NCBI GenBank assembly: GCA_049973735.1
Contig: JBMFJL010000006.1
Coordinates: 1-19,724 of the forward strand
Direction: 5' to 3'
Length of the DNA: 19,724 nt
DNA from: Nanopusillaceae archaeon
GTDB lineage: Archaea; Nanobdellota; Nanobdellia; Nanobdellales; Nanobdellaceae
In this document: positions 1-19,724 of the stretch, piece after piece
How positions within the stretch are numbered: position 1 is the stretch's first letter
Layout of the letters: each line of letters starts with the position of its first letter
Program-made: the position numbers and the translations under genes
Notes under the pieces: generated by a model
The model's input: only the letters and a program-made list of their open reading frames with translations
The model's database searches: none
Told to the model about the DNA's origin: nothing

Positions 1-1208
1 GCTAAGAATGTTATATTATATTGTTGATAGCTATTTACATTTGATGGAGCAGTTATTGTAAATATATAACTACCTCCAGATGTAATATTAACTTGAGTTG
101 GAGAACATGTTACTCCAGAAGGTGGTAAACATTGTAATGTCATATTATTTCCCAGTGTATTATTTGCACTAACATTTATTGAAATAGTTTGTCCTGGATT
201 TACATTTGCAGAAGATTGATTTAAAATGATAGTTAAATTTTCCATTACAGGAACTATAGAAATTGAAGGCATAACTCCATTTGGAGGATATGCAGATATA
301 AATACCCAGTATATATCCTGATATGACCCGGTTATCCATCCAGGAACACGTGTAAGATAAGCAATCGTCGAAGAAGAACTTGAAGAATTTACATTAAGCA
401 AAACAAAATTATATCCTTGAGGTAAAGAGGTATATACAGTATAATAATTTCTATTTGAAATCACCGGAGTTTGATTAGTTATACCAAAATAATTTGTATT
501 ACCATTAGGATATGAATATACATATGTACCTATTAAAAAAGAAGATCCTGCAATTGAAGAAGGTAAACTACGATACAAACCGTAATACCAATAATAAGCT
601 GAAGTTTGTACATACCTAGTATAATTTATGTTATAAGTTACTGAAACAGAACCTAAATTATTCCATCCTGATGGTAAAGAGCTTAAATTACCAAAGTTTT
701 GATAATAATTAAATACGTTATTTCCATTATCATATTGAGAAGTTCCTAATACTTGTATTGGAGCTCCTACATATGGATAGTACAAAACATAGAAATTATC
801 TGAAGTATTTCCAACGTACATATAAATAGTTAAAGTACTATTTGCGGAGATTCCATCTGGCAGTTTTACCCACCAAACGTCACAAAATACCCCATTAATA
901 TTAATTTGACCATTGTACCATGAATACAATATAGAACCGGTTGGATTGAGCAGATTTCTAAAGAAAAATACATTTTGCCCATTTGGATTTATTTTATTAA
1001 ACAATGTAGCATTATTTATATATGAGAAATTGCTTCTTAAACTTACTGTTCCATTACATATTGCTATGTCCTGCTGAAATGGTACTGGTGTAGGACTATA
1101 CTGCGTGTTATATATATTAATTTCATAATATTCTGCTGAGTAAATATTGAATAATAGTAAAAATAAAACAATCAGAGCTCCTAATTTATATATTTTTATT
1201 TTCCTCAT
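1..1208 (-). CDS. Secreted surface protein, N-terminal portion (signal peptide plus DUF2341-like/LamG-like region). The 3' end runs off the window start.
   Basis: This ORF is absent from the supplied track because it has no stop in the window. I translated the reverse strand by hand from ATG 1208-1206, and the frame stays open to base 3. It reads MRKIKIYKLGALIVLFLLLFNIYSAEYYEINIYNTQYSPTPVPFQQDIAICNGT...QCLPPSGVTCSPTQVNITSGGSYIFTITAPSNVNSYQQYNITFLA. The N-terminus is basic then hydrophobic, as in a signal peptide. The segment NGQNVFFFRNLLNPTGSILYSWYNGQININGVFCDVWWVKLPDGISANSTLTIYMYVGN fits my memory of the DUF2341 pattern (DirF..L.yw...vWVKvP...t.iymYyGN). N-x-S/T sequons are frequent. Confidence 0.7.
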   Translation of the reverse strand, partial: MRKIKIYKLGALIVLFLLLFNIYSAEYYEINIYNTQYSPTPVPFQQDIAICNGTVSLRSNFSYINNATLFNKINPNGQNVFFFRNLLNPTGSILYSWYNGQININGVFCDVWWVKLPDGISANSTLTIYMYVGNTSDNFYVLYYPYVGAPIQVLGTSQYDNGNNVFNYYQNFGNLSSLPSGWNNLGSVSVTYNINYTRYVQTSAYYWYYGLYRSLPSSIAGSSFLIGTYVYSYPNGNTNYFGITNQTPVISNRNYYTVYTSLPQGYNFVLLNVNSSSSSSTIAYLTRVPGWITGSYQDIYWVFISAYPPNGVMPSISIVPVMENLTIILNQSSANVNPGQTISINVSANNTLGNNMTLQCLPPSGVTCSPTQVNITSGGSYIFTITAPSNVNSYQQYNITFL

Positions 1209-1232
1209 TTTTCTATATAAAAACTTGAACCC

Positions 1233-1240
1233 ATATAAAA
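1233..1240 (-). promoter_or_regulatory. TATA-like box for the 1-1208 gene
   Basis: The minus strand reads TTTTATAT at -32..-25 relative to the A of ATG 1208. This spacing implies a leaderless or near-leaderless mRNA. Confidence 0.4.
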
Positions 1241-1274
1241 GTTTGTTAACCATAGATGACTATCAAGCACAGTC

Positions 1275-1347
1275 TGGGCCCGGGGGGATTCGAACCCCCG
1301 ACCTTCGGGTTAAAAGCCCGACGCTCTACCAGCTGAGCTACGGGCCC
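1275..1347 (-). tRNA. tRNA-Lys (anticodon UUU), 73 nt, no intron, CCA not encoded
   Basis: The reverse complement is GGGCCCGTAGCTCAGCTGGTAGAGCGTCGGGCTTTTAACCCGAAGGTCGGGGGTTCGAATCCCCCCGGGCCCA. It folds as a perfect cloverleaf with a 7-bp acceptor stem, GCTC/GAGC D stem, TCGGG/CCCGA anticodon stem, loop CTTTTAA, GGGGG/CCCCC T stem and TTCGAAT T loop. G+C is 49 of 73. Confidence 0.95.
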
Positions 1348-1375
1348 TTTATTGATATAAAGTATTTCGAAAATA

Positions 1376-1383
1376 AATATAAA
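1376..1383 (-). promoter_or_regulatory. TATA-like element upstream of tRNA-Lys
   Basis: The minus strand reads TTTATATT at -36..-29 from the mature 5' end (1347). The other two tRNAs carry a similar element in the same register. Confidence 0.35.
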
Positions 1384-1390
1384 TGTATTT

Positions 1391-2086
1391 TTAAGAGAGG
1401 ATATTGTATATTATTGAGTTATTAAAATATGTAAAGAAGCTAATATAATCAGAAATAGTACTAAAATATGTAAGATAAGTAGGATAACCAATCATTTTTT
1501 CTCCATTATATATGTATAAAGAACTTTTATAATCTGTAAATCCTAATAAATTATTTCCAGTTAATATTGAAATTGAGGCGTTATTGCTCAAAATAGCATT
1601 ACAATAATAAAAAGATCTATAATAAATACCATAGTATGAAAATACAGATCCATAAATATTTCTACAATTTAATGTAGCGTTGTTTGTTGTATAATTAAGT
1701 TCACTAAAGAAATTAAAAATGTAGAAATTGACTGATGAATTTAAATTTTTTATTAGAGTAATTTGTACAATATTAATAGATTGATTATCATTGCTATAAT
1801 ATATTTCAATACAATTGGTGCAAGGATAATACTTATAATTCACAAAAATTACAGATGGCTTAGAAACTAAAATAAAAGGATAATTTAAAATATTAGAAGC
1901 ATATTTAATGTCATATCCATTTGTATAATAGAATGTACCTAATAATATTTTTTGAAAGTTATCAATTCTTGAAATATCTACTGAAAAACTACTTAATGAT
2001 CTTATCCATGACATAGTAAAAGTTAATAATACAATTAAAAATATTATAAAGGTTACTAAAAACTCGATCCAGTGTTGACTTTTCAT
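1391..2086 (-). CDS. Membrane-anchored, sequon-rich protein with a type IV pilin-like (class III signal-like) N-terminus
   Basis: The ATG is at 2086-2084, and ATGA overlaps the stop of the upstream T2SSF gene (2083-2086). The N-terminus is MKS/QHWIEFLVTFIIFLIVLLTF: a charged residue and a small residue, then Q at +1 and E at +5, then about 20 hydrophobic residues. The rest is N/Y/S-rich with about 6 N-x-S/T sequons. I recognise no other family. Confidence 0.6.
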   Translation of the reverse strand: MKSQHWIEFLVTFIIFLIVLLTFTMSWIRSLSSFSVDISRIDNFQKILLGTFYYTNGYDIKYASNILNYPFILVSKPSVIFVNYKYYPCTNCIEIYYSNDNQSINIVQITLIKNLNSSVNFYIFNFFSELNYTTNNATLNCRNIYGSVFSYYGIYYRSFYYCNAILSNNASISILTGNNLLGFTDYKSSLYIYNGEKMIGYPTYLTYFSTISDYISFFTYFNNSIIYNILS

Positions 2087-3345
2087 ATTGTAATGTTTAA
2101 TTTTTGTTCTGCAGTATATTTTTGACCATTTAAATCCATTTGTGCTATAATTAAATATTGTCCAGGATCTGTAAATCTTAAAGATGTAGAATAATAGCCA
2201 TTTTGTAATATTTCATTATTCACATAAGAGTAGTTTACATCTATTCCAGTAATATTAAGAATTATCTGTACATTACTAATTGGTATGGCATCTTTTGTTG
2301 CATATATCTGTATATTTACAGGAGAATAAGCATAAGCCGGATTGGGATAAACATTTAATGTAAAACTAACTTGTTCTGGCAATATAAATATTATTATAGA
2401 TAAAATAGCGATAAAAGATGTTATACCTATATGTTTAAAGGAAGATAGTATCTTTCCAGATTCTGCAATACCCATGATTATTGATGTAGAAATTGCTATA
2501 ATTATTATTGATATTTCTGTAACAAATTTAAGTTGTTGATAATTTATATTATAAGAAAATATACTAAAAGTGCTTTTTGTAGATGCAGAAGTAATAAATT
2601 GGGAAGCTATCAATGGTTGTATACTATTTAATATAGATATCATAAGTCCTATGAATATGAGAAATATAGCATATAACACCATTGTTTGCTGTGATATATA
2701 TGCCTTTTTTAGTTTTTCAAGATCCCTTAGGTTTTGAAGATCTGTATATAATCTTTTCAATACTTTAGAAAGATCACCTCCTCCCTTATAAGATTCAAGT
2801 ATAATGTTATTTATTCCTTTTATGTCTGGTATATCATCAAAGTACATATTGAATAAGGAAAAAGCTTTTTCAAATGGATATCCCCACTTAATCCAACTAT
2901 ATAATTTTCTTACAAAATTGGATAAATATCCCAAATCCAAATTGGAAACATAGTATAAAGCATCTAATAGAGTCATACCAGAAGAAAGGCTGTCTGATAA
3001 ATATGACAAGAAGTAAGGATAGTTATCTAATATGTTTTCTCTTATTTTCTCGTTTACATACTTATAAAAAATATAAGGACCGGCACCTACAGCATATATA
3101 ACTAATATTAGAATGGATAGTGATACATAGTTTAAGTATAATTTTAGTATTAAACCAATAATCAATATTATTAATGCTCCAATAATGGAGAATAATAATA
3201 TTACATTTTCCTCTTTTATATAGGTATTTCCAAATTTTATCTTTTTATAGTTTTCAGGTTCATTTATATTTAGCGTAATACCTAGTATATCGAGAAAGGA
3301 TTTCTTTTTCTTTTGAACATTTTTAGGTTTATCTTCTGTAGACAT
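2083..3345 (-). CDS. Single-domain T2SSF (TadC/PilC/ArlJ-like) polytopic membrane platform protein with a C-terminal extracytoplasmic beta-rich domain
   Basis: The ORF is 420 aa starting at ATG 3345. A basic cytoplasmic N-terminus is followed by 2 TM segments and then one T2SSF-type domain (YFLSYLSDSLSSGMTLLDALYYV...ILESYKGGGDLSKVLKRLYTDLQNLRDLEKLKKAYISQQTMVLYAIFLIFIG). Three more TM segments follow, then a 95-aa tail (VSFTLNVYPNP...LNITI). Confidence 0.8.
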   Translation of the reverse strand: MSTEDKPKNVQKKKKSFLDILGITLNINEPENYKKIKFGNTYIKEENVILLFSIIGALIILIIGLILKLYLNYVSLSILILVIYAVGAGPYIFYKYVNEKIRENILDNYPYFLSYLSDSLSSGMTLLDALYYVSNLDLGYLSNFVRKLYSWIKWGYPFEKAFSLFNMYFDDIPDIKGINNIILESYKGGGDLSKVLKRLYTDLQNLRDLEKLKKAYISQQTMVLYAIFLIFIGLMISILNSIQPLIASQFITSASTKSTFSIFSYNINYQQLKFVTEISIIIIAISTSIIMGIAESGKILSSFKHIGITSFIAILSIIIFILPEQVSFTLNVYPNPAYAYSPVNIQIYATKDAIPISNVQIILNITGIDVNYSYVNNEILQNGYYSTSLRFTDPGQYLIIAQMDLNGQKYTAEQKLNITI

Positions 3346-3381
3346 TATATTTTTATTTTACAATCTTGAAATTTAAATATT
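3346..3381. promoter_or_regulatory. 36-bp divergent promoter region with two back-to-back TATA-like boxes
   Basis: TTTTATTTTA at 3351-3360 lies at -31..-22 from ATG 3382. On the minus strand, TTTAAATT at 3370-3377 lies at -32..-25 from ATG 3345. Each box sits next to the other gene's start codon, which implies leaderless transcripts. Confidence 0.4.
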
Positions 3382-4215
3382 ATGGGTATCTTAGATGACT
3401 TATTCGAAGGAATAACTAATGATTATCTATCGGCAGGTTTTAAGAAAAAATTATCTGATTATATAAGAGAAGCTAAGATTTATTCGATTGGTGTAAGTAT
3501 ATCTATAACAATACTGGTATTCTTTTTACTATTATTGTTTATAATGAGATACAAAACTCTTCCGATATATGTTTTGTTTTTAGTACCACTTGTATGGGTT
3601 GTATCTTTCTTTGGTATGCTTTACTTTTTTAGAATTTATCCGAAATTAGTTAAATCTGAAAGGCAAAGAAAAATAGATAATTCGCTATATTATGTTACTT
3701 TATACATGGCAGCTTTAGCATCTTCTGGTGTAAATCCTAAAGTAATGTTTGAATTATTGGCAAAATATAAAGAATTTTCAGAAATTCATAAGGAAGCTAA
3801 AGATATAATATATTTAGTAGATACTGTAGGATTGTCATTACCATTAGCTTTAAAGTATAAAGTAGAGCACTCACCATCCAAAAGATGGGCTTCTATATTA
3901 GAAGGTATTAGGACAATGATCACTGAAGGAGGGGATTTGGAAAGGTATCTGTATGAACAGGCAGCAACTTTAGCAGAGGAGTATAAAAGAAAAATAATAG
4001 AGTATTCAAACAATCTTCAAATATTTTTGGAAATATATATAACTCTTGTTGTAGTAGGTGTAATATTTATAATAGTATTGACAACATTGATGGGTTCTAT
4101 AGCTGGTGGAGGAAATATATTTCTTTTGCAATTAATGAGTGTCTTAATAGTTATGCCAATGGCAACAGCACTCTTTGTAATATTGATTAAAGCTATAAAT
4201 CCATTTGAATCGTAA
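3382..4215 (+). CDS. Single-domain T2SSF membrane protein resembling the N-terminal half of archaellum/pilus platform protein ArlJ (FlaJ)
   Basis: The ORF is 277 aa, with 2 TM segments, one cytoplasmic T2SSF domain and 2 more TM segments. The stretch YVTLYMAALASSGVNPKVMFELLAKYKEFSEIHKEAKDIIYLVDTVGLSLPLALKYKVEHSPSKRWASILEGIRTMITEGGDLERYLYEQAATLAEEYKRKIIEYSNNLQIFLEIYITLVVVG aligns by eye with the first repeat of FlaJ proteins (..YALSRSGM.FP.VM..LA...TPS...G..L..FL..Q...). Confidence 0.85.
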   Translation: MGILDDLFEGITNDYLSAGFKKKLSDYIREAKIYSIGVSISITILVFFLLLLFIMRYKTLPIYVLFLVPLVWVVSFFGMLYFFRIYPKLVKSERQRKIDNSLYYVTLYMAALASSGVNPKVMFELLAKYKEFSEIHKEAKDIIYLVDTVGLSLPLALKYKVEHSPSKRWASILEGIRTMITEGGDLERYLYEQAATLAEEYKRKIIEYSNNLQIFLEIYITLVVVGVIFIIVLTTLMGSIAGGGNIFLLQLMSVLIVMPMATALFVILIKAINPFES

Positions 4216-4881
4216 TTAAGAAATAGAGATATTATTATTCAAAGAATAAAGCGATATAAGATTTTTTACTATTATATCGGTATTATAAACTTTAATTTCT
4301 CCATATTTTAAATTATCATATAGTACATACAATAAGTTCTCTCTTCTATTACTTAAAACATTTAATATTTCTTCTGAAACATTTTTGCTCATATATATTA
4401 TAAGAGTGTTGTTCTGTTCTAATGCATATTCCAATAAAGCATATGATATACCTACAGGTGTAAATTTGTAAGCGCCACAAGAATCTTCAATACATAGTAT
4501 AAATACATATTGAGGATATATTATGCTTAAATTATTATAATATAGCAAATAATTTGCTTTCACAATGGAGTCATTTACTATATAATCATCGATCCTATTT
4601 ATGAAATAATCGGAGTAGTTAGAATTATTAGTAATAATTATTTCATTTCTGCTTTTTAATATTCCGTTAAAATAAATATATGCCAAATCATATCCTGTAA
4701 TATTTAAATATGCATAATCGATTATTTTAGTATCATTTTCAGTTATGTTTACTATGTATGGGAATTTTAATATATAGACAGGAGAAAACAGATATTTATA
4801 AATAATTGATAAAAAAACCATCACAAAAGAAAAAATAATTAGTGCTGTAAGTATTTTGTTTCTAATAGATGACTTCTTCAA
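4216..4881 (-). CDS. Signal-anchored extracytoplasmic protein of unknown function, very sequon-dense
   Basis: The ORF is 221 aa. The track start is TTG (4881-4879), 20 nt inside the end of ndk. The only in-frame ATG/GTG (residues 20/21) would cut the TM segment in half. The basic KKSSIRNK followed by ILTALIIFSFVMVFLSIIY fits the positive-inside rule, so I keep the TTG. I count about 10 N-x-S/T sequons. Confidence 0.55.
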   Translation of the reverse strand: MKKSSIRNKILTALIIFSFVMVFLSIIYKYLFSPVYILKFPYIVNITENDTKIIDYAYLNITGYDLAYIYFNGILKSRNEIIITNNSNYSDYFINRIDDYIVNDSIVKANYLLYYNNLSIIYPQYVFILCIEDSCGAYKFTPVGISYALLEYALEQNNTLIIYMSKNVSEEILNVLSNRRENLLYVLYDNLKYGEIKVYNTDIIVKNLISLYSLNNNISIS

Positions 4882-5458
4882 TGTTTCTATTATAATTATA
4901 TATCTCCTCTGGCTTAAATAAAATGTTTATTTCTCTTTCAGCATCTTTTTCTGTTTCAGATGCATGTACGACATTTCTTAATACAATTTTATTCCAGTTA
5001 GCATATGCAATTGACATGTGTGCAAAATCTCCTCTAATAGTTCCAGGTGGTGCTTTTAAAGGTTCTGTAGGACCTACTAGTTTTCTTACAACCTCTACTG
5101 CATTAACACCTTCCAATACAATGCAGACGACAGGGTCTGATGTTATAAAATCTATAAGCCATTTTCTTATTGTTTTACCTATTTCTAATGGATCATCTGT
5201 ACCAAATTCTTCCTTTGGATTAAGACCAAGTTCTAGGTATCTAGAAAGAGTTTTATTTCCAACAGATACTAACCAAAGATCATCAGCATGATAAAACTTT
5301 TCTGCTTGTTCTTTACTCATCTTGATCATTTTTAATCCAACTATTTTTAGTCCAGCTCTTTCAAATCTACTTATAATTTCTCCTATTATTGATCTTTTTA
5401 CACTATCTGGTTTAATGACTACAAGTGTTCTTTGTACAAGATGTCTTCCAGCTGTCAT
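4862..5458 (-). CDS. ndk: Nucleoside diphosphate kinase, long form with an internal insertion
   Basis: Diagnostic matches are [43 protein letters not shown] and the active-site NVVHASE. The gene sits downstream of rps28e-rpl24e, as in the conserved archaeal cluster. At 198 aa it is about 50 aa longer than the usual protein, owing to an insertion after EKFY. Confidence 0.9.
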
Positions 5459-5637
5459 TTGTTTTTGTTATAATATTTAGTCCATTTATATTTTCTATTA
5501 TCCCTTTTCATTTCCCAATATCTATAACATTTTCTACTACAAAAGTATAATACTTTTCCATCATTCAGTGCATAAATTAATCCAGTACCAGGCTCAATTT
5601 CATTTCTACAATAAGAACAGATATTTTTTACTATCAT
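5455..5637 (-). CDS. rpl24e: 50S ribosomal protein L24e
   Basis: The ORF is 60 aa. It has a CxxC...CxxxC zinc ribbon ([35 protein letters not shown]) and an ATGA overlap with ndk. Confidence 0.9.
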
Positions 5638-5638
5638 T

Positions 5639-5932
5639 TTAGTCTTTCTTTTCTATTGGCATTGCAGATATTTCCGTTTCTCTAAGCACAATAATATCTC
5701 CTTTTCTTACCGGTCCTATAACATTTCTTCTTAGTATTTTTCCTGCATCCTGACCATCTAATACTCTAACAATAACGTGAGTAGCTTCTCCCCTCATTCC
5801 TGTTCTACCAACAATATCTATTATTTCTGCTCTATAGGATTTACTCCAAGTTACTGTATTTTCCCTAATGACGTTATCTTCAGCATGTTTGATACCTTCT
5901 TCAGAAACTTTGCTTACCATCTTTTTTGGCAT
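5639..5932 (-). CDS. rps28e: 30S ribosomal protein S28e with an N-terminal extension of about 25 aa
   Basis: The core is [53 protein letters not shown]. It lies 1 nt upstream of rpl24e. Confidence 0.9.
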
Positions 5933-5983
5933 ATAACTAAGTCTTATGAATAATTTTTAAATTTTCTACCTAAAATAGTAGAA
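5933..5983. promoter_or_regulatory. 51-bp divergent promoter with a single central symmetric TATA-like element
   Basis: TTTTTAAATTTT occupies 5954-5965, and its TTTAAA core (5956-5961) is centred at 5958.5. The midpoint between the two start codons (5932 and 5984) is 5958. The element reads TTTAAAAA at -29..-22 for rps28e and TTTTAAAT at -29..-22 for aglB. Confidence 0.45.
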
Positions 5984-8900
5984 ATGGCGTTATTAAATAT
6001 AAACAAAAAAACAATATTAAGTATACTCATCGAGATCGCTATAATCTTTTCAATAGTAGCTATAACAATAGGATCAAAAGGTTTGCTTGTTAATGCACTA
6101 GGAAACTATAATTTAGTTGGTCCCGATGCTTATTATTTCTTTAAATTGTTTCATGAATTACTAACTACTCATTCCCTTTCTGATTTGACATATAATTTAT
6201 ATTACCCATTGTTTCAGCCTTTAAATAATAAAAATCTTGTTATATATTTTACATATTTAATACATTATCTAATAAATAACTTTTTATCTTATGCATCTTT
6301 TGTAAATATACTACATTACTTTGGAATATATCCAGCTGCAACTGAACCAATTTGGGTTGTAGTAGATTTTACTAATGTGTATATACCTGCAATTGCTGCA
6401 ATAATATTTTACTTCTTATCAAAAAGAATATTTGAAGATAAATATATTGCATTTTTTGCATCAATAGTATTTGCCATAAATCCATTTTTAACTACTAGAT
6501 TAGTTTTATATGGTACAGAATTGGGAGCTTTTATATTTATTGTTTTATCCTTTTACTTCATTATCAAATATGTGGAGAGTGTAAATGAAAAGAATAAATA
6601 TAAAAGACTATTTTTGTTATTATATTCATTAATTTCATTAATTTTATTTTATCATGTATCCATGCTACCAAATTATAATGTACCTTTAGTTATGTTAACA
6701 TTTGCAGAGTTCTTTGCTTTACTACTCTTATATCCAATATTTAAAGGAACTAAAGAATATTATCTAACTCTTTTGATATTTAGTACTACGCTAGCTAGAG
6801 AAGGGTGGGGAGGATGGATAATTATACCATTGGCATTGGGATTGTTTTCTCTGTTTAGATTTTTATTGGCTAAAGATAATTATGAAATCTATTATTATTT
6901 ACCATATATAGGATTTACAGGAATTTTGGATTATTTAGAAAATATAGATTCAGAAATGCACCATTTATTTTTATCTTCTCATAATTTAATTATGATAATT
7001 CCGGCAGTTTTGCCATATATTTATATGCTAATAAAAGATAAAGATTTATTTAATAAAATAAATAATGTAACTTTAGGTAGATTTATAAGAGAACAAGAGA
7101 TATCTAAAAGAATATTGCTAATAATATTATTATCTATTTTAGCTTTACCAAGATTCTTTAATTTATTTGTGGAGAACTTGTTAAATAATCCATTTATAAG
7201 TGAAAGGATGGGATTTACTATTGCAGAATATCAAGCAACTCCCGCATCTTTTTATCTAGGTCTTATGGGTTCTGTAGGAGTAATATTTACTTATTTAGGA
7301 TTAGCAAATATTATATTTGATAAAGATAAACCAAAGAAGATACTATATATACAATATATGTTTGTATTGTTAATTTCTTTGGCTGAATTAATATTTTCTG
7401 GCTCTTTAATAGTTTTAGGAATATTACTACTATTATATTATATTTTAGTTATGTCTATATCAGATAAAGATGAAGGAAAAGTTCTGAGAAAATCTATAAT
7501 TGAATTAACTATTTTATCTTTATCATTACAATTTGTTTTGTTTTCAGATATAATCATAGGAAGTTCCTTTATAAGTATATTCATATCTTGGATAATGTTA
7601 CTTTTTGTTGTCACCGGATATATAATAATATCTAATAGAAAATTAACAGATAAAGAATTATTCATTTTATCTTTGTCGATTATATCTCTTGTTGTTGGCA
7701 AATATGTATATAGATTAGTATACTATTCAGGATTTGTTATTCCATTTTTAGTAGCATATGGAGTAGAATCGTTCAATATATTTAGAGAAGATTTTGATAA
7801 ATTGAAAAAAGTTGTAAAAATAGTACCAGTCATATTTCTATTAATACTAGCAGCCATTTCGGGATATAACGCCGGAAACTATTTACATAGTTTCTACTCA
7901 TATATTGGGAGAGGAATTGCAGAAATGAATGTAAATGCGATAATACCAATATATATCATTATCATAATACCTTTTGCATTTTTACTATCATATATATTCT
8001 ATGAATTAATTTTAGGAAAAGAAATTAACAGATTCAATATGATCAAATATGGAATATTCCTTTTAGTAATCTATGGAGTACTACTATATCCAGTAAAAAG
8101 TTCAGATTTACATCAAAGTTATTTGCTTTACAATTATATATCGCCAATTGGAGTTGCTGGTTCAGGAACTCCCTCTTATGAGATTAATACATTTCTATGG
8201 ATTAGATATAATACACCTGAAGATGCAATAATTAATTCCTGGTGGGATTATGGTTATTACATATTTACTTTAGGAAATAGAACTGCTTGGGTCACCGGAT
8301 CAAATCAATATCCATATTGGAATCACTTAATGGGTAGATATGGTTTGTCTTCTACAAATATAACTGAAACATTACAACTATTTTATGTTCATGCAAATTA
8401 TAACTATCAAACATTTAAAACATTAGAATTATTTAATGAAAATTCTGTATTTTATGATTATATATATGACAAACTAGGATTTTCTAAAGAAGAAGTAAAT
8501 AATATAAAGAATATAAAAAACAGGCTAGGTTACAATAATTGGATAAAATTATTATATCAATTCAACGGATCAGAGAGTTCTATTTACCAATTTAATTTAT
8601 CTAAAGAAGAACTTTACCTATTAAATAAATTGTACAATATGAGTTATTTAAGGCCTGCATATTTCTATATAGATCCAACAGATATAGGTAAATCTACAGC
8701 ATTTCAATTTTTAGGATCAAACAGCAGTTATGATAAAGAGAGTTGGATAAGTGTATTACAATCGTTTGTAGATACAAATCCTGGAATGAATTTCCCAGCA
8801 GTATATTATAATGGATATTATGTACTTGCTACAAATAATAGTCTATTCTACGTAGGACAAATACCACTAGATCAAGATCTATACATAGATGGAAATTTGA

Positions 8901-9532
8901 TACAAAGATGTTTATATAAAGAACCAATAGGAATAATAAATAAAAATTCTTGTGGTGTAATATTTCAGGTCCAATTATTATTTAATCAATCAATTGTAAT
9001 TCAAAGCGGAATATATCAGAATTTGGATGTTGCTAAAATAAATCCAAACAATTTAGTTGGTGCAAATATATATGTATATAATCCAGTAACCAGTAAATAT
9101 CATGTTCTTTCATTAAAGTATGTATACTTTGCTGGAGAGTTGATAGAATTTAAAAATGCAACATATGGAGGAATGCTATATATTTCCCCATCTTATTCAA
9201 TGTTAGCCTCTGGAAATTTATTGGGATTGTTCGGATATGCACACTTTATAACAGAAAAAGCATTTAACTACGATTGGATACAATTATATTTCTTGAATAA
9301 TGATTATAATGGTACATTTAATTTAGCATACTACAGTAATCAGGAATATGGACTTGGTCCTCTGATATATATTGATATACCACCGGCAAAAGTATGGAAA
9401 GTAAACTTTCCATCAAATTTCACAGTACCAGATCATTTATATTGTCTATATCTAGCGACAAATCTGAATCAGATAAATGAATGTGCAAAGATATATAACT
9501 TAAAACCATTTAAAACACATTATGATGTATGA
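5984..9532 (+). CDS. aglB: Archaeal oligosaccharyltransferase AglB (STT3 family), unusually long at 1182 aa
   Basis: The WWDYG motif is at 8240-8254 (residues 753-757). The EL5-type TIAE motif is at 7217-7228 (residues 412-415). An acidic EL1 residue lies in GPDAYYF (D48). YGTELGAFIF resembles the STT3 YDNEGIAIF segment. A candidate DK motif, YFYIDPTDIGK, is at 8681-8692. Many TM segments precede WWDYG. Confidence 0.92.
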   Translation: MALLNINKKTILSILIEIAIIFSIVAITIGSKGLLVNALGNYNLVGPDAYYFFKLFHELLTTHSLSDLTYNLYYPLFQPLNNKNLVIYFTYLIHYLINNFLSYASFVNILHYFGIYPAATEPIWVVVDFTNVYIPAIAAIIFYFLSKRIFEDKYIAFFASIVFAINPFLTTRLVLYGTELGAFIFIVLSFYFIIKYVESVNEKNKYKRLFLLLYSLISLILFYHVSMLPNYNVPLVMLTFAEFFALLLLYPIFKGTKEYYLTLLIFSTTLAREGWGGWIIIPLALGLFSLFRFLLAKDNYEIYYYLPYIGFTGILDYLENIDSEMHHLFLSSHNLIMIIPAVLPYIYMLIKDKDLFNKINNVTLGRFIREQEISKRILLIILLSILALPRFFNLFVENLLNNPFISERMGFTIAEYQATPASFYLGLMGSVGVIFTYLGLANIIFDKDKPKKILYIQYMFVLLISLAELIFSGSLIVLGILLLLYYILVMSISDKDEGKVLRKSIIELTILSLSLQFVLFSDIIIGSSFISIFISWIMLLFVVTGYIIISNRKLTDKELFILSLSIISLVVGKYVYRLVYYSGFVIPFLVAYGVESFNIFREDFDKLKKVVKIVPVIFLLILAAISGYNAGNYLHSFYSYIGRGIAEMNVNAIIPIYIIIIIPFAFLLSYIFYELILGKEINRFNMIKYGIFLLVIYGVLLYPVKSSDLHQSYLLYNYISPIGVAGSGTPSYEINTFLWIRYNTPEDAIINSWWDYGYYIFTLGNRTAWVTGSNQYPYWNHLMGRYGLSSTNITETLQLFYVHANYNYQTFKTLELFNENSVFYDYIYDKLGFSKEEVNNIKNIKNRLGYNNWIKLLYQFNGSESSIYQFNLSKEELYLLNKLYNMSYLRPAYFYIDPTDIGKSTAFQFLGSNSSYDKESWISVLQSFVDTNPGMNFPAVYYNGYYVLATNNSLFYVGQIPLDQDLYIDGNLIQRCLYKEPIGIINKNSCGVIFQVQLLFNQSIVIQSGIYQNLDVAKINPNNLVGANIYVYNPVTSKYHVLSLKYVYFAGELIEFKNATYGGMLYISPSYSMLASGNLLGLFGYAHFITEKAFNYDWIQLYFLNNDYNGTFNLAYYSNQEYGLGPLIYIDIPPAKVWKVNFPSNFTVPDHLYCLYLATNLNQINECAKIYNLKPFKTHYDV

Positions 9533-10532
9533 AAACTTGATTCTTGGAGTAATACCTCCAATTATATCTTTTTTTATCAGTTATTTGTTAATTAAAAAGT
9601 GGATACCAATAGCTAAAGAAAAAGGATATGTAGGAAAAGATATGAATAAATATGATAAACCAGAAGTTGCAGAAATTGGTGGATTATATTCTATAATAGG
9701 CATAATATTTGGACTTTTAATATACATTGGACTAAAAGTATATATATTTAATACAACTGAAAATTTAGTACATGTTTTTGCAATAACCACTTTATTATCG
9801 CTTGTAACAATATTAGGGTTATTTGATGATATATTAGGATGGAAAAAAGGGTTAAAACCTTGGCAAAAGCCAATAATGACTCTAATTTTATCATTACCAT
9901 TAGTTATAATTTCTGTAGGAGTATCTACAATTAACTTTCCATTTATAGGAAAAGTTGATTTAGGGATATTATTTCCATTGTTACTTATACCAATAATAAT
10001 TACGGGTACATCGAACGCATTCAATATGATAGCCGGATATAATGGATTAGAAGCTTTAATGGGTATATCGCTTATAGGTGCATTGGGTATAAAATTCTAT
10101 CAATTAGGTTATTACTATTTAGCAGAAATATCATTAATAACAGTATCTTCAATTTTGGCATTTTTAATATTCAACAAATATCCAGCAAAGGTATTTCCTG
10201 GAAATGCATTTACCTATGGAATTGGTTCTCTATTTGGAACCTTAGTTATTTTGGGAGATATAGAACAATTTGGACTAATATTATTTATCTTGTATTTCTT
10301 AGAATTATTCTTATTTATAAGAGGATTATTAAATGGTGTATATAAAGAAAATTTTGGAATACCAAATGAAAATAATGAATTGGACGAACCATATGATAAA
10401 ATATACAGTGTAACTCATTTAGCAATAAAAATAAACAAAAAACTCTTTAAAAAAGCAACAGAAAAAAGTGTTGTTTATACAATAGTATTCTTGCAAATAA
10501 TTATTACAATAATAGCTTTTATTTATGGATAA
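9522..10532 (+). CDS. aglH: Dolichyl-phosphate GlcNAc-1-phosphate transferase, AglH/ALG7/WecA-MraY (GT4 polyprenyl-phosphate) family
   Basis: The ORF is 336 aa and polytopic. Family motifs present are LFDDILGWKK (DD motif), NAFNMIAGYNGLEA (variant of NxxNxxDGxDGL) and FPGNAFTYGIG. It overlaps aglB by 11 nt. Confidence 0.85.
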   Translation: MMYENLILGVIPPIISFFISYLLIKKWIPIAKEKGYVGKDMNKYDKPEVAEIGGLYSIIGIIFGLLIYIGLKVYIFNTTENLVHVFAITTLLSLVTILGLFDDILGWKKGLKPWQKPIMTLILSLPLVIISVGVSTINFPFIGKVDLGILFPLLLIPIIITGTSNAFNMIAGYNGLEALMGISLIGALGIKFYQLGYYYLAEISLITVSSILAFLIFNKYPAKVFPGNAFTYGIGSLFGTLVILGDIEQFGLILFILYFLELFLFIRGLLNGVYKENFGIPNENNELDEPYDKIYSVTHLAIKINKKLFKKATEKSVVYTIVFLQIIITIIAFIYG

Positions 10533-12306
10533 ACTAGTATATATCTTTTTCGGTAGCGATTACAGAAAGCTATATTATAACTTATATTTTTTGTATAGGT
10601 TTTGTAAAAAAAATAATTTAGAATTATTATGTATAACAAAAAAGGAAAACAAGGAAAATGTAATTAAAATAAAAAATAAAATAAATATAAAGTTTTATTT
10701 AGTAGAAAATATAAAAGATATAAGAAAAATAAAAATAGAAGGGAAATTTGTAGCCATATATGAAAAAATTAATATAAATCTAAGAGATTTAAAGTATATA
10801 TATAATAATATAGAAAAAGGAAAAATGATTTTGGTTAAGAAAAATTTTTTTGGAAGCTTCCTTTATAATCCATTTATAGTTGGAGGTTATAACATAAATT
10901 TATATGAGAACATAATCAAAATGATAATAAAAAATGAAAGAAAATCCATAAATTTAGATTACAAGCTTGGAAAAGATTTTTTATATATATTTTATGTAAA
11001 TCTAAAAATATACAAAATATTCTTTTGGAAAATAATGGATGTCTTGCTAAAAAAGAAATATATAAGAGATTACATAAATGAAAAAATAGGATTAATTTTA
11101 TATAAGATATTTACATTTATTTTAACAGTAATTTTGGTTAGAATATTGACTCAAGACTTTTATGGTGCATACATCGCTATATACAATTTCATATTAATAT
11201 TGTCCGGATTTATGGGTATTACTAATACTTTGCTTATGAAGAAAATGTCTGAAAATATAAAAAATGAAGAAGAAATAGAAAAATACATAAAAGTAGATAT
11301 ATATTCTAAGGCCATATTTTTTGTTTTAGCTTTAATAATAATATCTCTATTTTCTTATTATATTCTTGAGAACATATTTGTTTATTATAGTATATACTAT
11401 TTGTATTTATCATATGCTATTGCAATATTAATTGTATTAGATGGCGCTTTCTTTTCAATACTATATTCCTATCTAGATATTAAAAAAGTGAGAAATTTTC
11501 TAATATTAGAATCCTTGTTCAAATTGATTTTCATATCATTATTTGCATACATATTAAAAAAGAGTGGATTCTTAATAGGAATGTTTATAGCTTACTTGGT
11601 ATTTGATTCTATATTATTTTATTATGTTATGAAAAAATATGGAAAAATAATATTAAATAGTTTAAATAAAAAAACATATTTAAGGGATATAAAAGAATAT
11701 TTAAAGTTATCAATTTATTTAAATATAATTCCATTTATAGTAAGTGCATATTCTAGCTTTGAAATACAAATAATAAAAATATTTACCTCATTTAAGGAAT
11801 TAGGGTTGTTTTACAACGCAAATTTAATAGTATCAACAATTTCATCAATATTTTCTGTCGGTGGTATATCATTACCAAGAATATTAAGATGGGATGATAG
11901 AAAATTAAAGGAAAATATAAATAAAATAGTTTTATTTCAATTATTTATAAACATAGTTTTATTTTTCATGTTAGTATTGCTAGGACCTTACATTATAATT
12001 TTATTTTTTGGAGAATCATATCTATTATCAGCAGATCTATTAAAATATCTATCTTTAATAATAATAATCCAATCCTTTAATATATATTCTCTATTACTAT
12101 ACAGAAAAGGAATGGAAAAATATTATTCAATATATTTTGTTTTATCAGTTATATTTTCCTTTATATTTGATATCTTTTTGATATATTATTATGGTGTATG
12201 GGGCGCGGTGTATTCAATAATATTGGCAAATCTAACCAATGCATTAATATCGTATGGAATATATAAAATAAAATATGATAACATCTCTACCAGATCTGTT
12301 CATTGA
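10525..12306 (+). CDS. Wzx/MOP-superfamily oligosaccharide flippase-like protein with an extra N-terminal region of about 170 aa
   Basis: Residues from about 171 to 593 look like polysaccharide-biosynthesis/flippase family proteins. They begin MDVLLKKKYIRDYINEKIGLILYKIFTFILTVILVRILTQDFYGAYIAIYNF and carry about 12 TM segments. The N-terminal 170 aa are K/N/I-rich and soluble. The gene overlaps aglH by 8 nt. Confidence 0.7.
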   Translation: MDKLVYIFFGSDYRKLYYNLYFLYRFCKKNNLELLCITKKENKENVIKIKNKINIKFYLVENIKDIRKIKIEGKFVAIYEKININLRDLKYIYNNIEKGKMILVKKNFFGSFLYNPFIVGGYNINLYENIIKMIIKNERKSINLDYKLGKDFLYIFYVNLKIYKIFFWKIMDVLLKKKYIRDYINEKIGLILYKIFTFILTVILVRILTQDFYGAYIAIYNFILILSGFMGITNTLLMKKMSENIKNEEEIEKYIKVDIYSKAIFFVLALIIISLFSYYILENIFVYYSIYYLYLSYAIAILIVLDGAFFSILYSYLDIKKVRNFLILESLFKLIFISLFAYILKKSGFLIGMFIAYLVFDSILFYYVMKKYGKIILNSLNKKTYLRDIKEYLKLSIYLNIIPFIVSAYSSFEIQIIKIFTSFKELGLFYNANLIVSTISSIFSVGGISLPRILRWDDRKLKENINKIVLFQLFINIVLFFMLVLLGPYIIILFFGESYLLSADLLKYLSLIIIIQSFNIYSLLLYRKGMEKYYSIYFVLSVIFSFIFDIFLIYYYGVWGAVYSIILANLTNALISYGIYKIKYDNISTRSVH

Positions 12307-13147
12307 CATAATAATAAGGGATATCTCAATTGAAAAAAGTACAGGAAATATAAATAAAGATATAAAGGTAAAGATTGGAGGAAATGCGGCTAATTTTTCA
12401 ATTGCTTTATCTATGTTGGGAATAAAAAACAATTTAATTGCAGGATGTAATAAATTTTCTGAAAAATTTTTGAAAGATTTTATAAAAGAAAATAAATTAA
12501 AGATAAAATTTTATCCAATATACAAAGATCTATCAATTACAATAGCAATAGAAAAGGAAAACGATAGAATAATGATAACAGATCCAAAAGGGATACAAAT
12601 AGGAAAAGAGGAAATTGAAAAATATAATAAAATAATAAAAAGATCTGATTATATTTTCATTGGAAATTGGAATAATAACAAGAAATCCAATGAATTAATT
12701 AAATACATTATCGAATCTAGTAATGCAAAAATATATTTAGATATTGGGGATCCGTCAATTAATTTAGAAAACTTAAGTGAATTAGTAAGAATATTAAAAG
12801 AAAATTCTATATGGGTTTTGAGTTTAAATGAATATGAACTGAAGTTCCTTGGAGATTTCTTAAAAATAAAATATGACGATATTATAGATCTAGCTAATAA
12901 ATTATATTTTGAATTAAATGTAAAGAATTTAGATTTGCATTCCCCAGATTTTGTTTATTCTTTACCATCAAAAGAATATGTAAAAGTAGATAGAGTCCAG
13001 CCAAAAATAGTTACAGGTGCAGGAGACTATTGGAATGCAGCAAACTTTTATGGTTACATTAAAGGGTTTAATGATTTGGAAAGGTTAAAATTTGCGAATG
13101 AATTCGCTAAAAAGTATGTTTCGGGAAGCGCCCCCGCCGGGACTTGA
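12275..13147 (+). CDS. PfkB-family (ribokinase-like) sugar or nucleoside kinase
   Basis: GGNAANFSIALSMLG matches PfkB signature 1 and VTGAGDYWNAANFYG matches signature 2 (GAGD anion hole). The start overlaps the flippase gene by 32 nt. The last 19 nt (13129-13147) are antisense to tRNA-Asp. Confidence 0.8.
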   Translation: MITSLPDLFIDIIIRDISIEKSTGNINKDIKVKIGGNAANFSIALSMLGIKNNLIAGCNKFSEKFLKDFIKENKLKIKFYPIYKDLSITIAIEKENDRIMITDPKGIQIGKEEIEKYNKIIKRSDYIFIGNWNNNKKSNELIKYIIESSNAKIYLDIGDPSINLENLSELVRILKENSIWVLSLNEYELKFLGDFLKIKYDDIIDLANKLYFELNVKNLDLHSPDFVYSLPSKEYVKVDRVQPKIVTGAGDYWNAANFYGYIKGFNDLERLKFANEFAKKYVSGSAPAGT

Positions 13148-13201
13148 ACCCGGGACCACGGGATCGACAGTCCCGCATGCTTCCTACTACACCACGGGGG
13201 C
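13129..13201 (-). tRNA. tRNA-Asp (anticodon GUC), 73 nt, no intron, CCA not encoded
   Basis: The reverse complement is GCCCCCGTGGTGTAGTAGGAAGCATGCGGGACTGTCGATCCCGTGGTCCCGGGTTCAAGTCCCGGCGGGGGCG. The acceptor stem is GCCCCCG/CGGGGGC, the anticodon stem CGGGA/TCCCG with loop CTGTCGA, and the T arm CCGGG-TTCAAGT-CCCGG. The D stem contains two G-U pairs. Confidence 0.93.
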
Positions 13202-13741
13202 TAGATTATTATTTATGTACGATTTTATTTTATAAAATATTTCTTCTGAGTAAGTATTTTTATATTTTTTTAATAAATCTATTAAATCAGTTTTAAATTC
13301 TAAAATTCTCTCTTTTATTAAATATTGAATAAATTGGGTTAAATTAGAAGGTTTGTCTTTGATTTTTGCTCTTTCCCAATCAATTAAATATATTTTATTT
13401 TCTTTTATAATTATATGTTCATATGGTCTCTGCATTTCCTCTTTTTCTATCTTTAATTTATCTAATAAAAATAATATATCAAGTATTCTATCTATATATT
13501 TAATCTTTTCATTAATATTCAAGTCTTTAAATTTTTTTCCATCAATAAATTCCATTTCAATTTCTAAGTTGCTATCATCATAACTTATAATTTTTGGAAC
13601 GAATCCGTAATCTTTTAAGAAATTTAAAAAATATTTTTCTTTTTCATAATTTTTTGTCAATCCTTTTTTAAACCTCTTTATTATTGTATTTCTTTCTGTC
13701 AAAAAAATTTCTGAGTGCCAACCTTCATCTATCTTCTTCAT
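13187..13741 (-). CDS. Small atypical protein-kinase-fold protein (Bud32/RIO/COG2112-like) with a non-canonical catalytic loop
   Basis: The ORF is 184 aa. IDEGWHSEIFL occupies the G-loop position, IIKRFKKG supplies the lysine, EIEMEFIDGKKFKDL looks like a hinge, and KIYLIDWERAK sits at the DFG-equivalent position. Where HxDxxxxN is expected the sequence is IEKEEMQRPYEHIII. There is an ATGA overlap with thrS. Confidence 0.55.
   Translation of the reverse strand: MKKIDEGWHSEIFLTERNTIIKRFKKGLTKNYEKEKYFLNFLKDYGFVPKIISYDDSNLEIEMEFIDGKKFKDLNINEKIKYIDRILDILFLLDKLKIEKEEMQRPYEHIIIKENKIYLIDWERAKIKDKPSNLTQFIQYLIKERILEFKTDLIDLLKKYKNTYSEEIFYKIKSYINNNLAPVV
13230..13237 (-). promoter_or_regulatory. TATA-like element upstream of tRNA-Asp, inside the 3' end of the kinase-like CDS
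   Basis: The minus strand reads TTTTATAA at -36..-29 from the tRNA 5' end (13201). Confidence 0.35.
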
Positions 13742-15108
13742 TCAAATATAAAGTTGAAATCTTCAAATACTCTATATTTCTTATTGTTTAATTCAAATAC
13801 CGGTTCTTCAAGTTTTTCTATTAAATTAATCAACCCATTTATATCTCCCTTTATCTCTTTTACAGACCTTTCTTTTATATCATAATATCTTATTGAATAT
13901 TCTCTATTAATTATTTCTCTTTCTCCAATATATAGTATTATAGATGGTTTATATATAGATTCTAATATTCTTGTTGTATTACTCAGTTCAACTTTAGATG
14001 TATCAATTTTTACTGTCCTTATTTCCATATTCCTTAATTTGTTGAAAACTTCCTCTGCAACTTCTTTTATTTTTTTATCTTTTTCTTCATTTCCGGTATT
14101 TATTTCAAGTACAACAACTTGTAATGGATTTAAAACAAAAGGTAACCTTCCTTTGAATGACTCCAGATATACACCCAAAAATCTTTCAATAGAACCCAAA
14201 TATGCTCTGTGTATTATATATAAATTATCAATTCCAAAGTAATCTTTGACTAATTCAATTAGTCTAAAGTTTCTTGGTAAATTAAAATCTAGCTGTATTG
14301 TACCAAGCTGCCATTCTTTTTCACCAATTTTCAATGTAAAATCATATTTTGGTCCATAGAATGCTGCTTCTCCTATACCTTCATATGTTGAGAAATTATA
14401 TTTCTTAGATAATTTTTCCAATACTTTCCTCATTATATTCTCTACATATTCCCAATCCTCTTTCTTTCCAGAATATTCTTCCATCTTATTTGGATCATGC
14501 AAACTCAACCTTACTTTAAATTCTGATCTTTTAAGATCTATACTAAACAATTTTTCATATAGCAATATCATTTCATCTAATAGTTTCTCTATTTCTTTTT
14601 CTAATAATTCTGGTGTGATAAATACATGAGAATCATCTTGAGTGAAAGATCTTATTCTTAATAAACCATAAACGCTACCGGATGGTTCATATCTGTGAAC
14701 AGTTCCCAATTCGAATGTTCTAAAAGGTAACTTTATTTTTCTATATTTCTCTAGTAGGTTAATGAATATTAATATATGGTGTGGACAGTTCATTGGCTTT
14801 ATTGCGAATTCATCTTCTTCTATTTTAAAAATATACATGTTTTGCTTATAGTATGATAAATGACCAGAAATCTTGTACAATTCTGTATTTGTGATTAATG
14901 GAGATCTTACAAGATGATACCCTCTCTTTAAATGAAAATCTGTTAATATGTTTGATATAACATAATAATATATAGCACCACCTAGAGAAAATAATTGCAA
15001 TCCTTTACCCAAAAGATCTCCAAAATTTCTGTTTAATTTTTCTAACCTTCTGTCATGTCTAACCAAAATATCTAATTCGTCTCCTATAGATATATGATCT
15101 TTTTCCAT
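13738..15108 (-). CDS. thrS: Threonyl-tRNA synthetase, catalytic plus anticodon-binding domains only (no N-terminal editing domain)
   Basis: ThrRS motifs present are DHISIGDELDIL, AIKPMNCPHHILIF, RIRSFTQDDSHVF, GEAAFYGPKYDF, QLGTIQLDFNLPRNF and IIHRAYLGSIERFLGVYLE. The zinc ligands C/H/H are conserved. The 456-aa protein begins directly at the start of the catalytic core. Confidence 0.92.
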   Translation of the reverse strand: MEKDHISIGDELDILVRHDRRLEKLNRNFGDLLGKGLQLFSLGGAIYYYVISNILTDFHLKRGYHLVRSPLITNTELYKISGHLSYYKQNMYIFKIEEDEFAIKPMNCPHHILIFINLLEKYRKIKLPFRTFELGTVHRYEPSGSVYGLLRIRSFTQDDSHVFITPELLEKEIEKLLDEMILLYEKLFSIDLKRSEFKVRLSLHDPNKMEEYSGKKEDWEYVENIMRKVLEKLSKKYNFSTYEGIGEAAFYGPKYDFTLKIGEKEWQLGTIQLDFNLPRNFRLIELVKDYFGIDNLYIIHRAYLGSIERFLGVYLESFKGRLPFVLNPLQVVVLEINTGNEEKDKKIKEVAEEVFNKLRNMEIRTVKIDTSKVELSNTTRILESIYKPSIILYIGEREIINREYSIRYYDIKERSVKEIKGDINGLINLIEKLEEPVFELNNKKYRVFEDFNFIFE

Positions 15109-15130
15109 TAAAATTAAATTATTAAAATTC

Positions 15131-15601
15131 TTATAAATTTATTTTTTTTATCTCGTAGTATACTATCTCTTTTTCAATATCAATAATTCCTAATATTATT
15201 TTATCAAGTCCGTATTTATCCATAATTTCTAATATTTCTTTTACATATAGTAGTTCCTGTTCGAATATTGGATAGATATAATAAGAAATTTTTTCTTTTT
15301 TTTCATTTTCATAAACAACTATGAAAATGTCTCTAATTTCTGTATAATATCCCTTATTTCTTAAATCTTCAAAAACATAATATTTTTTGAAATCTATTTT
15401 ATCATAATATTTTTCTAGAAATTCCTCAAAATTTTTTATATTTTCAATCGTTATCCAACCTTTTTTTAGGCAATATAATACCTCTTCCGGATCTAAATAA
15501 ATGTATTCTTTTTCCATTTTCCCAATTCTTCCTATTTTATCATAATATTTTTTATCTAATATAAATTTGTTATTCAGAATTTTAACTAAAGCTTTTTCCA
15601 T
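15131..15601 (-). CDS. tRNA-splicing endonuclease, structural (beta-type) subunit
   Basis: The ORF is 156 aa and overlaps the end of the catalytic-subunit gene by 16 nt. It has the EndA-like layout (YYVFEDLRNKGYYTEIRD...YIYPIFEQE...) but lacks the Y/H/K catalytic triad context. This matches the heteromeric endonucleases of Crenarchaeota and Nanoarchaeota. Confidence 0.65.
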   Translation of the reverse strand: MEKALVKILNNKFILDKKYYDKIGRIGKMEKEYIYLDPEEVLYCLKKGWITIENIKNFEEFLEKYYDKIDFKKYYVFEDLRNKGYYTEIRDIFIVVYENEKKEKISYYIYPIFEQELLYVKEILEIMDKYGLDKIILGIIDIEKEIVYYEIKKINL

Positions 15602-16014
15602 GATACTTCTAGAAATATATCTTTTCCATTATCCTCTATACAATATAATATTTTCTTTCTGGTACTATGAGCAACTCTATTTTTAGATAAAAAATCATAT
15701 ATATCTATCTTTTCATTTGAACTTATGGGTATGGCGATCCATTTAGAATGTTCTTCAATATTTTCATATATCCTAAATACTCCCCCAAATTTTAGGCCTG
15801 TACCTACTATATATCCTTTTTCTTTGAATATTTTGTAAAATTTATAATATAATCTGATTTTTTCCTCTTTTAAAAAAAATTCAATATTTAGTTTATTTCC
15901 TGCAGTGTCATATACCTCAACTTTTTGTTTTTCCAATAAATATAGAGCTTCGTAAAAATTTACTATTTTGTCTTTGTCTAGGAATATACCATTATTAAAC
16001 AATAATCTTTTCAT
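15586..16014 (-). CDS. endA: tRNA-splicing endonuclease, catalytic (alpha-type) subunit
   Basis: KGYIVGTGLKFGGVFRIYENIEEHSKWIAIPIS...VAHSTRKKILYCI matches the EndA catalytic-domain pattern (G.KFG.DFrvY.....HS......K) with Tyr/His/Lys present. The protein is 142 aa. Confidence 0.85.
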   Translation of the reverse strand: MKRLLFNNGIFLDKDKIVNFYEALYLLEKQKVEVYDTAGNKLNIEFFLKEEKIRLYYKFYKIFKEKGYIVGTGLKFGGVFRIYENIEEHSKWIAIPISSNEKIDIYDFLSKNRVAHSTRKKILYCIEDNGKDIFLEVSWKKL

Positions 16015-16035
16015 TGAAAGAATATTGTGTTATAA

Positions 16036-16043
16036 TTATAAAA
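16036..16043 (-). promoter_or_regulatory. TATA-like box for the endA-thrS operon
   Basis: The minus strand reads TTTTATAA at -29..-22 from ATG 16014. Confidence 0.4.
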
Positions 16044-16090
16044 ATTTTCTATTCCATTATTATTTAAATTTAGAGATGCTTTAAATTTAT

Positions 16091-16885
16091 TTATGGCCAC
16101 ATCCATCTTCTATACAGACCTTGCTTTATTATATATTCTTCTGCTTTAGCATATGTTTCTGGAGTTCCTATGTCAAACCAAAATCCTTCAGTATATGTAT
16201 AAGTAAGAATTGTTTCCTTCTTTTCTTTTATCATCCATTCAAATAATTTTCCTATAGAATCTTTACTATTTGGACTATTCATATATTCTTCGAGCAATCT
16301 TATCTTTTCCCTAGGAACAAAATATATACCTGTAGATACAATTGTGCTTTTTGGTTTTTCTGGTTTTTCCTCAAAATCCTTTATTATATTCTTTTCTACA
16401 TTTAATACCCCAAATCTTTTAGATTCTTCAAAGTCTTTTATATCGTAGGATGCTATAACTATTTTTCTTTCTTTTTTTCCTAAAGAAACAACTTTCAATA
16501 AATTGAAATTAAATATATTGTCGCCTAAAACAATTAAAATATCGCTGCTAATATTATATTCTTGTATTGTATAATTCAGTCCTCCGATAGCTCCCAATTT
16601 AGTTTCTTCTGAGGTGGAAGGTTCAATTGAAAGATGTATTTTACTTATGTAATCTTCAGGATAAAATGATCTTAAGGAATATAGCCAATATCTAAAATTA
16701 TTTTCAAATCTTCTATTAATCGAAATTATTATTGAAGATACATTAAGTTCTAGTATTCTTTCTATATTATAGTTTATTACAGGTACACCTCCTACTGGAA
16801 ATAGCGGTTTTGGCATATAATCTGATAAAGGTCTAAATCTTCTAGCAAAACCACCAGCCAGTATTATTGCTACTAATTCATCCAT
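16091..16885 (-). CDS. Sugar-1-phosphate nucleotidylyltransferase (NTP_transferase family, RmlA/GlmU-N-like)
   Basis: The N-terminal AIILAGGFARRFRPLSDYMPKPLFPVGGVPVINYNIE matches the LAGGxGTRLxPLTxxxPKPLxP nucleotide-binding signature, with GFARRF in place of GxGTRL. The protein is 264 aa and has no C-terminal left-handed helix domain. Confidence 0.85.
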   Translation of the reverse strand: MDELVAIILAGGFARRFRPLSDYMPKPLFPVGGVPVINYNIERILELNVSSIIISINRRFENNFRYWLYSLRSFYPEDYISKIHLSIEPSTSEETKLGAIGGLNYTIQEYNISSDILIVLGDNIFNFNLLKVVSLGKKERKIVIASYDIKDFEESKRFGVLNVEKNIIKDFEEKPEKPKSTIVSTGIYFVPREKIRLLEEYMNSPNSKDSIGKLFEWMIKEKKETILTYTYTEGFWFDIGTPETYAKAEEYIIKQGLYRRWMWP

Positions 16886-16904
16886 AGAAAATTATAGAAA
16901 ATTA
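16885..16904. repeat. Perfect 10-bp tandem duplication (TAGAAAATTA x2) abutting the nucleotidyltransferase start codon
   Basis: Bases 16885-16894 are identical to 16895-16904. The first copy shares base 16885 with the ATG (16885-16883, minus strand). Confidence 0.6.
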
Positions 16905-17000
16905 TTTTTTTAACTTTTAAATATAAAATAACACAATAATAAAGCGAATAGAACTATTATAACAATCTATGCAAGAAGTGAATATTTCTGTTAGATATAA

Positions 17001-17073
17001 AGCCGCCGGCGGGACTTGAACCCGCGACCTGTGGATTACAAGTCCACCGCTCTACCAACTGAGCTACGGCGGC
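17001..17073 (-). tRNA. tRNA-Thr (anticodon UGU), 73 nt, no intron, CCA not encoded
   Basis: The reverse complement is GCCGCCGTAGCTCAGTTGGTAGAGCGGTGGACTTGTAATCCACAGGTCGCGGGTTCAAGTCCCGCCGGCGGCT. All four stems pair perfectly, and the anticodon loop is CTTGTAA. Confidence 0.95.
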
Positions 17074-17101
17074 GATATATTAAAAATCTATATTAGAAAA
17101 A

Positions 17102-17109
17102 TAATAAAA
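17102..17109 (-). promoter_or_regulatory. TATA-like element upstream of tRNA-Thr
   Basis: The minus strand reads TTTTATTA at -36..-29 from the tRNA 5' end (17073). Confidence 0.35.
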
Positions 17110-17117
17110 AATTTCTG

Positions 17118-17978
17118 CTAGCTTGTTCCTCCAAAAGATACTACAGATTGGGCTAAAACTGATGGTACATATCCTCCATATTGCGCTGTATATCCATTAA
17201 CTGGAGTAATTTGAATTGTGTATCCTTCGTTTGTTACTAATGGTGTTGGTAAGTATAATAATAATTCATATAATTCTCCATTTGTTAGATAAACGCTTTG
17301 TTGATTTATTGCAATTCCCAGTAGACCATATGTATTTATTTTTTCAACTTCATACAATTCTTGTACTATTTGCAAATATTGGTTTAGTGATATAGGAGCT
17401 CCTACGATTGAATCATTAAGATTAACAGAACATTTTGTAATGGTACCGTTAATTTGCTCTAGAATTGAAGCATATACATATCTAGTACTTGAATTATAGT
17501 TTAATGTATTACATATTGTTGGATTTGTTATATTTACAGATAATATGTTTACTTGATTATTAAATACAAATCCCGTTACTATAACATTTCCTCCTGTTAA
17601 TACTCCATAAACTGCTGTGGGTTGATATGGAGATGAAGTATATGAATAAACTTGTCCATATGATGTTGTAACTAGTATATTAACATTTTCAAAATTTATT
17701 GGTCCAGATCCAGGCATTAATTGCACTACTGGTCCTAAGAATGTTACTTTTTGTAGTTGATTGTTGAATTGACCCGTTGAAGGATCATATTGGTATCCAA
17801 ATAATTGAGTAATCTGTACTCCAGTTGAAATTCTTTCCTGAGCTTGCTGTCCTGTTTGTAAAGCTCTTGCTTGTAAAGCATTTGCTGTATATATTATTAC
17901 TCCAGCTGCTACTGCCGCTGTTACTATTATTGCTATCAATATTATCAATGTAGACAAACCGAATTGTCCTCTTATCAT
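17118..17978 (-). CDS. arlB: Archaellin (archaeal flagellin, ArlB/FlaB family)
   Basis: The N-terminus MIRG/QFGLSTLIILIAIIVTAAVAAGVIIYTANALQARALQTGQQAQERISTGVQITQLFG is the canonical archaellin class III signal plus hydrophobic helix. VVQLMPGSGPINFENVNILV and the C-terminal GYTIQITPVNGYTAQYGGYVP fit the archaellin globular domain. G+C is visibly higher than in the neighbouring genes. Confidence 0.88.
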   Translation of the reverse strand: MIRGQFGLSTLIILIAIIVTAAVAAGVIIYTANALQARALQTGQQAQERISTGVQITQLFGYQYDPSTGQFNNQLQKVTFLGPVVQLMPGSGPINFENVNILVTTSYGQVYSYTSSPYQPTAVYGVLTGGNVIVTGFVFNNQVNILSVNITNPTICNTLNYNSSTRYVYASILEQINGTITKCSVNLNDSIVGAPISLNQYLQIVQELYEVEKINTYGLLGIAINQQSVYLTNGELYELLLYLPTPLVTNEGYTIQITPVNGYTAQYGGYVPSVLAQSVVSFGGTS

Positions 17979-18001
17979 AATATAGTAAAATTATTTAGAA
18001 T

Positions 18002-18009
18002 ATTATAAA
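18002..18009 (-). promoter_or_regulatory. TATA-like box for the archaellin gene
   Basis: The minus strand reads TTTATAAT at -31..-24 from ATG 17978, preceded by the purine-rich GATAAAA (BRE-like). Confidence 0.45.
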
Positions 18010-18025
18010 TTTTATCACGAGTCAG

Positions 18026-19135
18026 TTACTTAGATAGAACCACAATTGTTTCCACATGATATGTATGGGGAAACTGATCTATCATTATGAAGTTTTCCAT
18101 TTTATAACCAGCTTTATTTATTAATATATCTATATCCCTTTTTTGTGTTTCGGGATAACATGATACATATACTATTTTTTTCGCATTAGATTCTACTAGT
18201 TTTTTCATAGCTCTTTTATGTATCCCAGGTCTGGGTGGATCTACTATTATTTTATCTGCAGATATTTTTTCTAAATCTTCTACATTCGATAACAAAAATT
18301 TCGGGTTTTTTATCTCATTTAATTTTTTATTTAATTCAAAAATTTCTTGATTTTCTTTATTATTATCAATACCAAAAACATAGTTTGAATATTTTCCAAT
18401 TTCTATTGTATAAAAACCAGCTCCTGCATATAAATCATAGATTATTTCGTTTTCTTTTGGTTCTGTAAACTCTAAAACCTTTTTTAATAATATTTCTGCA
18501 GTATAACTATTTGGTTGATAAAAGCTATTTGGAGAAATATAGTAAAGGTTATCTAAAGCCTTTTCTTTAATATATTTATCTCCAGCTAGATTATAATTTA
18601 TGTCTCCATAAGACACATCCGTAACCTTTTCATTTATAGTCCAATAAAAAGAAGTAATATACTCGCTAATTTCTTCATAAAATTCTAAAAACAGTTTTTT
18701 ATAATAGTCTAACTTATCAGTTTTGTATGTTATTATATTTACCATTCTTTCATTTGTAAATTTTCCTTCTCTTATTACAATATATCTTGCAAATCCTTCG
18801 TTTCTTCTTACATCCCATGGTTCTAAATTATTTTTCTTTAAAAATTCTCTAAATTTATTCCTTATAATATTTGACTCTTCTGATTGCAATAAACATTCGA
18901 AGATATCTACATATGCGTACCATTTTCCATATTCTTTTAATCCTACTTCATAATTATATCCAACAGCATAATCCATCCTGTTTCTGTAATAAAATATTTT
19001 TGGCGACTTTATAACTTCATCAGGTTCTTTTCCAAATATTTTTATTAGTTTATTTACTTTAAATTCTATTTGTTTATCATAAGATAGATTTTGTATTTGA
19101 CATCCTCCACATGTAGGGAAATGTTTGCATATCAT
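18026..19135 (-). CDS. RumA/TrmA-family SAM-dependent RNA (uracil-C5)-methyltransferase with an N-terminal Fe-S cysteine cluster and no TRAM domain
   Basis: Cx5Cx2C lies at the extreme N-terminus (MICKHFPTCGGCQ), with a fourth Cys in IFECLL. Also present are the SAM motif DLYAGAGFYTIEIG, IIVDPPRPGIH, the catalytic-Cys motif VYVSCYPET and the C-terminal DQFPHTYHVETIVVL. Confidence 0.88.
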   Translation of the reverse strand: MICKHFPTCGGCQIQNLSYDKQIEFKVNKLIKIFGKEPDEVIKSPKIFYYRNRMDYAVGYNYEVGLKEYGKWYAYVDIFECLLQSEESNIIRNKFREFLKKNNLEPWDVRRNEGFARYIVIREGKFTNERMVNIITYKTDKLDYYKKLFLEFYEEISEYITSFYWTINEKVTDVSYGDINYNLAGDKYIKEKALDNLYYISPNSFYQPNSYTAEILLKKVLEFTEPKENEIIYDLYAGAGFYTIEIGKYSNYVFGIDNNKENQEIFELNKKLNEIKNPKFLLSNVEDLEKISADKIIVDPPRPGIHKRAMKKLVESNAKKIVYVSCYPETQKRDIDILINKAGYKMENFIMIDQFPHTYHVETIVVLSK

Positions 19136-19165
19136 AAATAAAATTCTTTATAGAAAAAATAAAAA

Positions 19166-19724
19166 TTATGTGTAGAATAATATATAATTTCCAAAGCCAG
19201 ATGGAACAAAGGTTTTATTAACAGATATTATATTACTAATTCCGCTAACAACTTTTTCAACAACATAACTTTTTGCTAATGGGTTATCATATATAAAAGT
19301 AACATTTGCTAATGGATTTCCTATTATAGATACTCCTGCGGCGAAATTGTATAGTATTCCATTCATTACCGTTGCTAGAAGTATGTTGTTAGCTTTATTT
19401 ATAAATGCCTGTCCCTCATACTGGTATATTATACTTCCACTAGAGAATGTTAAATTATATATAATTCCTTGTCCAAATATTGATGCACCTAACTGTGAAT
19501 TATACACAGATATATTAGTAGCATTTCCTGTTAAATATACTCCAAATATTCCTCCATATGTTATTACATTACTTATATTATTTGGTTGAGTTACATACAA
19601 TCCAAATACCTGTCCTACTCTTATTGTTACATTATTTATAGTATTTCTAGAAGATGTTAAATATATTCCAAATATATTTGAATTTATATAGCTATTTAAT
19701 ATATAGTTACCATTTCCATTATTT
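19166..19724 (-). CDS. C-terminal part of a right-handed parallel beta-helix (PbH1-like) repeat surface protein. The 5' end lies beyond the window.
   Basis: The track starts this ORF at a TTG (19600). By hand translation the frame stays open up to base 19723 (...NNGNGNYILNSYINSNIFGIYLTSSRNTINNVTIRVGQVFGLYVTQPNN...). A motif recurs every 20-23 aa: NIFGIYLTSSRNTINNVTI / QVFGLYVTQPNNISNVIT / GGIFGVYLTGNATNISVYNS / ASIFGQGIIYNLTF. Confidence 0.65.
   Translation of the reverse strand, partial: NNGNGNYILNSYINSNIFGIYLTSSRNTINNVTIRVGQVFGLYVTQPNNISNVITYGGIFGVYLTGNATNISVYNSQLGASIFGQGIIYNLTFSSGSIIYQYEGQAFINKANNILLATVMNGILYNFAAGVSIIGNPLANVTFIYDNPLAKSYVVEKVVSGISNIISVNKTFVPSGFGNYILFYT

Follow-up and report, generated by a model that had tools for sequence, protein, structure and literature searches.

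Two single-domain T2SSF platform genes and an adjoining pilin-like gene most probably make up a displaced portion of a type IV pilus locus that has been described before in DPANN archaea. From sequence comparisons, they likely represent a known two-gene pilus platform whose ATPase is supplied in trans, after the kind of operon fragmentation typical of Nanoarchaeota. Apart from the lineage-specific rearrangement, the system is ordinary: neither a split archaellum gene nor a novel type of machinery. For the attachment of DPANN ectosymbionts to their hosts, type IV pili are prime candidates. The window analyzed is a stretch of 19,724 nt and comes from a Nanopusillaceae (Nanoarchaeota) contig. In it we refer to the 277-aa platform gene (3382..4215, + strand) as A and to the 420-aa platform gene (2083..3345, − strand) as B, both encoding a single T2SSF domain; the pilin-like gene (1391..2086, − strand) encodes 231 aa. 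The original prediction of two single-T2SSF platform genes accompanied by a pilin-like gene proved genuine, and every ORF was found at these coordinates.

The PF00482 scan that had been proposed for counting T2SSF repeats per ORF detected exactly one Pfam domain in A (residues 107-233, nt 3700-4080, E 6e-13) and exactly one in B (residues 112-239, nt 2629-3012, E 1.5e-14), at scores of 49.2 and 54.5 bits against a gathering cut-off of 25.2. These scores, together with a helical-bundle fold in polytopic membrane proteins, place both proteins in the T2SSF superfamily. The AlphaFold model of A is all-helical (pLDDT 87.5) and has one cytoplasmic domain, which can be superposed on EpsF (2VMB), PilC-N (2WHN), and OutF (5NBG) with TMt values of 0.6-0.72. 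Searched by sequence, the PDB yielded EpsF and OutF matches that were only marginal. The T2SSF core of B was modeled with pLDDT >90; in a fold search with the B model, β-sandwich matches and spurious helical ones predominated. Hydropathy predicts four transmembrane (TM) helices in A, whose T2SSF domain is cytoplasmic, and five in B, which ends in an Ig/MG-like β-sandwich (residues 326-419, nt 2089-2370) predicted to be extracellular; the two layouts therefore differ, contrary to the initial description of them as the same.

When local HMMs were applied to fused relatives, the profile of A fell on the N-terminal half and that of B on the C-terminal half. On NCBIfam ArlJ models, A matched positions 15-248 of 555, in agreement with its predicted alignment with the first half of ArlJ, and B matched positions 190-453 of 465, that is, the C half. 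Judged by this coverage, A is the counterpart of the N half in fused PilC/ArlJ-like platforms and B the counterpart of the C half in fused platforms. An exhaustive profile search for A returned 2514 relatives; all of the top 60 and most of the best 150 representatives are single-domain proteins of ~280-300 aa. A contig look-up by exact sequence gave no match for A, although a cluster search recovered an identical NCBI protein. The profile of A can hardly be aligned with that of B, their comparison not being significant (E 0.048), and the halves therefore parted long ago rather than by a recent lineage-specific split.

Adjacent genes with one T2SSF repeat each, representing N and C halves, are what define a two-gene TadC platform, and A and B have this arrangement. 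Such platforms are common among archaeal type IV pili (Makarova et al. 2016, PMC4858521). The Epd pili of Methanococcus likewise have a platform of two separate single-T2SSF proteins, the two TadC components (PMC4858521), and Epd pilins carry a class III signal of the type Q(+1)...E(+5), as is predicted here; unlike A and B in Nanopusillaceae, the Epd and clade-2 platform genes share an operon with their ATPase. The TadB/TadC proteins of bacterial Tad/Flp pili follow the same logic, two single-repeat T2SSF proteins replacing one two-repeat PilC, but the ATPase proposed for A and B is of the archaeal FlaI/VirB11 type, and the likeness, one of architecture, is no sign of close kinship. At E ≤ 1, the NCBIfam matches of A and B were confined to archaeal ArlJ, UpsF, BasF, and a weak HofC, with no bacterial TadB/TadC model among them.

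The divergent B-A pair was found in every Nanopusillaceae genome sampled (at least 15 loci) and is kept in the genera Nanobdella, YN1, Nanopusillus, Nanobsidianus, and Nanoclepta, with no ATPase within 10 kb at these loci. Neither a T2SSE ATPase nor an A24 prepilin peptidase is encoded in the window, in line with the first observation that none lies beside the genes. Elsewhere in DPANN, outgroup Nanoarchaeia included, the order is ATPase-A-B-pilin-like on a single strand, usually preceded by genes for a thermosome, a coiled-coil protein, and pilins, and there the platform lies directly downstream of a VirB11/FlaI-family ATPase, which it does not in the window or, within 10 kb, at any Nanopusillaceae locus. 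This outgroup ATPase, a non-ArlI one, scores 420-430 bits against a FlaI cut-off of 550, and the operon contains no KaiC-like ArlH gene. Of the two initial readings, that of a distinct Tad/Epd-like filament whose platform is encoded by two genes is supported. Gene families and gene order at the outgroup loci match the DPANN cluster-2 type IV pilus "Locus 1" described by Hamm et al. 2024 (PMC11291902), which comprises GroEL, a coiled-coil protein, FlaF, PilA, a CpaF ATPase, and TadC. Relative to Locus 1, the Nanopusillaceae arrangement is broken after the ATPase, with A, B, and the pilin-like gene located elsewhere and A inverted.

The displaced partner can be approached through synteny. Approximately 20 low-GC contigs carry genes for a thermosome, two proteins of 183 and 280 aa (the latter with an MKSQ N terminus), and a 594-aa ATPase, and continue with an RPA-like gene, SbcD, and SbcC; A and B are absent from them. 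In the intermediate genome L024, an ATPase of the thermosome-linked type is found 8 kb from the divergent pair, and its neighbors are the same RPA-like, SbcD, and SbcC genes. Synteny and profile scores together indicate that the displaced partner of A and B is probably the thermosome-linked ATPase. A search for homologs of an outgroup ATPase produced 7805 matches, with no Nanopusillaceae paralog among the 120 matches listed. The description of the module as an orphan holds locally but not genome-wide, because synteny points to a partner ATPase encoded elsewhere; by analogy with sister genomes, the ATPase, FlaJ, and peptidase of the source genome would all lie outside the window.

The direct orthologs of the B/A pair in N. 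acidilobi are Nps_01915 and Nps_01920 (Wurch et al. 2016), equivalent to Nst1_571 and Nst1_572 and annotated as "Flp pilus assembly protein TadC" within arCOG01808 (PMC4935971 supplement). The N. acidilobi module resembles that of the window in its neighbors (a 1-TM protein, NDK, L24e, S28e, and AglB) and in its TM counts of 5 and 4. It belongs to another genus-level lineage, with 57-65% identity (57% for B and Nps_01915), and differs in that here the pilin-like gene is followed by a tRNA-Lys, and the NDP-sugar pyrophosphorylase gene does not adjoin the module. The original remark that the arrangement was not one recognized as described does not hold: Locus 1, the two-gene TadC platforms, and the N. 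acidilobi annotation are all published. We found no account in the literature, for Nanopusillaceae, either of the interruption of the locus behind the ATPase or of one platform gene having been inverted.

According to the same supplement (PMC4935971), N. acidilobi also encodes a separate full-length 10-TM FlaJ (arCOG01809) and has in total five ATPases and five platforms, of which three pairs are adjacent; FlaI with FlaJ, and Nps_01175 with Nps_01915/01920, are the unpaired ones. Five ATPases for five platforms fits one-to-one pairing. In the gene table of N. acidilobi, no entry bears the name of a prepilin peptidase.

The pilin-like gene accompanies B. The ATGA overlap at 2083-2086, by which B had been proposed to be coupled to the 231-aa gene, was confirmed, and the pilin-like character assigned to the N terminus agrees with a predicted class III signal motif and a single N-terminal hydrophobic helix. 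The predicted signal is MKS/QHWIE, with Glu at +5, and the family motif is M-[KR]-[GS]/[QI]-S-W-I-E, in which W-I-E is invariant across 10 orthologs. The protein has four invariant Cys residues and six N-glycosylation sequons. Its N terminus resembles the KGQxSIEFL N termini encoded by the outgroup genes that follow B, and hhalign of the two families gave a match of 85% probability (E 6e-6) that was confined to the first 41 residues. The 231-aa protein had no match in Pfam or NCBIfam, and BLAST of the 231-aa and neighboring 221-aa proteins against the outgroup operon proteins returned nothing significant. By position and N-terminal likeness, we regard the 231-aa gene as the putative counterpart of the KGQxSIEFL pilin-like gene located after B in other DPANN, and its product as a pilin-like subunit, probably minor, that is made together with B. 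A, B, and the 231-aa gene are all under purifying selection, with dN/dS values of 0.09-0.20 among close Nanopusillus genomes.

A and B are transcribed divergently, as predicted, although their start codons are separated by 36 bp (3346..3381) and not by the 37 bp first given. A TATA-like element, TATAYTTTTAWTTT, adjoins the B start codon and a TATA-like palindrome, ATATTTAAATAT, adjoins the A start codon, each box lying ~26-30 nt upstream of the start of the opposite gene. In an alignment of 12 loci, both boxes are near-invariant in the 10 Nanopusillaceae loci that span Nanobdella to Nanoclepta, and neither is kept in MC1 and L024; the coding sequence beside the boxes is more variable than the boxes themselves. 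The 36-bp region would thus be a compact bidirectional promoter giving rise to leaderless mRNAs.

A and B would each supply one half of the platform that anchors a type IV pilus-like filament in the membrane, namely the conserved cluster-2 DPANN Locus 1 system with its VirB11/FlaI-family ATPase, two TadC genes, and pilin-like gene. Each half would contribute one cytoplasmic T2SSF domain together with TM helices, and the two would assemble into a pseudo-dimeric unit of the kind that a single polypeptide provides in PilC, GspF, or ArlJ. As is the case for the family, this unit may dock beneath a hexameric assembly ATPase and move peptidase-processed prepilin subunits out of the membrane and into the filament as it grows. 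On the way to present-day Nanopusillaceae, the original operon appears to have been cut directly after the ATPase gene, which, with the left half of the operon, would have remained next to the thermosome gene. The pilin-like gene would have been relocated together with A and B, of which A was inverted, and the two platform genes would today use their common, conserved 36-bp bidirectional promoter region. As a consequence of this cut and relocation, the ATPase and peptidase would act in trans.

An alternative that we consider unlikely is that A and B have become a shared or repurposed platform, serving several of the five ATPases or a role outside pilus assembly, such as secretion or host-contact machinery, with the extracellular Ig-like domain of B as the functional novelty. 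The physical and transcriptional separation of the pair from any ATPase would suit such a role, as would the β-sandwich of B and an N-terminal extension of ~40 aa that alignment with outgroups showed to be specific to Nanopusillaceae B, and Makarova et al. (PMC4858521) argue that an ATPase/TadC module can be combined in trans with different sets of pilins. However, the same alignment showed that outgroup B proteins encoded in the canonical operon also have the β-sandwich, the ATPase and platform numbers of N. acidilobi speak for one-to-one pairing, and no sequence feature points to another function. It is a little less likely still that separation from the ATPase, the conserved bidirectional leaderless promoter, and the extension of B allow the platform to be regulated independently and even to be shared between the orphan pilus ATPase and others, for instance the likewise orphan FlaI; if true, the shared platform would be a hub switchable between host attachment and motility in an obligate ectosymbiont.

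The other reading offered initially, that of an archaellum platform split in two, has A as the N half and B as the C half of an ArlJ working with ArlI/ArlH and with the archaellin encoded 13 kb away (17118-17978; PF01917, E 5e-21), and we judge it very unlikely. ArlJ/FlaJ belongs to the same superfamily, ArlJ models give the best NCBIfam matches (to the N half for A, to the C half for B), Nanoarchaeota are known for their many split genes, some databases label the orthologs FlaJ, and an archaellin is present in the window. Against this, A scores 96.3 bits on the ArlJ equivalog NF004704 (cut-off 550) and B 61.5 bits on NF004705 (cut-off 400), in a comparison made without a bona fide Nanopusillaceae FlaJ as positive control and in which a half-protein could reach approximately half the score at most; unrelated nonarchaellar DPANN platforms, fused or single-domain, score alike on these models. 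ArlJ/FlaJ is a single chain of ~550 aa with 9-10 TM helices and both T2SSF repeats, partnered by ArlI/ArlH, whereas A and B have one repeat per ORF and their single-domain orthologs are widespread in DPANN beside an ATPase scoring below the FlaI cut-off, in an operon without ArlH. Moreover, N. acidilobi has its own FlaJ in arCOG01809 while the pair falls in arCOG01808 (TadC), published split-gene lists do not include FlaJ, and the E of 0.048 between the A and B profiles indicates an ancient separation. The ArlJ scores, the separate FlaJ, and DPANN synteny largely refute a split archaellum platform.

Highly improbable is decay of A and B into functionless degenerate paralogs after loss of their ATPase neighbor, a reading that the lack of a nearby ATPase or peptidase, the strongly reduced genomes of the lineage, and a high nonsynonymous SNP density in one Nanoarchaeota FlaJ/TadC homolog (PMC6142677) would favor, but one opposed by intact reading frames, an arrangement conserved in all genera sampled, the low dN/dS, dozens of invariant residues, conserved promoter-like intergenic elements, and high-confidence T2SSF cores in the models.

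With A and B read as a displaced two-gene pilus platform, these "FlaJ/T2SSF" genes should be annotated as part of a conserved DPANN pilus locus and not of an archaellum. For the cultivated Nanopusillus, Nanobdella, and Nanoclepta, it is useful that the probable ATPase is the thermosome-linked one, and the fact that the pilin-like gene moves along with A and B is relevant to both annotation and experiments. The case reveals no new type of machine, but it illustrates that the breakup of operons in Nanoarchaeota can give a complete system an orphan look on a short contig.

Two flanking genes are of uncertain membership in the module. A 221-aa protein gene (4216..4881, − strand), convergent with A, encodes an N-terminally anchored membrane protein rich in sequons and occurs at 14 of 15 Nanopusillaceae loci examined, the exception being L025; its start overlaps the NDK gene, and it is therefore probably in the S28e-L24e-NDK transcription unit. 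An Rfam scan identified tRNAs only (three), and repeats within positions 1-1400 were at chance level. At the left end of the window, a partial gene (3..1208, − strand; at least 402 aa) is on the same strand as B, the 231-aa gene, and the tRNA-Lys, and downstream of them. It encodes a sequon-rich secreted protein with a Sec signal, which may be part of the cell surface or of an adhesin; its probable equivalent in N. acidilobi is Nps_01900 (arCOG06957). What appears to be an ORF-free gap of 1.1 kb is this gene, which continues past the contig end.

On re-checking the ORFs, domains, spacing, overlap, transmembrane (TM) counts, and structural models, we confirmed the observation behind the original prediction. 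The ORF coordinates were correct, and a PF00482 scan bore out the single-repeat claim, with Pfam placing one T2SSF domain in the 277-aa platform protein (A; 3382–4215, + strand), one in the 420-aa platform protein (B; 2083–3345, − strand), and none in the 231-aa pilin-like protein encoded downstream of B (1391–2086, −) or in the 221-aa protein encoded beside A. The starts of A and B are divergent, as described, with a gap of 36 bp (3346–3381) rather than 37 bp, and the ATGA overlap of B with the 231-aa gene at 2083–2086 is real. Hydropathy gave four TM segments in A and five in B, equal to the counts published for the Candidatus Nanopusillus acidilobi orthologues, and one N-terminal helix each in the 231-aa and 221-aa proteins. 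The window (~25% G+C) also encodes AglB, NDK, L24e, S28e, threonyl-tRNA synthetase, an archaellin, three tRNAs, and two small tRNA-splicing-endonuclease-like proteins, a gene set that fits terrestrial Nanoarchaeota.

Both predicted structural models have the T2SSF fold. In the model of A (pLDDT 87.5), all secondary structure is helical, and the cytoplasmic domain superposes on the experimentally determined T2SSF domains of EpsF, PilC, and OutF. The model of B has a confident T2SSF core followed by a C-terminal β-sandwich (residues 326–419; 2089–2370, −), which in the model resembles macroglobulin/Ig-like domains and is predicted to be extracellular; B contains three sequons. The β-sandwich is common to the B proteins of outgroup Nanoarchaeia, and the B proteins of other DPANN lack it, having instead a Cys-containing loop between TM helices. 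Approximately the first 40 residues of B (3225–3345, −) form an N-terminal cytoplasmic extension in Nanopusillaceae with a conserved P-E-x-Y-x-K, which is missing from outgroup B proteins still adjoining their ATPase.

The best NCBIfam matches of A and B are ArlJ models, A aligning to positions 15–248 of 555 and B to positions 190–453 of 465, which explains the earlier by-eye alignment of A with the first half of ArlJ. The scores, 96 bits for A (curated cutoff 550) and 61 bits for B (cutoff 400), are similar to those of seven fused two-domain relatives and three with long N-terminal extensions, so these matches place A and B in the superfamily and say no more. Besides ArlJ, NCBIfam gave hits to just two archaeal platform models, UpsF and BasF. 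[quoted passage not shown] 2016, PMC4935971).

When the A family served as the query of an exhaustive profile search, 2514 relatives were recovered; of the 150 best representatives, ~100 have a single domain and a length of 250–350 aa, and a minority are fused. In the fused relatives, the A profile matches the N half and the B profile the C half, identifying A and B as N-type and C-type halves of a platform whose family, judged by these profiles, exists in two-gene and fused forms. The A and B profiles are barely alignable (E 0.048), and thus the halves diverged long ago. Many A relatives (P0161, P0163, P0200, P0220, and similar) carry N-terminal extensions of 150–750 aa without a Pfam domain before a single A-type module, and their chains contain no B-type half.

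B is 57% identical to Nps_01915 of N. acidilobi, where the order Nps_01910 (1 TM), Nps_01915, Nps_01920, Nps_01925 (1 TM), NDK, L24e, S28e, AglB (Wurch et al. 2016, PMC4935971 supplement) equals that in the window. Nps_01915 and Nps_01920 are both annotated “Flp pilus assembly protein TadC” (arCOG01808; 5 and 4 TM); FlaI (Nps_00925) and FlaH (Nps_00930) are found with FlaD/E, three other ATPase-platform pairs are present, and Nps_01175 is an ATPase without an adjoining platform (Wurch et al. 2016, PMC4935971). The tally is five ATPases and five platforms, with two sets unpaired: FlaI and FlaJ make up one, Nps_01175 and the A/B orthologues the other. Several clades of archaeal type IV pili are described as commonly having two tadC-like genes (Makarova et al. 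2016, PMC4858521), and for Nanoarchaeota four homologues of FlaJ/TadC are mentioned, with pilus and archaellum as separate systems (Jarett et al. 2018, PMC6142677). The arrangement cannot be called undescribed, as the original prediction had it, since system type, two-gene platform, and orthologue annotation are all already published. In the literature we found no description of precisely where the DPANN locus is broken in Nanopusillaceae or of a conserved head-to-head A/B pair with a shared promoter-like region; what emerges is a known system that has been rearranged in one lineage, and the interest is modest.

Two distant A homologues (37–40% identity; P0030 and P0032, the latter labelled Nanoarchaeia in NCBI) lie in one co-directional cluster that starts with a thermosome or fibrillarin gene and continues with small proteins, a PF01917-type pilin (155 aa), a ~300-aa protein, a T2SSE ATPase with a PilB3-like C terminus, A (287 aa), B (370 aa), and two further proteins with pilin-like N termini. 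A fused A-B protein has an ATPase upstream and a Pilin_N protein downstream. Species-representative genomes scanned with the A alignment yielded 18 loci, annotated by local A, B, and ATPase profiles. The divergent B/A pair, orthologous and syntenic, is present in every Nanopusillaceae genome of the scan (Nanobdella aerobiophila, strain YN1, N. acidilobi, Nanobsidianus Nst1, Nanoclepta minutus, and ten MAGs), with no ATPase within 10 kb detected by the local profile in any of them; two outgroup genomes encode ATPase, A, and B in line. In one genome regarded as intermediate, L024, an ATPase lies 8 kb from the divergent pair; the neighbors of this ATPase (RPA-like gene, 1-TM gene, SbcD, SbcC) are those of Nps_01175 save for one extra N. 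acidilobi gene, an exosome subunit. The L024 SbcC/Rad50-like gene (5320–7580, −) is two consecutive ORFs of 362 and 379 aa, compared with a single 751-aa ORF in Nanopusillus contigs; gene splitting or misassembly could account for this.

A metagenome scan with the L024 ATPase recovered two groups of contigs. The first, ~20 contigs of 22–26% G+C, encodes thermosome, 183-aa and 280-aa proteins, a 594-aa ATPase, an RPA-like protein, SbcD, and SbcC, and none carries A or B; the second, from other DPANN (30–56% G+C), encodes thermosome, the same two protein types, often a pilin, and then ATPase, A, and B. Gene content of the scanned contigs matches Locus 1, the type IV pilus cluster of cluster-2 DPANN (GroEL, coiled-coil protein, FlaF, PilA, CpaF, TadC) (Hamm et al. 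2024, PMC11291902). In the simplest history, the ancestor of Nanopusillaceae would have had its operon broken immediately downstream of the ATPase gene, after which A, B, and the post-B gene moved and A was inverted; such operon break-up is a known trait of Nanoarchaeota. The thermosome-linked half (L030–L047) keeps the 183-aa coiled-coil-type and 280-aa proteins upstream of the 594-aa ATPase (e.g., L033, 8146–8697 and 8729–9571). Outgroup counterparts of the 280-aa protein start MKSQS or MRSQS, the N-terminal type of the 231-aa protein, making them candidate pilins of the same filament. The ATPases of these loci score 420–430 bits with the FlaI equivalog model (cutoff 550), no ArlH-like gene accompanies them, and by sequence they are not ArlI.

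The intergenic layout, CAT-TATAYTTTTAWTTT-(6–8 nt)-AATATTTAAATAT-ATG, is conserved in Nanobdella, YN1, Nanopusillus, Nanobsidianus, and Nanoclepta, and is not kept in MC1 and L024, the two most divergent loci aligned. Across genera (also among L011–L026), this 36-bp region is conserved more than the adjoining coding sequence; it contains a perfect palindrome, ATATTTAAATAT, and each AT-rich box lies ~26–30 nt upstream of the opposite gene's start codon. The boxes may be two archaeal TATA boxes producing leaderless divergent transcripts; at 25% G+C, AT-rich matches alone mean little, and it is conservation that argues for promoter function. Among close Nanopusillus genomes (dS 0.2–0.55), dN/dS is 0.09–0.20 for A, B, and the 231-aa gene, showing that all three are under selective constraint.

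The pilin-like N terminus noted for the 231-aa protein held up: ten orthologues share the start M-[KR]-[GS]-[QI]-[SH]-W-I-E ahead of a hydrophobic helix, with W-I-E and four cysteines unchanged in all of them, and hhalign pairs the family with the outgroup post-B family across 41 N-terminal residues (probability 85%, E 6e-6). The post-B gene in other DPANN encodes a KGQxS/TIEFL-type N terminus, and euryarchaeal pilins have class III signals of the type [KR][GAS]|Q...E(+5). The 231-aa protein may be processed as a prepilin, and could be a cotranslated minor or initiating subunit. A and B would pair in the membrane to form a two-repeat platform, driven by the thermosome-linked hexameric ATPase encoded by a distant gene; prepilins processed by an unlinked peptidase would enter a pilus whose probable role is host attachment, and the β-sandwich of B may contact the filament base or cell envelope.

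The 221-aa protein (4216–4881, −) is N-terminally anchored, has 10 sequons, matches no family that we found, and is kept beside A in nearly all Nanopusillaceae; an overlap between the NDK gene's end and the start of the 221-aa gene suggests cotranscription with S28e-L24e-NDK. Directly beside their pilin-like genes, YN1, Nanoclepta, and N. acidilobi have a gene for NDP-sugar pyrophosphorylase (cf. L001, 319–1113; L004, 7285–8073). In the window it is 14 kb away (16091–16885, −), by gene order a further local rearrangement, and the pilin-like gene is followed by tRNA-Lys (1275–1347) and a secreted-protein gene. The latter (3–1208, −) occupies the seemingly ORF-free first 1.1 kb and leaves the contig end; its product, of at least 402 aa, is rich in N-x-S/T sequons, carries a Sec-type signal peptide (MRKIKIYKLGALIVLFLLLFNIYSA|EYYE), matches DUF2341 weakly, and is probably the “uncharacterized secreted protein” arCOG06957 adjoining the module in N. 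acidilobi. A further sequon-rich ORF of at least 185 aa (19166–19724, −) leaves the right contig end; the corresponding position in N. acidilobi is taken by a 1-TM protein and a second archaellin.
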